Shown in pieces: positions 1 through 64,000 of a stretch of 64,000 nucleotides of DNA. Origin of the DNA: Podarcis melisellensis (taxonomy: Eukaryota); assembly GCA_964234715.1 (NCBI GenBank), contig OZ174276.1, one strand, 5' to 3'. The notes under the pieces were generated by a model, which worked only from the letters and a program-made list of their open reading frames with translations, did no database searches and had not been told where the DNA came from. A program made the translations under genes and the position numbers. Positions within the stretch are counted from its first letter, which is position 1; each line of letters begins with the position of its first letter.

Positions 1-843
1 TTTGAAGACAGCAGTTCTCAAATCCCACCCACCTTGCAGGGCACTAAGAAATTACTGGCTGTCTCAGTGGACTGCTTAGGCTGCAAGTTTATACCCAGGT
101 ACCTAGAAGTAAGCTACCTTGAAGTCAGTAGAACCGAGTATAGCTATATGTAGAATTGATTCAAAACTTCACACTAAACAATTACAAAGAATTTGGGTAA
201 TATATTTGCATCAGCGCATCATTTTAGTTCACAATCACTTTTACAGCTATGATCCAACTGCAGGAATTCATGTTTCAAAATAAACAATTGCGCTTCATTC
301 AGTGATTAAGCAGACACACGCCAGAAATAGACATTCATTTGTCTGAACAGTGGCCTAGGAGTTTCTGCATAGGAAGCAAGAATATTGTTCATCTCTGAAA
401 TATTGTCTGAAAGCAGGGATATATTTCACGACTGGACTTAACTGTCAGGGGTCCTTTATCTTTACCTTTTTACATGATTACCAGCAAAACAAAAAACCAC
501 ACAACTCATATATGAAATGTTTAGGGCAGCCAAGACTCACCAAAACATGGCAAACTTTTGGAGTCGTGGCAAGACTACTTGTGATAAATCATATGCTAAA
601 AGTTGCGTAAAAAATAAATGCAAGAACCAATACGTAATCTTAGGTTCCCTCAGACTCAAATCCTTATTCTTATGGACATTACATGCTCTCTCCCAAGAAC
701 TCTCAAGTTAATTAAGATATGACTTGCTCAAACCCCACTGAGTAGTCCAAGCCCAAACGCGCCTGTAGGAACCAATGGCATGGGAGCATAGACATCTAGT
801 CCATTTAGTCAGGTCTCTGTCTTTCCTCAGTAGAAAAGGCCAG

Positions 844-976
844 CTACGGGGCTGTTTTCTTCTGCGCCAGCTCAGCCAGTTGCTGCTGACGCCTCTGCAG
901 CACCTCCAGGCGTTTCTTTTCATAGTACTCATACTCCCGGGCACGGATCTCCTCTACCTCAGGGAAAAAACGATGT
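844..976 (-). CDS. Unidentified small membrane protein, coding exon 2 (HRFFPEVEEIRAREYEYYEKKRLEVLQRRQQQLAELAQKKTAP*)
   Basis: Strong acceptor tctttttgcctctgtttactgcag|A. Phase matches exon 1; 89+133=222 nt = 73 aa + TAG. Charged, helical-looking composition. Confidence 0.7.
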
Positions 977-1699
977 CTGCAGTAAACAGAGGCAAAAAGA
1001 GAGTTAAGCAAGCCATGCAGCCCAACTCCAGACCTTTGCTTATCAGGCGTCCCTCAACAAAGCTCTATCCTGCCACCCACCGTGCATGTTAGTACACACA
1101 ACCCATTCCTTTTCTGGTTGGGGAGGTTCTAAAACACAGGACGAGTCCTACCTAGCAAAGGACCACACACCGAAAAGTTCTTGGAAAAGAGAGTAATAAA
1201 ACTTCCTACAGCCATTAGACTGATTGAGAGTTCATAAAGAGCTATGAATCTGTGTGGGGTAGGAGCCTTGGGGGAAACTCCAGACAGTCTTATGCACGTT
1301 TACCCAGCAGAAAGCCCCACAGAACAATGGGGCTTACTCCTCGGGAGGGCTGCAATGGGTTTGCAAGCCTGTTTCTGCAAAAACACAAAGCCTTGCAAGA
1401 CTCGAGAGACCAAACAGATTGCATGTGGCACAAACCTTCCTAACCAAAGGAAAACCCAACCCAGCAAAAGTTTGTATCGCAGCAGATCCGCCAGCTTTTA
1501 AAGGCGCCACAGCTACACTTTGGGGGGGGGGGGTCTCCTTTGTGAAGTCCACAAAAATGGGATCTTGCAAGAGGACTGCCCCGGACTTTTTCACGGTGCA
1601 ATCCTCTGTGTGCTTATGATGCAAAAGTTCGGCGGGGATCACTCCCAAGAAAGTGAGCCGAGGGCCAAAGCCTTAAGCTGAAAGGTCAGGGAGCTGGAG

Positions 1700-2250
1700 A
1701 AGCTTGCTGGACTGTGCACTTTGTTTCCGACCTCAACACCAACCCCTGCCAGGCTCCTTGAGCGCCTCCTCCCTTTGGACTCCTGCCCAGGCCCTCTCAC
1801 GGCACCTGTACACGAAGGCGGTCGCCAAGGCACAGAAGATGCCCCCAAACAACAAGGGCTTGGACAGACGTTTCTTCGCGGAGAAGCCCGCCATGGCTGG
1901 AAGGGGCTCGGCGGCGGAGCGGTAGAGCGGACCCTCCCACCTCTAAAGGGTACTTGTTCCCCGCTAGGGTGCTGCCCTTAGTGTAACTCTTCTGCCCGTT
2001 CTTCAACGCAACATCCGGTTTCCTGCGCGTTCCTGGAGTTTTTTTCCGTGCGTGCCGGCGTGTCTCGTCCGGAAGTTCCGTGCGAGGTTTTGCTGTGCCT
2101 TCAACCGGCTGGGCGATAAAGCGAGGCCAGTGCGGGCAAAGGAAGGAGCCATTCAAGGGCAGCAGGTAACGAAGTGGGCGGGGAAACGAACGGAAATACC
2201 CAGGGTTAGATTCCTATGGCAATATCCTATCCTAGACCTCGGTTTACCTG
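1700..2250. promoter_or_regulatory. CpG-island bidirectional promoter (microprotein gene / ARMC7)
   Basis: CpG-rich. Opposed ETS motifs ACCGGATGT (-, 2011-2019) and CCGGAAGT (+, 2069-2076). Donor CAG|gtaacg at 2165/2166 is the likely end of the ARMC7 non-coding exon 1. Confidence 0.7.
1806..1894 (-). CDS. Unidentified small membrane protein, coding exon 1 (MAGFSAKKRLSKPLLFGGIFCALATAFVY+R)
   Basis: ATG in strong Kozak context (ccagccATGG) inside a CpG island. 89 nt ending AG|gtgccg (phase 2). Basic N-terminus followed by a hydrophobic segment. Confidence 0.7.
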
Positions 2251-2305
2251 TAAGCCGCCTGGAGTCCCTATCAGGGGGAAAGACGGAGTACAGTATAAGA
2301 AAATA

Positions 2306-2531
2306 CAGTGGTACCTCGGGTTACAGACGCTTCAGGTTACAGACTCCACTAACCCAGAAATAGTACCTCAGGTTAAGAACTTTGCTTCAGGATGAGAACA
2401 GAAATTGTGCTCCGGCGGTGCGGCGGCAGCGGGAGGCCTCATTAGCTAAAGTGGTACCTCAGGTTAAGAACAGTTTCAGGTTAAAGACAGACCTCCGGAA
2501 CGAATTAAGTACTTAACCCGAGGTACCACTG
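2306..2531. mobile_element. Tc1/mariner-type MITE (CAGTGGTACCTC TIR family), copy 1
   Basis: TIR cagtggtacctcgggtta...taacccgaggtaccactg flanked by TA. Confidence 0.85.
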
Positions 2532-2753
2532 TATAGACGACTACTACCACCACTACTAGTAGCAACAATAATATGTTAACCTAGGTCTTTTTCAGCCATG
2601 TTCTGGTCAGGGCAGCCTTCCAGGGATCAGAAAGTCTTCCAGAATAAATATGGGAAACCTGATCCATCATATGACATGTTTTCCCATGGTGGGGAGGACA
2701 GCCCAAAGGAGAGGGGAGTGGCAGTTGTTTCATGGGACCATTAGATCATACAC

Positions 2754-3128
2754 ACGGGTGACGCTGTGGTCTAAGCCACTGAACCACTTAGACTTGTCAA
2801 TCAGAAGGTTGGTGGTTCGAATCCCTGCAACGGGATGAGCTCCCATTGCTCTGTCCCAGCTCCTGTCAACCTAGCAGTTCCAAAGCACACCAGTGCAAGT
2901 AGATGAATAGGTACCGCTGTGGCAGAAAGGTAAACTACATTTCTGTGCGCTCTGGCTTCCATCACTGTGTCCCATTGTGCCAGAAGTGGTTTAGTCATGC
3001 TGGCTACGACCTGGGAAGCTGTATGTGGACAAACACCAACTCCCTTGGCCTGAAAGTGAGATGAGCACCGCAACCCCATAGTCGCTTTGGACTGGACTTA
3101 ACCATCCAGGGGTTCTTTACCTTTTACC
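2754..3128 (+). mobile_element. Sauria SINE
   Basis: tRNA-like head, typical body, (ACCTTT)-type tail; 13-bp TSD ttagatcatacac. Confidence 0.88.
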
Positions 3129-4009
3129 TTAGATCATACACTGGTAAATACTGTAGAAGTGGTGTTTTAAGGACACATCTACACAAGTCGCAAAGTGTTG
3201 CCCTGATGGAGTGGTAGGTTATAGTCACACAGGCTCATTTATTTTACTGGGAGCTTTTCCATAGTTATGTGGAGGAACTGGAGAGTAGGAATACTAGTTG
3301 GTGGGGCATCGATTGAATTTTTGTACGCCCTGTGTCTTCTAGTTCCCTGTTTAGTTAATATTTAAAAGAGGAAGTAGTGGGTGTTCTTTTAAAGGACATC
3401 GGAGAAATTGGCAATATTTTTTGCTGTAATTCTGAGTACACAAAGGTGAGGAGTCTAGTCATAATTAGAAAATGTTTTCTGTCAAATCGCTTCCTGCCTC
3501 ACTGAGAACCTAAGAGTTGTCCTGAACAAGCACATATAAACCATATCCGTGTTTTAAAACACTAAGGGACATGAACAGAGAGTTTGTCATACGGCAGCAT
3601 AGGAAGCTTGGAGGGAGAATGTTATATGCAAAGATCTACCTTGGAAAGTTCAGCTTCATGGTTTGTTTTCAGGTCAAAAGTAGATTTGATTCTACAGACA
3701 TGTGGAAGTACTTTTTTGAGGCAGTGGGATTTTCCGCATTTGGGGATGGAAAATGCTTTTTCTGAACGAAAAGCAAAATGCTTTTAGGAAGCCTGCCCCA
3801 TTCGAAGAATAAAGCTGTAGTTTATTCACTGCTCATATAAAATTATTAGCTTGAAATTATACGTAGTCTAAACAGGCTAAACATTAAAGACAAGGAAATT
3901 GGGATTGAAAATGGAGAAGAAATCTTTCACAGAACCTTTCAGTACTCCTGTAATAGTACGTCCTTCAGAATATTATTTCAAATGAAACTCTGCCTTTTCT
4001 TCTAGCACC

Positions 4010-4100
4010 ATGTCCCAAAACCACAAGGACCTACTAGGTCTGGGTCGCCTTGAATACCTACAGGCCCTAGTCACTGAATTCCAGGTGACTGAGAGCTCCG
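4010..4100 (+). CDS. ARMC7: Armadillo repeat-containing protein 7, coding exon 1
   Basis: MSQNHKDLLGLGRLEYLQALVTEFQVTESS resembles ARMC7 GRLGYLQALVTEFQ. Acceptor ttctag|cacc at 4005/4006; donor G|gtgcgt. Confidence 0.93.
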
Positions 4101-4447
4101 GTGCGTATAATTTATTGGCCACTAGCTGCTTTTGTTCTATGTGTATAAATGCCTTGCCCATCCTAGTTGCTTCTTTCCTCCTCTCAAGCGTTGTTGCTTT
4201 GGTAACACAGTTTTTATTCATTTTCCTCTTTAAACTGTTTAACATGGTTGCATTGTATATATTTTTGTTTGCATTAGAGCATATGACATGCAATATTACA
4301 TAAAAATCAAACAACCACAAAAACTCAAATAATCAAACATAAAAATCAAACAACCACAATAACTCAAACTCTGAATATATTAACAAAGTTGTGTAAAAAT
4401 TTATATACAAAAAATATTACCTCAAGAGTTGTTTTATATTATTTCAG

Positions 4448-4591
4448 AAGCCAAGGAGCAGGTGTTGGCCAATCTAGCTAATTTTGCTTATGATCCTAAG
4501 AACTATGAATATCTCCGGCAGCTGAAAGTATTGGACCTGTTCCTAGATATGCTCAGTGAGGACAATGAAACCCTTGTGGAATTTGCACTTG
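4448..4591 (+). CDS. ARMC7: ARMC7 coding exon 2
   Basis: [48 protein letters not shown]; tttcag| acceptor, |gtaagg donor. Confidence 0.95.
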
Positions 4592-6363
4592 GTAAGGCTT
4601 GGGTTTAAGCTAGATGCTTACTATGAATTAAAGCAATTTTTAAGAGCTTCTCTCAGCCTCCACACTTGAAATTATACTCCCACATCACTTTAGCGATAGT
4701 CAAGTTCGTCAGTCTTGGTATATGGCAGTGGTTTTTTTACCTTTACCTTTATGGCAGTGGTTACGATTGTAAGCTGGGAAGGCCTCATGGTTCAGCCATT
4801 AAATCTCTAACTGTTTAATCCTGTATACATCTGCCCAGACCTATGTTCCACTGTTCAGTGGGGCTTCCTTCTGGGTAAGCAAGCATTGGATTGCAGCCTG
4901 TGGCCTTAAGTAAACTTCTCTCTTTCTCTCTCATCAGCCTCAAACCCCCATTTAATGTTGACCTCTCTTACAATGTGTATAAAAGCAGGATTACTAAGAA
5001 AATGTGTGTGAAACATTTTAGTGTTCAATGCACTATATTAATACTGAATATCATCATCATTAAAATCTGTATCCTTTGTGGGGGCAAGATAAATCTTCAC
5101 AATTAGAAGAAATTTAGTCAGAGCAGCCAGCTAACATTGTAAACTTAGGAAAAGAGCAGTTACTGCGCCATTCCAGTTGTTTTTGGACTCCAACGCCCCC
5201 AGCCAGCACGCTCAATGGTCAGGGAACATGGGCGTTACTGTCCAGCAAAATCTGGAGGGACATAGGTTCTCCATAACCATACAACAGTATCGCTTGTGAA
5301 GAAAACACAATGGGTTAAATGTATCGGCCCACACAGTGTGGAAATAATTGTTTACTTTTATTATCATCATGCTAATTACTCAGCATCCAAAATCTTTCAG
5401 CAAATGATTCAGTTTTATTTCTCGAAGCCATGAGCAAAACAGTTGGTCCCCATGAATCCCAGGACCTGTTAACATACAGGAGATCCCACTTCTTGTAAAA
5501 GGCTGCTTAGTCCGACATGCAGAGTTGAAGGAGCAGGTGAGACACTGCTGAGCCAATAAGAGCAGGAAGCAGACAAGTTTTGAAAACAAAGGAGCATTCT
5601 CTTATGCAGAGGCTGCAGCGCTTACAGGAGCGCACAGTGCCTTCTAGTGTTGTGTGTGGGGAGTTAGTATGAATGCTTTGGTTGGGGGAAAAACCAGGAA
5701 GGCTTTTTCAAAATGAAAACAAGGTAGATAATTGCAATCAGAGGGAGTTGTTATGCGGAGAAAGAAAGAAAACAAAAAAGTTTTTAAGTTGAACAAGAAC
5801 CCAGTGGTGTTCTTTTATTGCAGATAGCTTAACCCCGCTGGGTTCTTGTTCCACTTGTTTTCTTTCTTTTCCCTCTCATAAAAAACTGTGTGTTAAGCCA
5901 ATGAGGAACCTGTGGCAGAGTGTGAAAATAGTTAAACATACACTAGTATTGCCACCAGTCAACTTCGCAAGACATAAATTACATCGTTCCCAGCCCATAA
6001 TGCCCTGTGCCTCTTGCTAGCTCTTCCCTTCAGCATCTTGTCATTTGCCAACAGATTCCAAATTCTTCTTAATCACATTTTGTAAGTGGCAGACCCCCCT
6101 TTTCTCCCCCCAATGTGTGCAATGTTTACAATTCTCATGACAGAATCTGAATATATAATAGAAGTTTTAACCTGTGTCTGCCTGGCTACAACTCCCACTG
6201 AGATCTCCCTCCCTCTAGTAACTAGTTGCTTTCGTTGTGGATGTTGGGGAAAGAGGAAGGGAAAGTCAGGACAGTGCAGAGGAAAGCACGCAAGCTACAT
6301 AGGGAAAGACTTAGATCATCGTTTCCCAAACTTGGGTCTCCAGCTGTTTGGGGAACCCTGACT

Positions 6364-6482
6364 TAATAATAAAATTAATTTATATCCTGCCCATCTGACT
6401 GGGTTTCCCCAGCCACTCTTGGTGGTTTAAAACATATATAAAAACACAACATAACATCAAACATAAAAAAAAAAATCCTGTG
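6364..6482 (-). mobile_element. L2 3' tail fragment
   Basis: gcccatctgactgggtttccccagccactct matches 16205-16235. Confidence 0.7.
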
Positions 6483-6839
6483 CAAGCAACAAACAAACCA
6501 ATAAATCAATAGAAACCAATAGCAACAATAATAAACAGTTTACAGTTATACCCAAATTAAAATTACTGCCAACCTCAACTAAACATTTAACCAATACCAA
6601 CCCAACGAAAAACAAAGGAACCAAAATAAGAAGAGTTTAAAACATTTTAGCCAGTTTCCCCAGCCCAAGAGTTGTTCCAGCAATGTCCCTCCAGCCTCCC
6701 AGAAGCCTCTTTTAGCTGTTCAGGGTGAGTCTGGGTGACTTCGATGAACCTGGTTGCCTCAATACCTGTGGCAGTGGTAAATGTGAAGTAGATGAGAAGG
6801 CTGGTCCTGTCTTTACTATCTCATTCTCTCGTACTTTAG

Positions 6840-7177
6840 GTGGCCTTTGTAACCTTTGCCTGGACAAAATCAACAAAGACTATATCTTGGAGGCAGATGG
6901 TGTCGCAGCCGTTGTCGGTGCCCTCTCCAGCTCCAATGAAGAGACTGTGATGTCCGCAGTCACCACTTTAATGTACTTGACCACCCCCCAGTCTCGCCAA
7001 CAGATCACGGCTCTTCCCGTAGTGGAATGCATGCTGCGCTTCTCCCTCTCGGCCAACCGGAGGCTACGAAACCTGGCCACCATCTTCCTTGAAGATTACT
7101 GCACCCCTCATCAGGTAGAGGCGGCCAAGGCCCTGACCGAACACACTGCCCTAGGGATCCCCCTGCCAAAGGACTGA
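6840..7177 (+). CDS. ARMC7: ARMC7 last coding exon (total 190 aa)
   Basis: [17 protein letters not shown]...[15 protein letters not shown]...ALGIPLPKD*. Acceptor ctttag|; AATAAA at 8169-8174. Confidence 0.95.
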
Positions 7178-8614
7178 CGCGCCACAGAGGGCAGCCGGAA
7201 AGCTTTTCATGGAAGAAGCAGCAGCCCTTGTGTTGGAAAAAGCCACCCCCGGAATCTCACTTTAAAAAGAGACTCTTCAGGAACTGTTAAGCACCACGAG
7301 GCATGCATCTGATGCTGTCATTTTTAGGGGCTCCTGAAATATTTTGGCACCTAGTCACATTACACCGGGCTTTGGTGGGAGGCTGGATTACACCGAGGTG
7401 TCCTGCTGCCTAGCTCTCCTGGGTAAGCCAGCCTTCCATCTGCTGGGTGGGCTTCCCACTGGCAGAAGACAGCAGGAAGCCCCAAAACAGGGCATTGCAA
7501 GGGCAAGGAGGGGCTAAGTTGAGCCAGCCCAGGATCTGCTGGATCCTAAGCTGGTCTTAGTACCAAGATGCAGTGCATTCAAGGTGAATCTGGGCCCAGT
7601 TCCTACACTGACCTGGAGATGGTGCAGCGATCTGGCCCAGTTCAAGCCTGACTGTTCTGCCCCACCGACACTACTTTGCAGCCAAAGTGAGCTGCGATGT
7701 TCCTGATGCAGTAGGGGCTCTACTGCTTGGCCAAGCTCTGCCAGCAGGGCTGGGAGATTGCCCCTTAAGCTTGTTTTTCATTCTACTGTACTGGAATGAA
7801 AGTCAGTCATTCTATTGGAATGAACGTGGGGTTCCTTGCCAATAGAAGTTCAGCAGGAATCAGGAGATGTGCCATGATTAGGCTTAGTTGTCTTGTTACA
7901 TTTTGTTATAAATCTAACAAAATCCCAATGCATTTTTACTTTCTTCCTCTTTTTTATTTTTTACACTTCCTTTCTTTTTTAAGGAAGCTTGGCAGAGTTC
8001 CATTAGTGCTTTCTTTCAATTGACTTTGCAAACTCTGCATTGTTCATACATGCTTTTGGAGTGTGAAATTTTTTAACCAACCAGATTTGATTGATGGCTT
8101 TACTGTTGTGGTGGTATTTTGTACCGCCTTGTTATATTTTCTGTGAAAGCGTGGTTTATAAATATTTGAATAAAGAACAGATAGATAAAACATTGTTATA
8201 TGGAGATTTAAATCATGCTACAGGACCCTAATAGCTATTATAGTGGATATACCTTGGAGCAGGAGAATACAGGTGGGAATCCTGTTGCACTCCAAATATA
8301 GTTGGGACTCCAATTCCCATCAGCCAGTGCGGTCAGGAATGATGGGCGTTGGAACATTTGGAAAGTCATGGGTTGCACATCCCTGCTTTAGCTGGGCTTT
8401 TTTTTCTTTAAACAGCAGAATGAACAGAAGACAGGTGAGCAATAGCGAATGGCTCAGTTGGTTAGAGTGCGGTGCTGATAATGCCAAGTTTGCAGGTTTG
8501 AACCCCGTATGGGACAGCTGCGTATTTCTTGCATTGCAGGGAGCTGAACTAGATCAGAGCTTTCCAAACTGTGTGCTGTGACATGTTACTGTGTCAGCTG
8601 CAGTGTGTAGGTGT

Positions 8615-9056
8615 TGTTAGGATCGTCGTACTCTCATGTAGGAACCTGGTAGAGACACATGCCCGACTGGCATGTTCTCTCCCTCCTGGTCGGCCGTTCG
8701 GGAGCTTCAAAAGCTTTCTCCAGCCCGAACATCACAGCAACTGATACCAAGCATCAGCACACTTAGGGATCCTGCAGAATATTTGCAGTTTGCGTAACAG
8801 ACTAAATAGCTCAGCATCTTGGCTAATCTACGTTTATTTACATATAATACACTCGGAGCATTCTGACTTAGCTCCTTCCTCTTTCTCATCAGACAGCAAA
8901 GAGAAAGAAACAAAGGACAATAGTCCCACTTTCCAGAACACAGTAATACCAAAATATCCTGTCTCCGTCACTTCCCACTATGTGGAATGAAAACATACAC
9001 TGTCATGTGATAGACAACAATCTCGTGACTGCAAACACAGAGCAAGAATCCTAACA
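8615..9056 (-). mobile_element. Solo LTR A (442 bp)
   Basis: TGTTAGGAT...ATCCTAACA termini; 5-bp TSD GGTGT; minus-strand AATAAA at 8833-8838. Confidence 0.85.
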
Positions 9057-9064
9057 GGTGTGTC

Positions 9065-9438
9065 TGTTAGGATATTTCCGTTCCACCTTAAAAAGGGAGC
9101 AGGTTGTTGTGTCACAGCCTGCGTACTTCCAGCTCACAGGAAGTTTCTGTTTTGTATATAGCTGTTGTCTCTCTCTGTGCCTCGACACGCAGGCAGGCAG
9201 TCATGTTTTTGCCTTTGTTCTGACCAACGCTGAATAAAGTTGTAAATAATGCTCTCCTGAGTGCATCCTTCGTTGTGCGAACTCTGCAAAAAGGCGTGCA
9301 CCAGTCCTTGGAATGTGGACAGCTGTTTCTGAGGCTTGTGTCGCTAATTGACTGATACTGTTCTACGGGAGATTGATGGATCGTCCGGAATCGACGTGGA
9401 GGCATGATGGCTTTTGTCTCCCTGGCAGTATGCCAACA
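9065..9438 (+). mobile_element. Solo LTR B (374 bp)
   Basis: TGTT...AACA termini; 5-bp TSD GTGTC; TATATA at 9155-9160 and AATAAA at 9233-9238. Confidence 0.85.
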
Positions 9439-9948
9439 GTGTCACGCGAATGCTTCTCCCAGGACTGGCAAGAGTTTAGTTTAGCCTCCGGTTTGCTAAT
9501 AAAACTAAAGTACTGTGTCACAAAATGATGCATGTTTAAAAAGTGTGTCGTCAACATGAAAAGTTTGGAAAGCTCTGGACTAGATGATTCTCAGGGTCCC
9601 TTCTAACTCTACAATTCCATTATTCTATTATTGTACCCTAAAATCTTAGTGCTTTGAGGTCTCCCTGTTCCTTTTCTGGCGCTGCGTATACCAGCTACTG
9701 ATCGTTTGCACTTTTATTTATCTAGATGCATGACAAAGACTCCACACAGGGATTTAACTTCTTTATAACTCACATTGTTGATGTTTAATTGGGACAAAAC
9801 ACTATTCTCTTGCAAATAGAAAATATATTTCCCTCTGATCCGGCTCACTGGGTGGGTGTCTTGCTTCATTCCAGTGGGGTTTAATGAACAGCTGGTGTTT
9901 TGGGTCACTTTCACTGCCTGTTGAAGTACACGCCACTTTCTTCAGCCA

Positions 9949-10306
<358 letters not shown>

Positions 10307-11326
10307 CTATCAGGTGAAGAAAGATCAGTATCAGAAGAATTTTAATTACAGCCTTTTTACCAAAAAAGCAAAGAAGCCAAAACACTTGACTATATCCGAC
10401 TGGTTATTTAGATAGGAGAGTCAGAGGAGACGTGAAATTATAAAGCTAGCATGAAATGTTTTCTACAAACTTTGACAGACATTTTCTCATTTTGCAAATT
10501 GCTTAGGCTGCAATCCTGAACACACATACTCAGGAATGAGTGCAGTGGGGTGTACTTCTTAGTAAACATGCAGAAGATGTATTTTTTAATCGGGCTTGTA
10601 GAGCAGAAGCTGGTGGCTTCCTGAAGCATCTGAATACCCATAGCTTAGGGGGTAGAAATTCTTGTTAACATAGGTATTCCAGTCATTGTACATTTTGGTC
10701 ATCCAGCAAAATGCAGAGATTCTCATGGGGGTTTTTTCCCCACAGAAAAGGGGGAAACATTTAAATAAATTGGGCCAAAGGGCAAGAAAAATTCAAGATG
10801 TTTTCTGTTACCTACAAGATTCACAACACAATCTTGTGCACGTTTACTCAGACATAAGCCCCACTGTGTCTTCTTCCTAGAGTTTAAGAACAGACTTCCA
10901 GAATGGATTAAGTTCGTAATCCAAGGTACCATTGTATTAAAAAAACTATATGCTTGTGTTTCGTGGGGGTACATATTCTACTTTTGTAACCAGCAAATAC
11001 ATTTGTTCCTTTTCCAGTGCAAGGTGCAATAGACGGTTCAACTGACTTGTGCCTGCAAGTTAGCATTCAAAAGCCTCTGAAATACTACCATAGATGGGGG
11101 ATCTACATCAGAGCAGGTAACCCAGTGGTGTGGAAGGGACATGAATAGAGCCTCACCTTGACAATGAAGCACATAAGCCACTAGTATTGAAGATGAGGAA
11201 CATAGAAGCAAACAAGGAAAAAGCAAAAATAAGGAATCTGATGGGAGGCTCTGCATAACACAAGGTTGGAGTCAGGGTAAGGAAGCAGAACAGAGAGAGA
11301 GTAGGGGACAGCAAACAATTGCCAAC

Positions 11327-11387
11327 CTTCTCTTGAACGCAGTATTCATATTTCCGGATAGGGCTTGTGCAAATAAACACTTCTGTG
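11327..11387 (-). CDS. NT5C: NT5C exon 3
   Basis: TEVFICTSPIRKYEYCVQEK; 61 nt; AG/GT flanks. Confidence 0.95.
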
Positions 11388-11477
11388 CTGAAAAGACATG
11401 AGCATTATTAGTCACTATATGAAAAAAAAAACCATGAGGGCTAATTGCAAACCATTCTGTGTTCCGAATGGGCCTTA

Positions 11478-11627
<150 letters not shown>

Positions 11628-11759
11628 CTAGTTGCTTAATATTCAATCTACTATGAAGAAAATAGGAGAAGGCTCTCTTCTTCCCCCCGAGAAGGGCTCA
11701 AGAACTGCTTTAATTTTCAAAACCGCATCCCATGTACGTTGTCAAGGAGTGCCTTCTGG

Positions 11760-11905
11760 CAGTGGCGTAGCGTGGGGGGTGCAGGGGGGGCCGGCCGCAC
11801 CGGGCACAACATCTGGGGTTAGGGTTAGGGGGCGCAAATTCACGGGTTAGGGGGCGCAAATTACTTGCCTTGCCCCGGGTGCTGACAACCCACGCTACGC
11901 CACTG
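11760..11905. mobile_element. hAT-type MITE in NT5C intron 1
   Basis: 17-bp TIR cagtggcgtagcgtggg; perfect 8-bp TSD ccttctgg. Confidence 0.9.
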
Positions 11906-13193
11906 CCTTCTGGAGCAAGGCACTGGGGCTGCCATAGAAACTCTGGCTGGGCAGCAGAGGGGTTGAACTGAGCTGCAGGACCACCGCTGCTTCCACAGCC
12001 ATTGCACGCATGCCAGCTGGGATGGGGTGGGCTGGGAAATCAAGCCACAGCAGGGGGGTGTCCTGTCGGCAGTACATGCCCCCCCACCTCTTTTAGCAGG
12101 TAGAAGGGAGAGTTCTGGGACACCTCTGCCCAATCCAACTCGCCAACCCTGCACAAAGGGGGTTTGGATTGCAGCCTAAGACTGCTTTATTCCTGCAGGC
12201 TTTTTATTGGATAACGTTTCTGTCATGGTGAAGACTTGTTCCTAGGTATATTTCGCATTTCAACATTTTTTCATGGTTGGGGGAGTGATTGTTTATATAA
12301 ACCTATTATTTAAAATGATATTTCTTGTACTGAGAAACTTGGCTGAAAAGTGACTGGTTTCAGATAACTTTTTTGGGAAAGCCTCTCACATTCCAAGCCT
12401 ATTTAGCAGTGGAAAGAGAGTGTGCTGATCCTGTAAAGAAAAATATATAATTGTTAATGCAAGTTGCACTGAGCCCTTTAAAAAAAAACAAACCACCCTA
12501 CAAACTACAAAACGGCATTTCAAAATTACTCTGGATGCTACCAAAGGATTGTGTCTCCGTTTTCCTTCATCTGTTCTTTTGGGCTATATTTGTTGCTGTA
12601 ATTGGTGACTCCGTGATTCTTTACCATCCAGAGAATCTCCACAATTGGGTTTAAAAGCAAGATTGTAGCCTTAATGTTTCAACTTGAAGAGATGAATCAT
12701 TCCCATTGAACCGCATGTATGGTTTTTCCAGTGGAATGAAATATGCCTAGCACAAAACTTTTAAAAGACACATGAGACTTGCGGAGGAGAGATGGGGTGT
12801 GGTGGAGGAATAGAGGGCAGCTCTGAAACTTTAGCTAACAACTTCTAGCGCTGAAGATAGTTTGATGCTCTGCGTCACTACCGGTAAATGCCACCGACGG
12901 AGCGGGCAGGGGAGCGCGCGTTCCTCTTTGCGGCAAGGCTGCTGACTCGAGCTTTTAAGGGGTAAAAGTCCGCTAGATCCAGCTTTTCCTCCTTGCTGCC
13001 AGCTGAAAGTTGACTTTTTGCCCATGTCGTAACTGTTTTAAAGGCAGAAGGGAACCGCAATGCCCCTGCCGGTTTTTCTAAAGTTCCCTGCTGCGTTGGA
13101 TCTCGGGCAAACCTTAGCACTCGAGCTCTCCAAAAAGGAGCCGGGCCTCTTCTCCCTCTTCCCCCTGCCATCTTCCGGGAGCAGCTCGGGTCA

Positions 13194-13475
<282 letters not shown>

Positions 13476-13785
13476 CTACGCCACAGGAGGCGCTGGGAGT
13501 CAGAGAGCCGGAGCCTGCGGGGAACTACGGCCCCCGGCGACTGACGAGAGAGGCGTAATGGATACTCTCAAAGGGAGAGATCTAACCCGCTCAGTGGCGC
13601 ATGGGCAGAGGGCGCACGTGGGAAGCGCAGCGCTTTGTGGGAAGAAGTGGGGGAGAGATTTCACCCCATTCTCCGGCTTGGAAGGGCGAGGAGGAGGTGG
13701 CTTTCCCCCTTGGTGCTCAGAACAGGAGTCCCCATTTTGCGTTAACTTTTTGCTGTTATTTAATCAGCGTCTTGTGTTTCTCAGT

Positions 13786-13900
13786 CTGTGGGTCCCCAGA
13801 TGTTGTTGGACTACAACTCCCATCTTCCCTGACCACTGGTCATGCTGGCTAGGAATGAGGGGGGGTTGTAGTCCAGCAACATCTAGGGACCCACAGGTCC
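13786..13900. mobile_element. Palindromic MITE-like repeat (related copies ~5175-5272, 8282-8382, 27005-27085, 55150-55240)
   Basis: Self-complementary ctgtgggtccccagatgttgttggactacaac...gttgtagtccagcaacatctagggacccacag. Confidence 0.65.
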
Positions 13901-13954
13901 CTAAATGAAGAGATCTGAACTTGAAGCCATGTTTTCAGCTATCCAAGGTCGCTC

Positions 13955-14090
13955 TAGAGTCAGAATTGTAAGGGACCCACCCAGGTCATCTAGTCCAATC
14001 CCCTGCGCTGCAGGAATCTTTGGCCCAACGTGCGACTCGAACCCACGATGCTGAAATTAAGAGTCTGTGGTTCTACCAACTGAGCTACCT
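13955..14090 (-). mobile_element. tRNA-Lys(CTT)-headed SINE with CR1-type tail
   Basis: Minus strand reads tagctcagttggtag...gactcttaatttcag...gggttcgagtcgcacgttgggc, then the CR1 tail. Confidence 0.78.
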
Positions 14091-14218
14091 AGAAGTGTGC
14101 ATGCACACGAAAGCTCATACCAAGAACTAAATTAGTTGGTCTTTAAGGTGCTACTGGAAGGAATTTTTTTTGTTCTGACTATGGCAGACCAACACGGCTA
14201 ACTATCTGTAACTGGAAC
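14091..14218 (+). mobile_element. Penelope-like element terminal fragment
   Basis: Near identical to the arms of 31884-32087. Contains the 3' part of the hammerhead motif but lacks CTGA. Confidence 0.7.
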
Positions 14219-14397
14219 ATTTGTTCAAGCAAGGATTGTGAGTTACAGGCATGGCTTTGAGTTTTCTTTATATGGTAACTGAGCTTGGCCAATAGCAAAT
14301 ATACAATGAGGGTTGGATGCATTGGGCGGGGCGGGGGAAGAGGGAAGAGCGAGCGAGAGATGAGCTTTTATCAAGAATTAGGGAAGCTACAAGAATT

Positions 14398-14738
14398 GGG
14401 ACGCGGGTGGCGCTGTGGGTTAAACCACAGAGCCTAGGGCTTGCTGAACAGGTCAGCGGTTCAAATCCCCGCAATGGACTGAGCTCCCGTTGCTCGGTCC
14501 CTGCTCCTGCCAACCTAGCAGTTCAAAAGGACATCAAAGTGCAAGCAGATAAATAGGTACCGCTCTGGCAGAAAGATAAACGGCGTTTCTGTGTGCTGCT
14601 CTGGTTCGCCAAAAGCAGCTTAGTCATGCTGGCCACATGACCTGGCCAATAAAGCCATGCTGGCCAATAAAGCGAGATGAGCGCCGCAACCCCAGTCGGT
14701 CACGACTGGACCTAATGGTCAGGGGTCCCTATACCTTT
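14398..14738 (+). mobile_element. Sauria SINE
   Basis: gggacgcgggtggcgctgtggg head; matches 2754-3128. Confidence 0.88.
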
Positions 14739-16171
14739 ACAAGAAGAATTTGCTCAGTATGTTGCTCAGTTGACTCTGTTCTATTGCAAAAAAATCAAAC
14801 ACTTGAATTCTACACCACCACTGTGGCATTATAGTGCGATCAGTTACTACCAGATAAAAAGAGAGCATACCCAAATGACTCCTAAATTATGTTGAAGTGA
14901 GAGCTCAATCCAGGATAGCTTCAAACATCTTGACCACATTGCAGGATTTCATTATTACACAAAGTTGAAATGTGTGGTAAAGTTCATCCCACTGAAATCA
15001 GAATTGGGACATCCAGCAGAGCATGATGGAAACCCCTCATTATGATGGAGATAAGCAGACACTGATAAAGTGTTTCTCTCTGTAACGCTGAGAATGTAGA
15101 TTAGATTTTATGGCACACCATCACAGGCCATATTGCACAACAATGATGTGTAAGAAACTATTTGCTTCCCTTCAATTAGTGCAAAGACTTTCTTTCATCT
15201 GTATCAGGTTGCAATAGTTCCCAAGCTCTTAATGGACAGCCAGCAAACAATCGGCTAATACCAAGATCAGTATCTGGGAGCTAGAGCACACAAAAAGAGC
15301 TATGCAGACAGGGCACTGCCCCCCCCCCCCCCGATTCTGGTGCTTCTTGGCCTGGTGCTTCCAGACTGTAGTGTGGAGGACTTCTGTAACTCATTGTTTA
15401 ATGCCTCTACATGAAACTACTGGGACCGATGATCTGACTCTATAGAACAGAGCACCCTATGAAGCCCTTTTAAGCCCTTTTATTTTAATTTAGGTTGTAG
15501 GCAGCCTTGAGCATTTCTTACTGCAAGTAGCATCCTAGCCCATTCAAAGTGTATCACGTTTGAGGTAGTAAGGTTTTGTTTTTGTTTTTTTGCACAATAT
15601 GCATCAACATAGTTTTCCTAAATAAACACTAGGCAGGTTAAAAACAGTATTGGATCTATGGCATATTATCCAGTTATGGACCAGTTTACTCATTTTCAAA
15701 ATATTCACTGTATTCAAGATAGGAGGGTGCTGTTCAATGTAAGATGTAAAACTTATTTGTTATGCCCAATTGCTACTCAACCTCTGAAATGTGTTGCATT
15801 TTCATGTTTTATATATTATGGTCAAACTGTTCCATCTGTAATTACTAGCCATTTTATGTACAGCAGCCTTTGAATAAGAGATCTTGTTTAGCATCCCTTA
15901 ACATGTGTAAGAAGCCAAATGAAAGTGATTTAGTTTCACAACTATCAACGCTGTATTCCCATCTCTTAAAGCAGATATACCTCCATAGATACCGCAAAGC
16001 ATGATGGCTACATGACACTTGATTACGCTTCTAGTATAATGGCACTAATTAGCAGCAACCTAGCATGTTAACATTGCTACAGCAATGGCTGTTTGTTTGG
16101 GAAGTGTATATGGAAATGTTCTATGAAACCACCCAATTTCTCTTCCACGTTTTTGTGGATTTCAACTTGAT

Positions 16172-18022
16172 ATAATAATAATAATAATTTATTATTTATA
16201 CCCCGCCCATCTGGCTGAGTTTCCCCAGCCACTCTGGGCGGCTCCCAATAAGTGTTAAAAACAGTACAGCATTACATATTAAAAACTTCCCTGAACAGGG
16301 CTGCCTTAAGATGTTTTCTGAATGTCAGGTAATTCTTTATCTCTTTGACATCTGATGGGAGGGCGTCCCACAGGGCGGGCGCCACTACCGAGAAGGCCCT
16401 CTGTCTGGTTCCCTGTAGCCTCACTTCTCGCAATGAGGGAACCGCCAGAAGGCCCTCGGCACTGGATTTCAGTGTCCGGGCTGAACGATGGGGGTGGAGA
16501 CGCTCCTTCAGGTATACAGGACCGAGGCCGTTTAGGGCTTTAAAGGTCAGCACCAACACTTTGAATCGTGCTCGGAAACGTACTGGGAGCCAGTGCAGAT
16601 CTCTCAGAACCGGTGTTATGTGGTCCCGGCGGCCACTCCCAGTCACCAGTCTAGCTGCCGCATTCTGGATTAATTGCAGCTTCCGGGTCACCTTCAAAGG
16701 TAGCCCCACGTAGAGCGCGTTGCAGTAGTCCAAGCGTGAGATAACTAGAGCATGCACCACTCTGGCGAGACAGTCCGCGGGGAGGTAGGGTCTTAGCCTG
16801 CGTACCAGGTGGAGCTGGTAGACAGCTGCCCTGGACACAGAGTTAACCTGCGCCTCCATGGACAGCTGTGAGTCCAAAATGACTCCCAGGCTGCGCACCT
16901 GGTCCTTCAGGGGCACAGTTACCCCATTCAGGACCAGGGAATCCTCCACACCTGCCCGCCTCCTGTCCCCCAAAAACAGTACTTCTGTCTTGTCAGGATT
17001 CAACCTCAATCTGTTAGCCGCCATCCAACCTCCAACCGCCTCCAGGCACTCACACAGGACCTTCACCGCCTTCACTGGTTCTGATTTAAAGGAGAGGTAG
17101 AGCTGGGTGTCATCTGCATACTGATGAACACCCAGTCCAAACCCCCTGATGATCTCTCCCAGCAGCTTCATATAGATATTAAAAAGCATGGGGGAGAGGA
17201 CAGAACCCTGAGGCACCCCACAAGTGAGAGCCCAGGGGTCTGAACACTCACCCCCCACCACCACTTTCTGGACACGGCCCAGGAGGAAGGAGCGGAACCA
17301 CTGTATGACAGTGCCCCCAGCTCCCAGCCCCTCTAGACGGTCCAGAAGGATGTTATGGTCGATGGTGTCAAAGGCCGTTGAGAGATCCAGCAGAACTAGG
17401 AAACAGCTCTCACCTTTGTCCCTAGCCCGCCGGAGATCATCAACCAGCGCGACCAAGGCAGTTTCAGTCCCATGGTGAGGCCTGAATCCCGATTGGAAGG
17501 GATCCAAATGGTCCGTTTCCTCCAGGCGTGCTTGGAGTTGTTCAGCAACCACCCGCTCAATCACCTTGCCCAAGAATGGCAGATTTGAGACTGGGCGATA
17601 GTTGGCCAAATTGGCCAGGTCTAAAGATGTTTTTTTAAGAAGCGGTTTAATGACCGCCTCTTTCAGCGGGTCTGGGAAGGCTCCCTCACAGAGGGAAGCA
17701 TTCACCACCCCGCAGAGCCCATCGCCCAGCGCTTCCCGGCTCGCTTTTATCAGCCAGGATGGGCAAGGATCAAGGAGACAGGTGGTCGGTTTCACTCGTC
17801 CAAGCAGCCTGTCCACATCCTCGGAGGTAACAGATTGGAATTGATCCCATATAACAGGACCAGACAGAACTCTAGCACTCTCCCGCCCTGGCCCTGCTCC
17901 CACGGTGGAGTCTACCTCCTTCTGAATCTGAGCGATTTTATCTGCAAAAAACTTTGCAAAAGCATTGCAGGAGATCTTGGGGTCCCTACCAGGCCCAGGT
18001 GGTACAGGTGGTTCCGATAAAC
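16172..18022 (-). mobile_element. 5'-truncated L2-clade LINE with uninterrupted reverse transcriptase ORF
   Basis: ORF 16272-18089 contains YRPVSNL, QSGFR, LLDLSTAFDTIDH, GVPQGSVLSP and YADD, plus an L2-type C-terminus (LHWLPV, RAFSVVAP). Short 3' UTR and (TTA)n tail; no endonuclease domain. Confidence 0.93.
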
Positions 18023-18981
18023 TGCGATATTCAAGTGACGAGTAGGCAGCATAGCAGACCCTGAAAACAAAGCTCTGACACTGCTTCAAAATTTCTATAT
18101 ATTTTATTTAAGCAACAATCCAGCTTTATCAAGATATAACACACATTTAGAAGGATGAAATTCTCACCTCATGGTCAAGCACCAACATGATCATGCATAG
18201 CACAGGAATTGTTTGAACTAGAATGCCTCTTAAAAGAGATTGTTCCTGTCTCCAATACTTACTTCTGCAAGATCCACTCCACCTTGACTTCAGGTGAGTC
18301 CCAATATTGGGGCAACAGAACAGCATCTCAAATCACTAGCCCTGTCATTTGGCACTGGTCCCATCTGATATGCCTGAACCAAGATTATTCTTGTTTGAAG
18401 GCAGCATGGTAATCGCTAGCACCATGACTCTTACTGTTCAGAAATGCACAACAGGGCTTTAGACATTTACCAGTTACTGAAGGATACCTTGGATAACCAA
18501 CTAGTATGTGTTGCAGGGATGGGTAGGAAAGAGTACATTTGTCAACCGTCTTCTGATCTGTGCAACCCTGGACTTTTAACCCTTCTTCTAAGCTAACTAA
18601 GGGGTTTCTACAAATTTCAGGACAAAATGCCATCTAACACACTCAGAACCAACCAGCCTAGGTTATGATACACTACTATATATATATATACCTTAGAAAT
18701 CTTTCCATCAGCCATGGGCTGCATAGGAATGCCACTGCTCTACGTCTACCACTAGGAAAAGAAATCACACATTCCACTTCCAGTAGACCCAAGGGAGACA
18801 AGACAGAAGTTGAAAAAACCTTCCTTTAAAAAAGATGAAGTACATAAAGTGCTTCTTTAATGACAGTTTGAGAAGAAGTACAGTCAGGCTCAAGTTGTGC
18901 AGTTCACAAGCATGGAAGGAAAACAAAGATGACAGACATGAGTTCCAAGTAGTTAGGAGGAGGAGCAAAGGAGGAATAAGT

Positions 18982-19130
18982 TTAACCAAGGACTAGGCTG
19001 GACTTTCCGCCAGGTGGATTTCTCCTAGATGGTGCGGGTGCTGCAGCTACGGGGCTAGGAACTGGTGCAGCCGGCACAGGCTTCTCTTCACTCGGGCCAG
19101 AGGCAGCTTCTATTTCAACCTCTGTGTTTT
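18982..19130 (-). CDS. JPT1: JPT1 last exon (total 156 aa)
   Basis: [49 protein letters not shown]; minus-strand AATAAA at 18103-18108. Confidence 0.95.
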
Positions 19131-21528
19131 CTAGAAAAGGAAGAATAGGAAAAAAAGAGGAATGCTTCAATCTCCAACGTATCAAAGTTATTGCTGGACA
19201 AACACTGGCTCTGTGGCAAATCTTAAACAACGGAAGTAGAAAAGACTGCTCTATCTAGCAGTATTATGAATTTGTTTTATTGCCCCCATTGTTATATTTT
19301 GGCATTATTGTTTTTCTTGTGTTTTCTTTTTGTCTCCAACAATAAAAAACCCCAATTTTTAAAAGTAGGAAAACAGAAGTCAACGCCAGCGAATTTAGCA
19401 AGGAAAGAGCATCAGTCACTCCATGTTATGCATATGCACTTTAGGGGAATATTCATTGCACAAGGAGCCTTATTATCACATCTAACTATTTGCTTAATTG
19501 AAGCACCTGTTTATGGTAAGCAGATCCAACAAAAGCAGAACACACTATATGCAGAAGAGTAAGGATTAATGTTGTGTTGTGAAACTGAATGCATGCAGCA
19601 TGTCGAACAGGATTTAATGTGCCATTTGGCCACAGAACTAAGTACATCATACATCCTAGCCAGATAGTTTAGAAACTCCTTGGTATGCAGCTTTTCCAAA
19701 TATATTTCAACCAAAGCTTTCAAACAATCTGCCAAGCCTGGTTATTACAATCTAGACACCACACTAATGACTGGCTGCACGGATAGAATTCCTGCATATG
19801 CATGTAATTAAAACTATTACTGTTTAGTCTTTACTCAGGAACTCCTACCTGCCGACATACAAATAATTCACTGTCCTAATACCATCACATTTCCAGGAAG
19901 ACAAATCAGATAAATCAGATTTTTCAAAATTAATGTAGAATAGGTTTCTGAACTATAGCCGCTTGCTATCTTCAAGCTCTTTCTATAATCTTTCTGCTGT
20001 AAATTCATCCAGCCACCTTTGGTGTTCATTTCCACAATGGCTATTAGACATTAAGCTACCCAAGGCCCAGATCTGCTAGTTATCAGTGGCCTTACACCTG
20101 CCCTTCCTGTGGCATATTACAATCCCATTCTTGGACTAAAAGGTGTAGGTTTTAAATGGGAGTGCCAAATTAGGGTTTATCTCACTTTCAGGTTGCCAGG
20201 TTGTCTCTCTGACCTTGATTCTGAAATCTACTTCAACTGGCAGATTTCTGGATGATTAACCACAGGTTGAAAAACCCCTTTATCCAGCTCTTATAAGAAA
20301 CATTTTCACTGAACACTGATTGAGGTTAACTATGTTTGGTGTGCACTAGACAGCTAAGGCTATCTGCTGAAATTCTGAAGATCAGTCATCTTAGAAAGCT
20401 GTCCCATGCATATAAAAAGTCAGCTAAGAGAAGGCAAAGGTCTACAAGAATCCTGCAGAGATCAAGTGAGTAATGACAACTGGCTACCAGACAAGAGGTG
20501 TGCTATTTCACAGCTGATAGAAGCTACTCATGTGCACAATACATTAAGCATCATGAGTACCTGTTCTGCTTGACAGAAAACTAGACTAATTTCATTCTAT
20601 TCACTCCATTTCCCCAACAAAATGAGTGTGGTAATTCTGGATTGCTTTAGTATAGCTAGGAGCCTTCACATGGTAGCTGGGGCATTTTTTGTGCCATTAG
20701 CAGACAAACCACCACCAATAGGAACTCTACAGAAATAGGAGAAGGATCCCAATTCGTTAAGGCAGGTTTTCAAGTTGGAAGCCTCTTGCCTAAGTTGGTA
20801 GACTACTTGTAAGTTACCCAAACCCACTAGTCACATCACACACTCACATACAGCCTTCTCAAAGTACAGTTTATGTTGTAGGTCTCATAGAGTTATGGCT
20901 CTGCAAATGACAACTCTGGAAGCTTAGCTCAGAAAACACACTTTATTCACCACACAACGTTGGGAGTAAAAGGAACACTCAGCCTTAAAGGTTCTATGGA
21001 AGCCTCTCTCTAGCTTCACTCTTAATAGTTCCTCATGTTTGAAAACAAAAAAACCCACCCCTCCCATTTCCATTCTGCTCCTTTCTGTGTAATTTGGCAG
21101 CAATTTCCCCTTAAACTTAGTTTCAGCATGTCTGTCACCATACACAACACATACACGAATTGGACACATTTACGCCATTCTATATTCACAAATCCCTACA
21201 GATCTCCAATGAATCATGCCTACTGAGGTATACATGCACATTCTATTCACTTATTGTATGTGGTGGCAGGTGCACCCCAGGTACACCTGAGAATTAAAAT
21301 GTTTTGCATTTATTCATGTGTTAACTGCAACCAGGTAAAATCTTATGCAAGACCAAGAGGCCACAGAGCTGACAGATAGGTCTTCATTATGAAGACACCT
21401 CTCCTCAAAAGTCATCTTGATTCACATTTATCCTTTCAGACTCCAACATACATCAGTGTACACATCCACCCAAGCCGGAAATGAATTTTCTTTTCGCTTA
21501 TTTAGATCAAGGAGGAAAAAGTACTTAC

Positions 21529-21550
21529 CGGGAGCCTCACCTTCCCCGCC
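21529..21550 (-). CDS. JPT1: JPT1 22-nt microexon 4 (GGEGEAP)
   Basis: Strong acceptor ctttctttttattgcag| and donor |gtaagtac. Needed to join phase-0 exon 3 to phase-1 exon 5. Confidence 0.85.
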
Positions 21551-21752
21551 CTGCAATAAAAAGAAAGCCAATGTTAATTCTAACTTTGCTGACATCAACC
21601 AACAAAGATCACTTCTTTAGCTGAGCCAATATAAAGTAAGCATATTTGTCAATAGCAGAAACCTAATTTCTGAAACAATGAATGTAGTTTGAGTTTTATG
21701 GAAAAAAACTCAATCGTGGTGGGGATACATTTTCCAATTTGTAAGACAGGTA

Positions 21753-22044
21753 CCGTATATACTCAAGTATAAGCCGACCCAAATATAAGCCAAGGCACCT
21801 AATTTTACCACAAAAAACTGGGAAACTTATTGACTAGAGTATAAGTCGGTTCACCACACCACAAATCTGGAGGTGGAGGTGGCGGCAGCAGCAGCAGCAG
21901 CGGAGGAGGAAGGCAGACAGCGGCAAAGGCAGAGCAGAAGGAAGGAGCAGCCCGAAGGGACCCTCATTTGAGTATAAGCCGAGGGGGGCTTTTTCATCAT
22001 TAAAAATGTGATGAAAAAGTCGGCTTATACTTGAATATATATGG
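21753..22044. mobile_element. Tc1/mariner (pogo/Tigger-like) MITE
   Basis: TA|ccgtatatactcaagtataagccg ... cggcttatacttgaatatatatgg|TA inverted termini. Confidence 0.8.
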
Positions 22045-23042
22045 TAATTTCCAATCTGTGAGTTGAGGCATACTAACATACCTGGAGGAAACTGCTGATG
22101 TCCAGAAGAAACCAAGTGTCTGTGAGACTTGAATACCCATTCAAGAGAAGAAACTGACCACTGCATGGTTATATGTTTTACTGATTTTCCCTGCTGCCTA
22201 CTTCCAGTCAGCCTCTACAAAGGGCTGGTAATTCTGCTCCATCAAGAATGACTGGCTCATTCATCCAGTCATTTCCCATGTAGAATAACCTACCAGTGAA
22301 GGTACTCCCATAACAGGCAACCAAACATACCCAAGGGGGTGGTTTCCTGAAGGTCACTTCCTGACTTCAGCAACATGTGCACTAAAGGAAACTTACAGGC
22401 CCATAACAAAACATATCCCAACCTACCACTAGTTGAGAATCAGGATGAAAATATGCTAGGAGCAGTACATCCCTAGTATAGGCTAACCTATGATCACAAA
22501 TTACCTAGAGATCTCATAAATAAACCAAAATTTGTGGGTAATTAAGCCGTGTTATGTTCAAAAAAGCACTAGCATACATAGGATCCACCTTGTCTAAAAT
22601 TAGAGGAAACTCTAGACTCATACATGTTGACTGAAGTCACAACTATCAGTTCACATGTTAACTAGTGTACAAGGTGCCCATCAATAGGAAGCAAACACTC
22701 CTAATACTCACACCAGGTACTTTATGCTTCTGGCTGATCACTATGAGAACAGGATGCTGATGAATATGGGCCACTGGCTTGATCCAGCAGTGCTATGAGT
22801 TTTAGTCTTATGTTAATCTGCTATACTACTAATGTCTTTGGAGTTCTGCTTCAAATGGCAAGCAGAGGCAGTGTTTTCAGAGCAGCACTGTGCTTGAAAT
22901 CTAATCATCAAGAACTAGGGATATCTTCATGTATACCTTTGAGGAGGAAGGTAACAGAATAAGAGCAAGGCCAGCCCTCTGAAGGTTGAGCAGCTCTGCC
23001 ACCATTTTAAGATTCTCAATTTACAAAAAGAACAGCTCTTAC

Positions 23043-23140
23043 CTTTGGATCCACGAAGTCACCAGAGATTGCATCGGAAGAATTTCTTCTTTGTGACCCA
23101 GGAGCTTCGGAATTTTCACTGACATCGCTGGGCTTGGCTG
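23043..23140 (-). CDS. JPT1: JPT1 exon 3
   Basis: AAKPSDVSENSEAPGSQRRNSSDAISGDFVDPK; |gtaag donor. Confidence 0.92.
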
Positions 23141-23943
23141 CTGTGAATAAATGGTCAGTGTAACATGTACATAAAGCAGATACCCAAAGTAATAAAATCA
23201 TGTACAATATTTCTAAGCAACAACCAGAGACAATGAACTGGCCCAAAAATTCTTTGTTACCTTCTTAACATATACTTCATCTAGCACAGTCCCAACACCT
23301 CCCTATTCAAAATGTTTCTGAATCTTGAACATCTGCTATAAGTTTAAACTTAGTACAAGTACTTTTGCACATTCAACCAGTTGGCCTAACAATGACCCTC
23401 TTGACCTGTTCTGTATCAAAATTTCATGCAGTTTTCTTCATTTATAGAGACACCCTCATAGGCACATTAGAAACAGATTGAATGCTAGTATTTTCTCATT
23501 CTCTGCCACTACAACACCATTAATGTTTTCCCAATGCCTGCCGAGTACATGCAGCTAGTTCTGTAAGTGAAATAGCCACTGGTGTGCTAGTACACCATGG
23601 CTTAGAACAGAGTCATAGGAGTTAGCATGTAAACAGGCTAGGACTTGCCCCAGTGTCAAGAGATTGTGAACAGGATAAACTGAAGCCAAAAATTGCTCAA
23701 CGCTACTTCCACATGTTGCAGCTCCTCCTAACCAAGGAAGGAGTTCATGCTTCCACCCATCAGCGACTATTCAAGTACAGACAAGCCTACACTGCAAGTT
23801 ATCCTCTCTCCAGTTATTTTTTAATTTGTTTTGCAAAAACTATTTTACATCTCCAAAACAAGGCCAGGAAGCACAGTAAAAAACCCGAATCCAGATATTC
23901 AACCATGGGCACCCCTTTAAAGAATGAGAAGTAGTTGTTTCAC

Positions 23944-24089
23944 CTGTTGAGCTAGCCCAGGAGGATGAATTATCTTCTGGAGTCCCAAAGATATTGGATG
24001 CCATCTTGTGTCTTCTTGTGTTTTGGTGTTCTTTTGGCAGATCAAATCCCATGTTGAACGTGGAACCACCACCTGGTGGACGAAGAACT
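23944..24089 (-). CDS. JPT1: JPT1 exon 2
   Basis: [16 protein letters not shown]...[21 protein letters not shown], with the Jupiter-family motifs. Confidence 0.95.
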
Positions 24090-25135
24090 CTAGAAACAGA
24101 GACCCGAGAGTTATGTTTACAGCATTGTCATCAACAGTGTAGCCTACCAGTGCAAAAAGAGGGCATTAAAGTAGCTATACATAGCCTGTAAGAAACAGTA
24201 GTCTTTTAGTCCATTTCAAACTAGCTTGTTACCATTAATAGACAAAGTAAAATAAACGGCCAGCTCACTAAAGAATGTTCATTTGACTCAGATTACTAAA
24301 GCTCCTATTTGCAATTTAATGATTACAAGTGGTTACAACATGGCATCAAGAGATAAAGTACTCATAACCCATTTTAGGGGCAACAGTGTAGTCACCATAC
24401 CTATTGCCCTCTAAAAGCACTTTCAGACTATTCAGAATTCTTAACCAGTTGCCCCACTCATACACATGCAACACTTTTTAAAGCCAGATGTGGGCAGAGG
24501 GTCAGGTTAGCCCAACTATTTTCAGAGTAAACTGAAAGGTGTTGCTGAAACTTTCAAAAAGTGGGGCACTTAGTATCTATGAGAAAGAAGCAAAGAAGGG
24601 CAAGGTCAGACTGGAGGAAAGTTCAGGAATCTGAAATCTAAGATCAGCAATTTTTAATCACCATGCTGTCCTGATAACATGCCTTAGCTATAGTCTGGAT
24701 CAACAAGCAACTCACTGTGCCATACTTCATACCTGACTTCAGCAGCATTAAACACTGCTAGCCTTGCAGTGTGCATTAGAGGGTGGAGCGTGCATTAGAG
24801 AGCATATCATTGTAGGTCCTTTGAACTAGATGTTAGATATAATATAGTGTACTTCAGGTGTTAAGCTTTGCGCATATTGTCACTGAATTCTCTTATGGCA
24901 CTGCTAACATCTCTAGGCCATATTGCAAACAATTCACATGCCTGCCTATTAACTCGCAGAATAGGAATTCTACTAGGGTATCTTATTTTGGCAGGGTCGT
25001 CCACCTGGATGTTGGAAAGCCAACACACCACCTGGCAAAGCATCATCAACACTGCCAGGGTCTGTGTCCCTTGTATGTTGGAGTTACCTAGTACACACCA
25101 ATCACACACGCTTAACTAGTTACATTAGGAAAGCG

Positions 25136-25423
25136 AAATCATAGACCTGTAAGTTAGAAGGGACTCTAGGATCGTCCAACCCCCTGCAATGCAGGAATCT
25201 CAACTACATGACAGATGGCCATCCAACCTCTGTTCAAAAGTCTCCAAGGAAGGAGAGTCCACAACCTCCAATGGGAGTCTGTTCCACTCTCAAACAGCTC
25301 TTACTGTCAGAAAGTTCTTCCTGATGTTTAGTCGGAATCTCTTTTCTTGTAACTTGAATCCACTGTTTTGGGTCTAGACTCCAGAGCAGGAGTAAACAAG
25401 CTTGCACCATCCTCCATATGACA
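25136..25423 (-). mobile_element. CR1 LINE 3' fragment
   Basis: Minus strand carries the CR1 ORF2 end (catcaggaagaactttctgacagtaagagctgtt...tggaacagactccc) and a 3' UTR ending ctatgatt. Confidence 0.8.
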
Positions 25424-26194
25424 GTGCAATTTTGTGGTAGTTTAGTATACATACCTTCTATAGAAGCCTATTTTATATGTGTTTAAGAATGCTCTGAGCA
25501 CACAGCCAAGAGCAAACATATCAGACTAGACAAGAAAGTTGTACCTCCCAACAATTACCAGTCAATTTCATTAAGGCAACTTACTGAATTAAATAACAAG
25601 TGACTGTGACAAAGTAAGGTTTTTGACCCATACATGAGCTGTGCTATTATAAATCCAATCCAAGGCAATTTGGAAGTCGTCCACACATTATATCATATGA
25701 GTTGTTCCTAAATGAAATGAGCGATAAACCAAACTTTAAAAGTAAGACTTATCTTCCTTAACAACCAACAGGTGGGTGGAACCTGACTCTGAGTGCAAAA
25801 AGAGCACTCAACGCAAGCACTGGAAGGAACCCTACATATATTATTTTTTTAAAAAGTACGGTAGTTTCTGCAAGGGAATCCATGTATCATCACCATTTTT
25901 CTTCCAATATGTATTTCATATCTTCACACACAGGAAGCTGTCATAAGCTTACCTAAAGCTCTTATGTTCCCCAATGGGAGATACTCCACAAAGGGAGAGT
26001 ACATATGGAACTCATTTTTATGTAGGAATGTTTCATGCTAAAGTGGAAAAGGCTCAGCAGTCAAACAGACAAAGCTAAAGGAGGAATGGAAGGGCTGCTG
26101 GACTGATGCCTTTACCATCAGCTAGCTTCAGAGTGCACCTACAGATCCTTTATGCCACCCTTCCCTTAGAGGCAAGAGCCTGGAACTTGGAATA

Positions 26195-26428
26195 GAGCCA
26201 GTGTGGTGTAGTGGTTAGAGTGTTGAACTCTTAATGCCTGAGTTCATGCTTACCTCCAGCATGGCATAGTGGTTAGGGTGCTGGATGAGGACCTGGGACC
26301 TGGGCTCAAATCCCCACTCAGCCTGAAGCTCACTGGGTGACCTTGGGCTAGTCACTGCCTTTCAGGCTAACCTACCTCACAGGGTTGTTGAGGGGATTAA
26401 ATGAAGAGGGGAGTAATATACACCACCA

Positions 26429-26479
<51 letters not shown>

Positions 26480-26558
26480 TTATTATTTATACTCTGTCCA
26501 TCTGGCTGGGTTTCCCAGCTCCTTGGAGAAAAGGTGAGATACAAATGAAACAAACAAA
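26195..26558 (+). mobile_element. MIR-like CORE SINE interrupted by an inverted L2 3' tail with (TAA)n (26428-26517)
   Basis: tagtggttag head and ctgggtgaccttgggctagtcac core; the insert matches the L2 tail at 16172-16230. Confidence 0.7.
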
Positions 26559-27377
26559 CTGCTGGTGACTAGAAAACACTACCAGAGACACCTCCCCAAT
26601 TCCAAATTACATCTTTCAGTAGATTTAATTGTAGGCCATTTTGATAGACAATTCTGGATAAAACGTAGGGCAGTAGTACTAACAACCACCAACCAGACAT
26701 AGGGGAGGAAAAAACTTTCAGGCATTAACAAACTTACGTTTATCAAATGTGACTTCTGCCTTGTACAATAGTTACTGTCTTACAAAGAAAGAAATCAGTG
26801 TGTTTGTGAATATGCGCAGTCATTTATGGCACAAAAGAAGGGTGTGTGCAGAGAAACAAGTGTAATAAACCTTTCCAGTCTTGTTGCCTGGAGGCTATTC
26901 TTATTCACCAGAGGTGTCTGTACAAGTGCTTTAAAAAAAAAAAAAAATACTGCTTCAGTTGGTTTCTCCTGCAGATGTGTACAATCTGTTCCGCTAGAGC
27001 TGAACTTGGACTCCAAAACCATCATCCCCAGCCAGGAAGGTAAATAATGGCAGCTGTAGTTTGCAACATCTGGAGAACACAAGTCCTCCACTCCTGGTGT
27101 GGAGTGTGCGCGCAATGAAATCAATAAGCTGGAAATAAATGATATGAAATATGGCGCACTACAGAATTTCCTCCAGCTTAAGGGAACTTAAGATGTTATA
27201 GAACTCAAATTAAAAACTTACTTTAAAAAAGCATATTGTGTCACCTTTTGTTAATCTGGTAAATTAGCTTTTAAAATGTATTATTATGTATTGATTATAT
27301 AGACCTTTGTTTCCTCCTCCTATAACAGACATTTTAGGGTACCTGTCTGTCAACTGAGGGGGTCTTAGGAAGCAAGA

Positions 27378-27587
27378 GCTCGGGTTAAGAGCTCAATTCA
27401 TTCTGGAGGTCCATTCTTAACCTGAAACTGTTCTTAACCTGAGGTACCACTTTAGCTAATGGGGCCTCCCACTGCCACCGCCGCACGATTTCTGTTCTCA
27501 TCCTGAAGCAAAGTTCTTAACCCAAGGTATTATTACTGGGTTATATGAGTCTGTAACCTGAAGCGTCTGCAACCCGAGGTACTACTG
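27378..27587. mobile_element. Same MITE family, one end eroded
   Basis: Reverse-complement match to 2306-2531. Confidence 0.8.
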
Positions 27588-29850
27588 TACTGCAGAAAGG
27601 TGCCACTGGCTAAATTGCTCTACTACCAGAGTGCAATTTGTGCAAATCCCAAAAATGGGGTGTAGTCATGGGCAAGGTATGGACTCAACACACACCAGAT
27701 CCAACACCCCACTCCAAGGACATGCCAAAAGCCTACTCTGGGGATGAGGATCCTCAGATCTTGAGCCTACCGTGGCCCTCCAAGCCCTTTTATCTGCCCC
27801 TTGGACATCTTCCAAAAGTACAAGGCCTTGTACTGTAATGCCTCTTGCCTGCCACATCTGTTGCTGGCTCCATCTGCCAATGGCATAAGGTCCTGGGGGG
27901 TAGCCTAGATGGAAATGCAACCTTTGGAATGAAAAAGATACCCCACCCATCCATGGTCTGTGCCATGACAGAACCTGGTGCAGTTAATTCTTCTCCCACT
28001 GACTCCCATGGGAGCTAACAAGGCAGAAAACAATTACTTCTCCTGCCAAGCTTTTTATACTACCTCTTTACACATAAACCAGGGGCACTCTGAGTGCCAC
28101 ATTAGAGTTTGGGGCCTTTAGATTCCCAACCACATGACTACTTGGCCTCTCTCTCAATTTTGCAATGCAACGGATAATAATTCAGCCCCCAACTTAGTTC
28201 CTTTGTTCACCAAAAAGGCATTTTTTCCAAAATCAGTTCTGAAGAACCAGAGTTATTTCCTCCACTTCCAATGCCCCCACCTTGTAATCCCAAAAGCAAG
28301 CCATGCAGCACTGCAGAGTACTGACCAATACAATAGATATTCAAAGTTGCAGCACCAGAACATGCTTAAGAGCTAATCCATTTAAAGCAACAGTGTGCAA
28401 TAAGCTCCATACACCTTCATGCCTTTCAAGATCAAGTCTTCCTCTACAGGCAGAAGTTGGACCAAAGATAGACAGCCTTTCAGAGGATTACAGAAGTTGC
28501 TGACTTGCTCCCGGCTTCTAAGCCTCGAGTTAACAGGTAGAGATGGTCATAGATGTTAGACAATAGAAGTGTGCTCAAGCCCCACCCAGCGCGAGGAATC
28601 ACTTACAGAAACCACGCCAGATAAAGATATTCACTGCCTAGATCTACAAGCCAGACAAAAAGGAAGCCAAGAAACGGTGCCAGGGGTGACGCAAAAGGGT
28701 TTTGGGAGCACCTAATCCTGTTGATCGGGGAGGGGTATCAGCCTCCTTTGTTAGGCTGGGAAGCAGAAGCACACGGATCAATCTGCTGAGCGAGTCTGAC
28801 ACAGCCCAGCCTCAAGAGCGCGCCCCCGCCCCGCAGCTGTTTCTTTGGGGAGAAGAAGGGAAAAAGCTGTGGCAAGCGAAAGGCTCCGCGGCCCCCGAGC
28901 AGATTCCGGGCTGGGTGCGGCTCCCACCCTCGCAAGCCAAAGAATCTTATCCGTCGTGGCGGAAAGCAGACAGTACTGTACTGTACTAAACTAAAGCCTC
29001 GTGGCTAATCCTCTTTTTTTGGGGGGGTGTAAGAGGCCTATTCTCAACATGCACAAAAACATTCCCCCCCTAAAACTATCCTCTTATAAAAGCTCCAGCC
29101 CCCCCCCCACCCGCAAGCAATATGGTGCGTCATTTCCCCGTTTCCCAACAATCTGCAGTTCCGAAGCCGAGAAGCAGGGGCTTCTTCCCGACGATCGCAG
29201 CATACAAAGGGGAAGGCAAGTACGACACAGGTCCGGAAAAGCGAGCGAGGCCTCGAAGGAGAGAAAAGGCGGGCCGCCGGCTCCCCACTTCCAGCAGCGG
29301 AGAGCTGGACGGCACCACGCCTGTCTTCGAGGCATCCTGGCAGACATAAAAGGGAAGGCGGCTCCTGCCTGCCTGCCCACCCGCCCTAGAGACGCATCCA
29401 GGCGGTGTGTGGGTGTGGACCGCCGGGAGGAAAGTCCCGGAGCCGCGGCATGACAATAGGCCACCCGCGGTCTCTGTGCGCCTGAAGGAAAGCGCCCACA
29501 CCCGTGTAGTGGCCTCGTGCGGACGACCCCTTCGCCACCCAGGAAAAGCCTCGGGCGGCCGCGAACCGGATTCCCCGTTTGCCAAGCGGAACTGGCTCCC
29601 CAAGACCCTCCCAGGCCCACCGGAGGACCCCCCTGCCCAACACCCGCGTTGGTGGGGGGCTTCACGTGTCCGGCGGCAACCACGTGTGAACGGAAGAACC
29701 GCCACCGCCGCCAACCCAAGAGACATGGGCTCTGGCCCGCTCCCCATACGGTCCAGGGAAAGGAAGGGGGAAAGCGGAGGATGGGAAGCGGCGACGTATA
29801 TATAGATATGAAACCAAGGAAACGGTCCCCGGGAAACGGTCTAAACCGAC

Positions 29851-29906
29851 CTGGAACTGCTTCGCCCGCTGGGGTCCATCCCCTTGTAGGTGGTCGTGGT
29901 GGTCAT
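29851..29906 (-). CDS. JPT1: Jupiter microtubule-associated homolog 1 (HN1), exon 1
   Basis: MTTTTTYKGMDPSGRSSS+R; gccATG context; CpG island; AG|gtcggt donor. Confidence 0.95.
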
Positions 29907-30030
29907 GGCGGAGAAGAAGCCGGGTGAGGAGCCGCCCGAGGAAGAGGTAAGCGGAAGGTCTTATTCCCGCAACCCAACACCGTACTACTGCCGGCGTCAA
30001 CTGCAGTAGCCGCTTGGCGCTGGCAGCTCC

Positions 30031-30290
30031 TTTTATACCCGTCATGGCTCGTGCCGTCCTATTGGACAGTTCAAAACCGTTCCCCCGGTCTCACTTGCCG
30101 GCCTCGTGCCACTCCAGAGATCGTCCCGCCTCCGGGTGCCGGAGACTGGTCCAGCCACAAGCACGCCCCGCTGGACTGGACGAGAGGTACTTTTGCTCAG
30201 CGCTTATTGGTTGTCCCAGAGCGCTCTCCCCCTTTGTTTCCGATTTAACGGTGTGGCTGCCACTCAAATCAATTGGGTGCTGATTGGCTG
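30031..30290 (-). promoter_or_regulatory. JPT1 promoter: TATA, four CCAAT boxes, CHR, MYB-like site
   Basis: On the minus strand: TATAAAA 30031-30037; CCAAT at 30061, 30206, 30272, 30283; TTTGAA 30070-30075. TAACGG on plus at 30246-30251. All within a CpG island (~28800-30450). Confidence 0.7.
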
Positions 30291-31883
30291 GGCTACACAT
30301 GAGGCAATAACAACTTCGTTAGCCTTTCTTTACGAGATAGCAGTTTAAGGGGATCCCTTCATAGGGAGTGGCATAGCAGGGATGCGTGAAGAGGTGTTTG
30401 GTCGCGCCCCGGAACCTGAAAGAAACCCGGCACGTCCAGGGTTTGGCCCTCATAATGTATGAAAAGAAAGTGCCGCTCTTCCCTTTCAAACTACTGTACA
30501 CAAAACCGCGCAACACAACAAATCACTGGCAACTCACTACTTCAGTTCAATGCCCCGTAGTTTTGCTGCTTCCAGGATATGATTGAACTGGGTGGTGCTA
30601 ACATTCCTACCGCATGAGCGGGCAAAAAATAAAAATACTTGAATATAGAAGTATGCAGTACAATGGTATCACATTATTGCTTTGCGATGTAAAACCACGA
30701 TGTGTAAGAAGGTAGAAAGGAAAAAGCTGACATCTCTCTTGAGGCAGGCAGCATGACTGGGCATGAAATAGGCAGGTTTCCGCATGAAGAAAAATTGGGT
30801 TTTTTTCGGGGGGGGGGAGATAAAGCAGAGTGTTTGACTTTTCACTAAAATGTAGGTTCCGGCAGCTGCTTTGCAAAGCACTTGGTATTTAAACAGGCCA
30901 GTATTTTTTTAATACTTTGATGTTTTAGATGAGGACTCCTCTCCAAACGCACCTTCAGTTTTGCTCTAGGAAAAATAGGGTGGCAATTTACCATGCGATC
31001 AGTGGCCAGCAGACTTTTTATTCTACAAAGCTACGAAAGTATGCATGTACATGCATGTTTGAGAACATGAAGCAACAGTCAAGTAAAAAAAAAAAATTTT
31101 TAAGCCAAGAGGGCACTATAGTTCTATCTCAAGGTTTTGTTATTCTGATATGACATAATCCTACTCAGTACAAAGGAAGTGCATCATTTACTTTTCTGGG
31201 AATGGGAACACTTAAAAGGTGCTGGTCTCAAGTGTAGTACTGACACGATAGCAAAAGGTAATCAGTGTGAACTCACTTTAAGCAGGGTTATCAAGTAATA
31301 CTAGCTTCTCACATTTATAGAGTACTGTCTCCTCAGTCCCGCTGTTGAAACAAGCATTTCTAATCACTTCTCCATATTGAGACATAGATGGGGGGGGACC
31401 TATTTCCCTATTTAAAGTCATTCAGTTAAGGGGGGGAGAGAAAGACTGTAACGAGATGAGATCATGGCTGTCTCAGTAAAGGTAAATTAAGGGGGATGGA
31501 ACTGAAACCACCCAGTCAAAACACTTAACTCTCCACACTCCCTGACACTCCCTGAAAGCTTGTTATTTCATGGAGGTTGTCTTCAGATAATTACCCTCTT
31601 TGGCATCCTTTACTCCTGTCTCCTCTCCTGTGAATGACTGCAGTCTCTTACTCTTGGGAGGGTGAAAAGAGCAACACATAAAGTGTCTGCACTATCCCAT
31701 CCTTTCATACCAGAATTTGCTGTTGGTCCTACTTGGCACCAGGCACTCATTTTGTATAGAGGCCACCCCGTAAGTAGGTAGCTGCTTTCATAAATTACTG
31801 AATTTCTGGGGGCTCTCAGAAGTTTTTTTATCTGTGCTACAGACTAAGACAAGTTACTTCTCCTAATTATCTGTATAAACCAT

Positions 31884-32087
31884 AGTTCCAGTTACAGATA
31901 GGTAGCTGTGTTGGTCTGCCATAGTCAAAACAAAACAAAATCCTTCCAGTAGCACCTTAAAGACCAACTAAGTTAGTTCTATCTGAACCTATACCTACCT
32001 GAAGAAGTGTGCATGCACACGAAAGCTCATACCAAGAACTAACTTAGTTGGTCTTTAAGGTGCTACTGGAAGGAATTTTTTTTGCTT
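31884..32087. mobile_element. Penelope-like element, inverted (tail-out) short insertion
   Basis: Two inverted copies of the same terminal sequence; 12-bp TSD tgtataaaccat. Confidence 0.78.
31999..32032 (+). ncRNA. Minimal type-I hammerhead ribozyme core (Penelope-derived)
   Basis: CTGAAGA-a-GTGTGC/at/GCACAC-GAAA-GC-TC-atac: intact core boxes and helix II. Helix I is degenerate in this copy. Confidence 0.6.
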
Positions 32088-33719
32088 TGTATAAACCATG
32101 ATAGTATTTTTGTTAACTGGGCGATGTAAGCAGGCATGAAGAAGCACTGGAATACCACACCCCTTTGAAAGCAACTCCATTTGGCTGAGAGGAAGCTATG
32201 CCCACGGGAATCAATCTAGAAAATGATAATTGTAGGTGTTCGATTCCAGATGATCAAGTAGGAAAAATAGGTCATCATGAATCCAACACTTTCCTCAAGT
32301 ACGGTAAATGTCCCATTGCTGCTGACACAAATATATTTCTGTCTTTCTTAAACTCATCAGACCATGTATTTAAATCTTTGAAACAGATGGGTTATTTTTT
32401 GAACATACCCCTCTTCACGTTTGCAGAATGGTAGATATGCAATTTATCAAATATTTATTAGCTAGCCCTATAAATACAGTGCATATGCAGAAGCACTGGG
32501 CAGTGTATATGCCATTTCAGAGCTAATATTGCCCCTTACCACCCTGTTTTTAGAAAATATGTCAAGGCACATCTTCCTAATTTGAACTTCTGTATCTTTT
32601 AGTAGTAGTGTTTTTATCACATTTTTATTTTTAATACACTGCCTTGGTAGTTTTCAGAAAGGCAGTACAAAAGTAAATAAGCATAACATTTCTGGAATAC
32701 AGATGCTCTTGCTTAACTCCATTCCAACAAGACAGTAACAATTTCATTTTAGTAATAAATTTCTTGAGATTGCCTTGTCTTAAAATACTTATAAGTACAT
32801 ACTATCAGGTGAATCTATACAATTTTGGGTGGAGACAAAATCTTAAATTTAAAAATACGTTAGAAAATATACCCCAGTATTCTTAGGACATTCTTAAAAT
32901 TTGGATTTCATCAGCATGCGTAGAACTCAAATTATGACAATGGATGCTGAAGCCTCTCTCCTGCCTCTCCTTCCATCTCGTCTCAAGAAGCCCCATATCA
33001 TGGATTTTTAACAGCAGAAGCAGAACCAGTAATATTTACAGTAAAATTACAATCTTAAACCTGGCTGCTCTGAACTAGATACCTCAACTTTATCACAACT
33101 TATGACCGTGGGCTGCCAGTTTTGCACCAGCTCCTATGCCTCCTATGAAGGCTTACCTGAATCTCCATAAGGCAACAAGAGTAACTTAACTGCCCAGCTG
33201 CAGCAGGGTTCTGGAAAAAGTAGGAAGGCAACTGCATATATGGCAATCTCTGCACTAACAACTTCTCAGCACTAATTAGGCCTTCACACTAATGCTAGAA
33301 CCCCAATGTTGTATTCACATAAAAGATTACAAGACAGGAACAAACTACTACTACTACTGTTGTTTTTGATGAGAGCACTGTTTTAATTACTAAATGTGTA
33401 AAATAATCTCATAATATCCTAACCATATTTTACTCCCTAGCAGATGAAAAACATGTAAATACTGAGCCCTCTATTAATGTAATAGCTTTATCCTTTTTTA
33501 TAACTTAACAGCAGTTTATTGTAAGGAACAGTACTTTATATTTTACAGATTACTTTGTTATGAACTTAAGTAGGCAAAACTAATGTGACATAGGAGATCC
33601 ACTATCCAGTTATTTTTAATAACTGATCCCAAGCAACTACTCCAAAGATAGGGGAAATGACGTTTCATCCCCTTTCATCTTAGGCTATTTCCCTCAATCT
33701 AAATCAGCCTTCTCAAGCT

Positions 33720-34310
33720 ATTCATTTATTTATATGCCACCAACTCATATTTCAAGGCAGAGTACAATAATATATACAACAAAACATAAAACACCATAAA
33801 AACAATATAAAATGATTATGAAAATGACTAGCTAATCAATAAAGTTTTAACAGCTGCGCAGGTCCTAATGGCATAAAAAGATCTTTATGAAAGTACTAAG
33901 AGTGCCTGCTAAATCTCTCCTGAAATAGTATTTATTCCACAGGTCAGATGTGGAATGTCCATCTTCTAGCGGAGACCAGTCAGTCCTCTCTAACATGTGG
34001 GACAACTAACAGCGCTCTTCTGGATGATCTGACTGATTGATCACCAATCACAGGTTCAGGAAGTCCTTAAGATATCCTGGACCCAAAGTTGTTCAGGCCT
34101 AGTCCAGGAGCATATGGGCAGCCAGGGCAGAGGTTTTAGCAGAGGTGCTCCATGCTATTGGCCATCTGACACCATCAGCAGCCTAGCCCCTGCATTCTGC
34201 ACTAGCTGGAGCTTCTAGACCAGGCCCAAGTGCAGCCCCACATATAGCCCACGACAGGAATCCAGTCTCAAGGTTACCACTAGCCGAGCCAGCCCAATCC
34301 TGATGCGGCC
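33720..34310 (-). mobile_element. Older degraded L2 fragment
   Basis: gcattctgcactagctggagcttc...gcagccccacata parallels the RT C-terminus at ~16660-16730. Confidence 0.6.
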
Positions 34311-34736
34311 AAAACGGTTGTTCCAGAGAAAGCAGGTAAAAGGCACTACTAACTACACCTCCAAGCTTTATACCTGCTTCCAGAGGAGTGCAACCCCACC
34401 CAGAACCGGAAATTTGTCTCTATCTTCCAGACCCATAAACCACCTCTCCATAAAGCCTCCATCTTGCGTTTCTCCCCACAAAGTTAATAGCAGGGTGATG
34501 GGTTGCTTTTTAGATAGGGGGAATGTGAGGGAAACTGTATGTGAAAAAAGGGTTAAACATTTCACCAGCACTTCAAAGTAGCTGTGTGAGGATGGATAAT
34601 CACTAAAAAGCCTCGAAGGAACCTAGCCACAGATCACCCACATTACATATTGTTTGACCCTAGTCTTTCAGAACAGCCTGTCAATTATACACAAATATAA
34701 AGGTGCGTGCCAGCTGGTTTCCTTTTGTATATACTT

Positions 34737-34872
34737 GGGATAGCTCAGTTGGTAGAGCATGAGACTCTTAATCTCAGTCATGGGTCTGACCCAACGTTGG
34801 ACAGGTTTCCTGCATTGCAAGGGGTTGATCCAGATGACCCTTGTGGTCCCTTCCAACTCTATGATTCTATGA
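34737..34872 (+). mobile_element. tRNA-Lys(CTT)-headed SINE with CR1-type tail
   Basis: tagctcagttggtagagcatgagactcttaatctcag ... ggtcccttccaactctatgattctatga. Confidence 0.82.
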
Positions 34873-35702
34873 AACACAAGCAAAACATTTTCATCTGGCT
34901 ATCTATTGTAGAAACCTTGGCATTTCTTTCCAAGGTTTCCAGTACAAGAGCTATTCTTTTTTTAAAAAAAGGATAAAAGTCTGTCTCTCTGCCTCTGACA
35001 ATTTTACTCTGCTCTAGACAGTAGGGGGCAGCATAATAACTGGGCAAGCAATTTGATGAAACAACAGCAAGTAACTAGTGGATTCAGTGTCTGCCACATC
35101 AGCTGACTCATCCCAAGTTTAAATGTTATCACAACACAGAAAAATAAGCTTATTTTAAACAAGAAGTTTATTTAAACAACAAGACGCTTTACTTGAAGGG
35201 AAAACTATCCAAGATCAAATTTTTGTTTAGAGTAATTTACCCCTACTTAAAGACAGATTGCTCTACATGTAACAGCTACGTACAAAAAAGTTATAAAATC
35301 GTCCTTGGTTGTACAACGATAAAAGAAAAACATTGAAATTATCCAATCAAATAAGGTATGCAAGGTTTTTGTTTTTCAACAATGAGAGCAAAATAACTTA
35401 CTGGAATATAAAGATAAAAGTTAGAGGAGCATGCCATGGAGGAATGGGGCATTTTCACAGACCAGTTTGTTTTTACCACCCCATCTCCATATGATGTTGA
35501 TCAAAACATACCATTGGCCATTTAGTTAAAAAAAATATGCATGTCTGTGCACATACACCAGTTACGTTATGTACAATAGAAGGAATAGGAAAGGAAATCA
35601 AAGAGAGAAAGCTATACTGCAGTAGTCAAGATGTGGCTGAACCAAGTCTCGTTTTTCTAATTGTGAATGTGTTGTCTGTGGGAAAGGGAGTTTGGTTCTC
35701 TT

Positions 35703-35765
35703 TTAGTAGACTCCTCCTGTCTGCTGCTGGAACACATCAATTGTATCTTCGTCCTCCATTTCCAA
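35703..35765 (-). CDS. SUMO2: SUMO2 exon 4 (total 95 aa)
   Basis: LEMEDEDTIDVFQQQTGGVY*: the di-Gly followed by VY is the SUMO2 tail. Minus-strand AATAAA at 35167-35172. Confidence 0.97.
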   Translation of the reverse strand: MEMEDEDTIDVFQQQTGGVY

Positions 35766-36685
35766 CTGCATTGAAAAGATTTAAAATTCAATTCAAAATA
35801 CAACAAATGACACAATCAAAACAAAGAACTACAAGCAAATACAAGAGCCTAAAGATTGTTCTGTGGTTGTAACACGACGTCCTAAACTAGAAAACAAGGT
35901 TGCATTACAGAATGAGTGAACTGAATTCTGTTGGTACTGCCAGACTCAATGGATTGGATCAACAGAAGCACGAATGGCACAGAGCTTGTGCAACGGGGAT
36001 TTTCTGGTTTATCTTTCCCAATGGAGTCCCAGGTGTCTCTCAAAAGCCACTCCATAGGGAGCAAAGACCCTTCCAGAATGGCATAGTATGGGCATGCGGG
36101 GGGGAGGGGAGAGCGCTACTGCAGGATAGGAAGACTGACAGAATTCAGGAAAGGCTATCTTGTCTGCATGCAAGTGTCTTCTTTCCACTTGTGCAAGACA
36201 CTTTTGAATCGAAGCCAACAGAGATTAATAATCCAGAGTTAATTATAGTAAACTTAAGTGCATTTTCTGTAATTAAGACAGAAGAATTGTTCTATTCACT
36301 TGTCAGGATGGTGAATCCGTAACAATAATAATGTATTACTGTACAGGGATCAGATTAAAACTCCCTACACCTGCAATGAAGGCTAAAGTATTAGGATGGC
36401 ACAGGGAGAATTGGGTAAAATTCAAATTGTACTTTTAGGTTGTCGCAAACTGCATGCAGAACCCGATTATCAAGAACTAGGGACATAAAATCTAAAAAAT
36501 AAATAAATTGCTGCATTTGGCAATTAACTGAAAAAGTGTTCTACATACCACAGTGTTAGTTGCAAATCAGCATGACCTACCTATTAACATGGATAAGATT
36601 TAGTATTAAACTATTTCGTAGCTGATATTTGTATTCTTATTTTCTGTTTTCATTCTAGCAGAAACTTTGGCAGCTTTTTTCTTAC

Positions 36686-36757
36686 CTGTGCAGGTGTATC
36701 TGTTTCATTGATTGGCTGCCCATCAAACCGGAATCTGATTTGCCTCATTGACAAACC
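36686..36757 (-). CDS. SUMO2: SUMO2 exon 3
   Basis: [24 protein letters not shown]. Confidence 0.97.
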
Positions 36758-37972
36758 CTACATAAATACAAATTTTAAAAAGGAAGAGTCTCAATTACTT
36801 ATCAGCTGAGCCAAACAGCTACCACAAGCCATCATACTTATTTTACCAATCTTTGCATTTACGAAAAGTATACCAAAATACAATTATTGAGTGGTAAATT
36901 AAGTGTTGCTTGTGTAATAAAGGTGTTCAGAAGTGCCCCTACTGGTAGCATGTAGGAGATGCTAGATAAATTTTCAAGTCCAAAAGCAGTGATTTCAGAT
37001 CACAATTGGGAGTAAACTTGAATGAGACTTTAGGGTGGCAAGTCTCAGAAGGACTGACATTTCAGAAGGATAGCAGGATTCACTTAATGTACCCCATTAG
37101 TGGAAGCCCTGTGCAAGGACTTACTCTTGTATGACAGGTCTCTCCCTCCCCACCCATCAAAATTGGCTGCTGGTGGTAGAACCCCACAAACAGCATTGGG
37201 GGGGGGGGGGAGCAGCGACAGTTCCATCTGGCAAGCGGCAATGCTTCTGCAGTCAGAGTATTTGTAATAATGCTACACTGAATTTCACCCACAGCCAAAC
37301 AAGAATATTTTTCTAAGTTTATTGCACTGCATTGCAAACATCTAACAAAACCGCTGTTTCTGCACTTATGAGTTCTGCAAGGCACAACAAAAGCATTTCA
37401 GAGTAAGATATGTCAAGGCTGTATATTAAGTTTAAAATTATCTTTTTTCCACTTAAGTGCAGTTCCTCTCTAATTTTTTTGGTTATACCATCATTTTGGC
37501 CACTAGGAAGCTTCAATTACCAAAATAGAAGCCAAGGTTTGCTCCCAAAATGTTACATGGGCTAGAAATCTTGAAAAGTTATAGAACTGATCCTATTAGG
37601 CTGTGCATACTAAATATGCCTAATTATTATTTGGGTATGTTTTTGAAACAATGTGAAGATGAGATAGAACCTTAGGTACGAGCATTGTTACCTTGAATGA
37701 GTGTGCACTGGTCCTTACTTCCAGTTAGTCCAGAAGTAAAATAAACTATCATGACTAAGCCCATATATTGTACATCCAAACTGCTCTGCCCTCTTTAACC
37801 CATTGCTTTGCTGCATACTTTTAGGGCTGCCACTTAACTACATGAACTGACACATTCTACCACAAGTAGAAATTTGTCACTTGTAACATACTGTACTTTA
37901 GCCCAATTGTTACTTTCAGCACCAAAGGCCAAAGCTACATTTCTTGTGTGCTCATTTTATAACTAATAATGC

Positions 37973-37974
<2 letters not shown>

Positions 37975-38013
<39 letters not shown>
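37975..38013. repeat. (TAT)n microsatellite
   Basis: Direct reading. Confidence 0.95.
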
Positions 38014-38014
<1 letters not shown>

Positions 38015-38902
38015 TTGCTGTTTTAATTAAACTGCTTAGAGGTTTTCTCTAAACCATGTCATATTTTTTTAACCCCCACATTTTAGGCTAGAAACAGATT
38101 CTCATAGGGAAGACTGGCAATTTAGGACTTAAAAAAAACAAAAACAAAACCTTCTCACATCCACAATTTTCTCCAGTCAAATTTGCAGTAATCAGGTATG
38201 TGCCCACCTTTCAATATGGCAGCAGTGAGGCCCACAAGACTTCCACATTTGCACTGTGTAGCCATTGTGATCAAGCAATGTTTACTTGCACTTGAAATCA
38301 CAAGACATCAGGCATGGTGCAGGTAAAGGGTCAGGGGTAGCAAGACATCATGCCTTTGCTCTTATGGTTTGATATCAAATGCATGGGCAAAAACAGGTCA
38401 CAGGACATCACTGTGACATATTAGGTGATTGATAGGTGTTCAGCCCTGTCAAACCTAGCCCACGGGGTCAACAAGCATCCAGCTCTTACTCCTGCAACAT
38501 GGGAAGGAATCTTGCGTCTGACATACACTATGGGTCAGGAACAGTCTTCAGCTTTGGAATTCATCCTTGTTGTGCAGTGCTTCCATAACATTGGGAAGGC
38601 CCAGCAAAGCACGAAGTAGTCCCATCTCTCCTTCCAAGCGGGGATATAGGGACAAAAAAGAGATTGTCTCACTGTGCATCAGAGGTGTTGGGGCTACTTA
38701 TGCTTGCCATAGCAAGAACTTGTGGACCTCTGCTGCGTACCATGCATAATTATGTACCTGCTTGATCCAATGCATCAATGATCCTGTCTTACCATTTTCC
38801 TAAGTTTTTTTCCTTTGTCCTCATGAAATGCTACACCTTAATCTCATCATTTATTTGCATATTTTGTATTATACTTTCAGTGTTTAGTGATGCTTGGATA
38901 TA

Positions 38903-39117
38903 CAGTGGTACCTCAGTTTAAGAACTGAATTCATTCTGGAGGTCTGTTCTTAACCTGAAACTCTTCTTAACCTGAAGCACAACTTTAGCTAATGGGGCCT
39001 CCCGCTGCCACTGCACGATTTCTGTTCTCATCCTGAAGCAAAGTTCTTAACTCGAGGTAATATTTCTGGGTTAGTGGAGTCTGTAACCTGAAGCGTATGT
39101 AACCCAAGGTATCACTG
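38903..39117. mobile_element. Same MITE family
   Basis: TA-flanked TIRs; internal match to the other copies. Confidence 0.85.
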
Positions 39118-40029
39118 TAGAATATCTTTAGCAAGCATTATGTTGGAAGACTGCCATGTTCTTGCTCCTCAACAATTACATGAAAGTCTACTAAAATGAC
39201 GTTGAATGTTTCACTGAAGTATTAGCAGAATGACCAACAATTTCTTTCAACCAATAATTATCCCTCATCCTCAGCTTAAGACACAAGCTTCTGCAAAAGA
39301 CAGAGCTAGCTTACCGCTCTTATGGTAAAGCCACAACACAATTTTGAGAAGACTGCAGTGTAAGCACTCAGTTTAGCACAAACCTTAGGGTGAAGTCTGT
39401 TCACAGTCCTTCAGTGAAAACTTAACAGGATAACTATTGTTCACAACTTGCATCATATTTAAAGGTTGTGAATATAAGTGCTATGCCCTAACCATGTTAA
39501 TAACAAGTGGTAGAGCAAGCTAACTTCAGAGACCAACTTCACCGTGACATGTACAAAATCTCAAAATATTCAAATGTTTTGTGTTAATATTCTTACATTG
39601 CCTTATTACTATGAAAATTGTTCCCATTTTATTTACTAGGTTGTGGTAGTCTTAAGTTTTCTAAAGCCGCAATATGGAAGTATGCACCTTTTGAAGCAGA
39701 TTTATTTCCAAGCCAGAAGAGTGAGAAAACAGACCATAAGATGAAAACACTGCATATGTTTCCCAAAACTCAACTGCAAAAACAGGTGTCATAACTTAAT
39801 AGTACCACAACCTGCTATAATAAAATTATTCCAAACAATACAAAAGCAAATACTATAAAAGTTAACTATCAGCACCAAAATGCCTAGACTTGCTTTCTTC
39901 TGTTTTGTTTTCTGTTTTTGCTTCGTTCACCAAGCTGGAAAACTCAAAAAGGAATGTAGCACTTATCTTCTAAATAGGTGGGAGCTATGGAGAAAGCTGA
40001 ACTGAGAATGAACCTTTTCCTTGAGAGTA

Positions 40030-40238
40030 CAGTGGTACCTTAGGTTACATACGCTTCAGGTTACAGACTCCACTAACCCAGAAATATTACCTCAGGTTAA
40101 GAACTTTGCTTCAGGATGAGAATAGAAATCGTACTGTGGTGGCGCGGCAGCAGCAGGAAGTCCCATTAGCTAAAGTGGTGCTTCAGGTTAAGAACAGACC
40201 TCCAGAACGAATTAAGTTCTTAATCCGAGGTACCTCTG
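40030..40238. mobile_element. Same MITE family
   Basis: TA-flanked TIRs; internal match. Confidence 0.85.
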
Positions 40239-40359
40239 TACTGAAGATCATGAAAGGATGCACTTTCATTACATGTACAATTGTACATGTTTATTACAGG
40301 GTTAATAGGCATGAAGGTGCCTCAAAATGTTTCTTTGAGTATTCATACAGTCTTCTCAC

Positions 40360-40491
40360 CTGTCGTTCACAATAGGCTTTCATTAGTTTGCTAAGTGGTG
40401 TATGCCTTTTAATCTTAAACTGCACCACAGATCCATCTTGCCCTGCAACCTTCAGATTAATGTGGTCATTATTTTCAGTCTTCACACCTTC
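40360..40491 (-). CDS. SUMO2: SUMO2 exon 2
   Basis: [44 protein letters not shown]. Confidence 0.97.
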
Positions 40492-42699
40492 CTGTAAGGG
40501 AAGAAAAAGCATAATGATTTTAAAGTTATTCCATCTCGTAATGAATCCTCAAGTTCAATACGCATTATCACAACCAGAGTTCTCAAAGACTAGCCACTAC
40601 AGCGCTGTTTCAGAAATATCATTCATTAGTAAGTGGTTTTAGTGGGCTGTTGCCAACTAACAAATGGCCCATAGTAGACAGGTCAATTAGATCACTGCAA
40701 CTATTTCTATGCTTTGTGTTCTGAACTAAACATAGATTTCACTTGATTTATCTACTATACAAGATTCACAACAATACATGGCAATACTAAAGCTAACAAA
40801 CCTCATTAAGTTTGCAATTCTACACAAACTTACCTGGAAGTAAGCACAAGTGAGCTCAGTGGGGCTTACCTACTCAGACATTTCATTTTAAATCACCCAA
40901 TAAAACTGACCAGCACTATATAATGATGAATTTAAGAGCCAAAGTGCTCTTGACTTACTATATGGGGAAAGAGTTTTAAAGGTTAAGGCAGCAGCATGCA
41001 GCTGTAAAGAGCACAATAGTTAATTTTATCCTTCTTAGGAAAGCTACAGCTATTCTTGGAGCTTTAGCTACAGACCTGACAATTACCAACACCTCTCTTG
41101 CTTTATTTAAACTAAAGGCAAGCATTAAGTTATTGTTCTAGTGCATTTATGTACACAACTCTGAAGCACAGCCTCATAATGCATGCAATTATTGTTTTAT
41201 TCTGTCCCTTTAGCATAATGAGAACAGAACTACTTCTCTTTTTCTTTCTTAAAATAACTCCACCACTGCAAAAAAGAAAAAAGAAAAAAGACATTTTCTT
41301 AGCTAAGTTTTGGATCTGGGTTTAGGGTTCAAATCTCCTCTGCCATAAAGTTCACAGGGTGTTATTGAGCTAGTCACTGTCTCAGCCTTAAACTATTTCA
41401 CTGGTTATGGGGATCAAATTGGGGGGGATGCAATCCACCTTAAATTATATCCAGAAACACTGGATATAAATATAATAAATAAGAGGAAAAGAAAAATAAT
41501 GTATCTTAAAATGTGCTTATCTTCTCTCACTCAACAGGGTTAAAAAACAACTACCACCACCACCATGAAGACACCTTAAGAGCTTTTTATCTTTTATCTT
41601 AAGGAACTTAAGAAACAAAAAGTTACTTTGCAAGCATGCCCACCATTTTTTAAAAGTAGATAGCACCTACTAGTCTGGGTCTGGGTAAGGTTCCTCCATA
41701 CGATGCTGTAAGCTATGCAGGTATGCTGGGGTGCCACTTAAAAGGGCATCGTTTGACCTTAGGAACATTCCCTATTTCTGATCGCTAGGAGCTCAGAGCC
41801 TCATGGCACAACTCGTACCTTTGAAGAATCCATGACTATGACCATCCCATTAAGTTCACAGTACGCCCGACTCCACACAACAGACGTTCCCTATGGCCTA
41901 CCTCCGATGCACCTAAGACACACGCACGAAAATACAAAAACCACAGGCGCCACAGGGCCCTCACGCTGCAAGGCTTTGCAGAGAGCTCCTGGAAAGCGCT
42001 GCAGCGAAGCCCCACACCTCCGATCTCGCCCTTGCACACTCCCGCACACAAAGCAAACTCCATCCAAAAGGCACGCACGCACAGAACACCACCACCGTCG
42101 CCCCCTTTTGTAAAAAAATAATAATAGTAACGTTCCTCTGTTCAACCGCCTTGAGCGGCGGGCGGGATCCCGCGGAGTCCGCGAGAGGAAAGGGGTTTTT
42201 CGCGCAGCCAACGTTTTGGCGCCTCCGAAGTCACATTTAAAACGAGGCGTACGTCGGAAAAGGAAGGGAGGGAAGGAAGGAAGGAGGGAGGAAAAGGAAA
42301 AGCCAGGCCACCCAGAGGCCAGTTACCTCCGCGGGAAGCGAAAGAGGGGTTACCTGCCGCCCAGGGGCCACTTAGGGAGGACAGCAAGCAGCGTGCAGGG
42401 CGGCCAGGAAGGAAGCGACACAAAGAGGGGCCTTGCCATCGCCATCGCCACCCCCCTCGCCGGTCAATAAAGCTGCGGCCGGCGCCCAGCACACGAGGGA
42501 CTAGCGCCTCTTTCTTGCAAAGGGAGGGGGCCACAACATCAACAACAGAAACCCGAGAGGGAAGGGGCCGTTCCGCAGCCCTCCGCAGGGGCAAGGGAGG
42601 CTCGCCGCTGTAAGGAAAGGCGAGCTCCTCGAGGGGGCACCCCCATCCCTTCCTCCCCCTCCCCCTAGAAAGAAATCCGATTAAGGCGGAGAGGGGGAG

Positions 42700-43270
42700 G
42701 GGGTGGAAAATGGCGCGCAAGAACCGGCGCGGCGGAGCCGACGCTGCGCCGCCTCCGTCCCCGCCGCCCGTGCCGGCTCCGTTGCCTCCGCTCCCCGCCG
42801 TCTTCGCTCACCTTGGGCTTCTCGTCAGCCATGGCGAGTTCAGCGGGGGCCGGTCCGCTGCGAGCACCTCACGCGAGCAAGTGGGGGGACGGAAGGATGA
42901 AAAAAGGCGACCGCGACGGCCGAGACAGAAAGACTGGGGGAGGGGGCGAGTGAGCGCGCACGCACTGCCGCGGGGCCGCGCCTGAGCCTGCGAGAGCGCG
43001 CACGCACGGCCTCCCCCCTCCCCCTCCAGTCCGCTCGCCATTGGGCCTCGGCGGGGCGAGAGCGCGCAGCGCCGTTACATAACTCGGAAGAGAACGGCGG
43101 AGGGAGGAGGCAATGGCTGCGTGCGTGCGCGCACCCAGGGGGCGTCGTCCGCGCCCCTACCCAACGTGCGCGCGCCCCGATGGGCGCAGCGAGCATTGCT
43201 CTTGCTCGTGAAGAGGGTATTGTCTTTTCAAAATGGCCGCCGGGCCTGGGAGACTGCAGAGATCTCCAGC
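42700..43270 (-). promoter_or_regulatory. SUMO2 CpG-island promoter
   Basis: GC/CpG-rich. YY1-like AAAATGGC at ~42707 and ~43230; NRF1-like TGCGCGCA at ~43126; GTTACATAAC at 43074-43083. Confidence 0.65.
42812..42832 (-). CDS. SUMO2: Small ubiquitin-like modifier 2, exon 1 (MADEKPK)
   Basis: gccATGG Kozak, |gtgagc donor, CpG island 41850-43270. Confidence 0.96.
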
Positions 43271-44189
43271 TAGCCAATTCGCACTTTCCATCAAGTTACC
43301 ATTGCTATGATTTACATGGTCCTGCTAAACAGCAAATCTCTCTGCCTTTTCAATTGTTCCTTTTCATTTGGTTAATGGGGTAGCCACGTTAATCCTTGTT
43401 AGATTTCTGTGTACAACCATTCTATCTCTGTTGCACCAGATATCACCCAAAGTAGGTCCCTACTTTCCCGGATGTTAGCTGAAGTTTTCTTGTACCAACT
43501 CCATAATTTCTCTTTGTATCCCACTAAATAAATTGTCATTCATGCATATGTTAAACTGCTATTACACTGAAGTGTGCCTATCTACTAATAAAAAACTACA
43601 AAATATCAGATTTCCTCATTACCTTACATGGAAACTGAACCTGTACACTTTACTAATATTCACTGATAATTTCTTTTCACTTTCCAAATTAACACACCTT
43701 GATCTCAAATGTCCAGAAAGAAAAGCACACTGGTTCTGGAATAAACCCATCACTGATGTTTTAAGAAAGGATATTTACATAATCCTCAAATATGAACAGG
43801 AAAATTGTGTTGCTATTTTCATAAACTTGCTTTAATCTCTGAATATCCTAGTGGAACAGTGGTTTCCACTGCTTTCATTTATCAGGGGTTCCTTGATGAG
43901 AAGGGCAGATAAATTTCCCTGAAAAAAATTCACTACTGTTTATCTTCCCTGCATAGTGCAGTCACTGGGAAGTATTGAGTGAATTCTTAGTTCACCTGGG
44001 GCCCAGCAGACTTGCCGGTTTTCCACACTGTGTGCAAATAGAAATTAGAAGACAATTAATGTGTGTGATAGAGAATAGGCATAAATGCACAAAAAGCAAA
44101 TGGTCAACTATTGTATTTTTGGGCAGAGCAATGCTATAGCTTTGGTACACCAGAATACCACTAATGCTGTTGGTGTAACATAGTTCATA

Positions 44190-44835
44190 TTTGGTCCCCA
44201 CTCTGTGCTTAGCTCTCACCAGTGGTTCCTAGAAGCTGTCAGCATATGACGGCAGCCACACCCTAAAAAACAGCTTCCACTGACCAGCTAAACCAGATGA
44301 GGGTAGCCAGTGGGTCTCAGTCCTCTGTTAGGGAATTTCCTATGCATGCAAAGACAGCCTCCAATGGACTGAGCGGACGAGACCAATAATGGGACCAACA
44401 GTAAAAAAGATGATTTCTGCATGTGCTGTAGAGGGATATGAGGGGCCGATGAGTCTTGTCAACCTGGGAAGGTAGCCCATCTAGGAGATGGAAAACTCTG
44501 ATCCTAAACCTCTGCTGCCTTGCGGGATATCTTTGGGAGAAGAAAAGGCTAAGGAGTAAACCAAACACAAATCTGGAGTGGAGTCCCTATAATGGTTGAA
44601 AAATGCCTTGTATGCCTTTTGGCAACTCCTGCAGCCAAGCTGGTGCCAGACGTATTACTCTGCTTTCCTTTACATCACAGCAGTGAGGCTAAGAGGAGGG
44701 TCATGTCATCAGGGCAGTCTACAACCTCTATACACACTGTCCAAGCTTGTGCCCTGAGGAGGTCACTTCAGTGCTGCTAATGCAGCAGTTTGACTTCACC
44801 CTTGCAGGCGCACTTCATTTTCTCTCAGGACAGAA
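44190..44835 (+). mobile_element. Probable RTE-related non-autonomous repeat
   Basis: ggtagcccatctaggagatggaaaactctgat motif and short (CAA)-like tail. Family assignment is from recall only. Confidence 0.35.
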
Positions 44836-45204
44836 GGATATCAACAAGAACAATTCTTGCTCAGCTCGAAAGATGAAAAGTCCCCCCAATCACAGAATGG
44901 ACCACTGATGATGTCCATACTTGCAGCCTCCATGGTAGCACTGAGGACTTCCACCAATCATGTGTCAGCCCTATGACAGTGCCTCCATGGAAGAATCCAA
45001 TCCATTCACAGCAACTAATTGACATTTCCATGACATATCCCCATTTCACTCTGCACACAACACACCTGGCACAATGACACCACAGCAGCAGCAACTGCAT
45101 AAATTAATATGCACAAGTAGGAATAAATCAATAACTGGGAGTTCCAAGAGATCCTCATACACCGGTTTGAATCTTAATCCCACACAGGTTTCCATGGCAC
45201 AATA

Positions 45205-45429
45205 CAGTGGTACCTCGGGTTAAGAACTTAATTCGTTCTGGAGGTCTGTTCTTAACCTGAAGCACCACTTTAGCTTATGGGGCCTCCTGCTGCCGCCGCG
45301 CCACCACTGCACGATTTCTGTTCTCATCCTGAAGCAAAGTTCTTAACCCAGGGTAATATTTCTGAGTTAGCGGAGTCTGTAACCTGAAGCGTATGTAACC
45401 TGAAGTGTATGTAACCCAAGGTACCACTG
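45205..45429. mobile_element. Same MITE family
   Basis: TA-flanked TIRs; internal match. Confidence 0.85.
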
Positions 45430-45794
45430 TAGTTCAAGACTAACAGGGTGGGGGATAGAAGCCTTTTTGTAGGCATGGAAAGAAACTAGGAAAGCACCTA
45501 TCATACACAAGAGCAACTTCCATTAGCTCACTGAGAAGGGCATGGAGTTGAGAAATGAAACACGAGTTCAAGTCCCACTAAGTGGATCTGGAGTGAAAAG
45601 GTCCTCCTCACCTTCTGAATGCTAGGCTGGCAACAGTCGTATAAGAGTGAGAAAATGAGAGAACCCCTGAGTCAAAACCTCTGCATATTCTTCAGAGCAG
45701 GTCTGTGCCTATTCAGCTACAACAGGAGACAACCAACATGGCCAATTTATCACCTCGCACCTGTCAGCATGGAGAGATAGCTCAGGTTTCACAT

Positions 45795-46110
45795 GTAAAG
45801 GTAAAGGTATCCTTGACTGTTAGGTCCAGTCGCGGACAACTCTGGGGTTGTGTGCTCATCTCACTCTATAGGCCGAGGGAGCCGGGATTTGTTCGCAGAC
45901 AAATGTGGCCAGCATGACTAAGCCGCTTCTGGCGAACCAGAGCAGTGCACGGAAATGCTGTTTACCTTCCCGCCAGAGCGGTACCTATTTATCTACTTGC
46001 ACTTGACGTGCTTTTGAACTGCTAGGTGGGCAGGAGCTGGGACCGAGCAACAGGAGCTCACCCCGTTGCAGGGATTCGAACTGCCAACCTTCCGATCGGC
46101 AAGCACTAGG
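45795..46110 (-). mobile_element. Sauria SINE, 5'-truncated
   Basis: Reverse complement of the copies above, with an (aaaggt)n tail. Confidence 0.85.
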
Positions 46111-49100
46111 ATACCCCAGATTCAAACCCAGCATTCAAATCCACTGATATGGGACCCCGAAAATGGGGTGCCTTAGCCATTCAGCTATTTTGGTTCGTCT
46201 CTGTCAATGGCAACCTATACTGTTCTGTGTGTCAGGCTAGTTATCATTTCAGTAGGCCTCGTTGTTCTACCAGTTATCCCATACATACGGCATAGTAGCA
46301 TCAGTCATCCTACTTGTGCCCTCTGAGAGGCCATCTGGCTTACAATGCAGAATATGAGTGAGCAGAGTGTCAGGGTGACTCACCAGAGCCTTTGCAGCAA
46401 CAAGGTTCCAACAACCCCCAGCTGAAGTGAGATTAAAATAAGGAGAGGGGAGGGTATCCTAGCAACAAAGAAATAGCACAACACCTTAATTAAAGCTTGT
46501 ATTGAATGGTATCTGGGATGGAGTGGGTTCTGAAAGTCAGAAGGGCACAGGGGGGCAGGAAGCTGCCAACTAGTCATCACAGCAAAGCTCCTCTGCCTTT
46601 GACAGTGGAATAAAATACAGCAAAGTAGCAAGTGTCTCTCATGGCTCAGTTTCCTTACACAACTGTGGCATGGAGCTGGCAAAGGTACCGGAGCCTGTCT
46701 TTAACAAGTAGGTTTGGCAATGCAACCCTTCAGAAGTACAGCTGGAAGTCCTCTGACGATTGCTTACTAGTCACACCGAGCTGCTGTGGAGAGCAAAGGC
46801 GGAGAATGAAGAACAAGCAACTGCCATCACGTTGGTGCCCAGAGTCCCTAGGCCTCGATGCATAATAAGTGTTTGTGAGGAAGTTTATAGAGGGAGAGGC
46901 ACCACTTCAGCGCTGCTCCACTTGTATCAACCTTTCCCCCACTGTGGGGGAGTGGGGAATAATACAGTGATTGAGTAAATACGTACCTCTTCCCTGTAGG
47001 GAGTTGCAAACTTGATAAAAGCTTTGCTGGTTCAGAACAAAATTCCATCTAGTCCAGCATTTTTCACAGTGGTCAACCAGACCACAGCAAGACCCCGCTA
47101 TTGTAGTTGTTCTCCAGCACACATTATTCAGAAGAATAATGCTTCTGATCATGGTTTAATATAGCCATAATGACCAGTAGCACTTGGCAGCCTTGTCCTC
47201 TTTTAATGCCATCTACATTGTTGCTCATTGGCACATCTTGTGACAACAAATCCATTAGTGAATTAGTGAAGCAGTGCATGAAGAATTATTTATTTTTGTC
47301 TCTCCTCTATATCCCACCTTCCACCTTCACTGAATGGCTCTGGGTTCTAAATGTTTCAAAGAGGAAGAAAAACCTTTGTCCCCTTCTCCACATGTCTCTC
47401 TCATGTCCCCGTCCTTTTATTTTTTAAAATACCCAATGTCAGGCCTAGCAACAGCAGTCACCATTGGCAGGTACTTACCAATGGTCCATGCCTACTGGAA
47501 GGCACATCAACTGATTAGCTGTCTTGTTTAGCCTGAGAGGCAGTAGCCTAGCAACAGGGGTAGATGGAGAGGCAGGTCCTCCAGCAAGTGGAACCACTGG
47601 TGCTCACCAGTTAAAATCCTCCACGCTGTCTCTGGAACCCCAAGGAATATTGCTAAAATGATCCTACGTTCTTGGGAAATGCCCCAGAGTTACTGTGGTA
47701 CCAGCAGCAGCCAGTGAGACTAAATTTCCCCCCTGCTGCATGCCAGGCTTAGTACCCACCTACCTCAAGGTAAGTGGGAGCCATCTCTACCACCCAGGGA
47801 GACAGGGCTTATCTTCAACCACCTGTTTCCATGGCCCCTTTAACTGCTACCTCCTTGGCTTCCCAACTTGGTGGACAGCCTTACTGCCATATCTTCCCCC
47901 ATTTTAGTTGAAGGAATTGTTTTGGAACATTTCTCAATCCCTTTTTGATTTTACCACCCTGAATGATGTGTCATTCATGAGCTTCGCCAAATCGCCATGT
48001 CATCTCTCATCCTTAGTTCAGTTTCATTTAAGAGCATGTTAAAAAGCACCAATCTCACTATAAACCCTTTGTGGGACTGGGGCGCATATTACATCCTTCC
48101 ATTTTTAGAAATCTCCATTTATTCTTGTTCTCTGTTTTCTGTTCTCTTTAACTAGTTACCGATCCATAGGATGGTCATATTCCACAGACTACATTTATTC
48201 AGGAGACTACAGTGAAAGTCTTCCTGCTTCTTTAAGGGGATTACATTCTGCCTCTCAGGGCAAAGCCTGCTGAAGGTGGTTTTACAAAAGTTAATTAGCT
48301 TCAGACAACAACAACAACAATTTTATTATTTATATGCCATCTATCTGACTGGGTTGCCATATAACACAATAATTTTCCTTTAAATACATAGCAAGAACAT
48401 TGTGCTTTCAAATAATTTACAATACAATCTACATGTAATGCTTTTAGTCAAGGTCTTCCCATAAGCTTCTTTCTGTTCATCCACCTACGGTCCCTACTGA
48501 TGCCTTGTCTCATCAATCAAAGTTGTACTGCCCCATTATAGCTTCCTCCACCTGCTGCCTTTGATGGTCCAATGTCTCCCTTTGTGCTTGCACTAATGAT
48601 GAAACTATTTCGGAATCTGAGTAGCCTTCCCTTTCAAGCATGGCTCATTAGATTATCTGGACTTTCTGTTCTCCAAATCCTTTCAAGGACTCTCATCTGC
48701 TGGAGTATCCAGGCAACTGGAGGAGTAACCATGGAGGGGCTGTTCAGAGGAAAGGAAACAAGCCCACAGGAGCCAAGGTTCATATGTCACAACAAATTGG
48801 AATCTGGCTTGTTTAGGGTTTGTTTCCCCCCCTTCACAGCACAGTCAGGAGCAAGAGAAGAATAAAGTGTTCATGCACATTAAAACATACTTTATTTTAA
48901 ATGATGAACATAAACATAAGAATATATGAAGAGCCTGTTGGATCAGGCCATTGCCCCAGCTAGTCCAGCATCCTGTTCTCAACAATGGTGATCAGATGTG
49001 TATGGGAAGCTCACAAGCATTACCTTGAGTGCAACAGAACTCTCCCTTCTTGTGGTTTCCAGCAATTGGTATTCAGAGAGAGCACATGGCTTCTGACAGT

Positions 49101-50401
49101 GGAGATAGAACATAGCCGTCAAGGTTGCAAGCCATGATAGCCTTATCCTCTGTGAATGTGTCCAATTCTGTTTCAAAGTCATCCACAGATTAATTAAGCG
49201 GATAAACTGGACTTTTCCCATTTGCTTGCTCTCCTTCAAACACAAAAGAGTAAAACAGATTATGGGTTGCATCCAGAGAATTAGGTAGAACCCACAAAAC
49301 ACATTTAGAACACACTGTTCTCCCCAAAGAATCCTAGGAACTGTGGTTCACAAAGGTGCAATTCCCAGCACGCTTAACAAACTACAGTTCCCAGGATCCT
49401 TTGAGAGCTCACAAACAACACCATCTCCCGTGACACAGATAATCTGCTCTTCTTGTTCCCAGCGTACTGAAATCAGAGCTATGCTACCTCTGAACATGGA
49501 GGTGTCATTTAACTGCTATGGTCTATTACAGCCTTTGATAGACGTGTCCTCCATAAATATGTCTAATCCTGTGAAACTGCAATCTGAAGTAAACCATTGG
49601 GTATTACCACAGGTTCCATAATTCTGCACTATCTAAAGAGGTAATTACTTTGGACATGTCTAGATCTACCATTAATCAACTTCAGTGGTTGTCTCATAGT
49701 ATTCTAAATATGGCTACATCACATAATTACTAAATCACTTTTATACCTGCTGTTCCTCACTACTTGGAGAGGAAAATAAAGTGAAAGAAGCTAAAAAGCA
49801 CTACTGCTATGTTGTTCTGCAGAAGTATTTGGGAACTGAAATTCACTTTATCCACCCAGTTGTCAGCTATGAAAGAGATATGGAGAATATAATATTAGTT
49901 AATGCAAACTGCATGTTCAAGATTATTTTTCTCAAGTTAAATATTTATCCTATATTTATTTTATAGTTTAATGCTCTTTATAAAATGTACATGATTCAGA
50001 GTTAATGAAAACAACATTTTTAGAATGTTTTAACCAGAATATGTATAAGCATGTTTTTTAAAAAAATTGTTATCTACTATGGAGAAATAGGAAAAGAGAT
50101 AAACATAATTCACATATTTTCAAGTGCTAATGTAGCCACGCCATGATCCTATTAAGTGGAGGTTGCCAGGGGTGGCCCAAGGTGTTGCAGCACCTGAGGC
50201 GAAATGCCCCACTGCTGCCCCTGTGATGAAGAAGCTCTTGTGGAGAAGCCCTTGTGGAGTCTCCCACACAGGGAAAGCTGGGGAGATCATTTATGGGTCC
50301 CCTCCTCCTTCCCAGCAGCGGGGTTTTGCACTGGCTTCTCCTTTTAGGAGAAAAGCCCCACCACTGCTGGGTGGTGGGGGAAGATCTCCCCCCCCCCCCA
50401 G

Positions 50402-50990
50402 TGACATGCCACTCCAACAGGGAGCCAGCAGGAAATCGCACCAAGCTAGTTGGAGTTAACTCTTTATTAGCACAAACAGGATCTGTGCAGTGGTGTCAGG
50501 CCTAATAAGCACAACACATATCTCCAGCAGGTCTTGCCCTTATAAAGCATTTGCTGAGACTGAAGGTCTTGCCTCCCTACCGCTGCCTAAGTCCCCTCCT
50601 CTTCAAGGTTTCCCCCAAGCAATTTGAGACAGTACCTGTGTGAAGCTAACATCTGCTCTGCCCTCTTCATGCCTCTTCTGGGCCTGGGAGACCAGAGGGG
50701 AGGGGAGCTTGTTGCAGCAGGAGGGGGAGATACCTGTGCCTCTTCACCAGCCAGACTCATCTCTGCCTCTTGGCTTCCCTCCTCTACTGCTTTACCTTCC
50801 GTCACTGAGTCTGGACTGCTTTCTGCCACAGCCTCTTCCTGCTCACTAAACCCTGTTACCTCTTCAGCTTCCAGGATCTCCTCCTCCCAGCCTGCTCCCT
50901 CTGACCACTCATTGTCATCCCACCACCACTCCCCTGGCGCTAAGCCAGCTTTGCTTCCCTTGGGTGTTCCCCAGCTGCTTCCTCCCACCA
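50402..50990 (-). mobile_element. Probable solo LTR
   Basis: TG...CA on the minus strand; purine-rich U3-like part followed by TTATAA and AATAAA. No TSD found. Confidence 0.5.
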
Positions 50991-51494
50991 AGAAATACGT
51001 CCAAACTAGTTCAGTGTCACATTTCCTCAGATAAGTGGTCTACAGAACTGTAGCCAAAGCACTATTCGAGTAGATATGTTAACTCAAATATCTCAGGTCC
51101 AAGGCCAACACGTGTTCACACAATCAGTTGGGAGAATATAAAACAGTTTGGATTGCATTAGCTGTAGGCAAGAATCCAACAGGCAATCCAAGGGTAAACA
51201 GTGAACCAGAGAAAACCAATTTTGTGATTTGGTTGTGAATTTATACCCCCACTGTGGGCCAGCTAAGACTTCTAACTCTTGTTACCAGGAAGGGACAGAG
51301 CCTTAAGCAGAAGAGGGGAGCCTGGCAGAAAAAAACCAGCAGCTTGGGGAACCTCATTGCGAGGCAGGGGCAAAACTAGGCTTTATTTCACCTGGGTCAA
51401 AGGCCCAGTTTGATACCCCCCCCACATATTTGCATGCACACATACACAGGCAGGGAGCCTCAATGGTGCTCACCTGGAGCAAAAAAACAAACAA

Positions 51495-51760
51495 CCCCGT
51501 AGCTAAGCCTCTTGAGTGAGGTTACTAGGGAACCAGGCAGAGACCCTTCTTGGTATTCGAGCCCACCTTGTGGAATGCCCTCCTGCCAGATGTCAAGGGG
51601 AAAAAAACTACTTGAGTTTTTAGAAGACAGCCCTGTTTAGGGAAGTTTTTAATGGTAGATGTTTTATTGTGTTTTTAATGTATTTTGTTGGGAGCCGCCC
51701 AGAGTGGCTGGGGCAGCCCAGTCTGATGGACATCATTTAAATAACAAATTGTTGTTGTTT
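51495..51760 (+). mobile_element. L2 LINE 3' fragment
   Basis: Matches the reverse complement of ~16190-16430 (gggagccgcccagagtggctgggg). Confidence 0.8.
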
Positions 51761-51949
51761 CTGGGCACAGAGTTTTAGGGAGTCTAGATAGATAGATATT
51801 GCAGTTCCAATATATATTGGAAGAACTGCAAGGACAAGTGAAAGCTTTGCAGCCCTACATCTAGCGGACACTGCAATAAGTATTCCTCTCTGCTGCCACG
51901 ACTACCCTAACAGCGCTCTTTCCAGCTCCACCACCCCAACTGCAACAAC

Positions 51950-52704
51950 ATCGCGGCGCTGCTGTCTCAACCACTTGTATAGTTTCCCGCCGAGTCGACT
52001 TCGCTCTCTGAATCAGCGCCGTTTAATTTTGAGGCTCTGCAGAGTGCCTGTCTCTCGAGCACAGCCGGGCGCCTCAAACCCGGACCCTTTCCAGCTCCCT
52101 CGGCCTTCGGAAGACGATATGCGAAGGAGCAGCAGGAATTGCATTTTAAAGAGTTTGAAGTTAGGTTTTAAATAAAAACAATTTAAATGAAAATCCTACA
52201 GGCAGCTTGGAGGACAGCCCCCGAGGCGGGGAACGAGGCACCGCTAATTTGGGAGAGGAGGAACCTAGAATTACGAATTTTTGCATCAGCGGATTCCTTT
52301 CCGCGTCAGCTTTTGCATTGCTCCCGGAATGGACGTGAGAGATAGCGGTGGAGAAAGAGCCCAGATTTCTCTCTTATGTTTCTCTAGCGTCAACTCTCTC
52401 TTCAGTCTTCTCTCTCTTCCTGAGGAGCAAAAGGAAGGGGGGGGGCTTTATAAATGAAGTTCTCTCTGAAGCGCTGTTGTAAACGGAGAGGCGAGCTCCT
52501 CTATCAATTTCCTATCTCTAGGGGTGGAAAAGAGGCGGCAAAAAACCCCCCACATATCCCTGGGCCCTCCTCCCGTACGCATGCGCGCGAGAGGCATGGC
52601 CATTGGCCGGGCTGTCCCAGGGAGACGAGGAAGCGGCTGCTCGAGGCTGGGGAAGGAGCGAGGGCAGAAGCGGATAGCGGGAGTTTGTGCCTCGGCTGGG
52701 CGGC
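51950..52704 (+). promoter_or_regulatory. NUP85 CpG-island promoter / 5' UTR
   Basis: CpG-rich. E2F-like TTTCCCGC at 51983-51990; NRF1-like GCATGCGC at ~52579; ATTGG at ~52602. Confidence 0.6.
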
Positions 52705-52737
52705 ATGGAGGAGCTGGACGTGGAGCCTGCGGTCACT
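52705..52737 (+). CDS. NUP85: Nucleoporin 85, exon 1 (MEELDVEPAVT)
   Basis: Resembles the NUP85 N-terminus MEELDGEPTVT; |gtgcgt donor. Confidence 0.92.
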
Positions 52738-52891
52738 GTGCGTCGCTTAAGCGTGTCCCTCCCTCCCTCGCTCGGGGTGTTTGTGGGCCGCGTGGAGGGA
52801 AATGGGATCCGGAGAAGGAGGTGGGGCTGCAGGTGTCGGAACGGAAGGCTCGGATTTGGGTCCCCCCCCCTCGATCATGGGCAAGGAAGTT

Positions 52892-53020
52892 GAGAATTGT
52901 AGATTTGGAAGGGACCCCTGAGGGTCATCTAGACCGACCCCCTGCGATGCGGGAGTCTTTTGCCCAGCGTGGGGCTCGAACCCACGACCCTGAGATTGCT
53001 CTACCGACTAAGCTGTCTCC
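52892..53020 (-). mobile_element. tRNA-Lys-headed SINE with CR1-type tail (internal deletion)
   Basis: Reverse-complement match to 34737-34872. Confidence 0.78.
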
Positions 53021-53353
53021 ATTCGCCTTTGTGTCGGAATAGGCAGGTTTAAGAAGTTTCCTCCTCCTCCACCACCACCACCAGCAACCTCCTCTGCAAA
53101 GTGAGCAGAGGCAATAACGTCGTGACAGGGCCAGTTTTATCTTGCCTCCGGCCTTTCTTGCAAGGAGCTCAAGGCAGCATGCTGTGGCTCTCTTCTCCCA
53201 GCCCTATTTTAATTTTTCAGTTATAACAGCGCTGTGAGGTAGGCCTGGCTGAGGGATATGGGCGTTGCTCAGTGAGCTTCATGGAGTGTGTGTGGAGGAT
53301 GTTCATTCACATGCTTAGCCTAACCCCAACCGCTCCACTTAAGAGGCTTGCTA

Positions 53354-53579
53354 CAGTGGTACCTCGGGTTACATACGCTTCAGGTTACAGACTCCGCTAA
53401 CCCAGAAATAGTACCTCAGGTTAAGAACTTCGCTTCAGGATGAGAACAGAAATCGTGCTCCGGCAGCATGGTGGCAGCAGGAGGCCCCATTAGCTAAAGT
53501 GGTGCTTCAGGTTAAGAATAGCTTCAGGTTAAGAACGGACCTCCGGAACGAATTAAGTACTTAACCCGAGGTACCACTG
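53354..53579. mobile_element. Same MITE family
   Basis: TA-flanked TIRs; close match to copy 1. Confidence 0.85.
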
Positions 53580-53868
53580 TATTTACCTTACACCCCACAT
53601 CTCCATCTACTTGTTGCCAAAGAAGCATATAACAGATCCAAACCATGAACAGACAAAATCCTGACCGGTGGCCCTGTTCCTCAAGGCTTGGCCACTGACC
53701 AAACTGTGCCTCCTTAAGCTGTGCAGTCTTAAGGGCAGCTGGAGCCGGTTTGCTTTTTCTGGCAGGGTGCTGGGAAGCCAGCTCCCCACCTGCACTCCTT
53801 TGGCCAGTGGATGGGATCAGGCTGGTGTACCTGGGAGGCAGGGAGTGCCAGTGGCAGAGTAGTTAGAG

Positions 53869-55149
53869 CAGTGGTTCTCTTAAGTTTTTTCTCTGAGCCA
53901 TGCTTTCGAAATAAAAATTTGCTCATACCACACCAAATTTTTTATTGGTGGTACAATGGCTTCTCTTGTTCCAAAAACTCCCTTTATTCATTCTTCAGCT
54001 CCAACACCTAATTAAAAACAATTCTGCTGGACAGCCAGCAAACCTCCGAGTGCAGGAAATGTTTTGGTTCCATGTCTTTGCAGAGTCAAGCAAATAACCG
54101 TGTTTTTTAAAATTTTTATTTCAAAACAAAAATTACAAACATCAAATTCAAAATACATATTCATTTTCTGACATAAGCCTATTACATAGATTACCTAAAT
54201 TAAAATATATCTAAATGCTCTAGGCTTCCTTTTGCTATATGTAAATACAACACAATTAACATATTATAAATAATGTTATAAGTTCCCATATACCCCCACT
54301 CCCCTTCACCCATGTGTGATCTCAATATTTTACTTCTTCCATCTTGTTGTGTTGTTATATCAAATAACTCTGTTTTTAGTGGTTCTTCTTTGATGAAATT
54401 CACAATGTGCACAGCCTGATCTAGAACCAAGTTCAAATCAGCTACAAGGGTCTTGGTGATTAATGCCTCTGTGTAAAAAAACCCCTCAGTGATTTAATAC
54501 TACATCTGGATTTTTCTGTTTGATGAGTGCCACTGTCCTGATACCACAGTCCAAAGATGGGCTCGTGGGAGTGGTTTGGTGCAGGCATTATTATAAGAAA
54601 GAGTTAAGTTTACAGTAAGTCACCCAGCCAGGCCTCACTGCCATTATAGATGTGGAATGGACACTGCAGCAGTGAGAGCTTGCCGTGACTTGTCTGCACT
54701 CAGGCAGATGTTTATACAACCCTTATTCCCAAAGCAGCATACTCCGTTTGCCCCAAACCTCCCATCAAAGCTGGCTAGTGAGGCCACACATGGCAGCTAT
54801 CCAAGGCTTCTCCCCTCTCTGGGCCTAAAGCCCAGCATCTCAAGGACTACAGATAAGGACAGCATCAAAGCAAGTCAATTAACATATATCAAAGCAAGGA
54901 AACATAAACATATATGAGCTCATTCTTGCAGCAGCTGCTCATTATTTCGGCTGGTTATCTTGACTTATCAAGATGACATTTGCATGCTTTCCAGAACATT
55001 TCACTTTGGTTCAACACAGCTACCAAGCCTCTCATATTCCTTGTCATACATGGTGCTCCATCTGAAAAAATTCCAATACAAGAATCCCATGAAATCTCAT
55101 TTTCTCCTGCCACGCTAGTGTGGCGCACCACACCCTTTGAGAACCACTG
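53869..55149 (-). mobile_element. Degraded hAT (Charlie-like) transposon relic
   Basis: Inverted termini cagtggttctc/gagaaccactg. Minus-strand remnants ALITKTLVADLNLVLDQAVHIVNFIK and LCKDM..HSEVCWLS resemble Charlie/ZBED5-type transposase motifs. No clear TSD. Confidence 0.6.
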
Positions 55150-55411
55150 GGTTCCTCAAGCTCAGGGGTCGGAGCCCAGAGCCCAGCAGGACCGACAGCT
55201 CCCATCATCCCTGACCATTGGCCATGTTAGCTGGGACTGATATCACATGGCAAGGCAAGCAAGCATGTCCAAGATCATAGTAGGCAGTTGGGTTTGGTGT
55301 TGATTAAAGATGTAAGGGTGTGTGTGTGTTTTAATGGATAGAACTTGTGAGATGTTCTTCATAAGAGGGTCACTCTCTTCATTCCAGCTTTTGCTGCTGT
55401 CAGTGTATGTA

Positions 55412-55641
55412 CAGTGGTACCTCAGGTTAAGAACTTAATTCGTTCCAGAGGTCCATTATTGACCTGAAACTGTTCTTAACCTGAGGTATCACTTTAGCTA
55501 ATAGGGCCTCCTGCTGCCGCTGCGCAATTTCTGTTCTCATCTGAGGTAAAGTTCTTAACCCGAGGTACTATTTCTGGGTTAGCGGAGTCTATAACCTGAA
55601 GCGTCTGTAACCTGAAGCATATGTAACCCGAGGTACCACTG
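55412..55641. mobile_element. Same MITE family
   Basis: TA-flanked TIRs; internal match. Confidence 0.85.
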
Positions 55642-55739
55642 TAATTTAAGTTGCAGGTGTTGTTTTTTTTAAAAAGTGTACTTCGTAACAGATGTGTTTT
55701 GATTTCAGCATTGTTATCATATTTGCCTGTCTAATTCCC

Positions 55740-55823
55740 TTCCCTCCCTCCCTCCCTCCCTCCCTTCCTTCCTTCCTTCCTTCCTTCCTTCCTTCCTTCC
55801 TTCCTTCCTTCCTTCCTTCCTTC
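55740..55823. repeat. (TCCC)n/(TTCC)n microsatellite
   Basis: Direct reading. Confidence 0.95.
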
Positions 55824-55835
55824 TGTTTCAAACAG

Positions 55836-55929
55836 CTGATTCCAGAAATAAATTCTGACAAGAAACAGTTATGTTTCGAGTGGGGACCTGGGGAGATGCT
55901 GGTGTGTGAAACATTGTTTGGATCAACAG
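55836..55929 (+). CDS. NUP85: NUP85 exon 2
   Basis: [31 protein letters not shown]; 94 nt. Confidence 0.93.
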
Positions 55930-57606
55930 GTTGGTAACCTCTGTTACTAATGTCTATGTTTTTGATGAATTAATTGTAGTGAATAGGCCCACACAAGTGC
56001 AGGGATAGAAAACCTCGGGCTTAGGGATTGAATGTGGCCCTCCGGGCCAATCTATCTGGCCCTTGGAACCATCACCAAGCATTTCTGCGTGGCAGGAATT
56101 CATCCCTGAACTCAGTTAATGATATTTCTTGCTTGCCTGGGTGGAGACTAGAGAGGGATGTCTGAGTATTGTAGTCACTAGCGGACAGTACAAAGGTGAA
56201 GTTGTCATTTGTCGCTGCAGCTACTTTTAGTTTTGGCCCCGCACATCACTGGTATGTGGCCCTTGGAAGATCACCCAGAAGGAAATGTGGCCCTCTGACT
56301 GAAAAGGGTTCCTTCCCCACCCCTGCCTTAATTCTAGCAGAGTGTTGATGTGGAATTGCATATGGTGAACAGGAACATCCCAAGACAGAAAAAGTTGGTT
56401 AGAATTAGCTAGGGAAGAGAGATTAATTAGAATAAAGGTGAGAGAGAGAACAGAAGGACACAGAAATAGAGATTTATATTTTTAGACATTGCTGCTATCA
56501 ATCTTACAGGGAATACTGGTTAAAAATCATTGTCTGATTAATGTTTAATTTATCAATAATTATAACTACTTTGGCATTCAACTACAATCACCCCTTCTTT
56601 GTCCCTCAAAATAGACTTGCTAACTGGTCCTCCTGATGCCCGCTGATGTACATCAAATATCTTGGGCCACTGAACTTTCAGCACAGGCTGTATTAATGAA
56701 TTCCAGACTCAAAATGCCTGGGTACATGTACGCAAAACTTGACATGGCTTAATTTAGTTCAAGGGCTAGGGAACCTTTTCCAGTTCCATGGACCACATTC
56801 CCCATGGGGAAGTTGCCAAGGATGGCATCCTTGTGGCAGACAGAGCCTGAGGCACAGGTGTCTGTGGTTAGAGGCAAAATTGGGCAGAGGAGGTGTCACC
56901 TGGACTGAGAGAGGTGGCCTGGGGAAGGTCCACAGGGCCAGATAGAAAAGCCTGGAGATGTACATTTGGCCCCTGGGCCTGAGATTCCCCTCCTTGGACT
57001 ATATGCTTTAAGATAGGAATGGCAAACTTATCAGTACCTAGGTGGTAGCCCATGTTGGAATCCCATGAACGTGGTTCTGAACTCTTTGTTAGATCACTGG
57101 GACAAATTGTAATCAATTAAACAGCAGCCTTGTTCAGATATTTGCAACAGTAGTTTTCAGACTGTGCTTCTAGGAAACCTGCGAGATTGTCAGAAATGGC
57201 AGACAAACTTCACTACATGACATTTTGTCTGAGGCAGTGGCATGGCCCAATAATCCTGGGTTAACACCCCACATGAAAACATCCTACACAAAGCTTCAAG
57301 GGTGTAAGATTCCCCCCCCCCCCCAGCATATAAATCATGGCGAGAAAGATCCTAAGAATGAGGTCAGTTTAAAAACGAAACGAAACACTAGTACAAGAAT
57401 GTGTGTTAAAAGCATTCATGCCCTTGCCTTTACAGAGCTTGCATAGAACAGAGGGAATATAGAACTACTTTGGAATACATATGCACCCAGATAACCTCAG
57501 TGTTTTTTGTCATGTCCCACTGTGTTGTGGGGCTGATGCACACATTATTCCCATGGTGAACTAACGGTGTTTGGCTGTATTAAAACTTCTGTGTGATTTG
57601 TTTCAG

Positions 57607-57769
57607 AGGGTAAAGAGAAAAGGCCTGACTGCCCCTATGTCTACGTTGTTCGCAAAGATCTAGATATATACTCTCAGACTTTGAGGAAGCTTTTCAATGA
57701 ATCACATGGGATCTTTGTTGGCCTTCAGAAGGATGAGAAGGAAAAGCTTGGGAAGTCAAGGACTGCCCA
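57607..57769 (+). CDS. NUP85: NUP85 exon 3
   Basis: [55 protein letters not shown]. Confidence 0.95.
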
Positions 57770-58114
57770 GTAAGTGATCTAAAAATCTTCATGTTCTGAG
57801 ATCATCCAGGTAGGGCCAGGGTGCTATAGTGATTTACTATTTGATTTGCAACAAAACCCTATGAGTGTGAGTGTGCATAGAATTGCAGCCTCAGCATATT
57901 GATCTTATTTAATCTGAATGTTTCTTCTGTAGCCACTGCTATTTTCATAAATGTTCTTTCACTCGCTGTCTACCAGAGGGATGCAACACCCTAAATAATG
58001 CTGAGGGATACCAGTTCATACTGCTTTCCAAGCTCATGCCCGGTGCTTGGAAAGGGTCTGTCCGTAATTTTTTCTTTTTAACCCATTCTAACCAGACTCT
58101 TCTACTTTTGTCAG

Positions 58115-58185
58115 GTTGGTTCGAGTGAGCAAAAACTACCGCTCAGTCATAAGAGCCAGCATGGAAGATTCTCATCAGTTAGCTA
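58115..58185 (+). CDS. NUP85: NUP85 exon 4
   Basis: LVRVSKNYRSVIRASMEDSHQLA. Confidence 0.95.
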
Positions 58186-58704
58186 GTAAGTTGTCCTACA
58201 GTGTTAATGTGAAATGTGGTGGACTTGAGTCCACAATATATGTATTTTTTTGTTTTGGCAAGCTGATCCAAACGTATGCATTTATTGTGTATACTTGTTT
58301 ATAAATTCTGTTGATTTTATTTTAAACAGTTTTATTATGTCTTACTTGTTTTTGAGATATGTTGATTATATTTTGAGAAATGCTATTTTGTGTAAACTGC
58401 TTAGAGATTTTTATCAAGTGGTCTATTTGTAGATTTTGTAATCTATGCTCTTCATTCAGTGAGCTACGCTACTAAGTGGTCTATACAATGTAATTTGTGA
58501 GATGATAACAATAAGAAAGTAGTCTGAATGGCTCATGAAATTGAGCTGCTCTTACAAGAAGTCAGTTTGGAAATCTTTTGAATCCCAGGCTCCACTGGGG
58601 CCCATAAGGTTCAGGTGATGGGGCCTTGGCACAGGAATAAGAACTACAGCCTTTTGAATGTAGCTGATAAAAGTGCTAATTAACTAAGTACACTGAAGAA
58701 TGTA

Positions 58705-58945
58705 CGGTGGTACCTCGGTTTATAAACAGTCCAGTTTAAGAACGAATCAGTTTACAAACACCGCAAAACCAGAAATAGTGTGCCAGTCTGAGAACTTTAC
58801 CTCAGTCTAAGAACAGAATCCGAACAGTAGAAGGGCAACGGTGGTGGAAGGCCTCATTAGGGAAAGTGTGCCTTGGTTTAAGAACGTTTTTGGTTTAAGA
58901 ACGGACTTCCGGAACAGATTAAGTTTGTAAACTGAGGTACAACTA
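58705..58945. mobile_element. Related Tc1/mariner-type MITE (different internal sequence)
   Basis: cggtggtacctcggtttataaac...gtttgtaaactgaggtacaact, TA flanks. Confidence 0.75.
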
Positions 58946-59053
58946 TACTGGTCTCTCCATACAGAATGGTAGATCTGGAGTGTAAATGTTTCTTTGGCTC
59001 AGAGAGCTAAGAAAAAGGAGAAAACCCTGACTTGTATATATTTCTTTTGTTAG

Positions 59054-59097
59054 TTTCAACACAGGACCCAGCAATCCACATGCAACACAGCACTGAG
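59054..59097 (+). CDS. NUP85: NUP85 exon 5
   Basis: ISTQDPAIHMQHSTE; 44 nt; phases fit the neighbouring exons. Confidence 0.88.
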
Positions 59098-60133
59098 GTA
59101 ACCTAAATATATATATTTTTGGTGACATTTGAGAATAACTTTTTTGCTAGCATCTGCCACAGAGCTTTGCAGCACTGCTAATTTCTATTCAGTTAGTTTT
59201 TTGGATTTTGTCAGAATCTCAACTGCTCTTGTTGCTTAATTGTCTTGGAAATACAGGCCTACCTTGGAGGTGTTGTGGGTTCGGTTGCAGACCACCGCAA
59301 TAAAGCACTGACAGAAATTTTCCAGAAAGAACAAGTACCATGATAACTTATAGTTATCTAGCACTGTCAGCAACTGCAACCTGTCATAAACTCAGTTCTA
59401 AGCTGTATTCATATTTATTAAATTTCTGTCCCTCCTTTCATCTGAAGGTCACAGAGCGGTTAGCAATATATTAAAAGTATTGCTATACATTCTATAAAGT
59501 GGAGTTCATCTAGTTGTGCACAGGATATTACTCACTGTAGTTTGATCTTTGTATTTAAAAAAAGTAAATAAAAAGGAGATATTTAGTGCCTGTGGAAGCA
59601 GCCAGATACTAATAAACCATGACAAAATCTTCTGAAGTGATATCCTATGCTACCAAAAATGCTTGCTGTTCTTGGTGGCCAACCACGCAAATTTGTTCTC
59701 ACCACTGAGATTGGCTCTTAAGAGGCGTAGGGTCTTGTGTAACACAATGCTGAGTTTCAAAGGTACTCAAGACAGCAGAGGAGCAAGCACAAACCTCTGG
59801 ATGAATCACTTCCCCACCTCCAGGAAAAAGAGGGAGGAAGGGATGCTTCAGATTCATGCCTACAAGGTGAACTTTAAGAACTGGTGTAGCATTGTGCCAA
59901 CCAGCACCCTGGCTGCTGCATTCAGCACTGGTTGCAGCGTCCAAACTCTCTCCAAGGGCAGCCCCACGTAGAGTGCATTGCAGCAGCCTAGCCTTGAGGT
60001 TGCCAGAACGTGGATCCCTGAAGCCAAGCTGCCTCTGCTCAAGAAAAGCTGTAGCTAACATATTCATGTGAAGTTGACTCCAAGCTCAACACGTTATGTG
60101 TGTCATCTTTAAATTGGCGTCTGTTTTCCTCAG

Positions 60134-60203
60134 GTGTCCACTTTGTCTGCGATGGAGTTGATCTGGAATCTTTGTGAAATCATGTTCATCGAAGCAGCAC
60201 CAG
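60134..60203 (+). CDS. NUP85: NUP85 exon 6
   Basis: [23 protein letters not shown]. Confidence 0.95.
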
Positions 60204-60292
60204 GTGAAAATTGGACTAAAATGAAGTCAAAATGGCATGTTTTTTGTGTTGGAAGTATCTGCAGGTTGCTTTTTTAAAAAAACAACGAGATA

Positions 60293-60540
60293 CAGTGGTA
60301 CCTCAGTTTTCGAATGTAATCCATTCTGGAAGACCGTTTGAGTTCCAAAACGTTCAAAAAACCAAAAACACAGTACAGAAGCCTCAAAATGTAAAACTCA
60401 AAACGGAAAACTCAATACAGAAGCCGCATTTCATGTTTGACGTCCGAGGCACCTTCGGAAACTGAAGCACTTCCGGCTTTTCGGCATTTGAAAACCAAAA
60501 CCTCCATCAATGGAGATGTTCGAAAACCGAGGTACCACTA
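60293..60540. mobile_element. Related Tc1/mariner-type MITE
   Basis: cagtggtacctcagttttcgaa...ttcgaaaaccgaggtaccact, TA flanks. Confidence 0.8.
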
Positions 60541-60543
60541 TAC

Positions 60544-60789
60544 AAGAAGAAGAAGAAGAGTTTGGATTTGATATCGCGCTTTATCACTACCTGAAGGAGT
60601 CTCAAAGCGGCTAACATTCTCCTTTTCCCTTCCTCCCCCACAACAAACACTCTGTGAGGTGAGTGGGGCTGAGAGACTTCAGAGGAGTGTGACTAGCCAA
60701 AGGTCACCCAGCAGCTGCATGTGGAGGAGCGGAGGCCCGAACCCGGTTCTCCAGATTACAAATCTACCACTCTTAACCACTACACCACT
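60544..60789 (-). mobile_element. Squam3-like tRNA/CORE SINE
   Basis: Minus-strand head tggtgtagtggttaagag, CORE-like gggtgaccttt, (CTT)n tail. Confidence 0.82.
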
Positions 60790-61475
60790 CTCAAGGGAAT
60801 GTCCTCAAAGTTATCTCCTAAACTGCCCCCTTAATTGCCCAGAGATGTCACAGAGTGAAGGAGAAGCCTTGCCTTCAGAGCAGTGGCTGGTGCTTCAAGG
60901 ATTGGCACTCTTCAGGCAAGAAGGGGGGCAGCCTAGATGGGATAGACTGGGTGGAGGCACTTCTAAGGCCTCGTCCAACTCCAGCCTTGTCTCCAGAGCT
61001 TTCTGTAGTGCTGCAACCAATGGCCCACCTTGCTTTGTGTGTGTTTGCTCTGGATGGTCAGAACAGTGCCAGCATATGCCATGGACCCATGTATTGGGGG
61101 TGGAGGGACGAATTTGAGGTGACTTCCCATGACATGTATGCCCAGCGAGTTAATTCACATGTGAGCTCATTACGGTAAACCTGGATAACCTTCTGTGTAG
61201 GAAATGGTTTTTTGTTTGAAGTTGCTCACAGAGCATCAGCGAGCAAGTAAGAGTGACATTCTCCAATAACATTAGCTAAGGCAGAGCAGACAGCATTTAT
61301 TCTCATCTGCGGGCTAGCACAGTAGGTTAAAGGAGAAGAGAGTAAAAGCATGTGAGTTTATGCACCCTTTTCAGAAGCATAGTCCCTTAAGCTCAAATAT
61401 TTTTGTGCACACTCGAAAAACATAAGAATTGGGGGGGGGCGCGCTAAGATTTATTTTCTGGCAAAGCAGCAGCAA

Positions 61476-61707
61476 AAGAAGAGTTTGGACTTGATATTCC
61501 GCCTTTCACTCCCCTTAAGGAGTCTCAAAGCGGCTAACAATCTCCTTTCCCTTCCCCGCAACAAACACTCTGTGAGGTGAGTGAAGCTGAGAGACTTCAG
61601 AGAAGTGTGACTGGCCCAAGGTCACCCAGCAGCTGCATGTGGAGGAGCTGGGAAGTGAACCCAGTTCACCAGATTACGAGTCCACTGCTCTTAACCACTA
61701 CACCATG
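61476..61707 (-). mobile_element. Squam3-like tRNA/CORE SINE
   Basis: Close match to 60544-60789. Confidence 0.82.
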
Positions 61708-61731
61708 CAGAAACAAATATCTTTTTTGCAG

Positions 61732-61853
61732 CTGGTTCTCTCCTGCGTCACCTCCTTGACTGGGTTCGTCTTCATGTGTGTGATGTGGACAACATGCTTT
61801 GCGATGTTCTGAGGAACGAAAGCCCCGCAAAACACAAAAACTTCTGGGATGCG
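61732..61853 (+). CDS. NUP85: NUP85 exon 7 (gene continues beyond the window)
   Basis: [41 protein letters not shown]; |gtgagt donor. Confidence 0.95.
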
Positions 61854-62400
61854 GTGAGTGAGGAATTTTCTTAGCCAGAAAGCATTTGCTTCACTCCCCC
61901 CCCCCGAAAGAAACCTAGTTCGAACCAAAAATAAAGGGCTACTAGGAACGAGTTCTATGAAATGTGCGAGATCTTTTTAGTTCAAAGCAAACAGAATCAT
62001 CATGAGGAAGGAAGACAGTTACATGTTAAGCATCTGTCAATGTAAGTTGGAAGTGCTATGTACCAATAATATTTTTTTGAGCTGATGTTTCAAGACCTTT
62101 CCCCAGCAAGATATGCACAAGGGATTTGAGTGCAAGGCAGTAGTTTGTAGCTCTGTGATTGCGATAGATCACTCTGGGTGCAGAGTGAAGCTGGAGGTAT
62201 CGATGCCGATGTTCTATCTAGCAACAGACGCACGGTCAGGTCTGCATAATGGCAGCATGTTTTTTTGTAGTAGGAAGAGGAATAGTCCTTTACATTCGTG
62301 CTACTTCATGGCTTGGTTGATTGGACTAGTCTCTTCTTTAGGATGCTTACTTTTCATAAGCTGCTGTATGTGCCACTGCAGCTGCATGCATATCGATTTA

Positions 62401-64000
62401 CAGTGGTACCCCGCAAGACGAACGCCTCGCGAGACGAAAAACTCGCAAAACGAAAGGTTTTTTCGTTTTCGAGTTGCCTCGCAAGACGAATTTCCCTATG
62501 GGCTTGCATCGCAAAACGAAGCTTGCCCAGGGGACAGCGGGTCTTCTCTTTTGAAGCAAGGGGCAGCGGGGAGAAGCGATCTTCTCCCCGCAGCCCCAGG
62601 TCCGGGGACAGCGGGAAGCGCTTCCCGCTGCCCCCGGACCTCTTTTGAAGCAAGGGGCTGTGGGGAGATCGCTTCTCCCCACCGCCCCTTGCTTCAAAAG
62701 AGGTCCGGGGACAGCGGGAAGCGCTTCGCGCTGCCCCCGGACCTCTTTTGAAGCAAGGGTTTGCGGGGAAAAGCGATCTCCCCGCAGCCCCTTGCTTCAA
62801 AAGAGGTCCGGGGGCAGCGGGAAGCGCAGCGCTTCTTCCCCGCTGCCCCCGGACCTCTTTTGAAGCAAGGGGCTGCGGGGAGATCGCTTCTCCCGGTGCT
62901 CCGAAGCCGGGCGGGGGGGAGGGAACACCTGCCCCCACCGCCCGGCTTCGGAACGCTGCTCCGAAGCGGGGCGGGGGGGCGGGAACACCTGCCCCAGCCG
63001 CCCCGCTTCGGAACGCTGCTCCGAAGCGGGGCGGGGGGGCGGGAACACCTGCCCCAGCCGCCCCGCTTCGGAACGCTGCTCCGAAGCGGGGCGGGGGGGC
63101 GGGAACACCTGCCCCAGCCGCCCCGCTTCGGAACGCTGCTCCGAAGCGGGGCGGGGGGGCGGGAACACCTGCCCCAGCCGCCCCGCTTCGGAACGCTGCT
63201 CCGAAGCGGGACGGGGGGGGCGGGAACACCTGCCCCAGCCGCCCCGCTTCGGAACGCTGCTCCGAAGCGGGGGGGCGGGAACACCTGCCCCAGCCGCCCC
63301 GCTTCGGAACGCTGCTCCGAAGCGGGGCGGGGGGGCGGGAACACCTGCCCCCGCCGCCCGGCTTCGGAACGCTGCTCCGAAGCGGGGCGGGGGGGCGGGA
63401 ACACCTGCCCCAGCCGCCCCGCTTCGGAACGCTGCTCCGAAGCGGGGCGGGGGGGCGGGAACACCTGCCCCAGCCGCCCGGCTTCGGAACGCTGCTCCGA
63501 AGTGGGGCGGGGGGGCGGGAACCTCGCACCCCGCCGCCGGGCATCGGAACGATGCCCCGATGCCGGGCGGTGGGGCGGGAACCTCTCCCCTCGCCGCCAG
63601 GCATCGGAACGAGGTCCTGGACCTCTTCTGAAGGCAGGCGGGGGCAAAAGTCTTTGCTCCCCCCGCCTGCCTTCCCGGGACAGCGGAGACTTCTCCGCTG
63701 CCCCGGGCGATCTTAAAATGCTGGCGGGCGGGAGCGAAGCGTTCGCTGCCGACCCCCAGCATTTTAAAATCTCCTCGGGGCAGCGGAGACTTCGCTCCCG
63801 CCCGCCAGCATTTTAAAATCGCCCCGGGACAGCAGGGGCTTTTAAAATGCTGGCGGTTGGCAGCAAAGCCCTCCTGTCCCCGGAGCTTGCGGGGCGGGAG
63901 GTGGGAAGAAGGGCTTTTCTTCCCACCGCCAGCCTTCAGAACAGCCTTCTGAAGGCTGGCAGTGGGAAGAAAAGCCCTTGTCCCCCCCCCCCAGCCTTCA
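62401..64000. mobile_element. Tc1/mariner-type non-autonomous element with expanded internal GC-rich repeats (right end outside window)
   Basis: Begins TA|cagtggtacccc like the other MITEs, with an abrupt switch to CpG-rich palindromic repeats. Confidence 0.65.
62896..63610. repeat. 60-bp GC-rich minisatellite, ~11-12 units
   Basis: The 60-nt lines starting at 63001, 63061 and 63121 are identical. Unit: gctgctccgaagcggggcgggggggcgggaacacctgccccagccgccccgcttcggaac. Confidence 0.95.

Follow-up and report, generated by a model that had tools for sequence, protein, structure and literature searches.

The window, by which is meant the whole stretch of 64,000 nucleotides of Podarcis melisellensis DNA that was analyzed, carries near its left end a minus-strand gene model of two coding exons, in which 1894-1806 is joined in phase to 976-844 to give a product of 73 amino acids. 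Coding exon 1 (1806-1894) opens with an ATG at 1894-1892, contains 29 codons plus the AG of the codon for Arg30, and specifies a basic N-terminus followed by a membrane helix. The predicted transmembrane helix (1808-1858, minus strand) corresponds to codons 13-29 and was delimited from hydropathy, AlphaFold2 and column statistics. The intron (977-1805, minus strand) is 829 nt long with GT and AG ends, and it interrupts the Arg30 codon in phase 2. Coding exon 2 (844-976) is 133 nt in length; its first base completes the Arg30 codon, and 43 codons and the stop TAG (846-844) follow. It codes for a juxtamembrane motif, RHRFFPEVEEIR, and a long charged helix. These exons, together with their translation and phase, had been proposed in an earlier reading of the DNA made without database searches (the sequence-only reading), and they were reproduced exactly from the letters of the window. 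The region is free of Ns, and the microprotein gene is single-copy in the window.

Translation is predicted to begin with Met-Ala-Gly-Phe at an ATG in the context GCCATGG, which is the first start codon past an upstream in-frame stop. A CpG island at about 1801-2200 (GC content 0.58-0.61, CpG observed/expected ratio 0.74-1.19) spans the start of the gene, in agreement with the strong-Kozak ATG in a CpG island described earlier. The donor site reads CAG/GTGCCG (splice boundary at the slash) and divides the arginine codon as AG/A. At the acceptor (977/976; ...ctctgtttactgcag/A) a pyrimidine-rich tract is followed by CAG, so that the pyrimidine-rich acceptor and matching phase of the sequence-only reading are both seen. 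The 3' untranslated region (1-843, minus strand) is incomplete and extends past the left end of the window, and neither AATAAA nor ATTAAA occurs in these 843 nt between the stop codon and the window's edge. At the P. lilfordi locus, which is 94% identical, the first AATAAA is found 873 nt past the stop, and cDNA-like contigs of relatives have 3' untranslated regions of ~0.6-0.8 kb. The poly(A) signal is missing from the window because the window ends before the position that the signal occupies in P. lilfordi. Two caveats that had been attached to the gene model, a weak donor and the lack of a poly(A) signal, are thereby largely resolved, since six other genomes keep the CAG/GTG donor at this codon and the missing signal is explained by the window's edge.

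An antisense ORF of 105 amino acids (775-1092, plus strand) runs over exon 2. Five of five reptiles have one antisense frame open there, with a pN/pS of 0.65 versus 0.33 for the sense frame, and on the basis of these values the antisense ORF was rejected as a second gene and is regarded as an echo of the sense frame.

ARMC7 is divergent from the microprotein gene. Its first coding exon (4010-4094, plus strand; ATG at 4010, end approximate) was placed from the ORF list and a conserved block, and the ORF list indicates more ARMC7 exons at ~4429-4608 and 6725-7177. The head-to-head arrangement claimed by the sequence-only reading holds on examination of synteny in turtle, lizards, sturgeon and perch. 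Caretta, Phrynosoma and Huso share the order ARMC7 (opposite strand), microprotein gene, SLC16A5-like transporter gene, and in P. lilfordi and perch the gene is also head-to-head with ARMC7, an ARMC7-type Arm-repeat gene being present at the matching place. The Gekko locus has the SLC16A5-like transporter gene on the same side, and no ARMC7 gene was called there within 10 kb upstream; the sea cucumber locus likewise has no ARMC7 neighbor within 10 kb. Because the divergent arrangement is conserved, the CpG island is presumed to be a bidirectional promoter common to ARMC7 and the microprotein gene. The ARMC7 start codon is 2.1 kb from the island in the lizard, and the coding starts of the two genes are only ~470 bp apart in perch; the first exon of lizard ARMC7 is probably non-coding and placed within or close to the island. 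Between the island and the exon with the ARMC7 ATG is an 84-nt block (2823-2905) that is 81% identical to a segment of the Gekko locus (3131-3212) in the opposite relative orientation; it may derive from a repeat or be a conserved non-coding element.

Selection and conserved gene structure

Substitutions were counted by the Nei-Gojobori method for each exon with the split codon excluded. In all distant pairs dN/dS is 0.14-0.25, well below 1, with Fisher p values from 1e-4 to 2e-8 (1.6e-8 for the window versus Caretta). When all six frames of exon 2 were compared as a control, the model frame had the lowest pN/pS (0.33, versus 0.48-2.2 for the other five), and it contains no stop codon in any species of that comparison, all of the reptiles compared included. 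BLASTN alignments of the window with Phrynosoma, Gekko and Caretta are confined to the two exons of the microprotein gene (blocks at about 1800-1903 for exon 1 and 802-1013 for exon 2) and, versus Gekko and Caretta, to ARMC7's first coding exon (3984-4094), and the intron sequence showed no conservation versus the distant reptiles. Selection specific to the frame, the low dN/dS, conservation limited to exons and the orthologues described below all bear out the claim that the locus is a coding gene, and a real protein-coding gene is almost certainly present.

The exon structure is as well conserved as the reading frame. Two coding exons separated by a phase-2 intron in the Arg30 codon are found in the window, in four reptiles (P. 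lilfordi, Phrynosoma, Gekko and Caretta), in perch, in the sturgeon Huso and in the sea cucumber Holothuria leucospilota. The four reptile loci share the CAG/GTG donor, exon 2 is 133 nt long in every one of them, and their introns range from 654 to 2951 nt. Since perch, sturgeon and the sea cucumber agree in the position and phase of the intron, the gene structure predates the deuterostome split.

Transcripts of relatives are consistent with this structure. A sturgeon transcript contig of 912 nt, assembled from a sequencing run, contains a complete ORF; on the Huso genome it aligns as two blocks, which meet precisely at this junction and leave out a GT-AG intron of 6.87 kb. In the sea cucumber a 75-aa ORF is carried on contigs of at most 3.8 kb, where the genomic intron is 15.2 kb, and contigs of ~1.0-1.2 kb from a salamander and another vertebrate have a contiguous ORF with long untranslated regions. 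The P. lilfordi cluster in the protein collection has one member, which is genome-derived, and no lacertid transcript contig with the ORF was present in that collection; the gene is presumably expressed in P. melisellensis. The annotated H. leucospilota protein is 115 amino acids in length, with an extra insert of ~40 residues at the conserved intron site, and the transcript-derived 75-aa form fits the genome as a clean two-exon gene; the deposited 115-aa model is probably wrong. The last ~28 bases of contig L007 (1190-1217) presumably match a conserved stretch of bacterial 16S rRNA, the rest of the contig being like vertebrate cDNA, and the 3' end of L007 is probably an assembly chimera.

Orthologues and range of the family

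Searches were run with the two exon peptides separately, and the 73-aa protein of P. lilfordi served as a proxy for the full-length product. That protein was recovered with the exon-2 peptide (98% identical), as was a 70-aa protein of Gekko kuhli, and it differs from the translations of the window's exons by one residue, Leu53 for Gln. Searching with the P. lilfordi protein added Phrynosoma, Sphaerodactylus and the turtle Caretta, and the reptile orthologues are 70-74 amino acids in length. A profile of five reptile sequences gave 23 matches among 1.84 billion representatives, which include the sturgeons Huso and Acipenser (76 aa), the salamander Pleurodeles (75 aa) and many teleosts, and further out a protein of the sea-cucumber type (E 3e-10), the whelk Nucella (4e-6) and another distant clade. 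A second search, with 12 full-length members, yielded 69 proteins at 90% clustering. The residues of the family signature are all present in the window's exon translations.

The 69 proteins are named at their source only as "hypothetical", "uncharacterized", "unnamed" or "Transmembrane protein", and none of the names seen comes from curated reference annotation. At a cut-off of E<=10, with filters that drop most matches above about 0.1, no Pfam family was matched by the exon peptides, by the P. lilfordi protein and a second family protein, or by the 12 members, beyond chance-level hits to SUIM_assoc and DUF6535. No paper containing family peptides or tying ARMC7 to such a gene was found in the literature. 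The sequence-only reading had recognized no named gene, and in this it was right, as no source names the gene and no Pfam family covers it. Its description of the gene as hidden holds only in part, for the gene already appears as a "hypothetical protein" in third-party annotations of P. lilfordi, Phrynosoma, Gekko, Caretta and numerous fishes. Such pipelines predict it only sporadically, and a family model is deserved.

Judged from these sequences this is an ancient animal family, reaching from sea cucumber to fish, salamander, turtle and lizards, with neither name, Pfam model nor literature. The family is new, but the class to which it belongs, that of conserved single-pass microproteins, is a known one. 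In the protein collections searched, the family matches included no protein from a mammal or bird.

In a tree of the family, sequences without a taxon label fall in the teleost or the distant clade, with the exception of P0050. In the distant clade (P0026, P0082-P0090), which derives from eukaryotic contigs, the gene is intronless on contig L014 (10001-10213), and a BTB-domain gene is situated just downstream both on L014 and at the sea cucumber locus. Many of the database "proteins" of the family (P0010, P0012-P0021, P0023, P0024, P0027 and P0028) are exon-2 ORFs that run upstream into the intron. These are artefacts that arise because ORF calling was done on genomic contigs, and they inflate the apparent diversity of the N-terminus. 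On contig L009 (700-1002) such an intron-extended ORF is preceded by the conserved acceptor, …gtttaccccag/A.

Protein architecture and likeness to named proteins

The layout that the sequence-only reading described, a basic N-terminus, one helix of ~17 amino acids and a charged tail, is borne out by hydropathy, AlphaFold2 and column statistics. The N-terminus is basic by virtue of four Lys/Arg, with acidic residues lacking altogether. It is followed by one moderately hydrophobic helix of 17-19 residues, for which the best 17-residue window (13-29) has a Kyte-Doolittle mean of 1.88. The tail contains 10 basic and 8 acidic residues; the N-terminal flank of the helix is +4 and the C-terminal flank about neutral. 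There is no presequence-like stretch longer than 12 residues. The AlphaFold2 prediction, made with 56 family members, has helices at 6-28 and 35-71 separated by a short turn, and its mean pLDDT is 82.6. For two copies of the P. lilfordi protein, the homodimer prediction (score 0.00) speaks neither for nor against a dimer.

Column statistics were taken from 56 full-length family members. Pro13, Phe16 and Gly17 are invariant, and Phe27, Arg30, Phe33-Phe34, acidic residues at 36 and 39, Arg41 and Glu54 are near-invariant. A conserved kink motif, R-x-x-F-F-P-[DE]-V-E-E-[IL]-R, is followed by a predicted charged helix of ~37 residues. Small residues occupy positions 18, 22 and 26 in 100%, 88% and 91% of members, respectively, and all three lie on one face of the helix, a small-xxx-small-xxx-small pattern typical of helix-helix packing. 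The lizard helix reads G17-G18 ... A22 ... A26, and most fishes have G22-x-x-x-A26. The earlier remark that GxxxG is absent is thus literally true for the lizard, but a related packing face of small residues is conserved nonetheless.

Searches by fold were uninformative because the fold is so simple that every match is a long helix. Foldseek found no match in the PDB, a wide VIA-align search returned hundreds of long helices with Z scores of 5.6-5.9, and a shape search of the ESM Atlas returned unrelated bacterial helices. Sequence searches of the PDB with family profiles of 5, 12 and 56 members gave designed helical proteins, a GABA-A receptor helix and CHD1L, all at E >=0.1.

Language-model neighbors of a lizard-type and a distant member, with scores of 0.83-0.91, are UQCC3, PET117, MITRAC7/SMIM20, COX6C, CBP4 and UPF0640, each a small protein that crosses the mitochondrial inner membrane once; for the named families the scores are 0.83-0.88, which is under the tool's reliability mark of 0.9, and these neighbors are leads only. 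UQCC3, PET117, SMIM20/MITRAC7, COX6C and CBP4 resemble the microprotein in size and in having a short N-terminus, one helix and a charged helical tail. They differ from it in sequence, as their Pfam models were matched by none of the 12 members at E<=10. This includes the model MITRAC7_Phoenixin, to which SMIM20 belongs and for which the language-model score was 0.83-0.84. The helix of SMIM20 also starts with L-I-F-G-G. The predicted architecture of the microprotein matches that of single-pass microproteins of the mitochondrial inner membrane, which are a functional class and not one family.

SMIM36, a conserved two-exon SMIM that has been studied in the zebrafish retina, is likewise a small integral membrane protein that is conserved in vertebrates and was long overlooked (10.1101/2023.01.14.524032). 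It differs in that it has 102 amino acids, a central membrane domain, its coding sequence in one exon and a human orthologue. SMIM36 was rejected as a relative of the family given the difference in size and architecture, and it was never recovered by the family searches.

Proposed role and rival explanations

Taken together, the locus very probably holds a single-copy two-exon gene, divergent from ARMC7 at a shared CpG island, whose 73-residue single-pass product belongs to an ancient unnamed family and acts as a membrane adaptor. In such a helical adaptor, the small-residue face would pack against the membrane helix of a partner, the N-terminus would keep to the positive-inside side of the membrane, and from the opposite side the charged helix, preceded by the conserved juxtamembrane motif, would stick out as a docking or spacer arm. 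The location of the adaptor is a separate matter. A mitochondrial membrane, where the protein would serve a complex of the respiratory-chain type in an accessory or assembly capacity, is the likeliest single site but falls somewhat short of probable, the inner membrane being likelier than the outer. The idea of a mitochondrial inner-membrane protein in the sequence-only reading is accordingly plausible. This estimate derives from the layout, the language-model neighbors and the short, moderately hydrophobic helix, rich in Gly, Ala and Thr and flanked by basic residues. A core respiratory role sits uneasily with the findings because the gene is apparently absent from mammals and birds in the protein collections.

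The layout also fits signal-anchor proteins of the ER, which tells against the mitochondrial site. The microprotein could possibly be a type II signal-anchor protein of the ER or endomembrane system, with a cytosolic N-terminus, a charged helix that lies in the lumen or faces a different compartment, and no tie to mitochondria, an alternative that is somewhat less likely than the mitochondrial placement; sites of other kinds share the rest of the probability. The charge difference across the helix satisfies the positive-inside rule for a signal anchor as well as it does for a mitochondrial topology, the lack of a longer presequence-like stretch suits this alternative, and other SMIM proteins occur in many compartments (10.1101/2023.01.14.524032). 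The neighbors with family names in the language-model search are, however, all mitochondrial, which is not decisive. The same is true of the helix itself, which is short and moderately hydrophobic and contains Gly, Thr and Ala, features that are more typical of mitochondrial membrane anchors. Far less credible is that the locus is untranslated and produces a promoter-upstream or divergent non-coding RNA of ARMC7 in which the ORF has been kept by chance or for other reasons. The weak donor GTGCCG and the lack of names from curated annotation would agree with a non-coding RNA, but such an RNA would not hold a frame of 73-77 codons over two exons for >500 million years. From sea cucumber to lizard, neither the frame nor the intron phase nor the motif has been broken, and both the pN/pS of the model frame relative to the other five and the dN/dS values argue against an extremely improbable explanation of this sort.

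A divergent paralogue of ATP5ME that sits in ATP synthase dimers as subunit e does is very unlikely. The sequence-only reading had pointed to a resemblance to subunit e, and a marginal match was reproducible in that a sequence search of the PDB ranks subunit e (6zmr_e, 9bxu_U) first for both the P. lilfordi and the Caretta protein, with an alignment that runs almost end to end and E values of 0.2-0.25 in a small database. The size and layout are alike, both proteins having ~70 residues, an N-terminal membrane helix just past a proline and a long charged helix, and they share a P-x-x-E-E-x-R stretch and LAE near the end. An Artemia ATP synthase chain of 82 residues superposes with an rmsd of 4.1 over 73 residues, but hundreds of unrelated helices reach its Z score of 5.6 as well. 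Subunit e was not matched, however, by the sturgeon or sea-cucumber members or by the profiles of 5, 12 and 56 members, and the Pfam model ATP-synt_E was matched by 0 of 12 members at E<=10, a search in which filters drop most matches above about 0.1. The matched residues belong mostly to the low-complexity charged tail, and the family signature P-x-L-F-G ... F-x-x-R-x-x-F-F is missing from the aligned residues of subunit e. GxxxG in the membrane helix is a feature of subunit e, and the lizard helix is without it. Homology to subunit e was rejected, as the E values are marginal, come from reptile members only and vanish with family profiles; the resemblance is read as a convergent layout combined with a similar charged tail in reptiles.

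To return to the membrane adaptor, time and again conserved single-pass microproteins have been recognized as the missing subunits of membrane complexes or as factors in their assembly. A more specific and doubtful proposal is that the protein is an ancient one, going back at least to the deuterostome ancestor and probably further, which serves a complex of the mitochondrial membrane as an accessory or assembly subunit, that in bony vertebrates its gene has kept its tie to the ARMC7 promoter for >400 million years, and that it was lost independently in mammals and birds. Loss in these two groups, if true, would explain why the gene was never named or studied, and the lack of the gene in model mammals is the probable reason that it has no name, Pfam model or literature. 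Absence from mammals and birds, if it holds, would also make the gene a clear example of deep conservation followed by loss in both endothermic lineages. Teleosts seem all to carry one copy beside armc7, and zebrafish is amenable to study of the gene.
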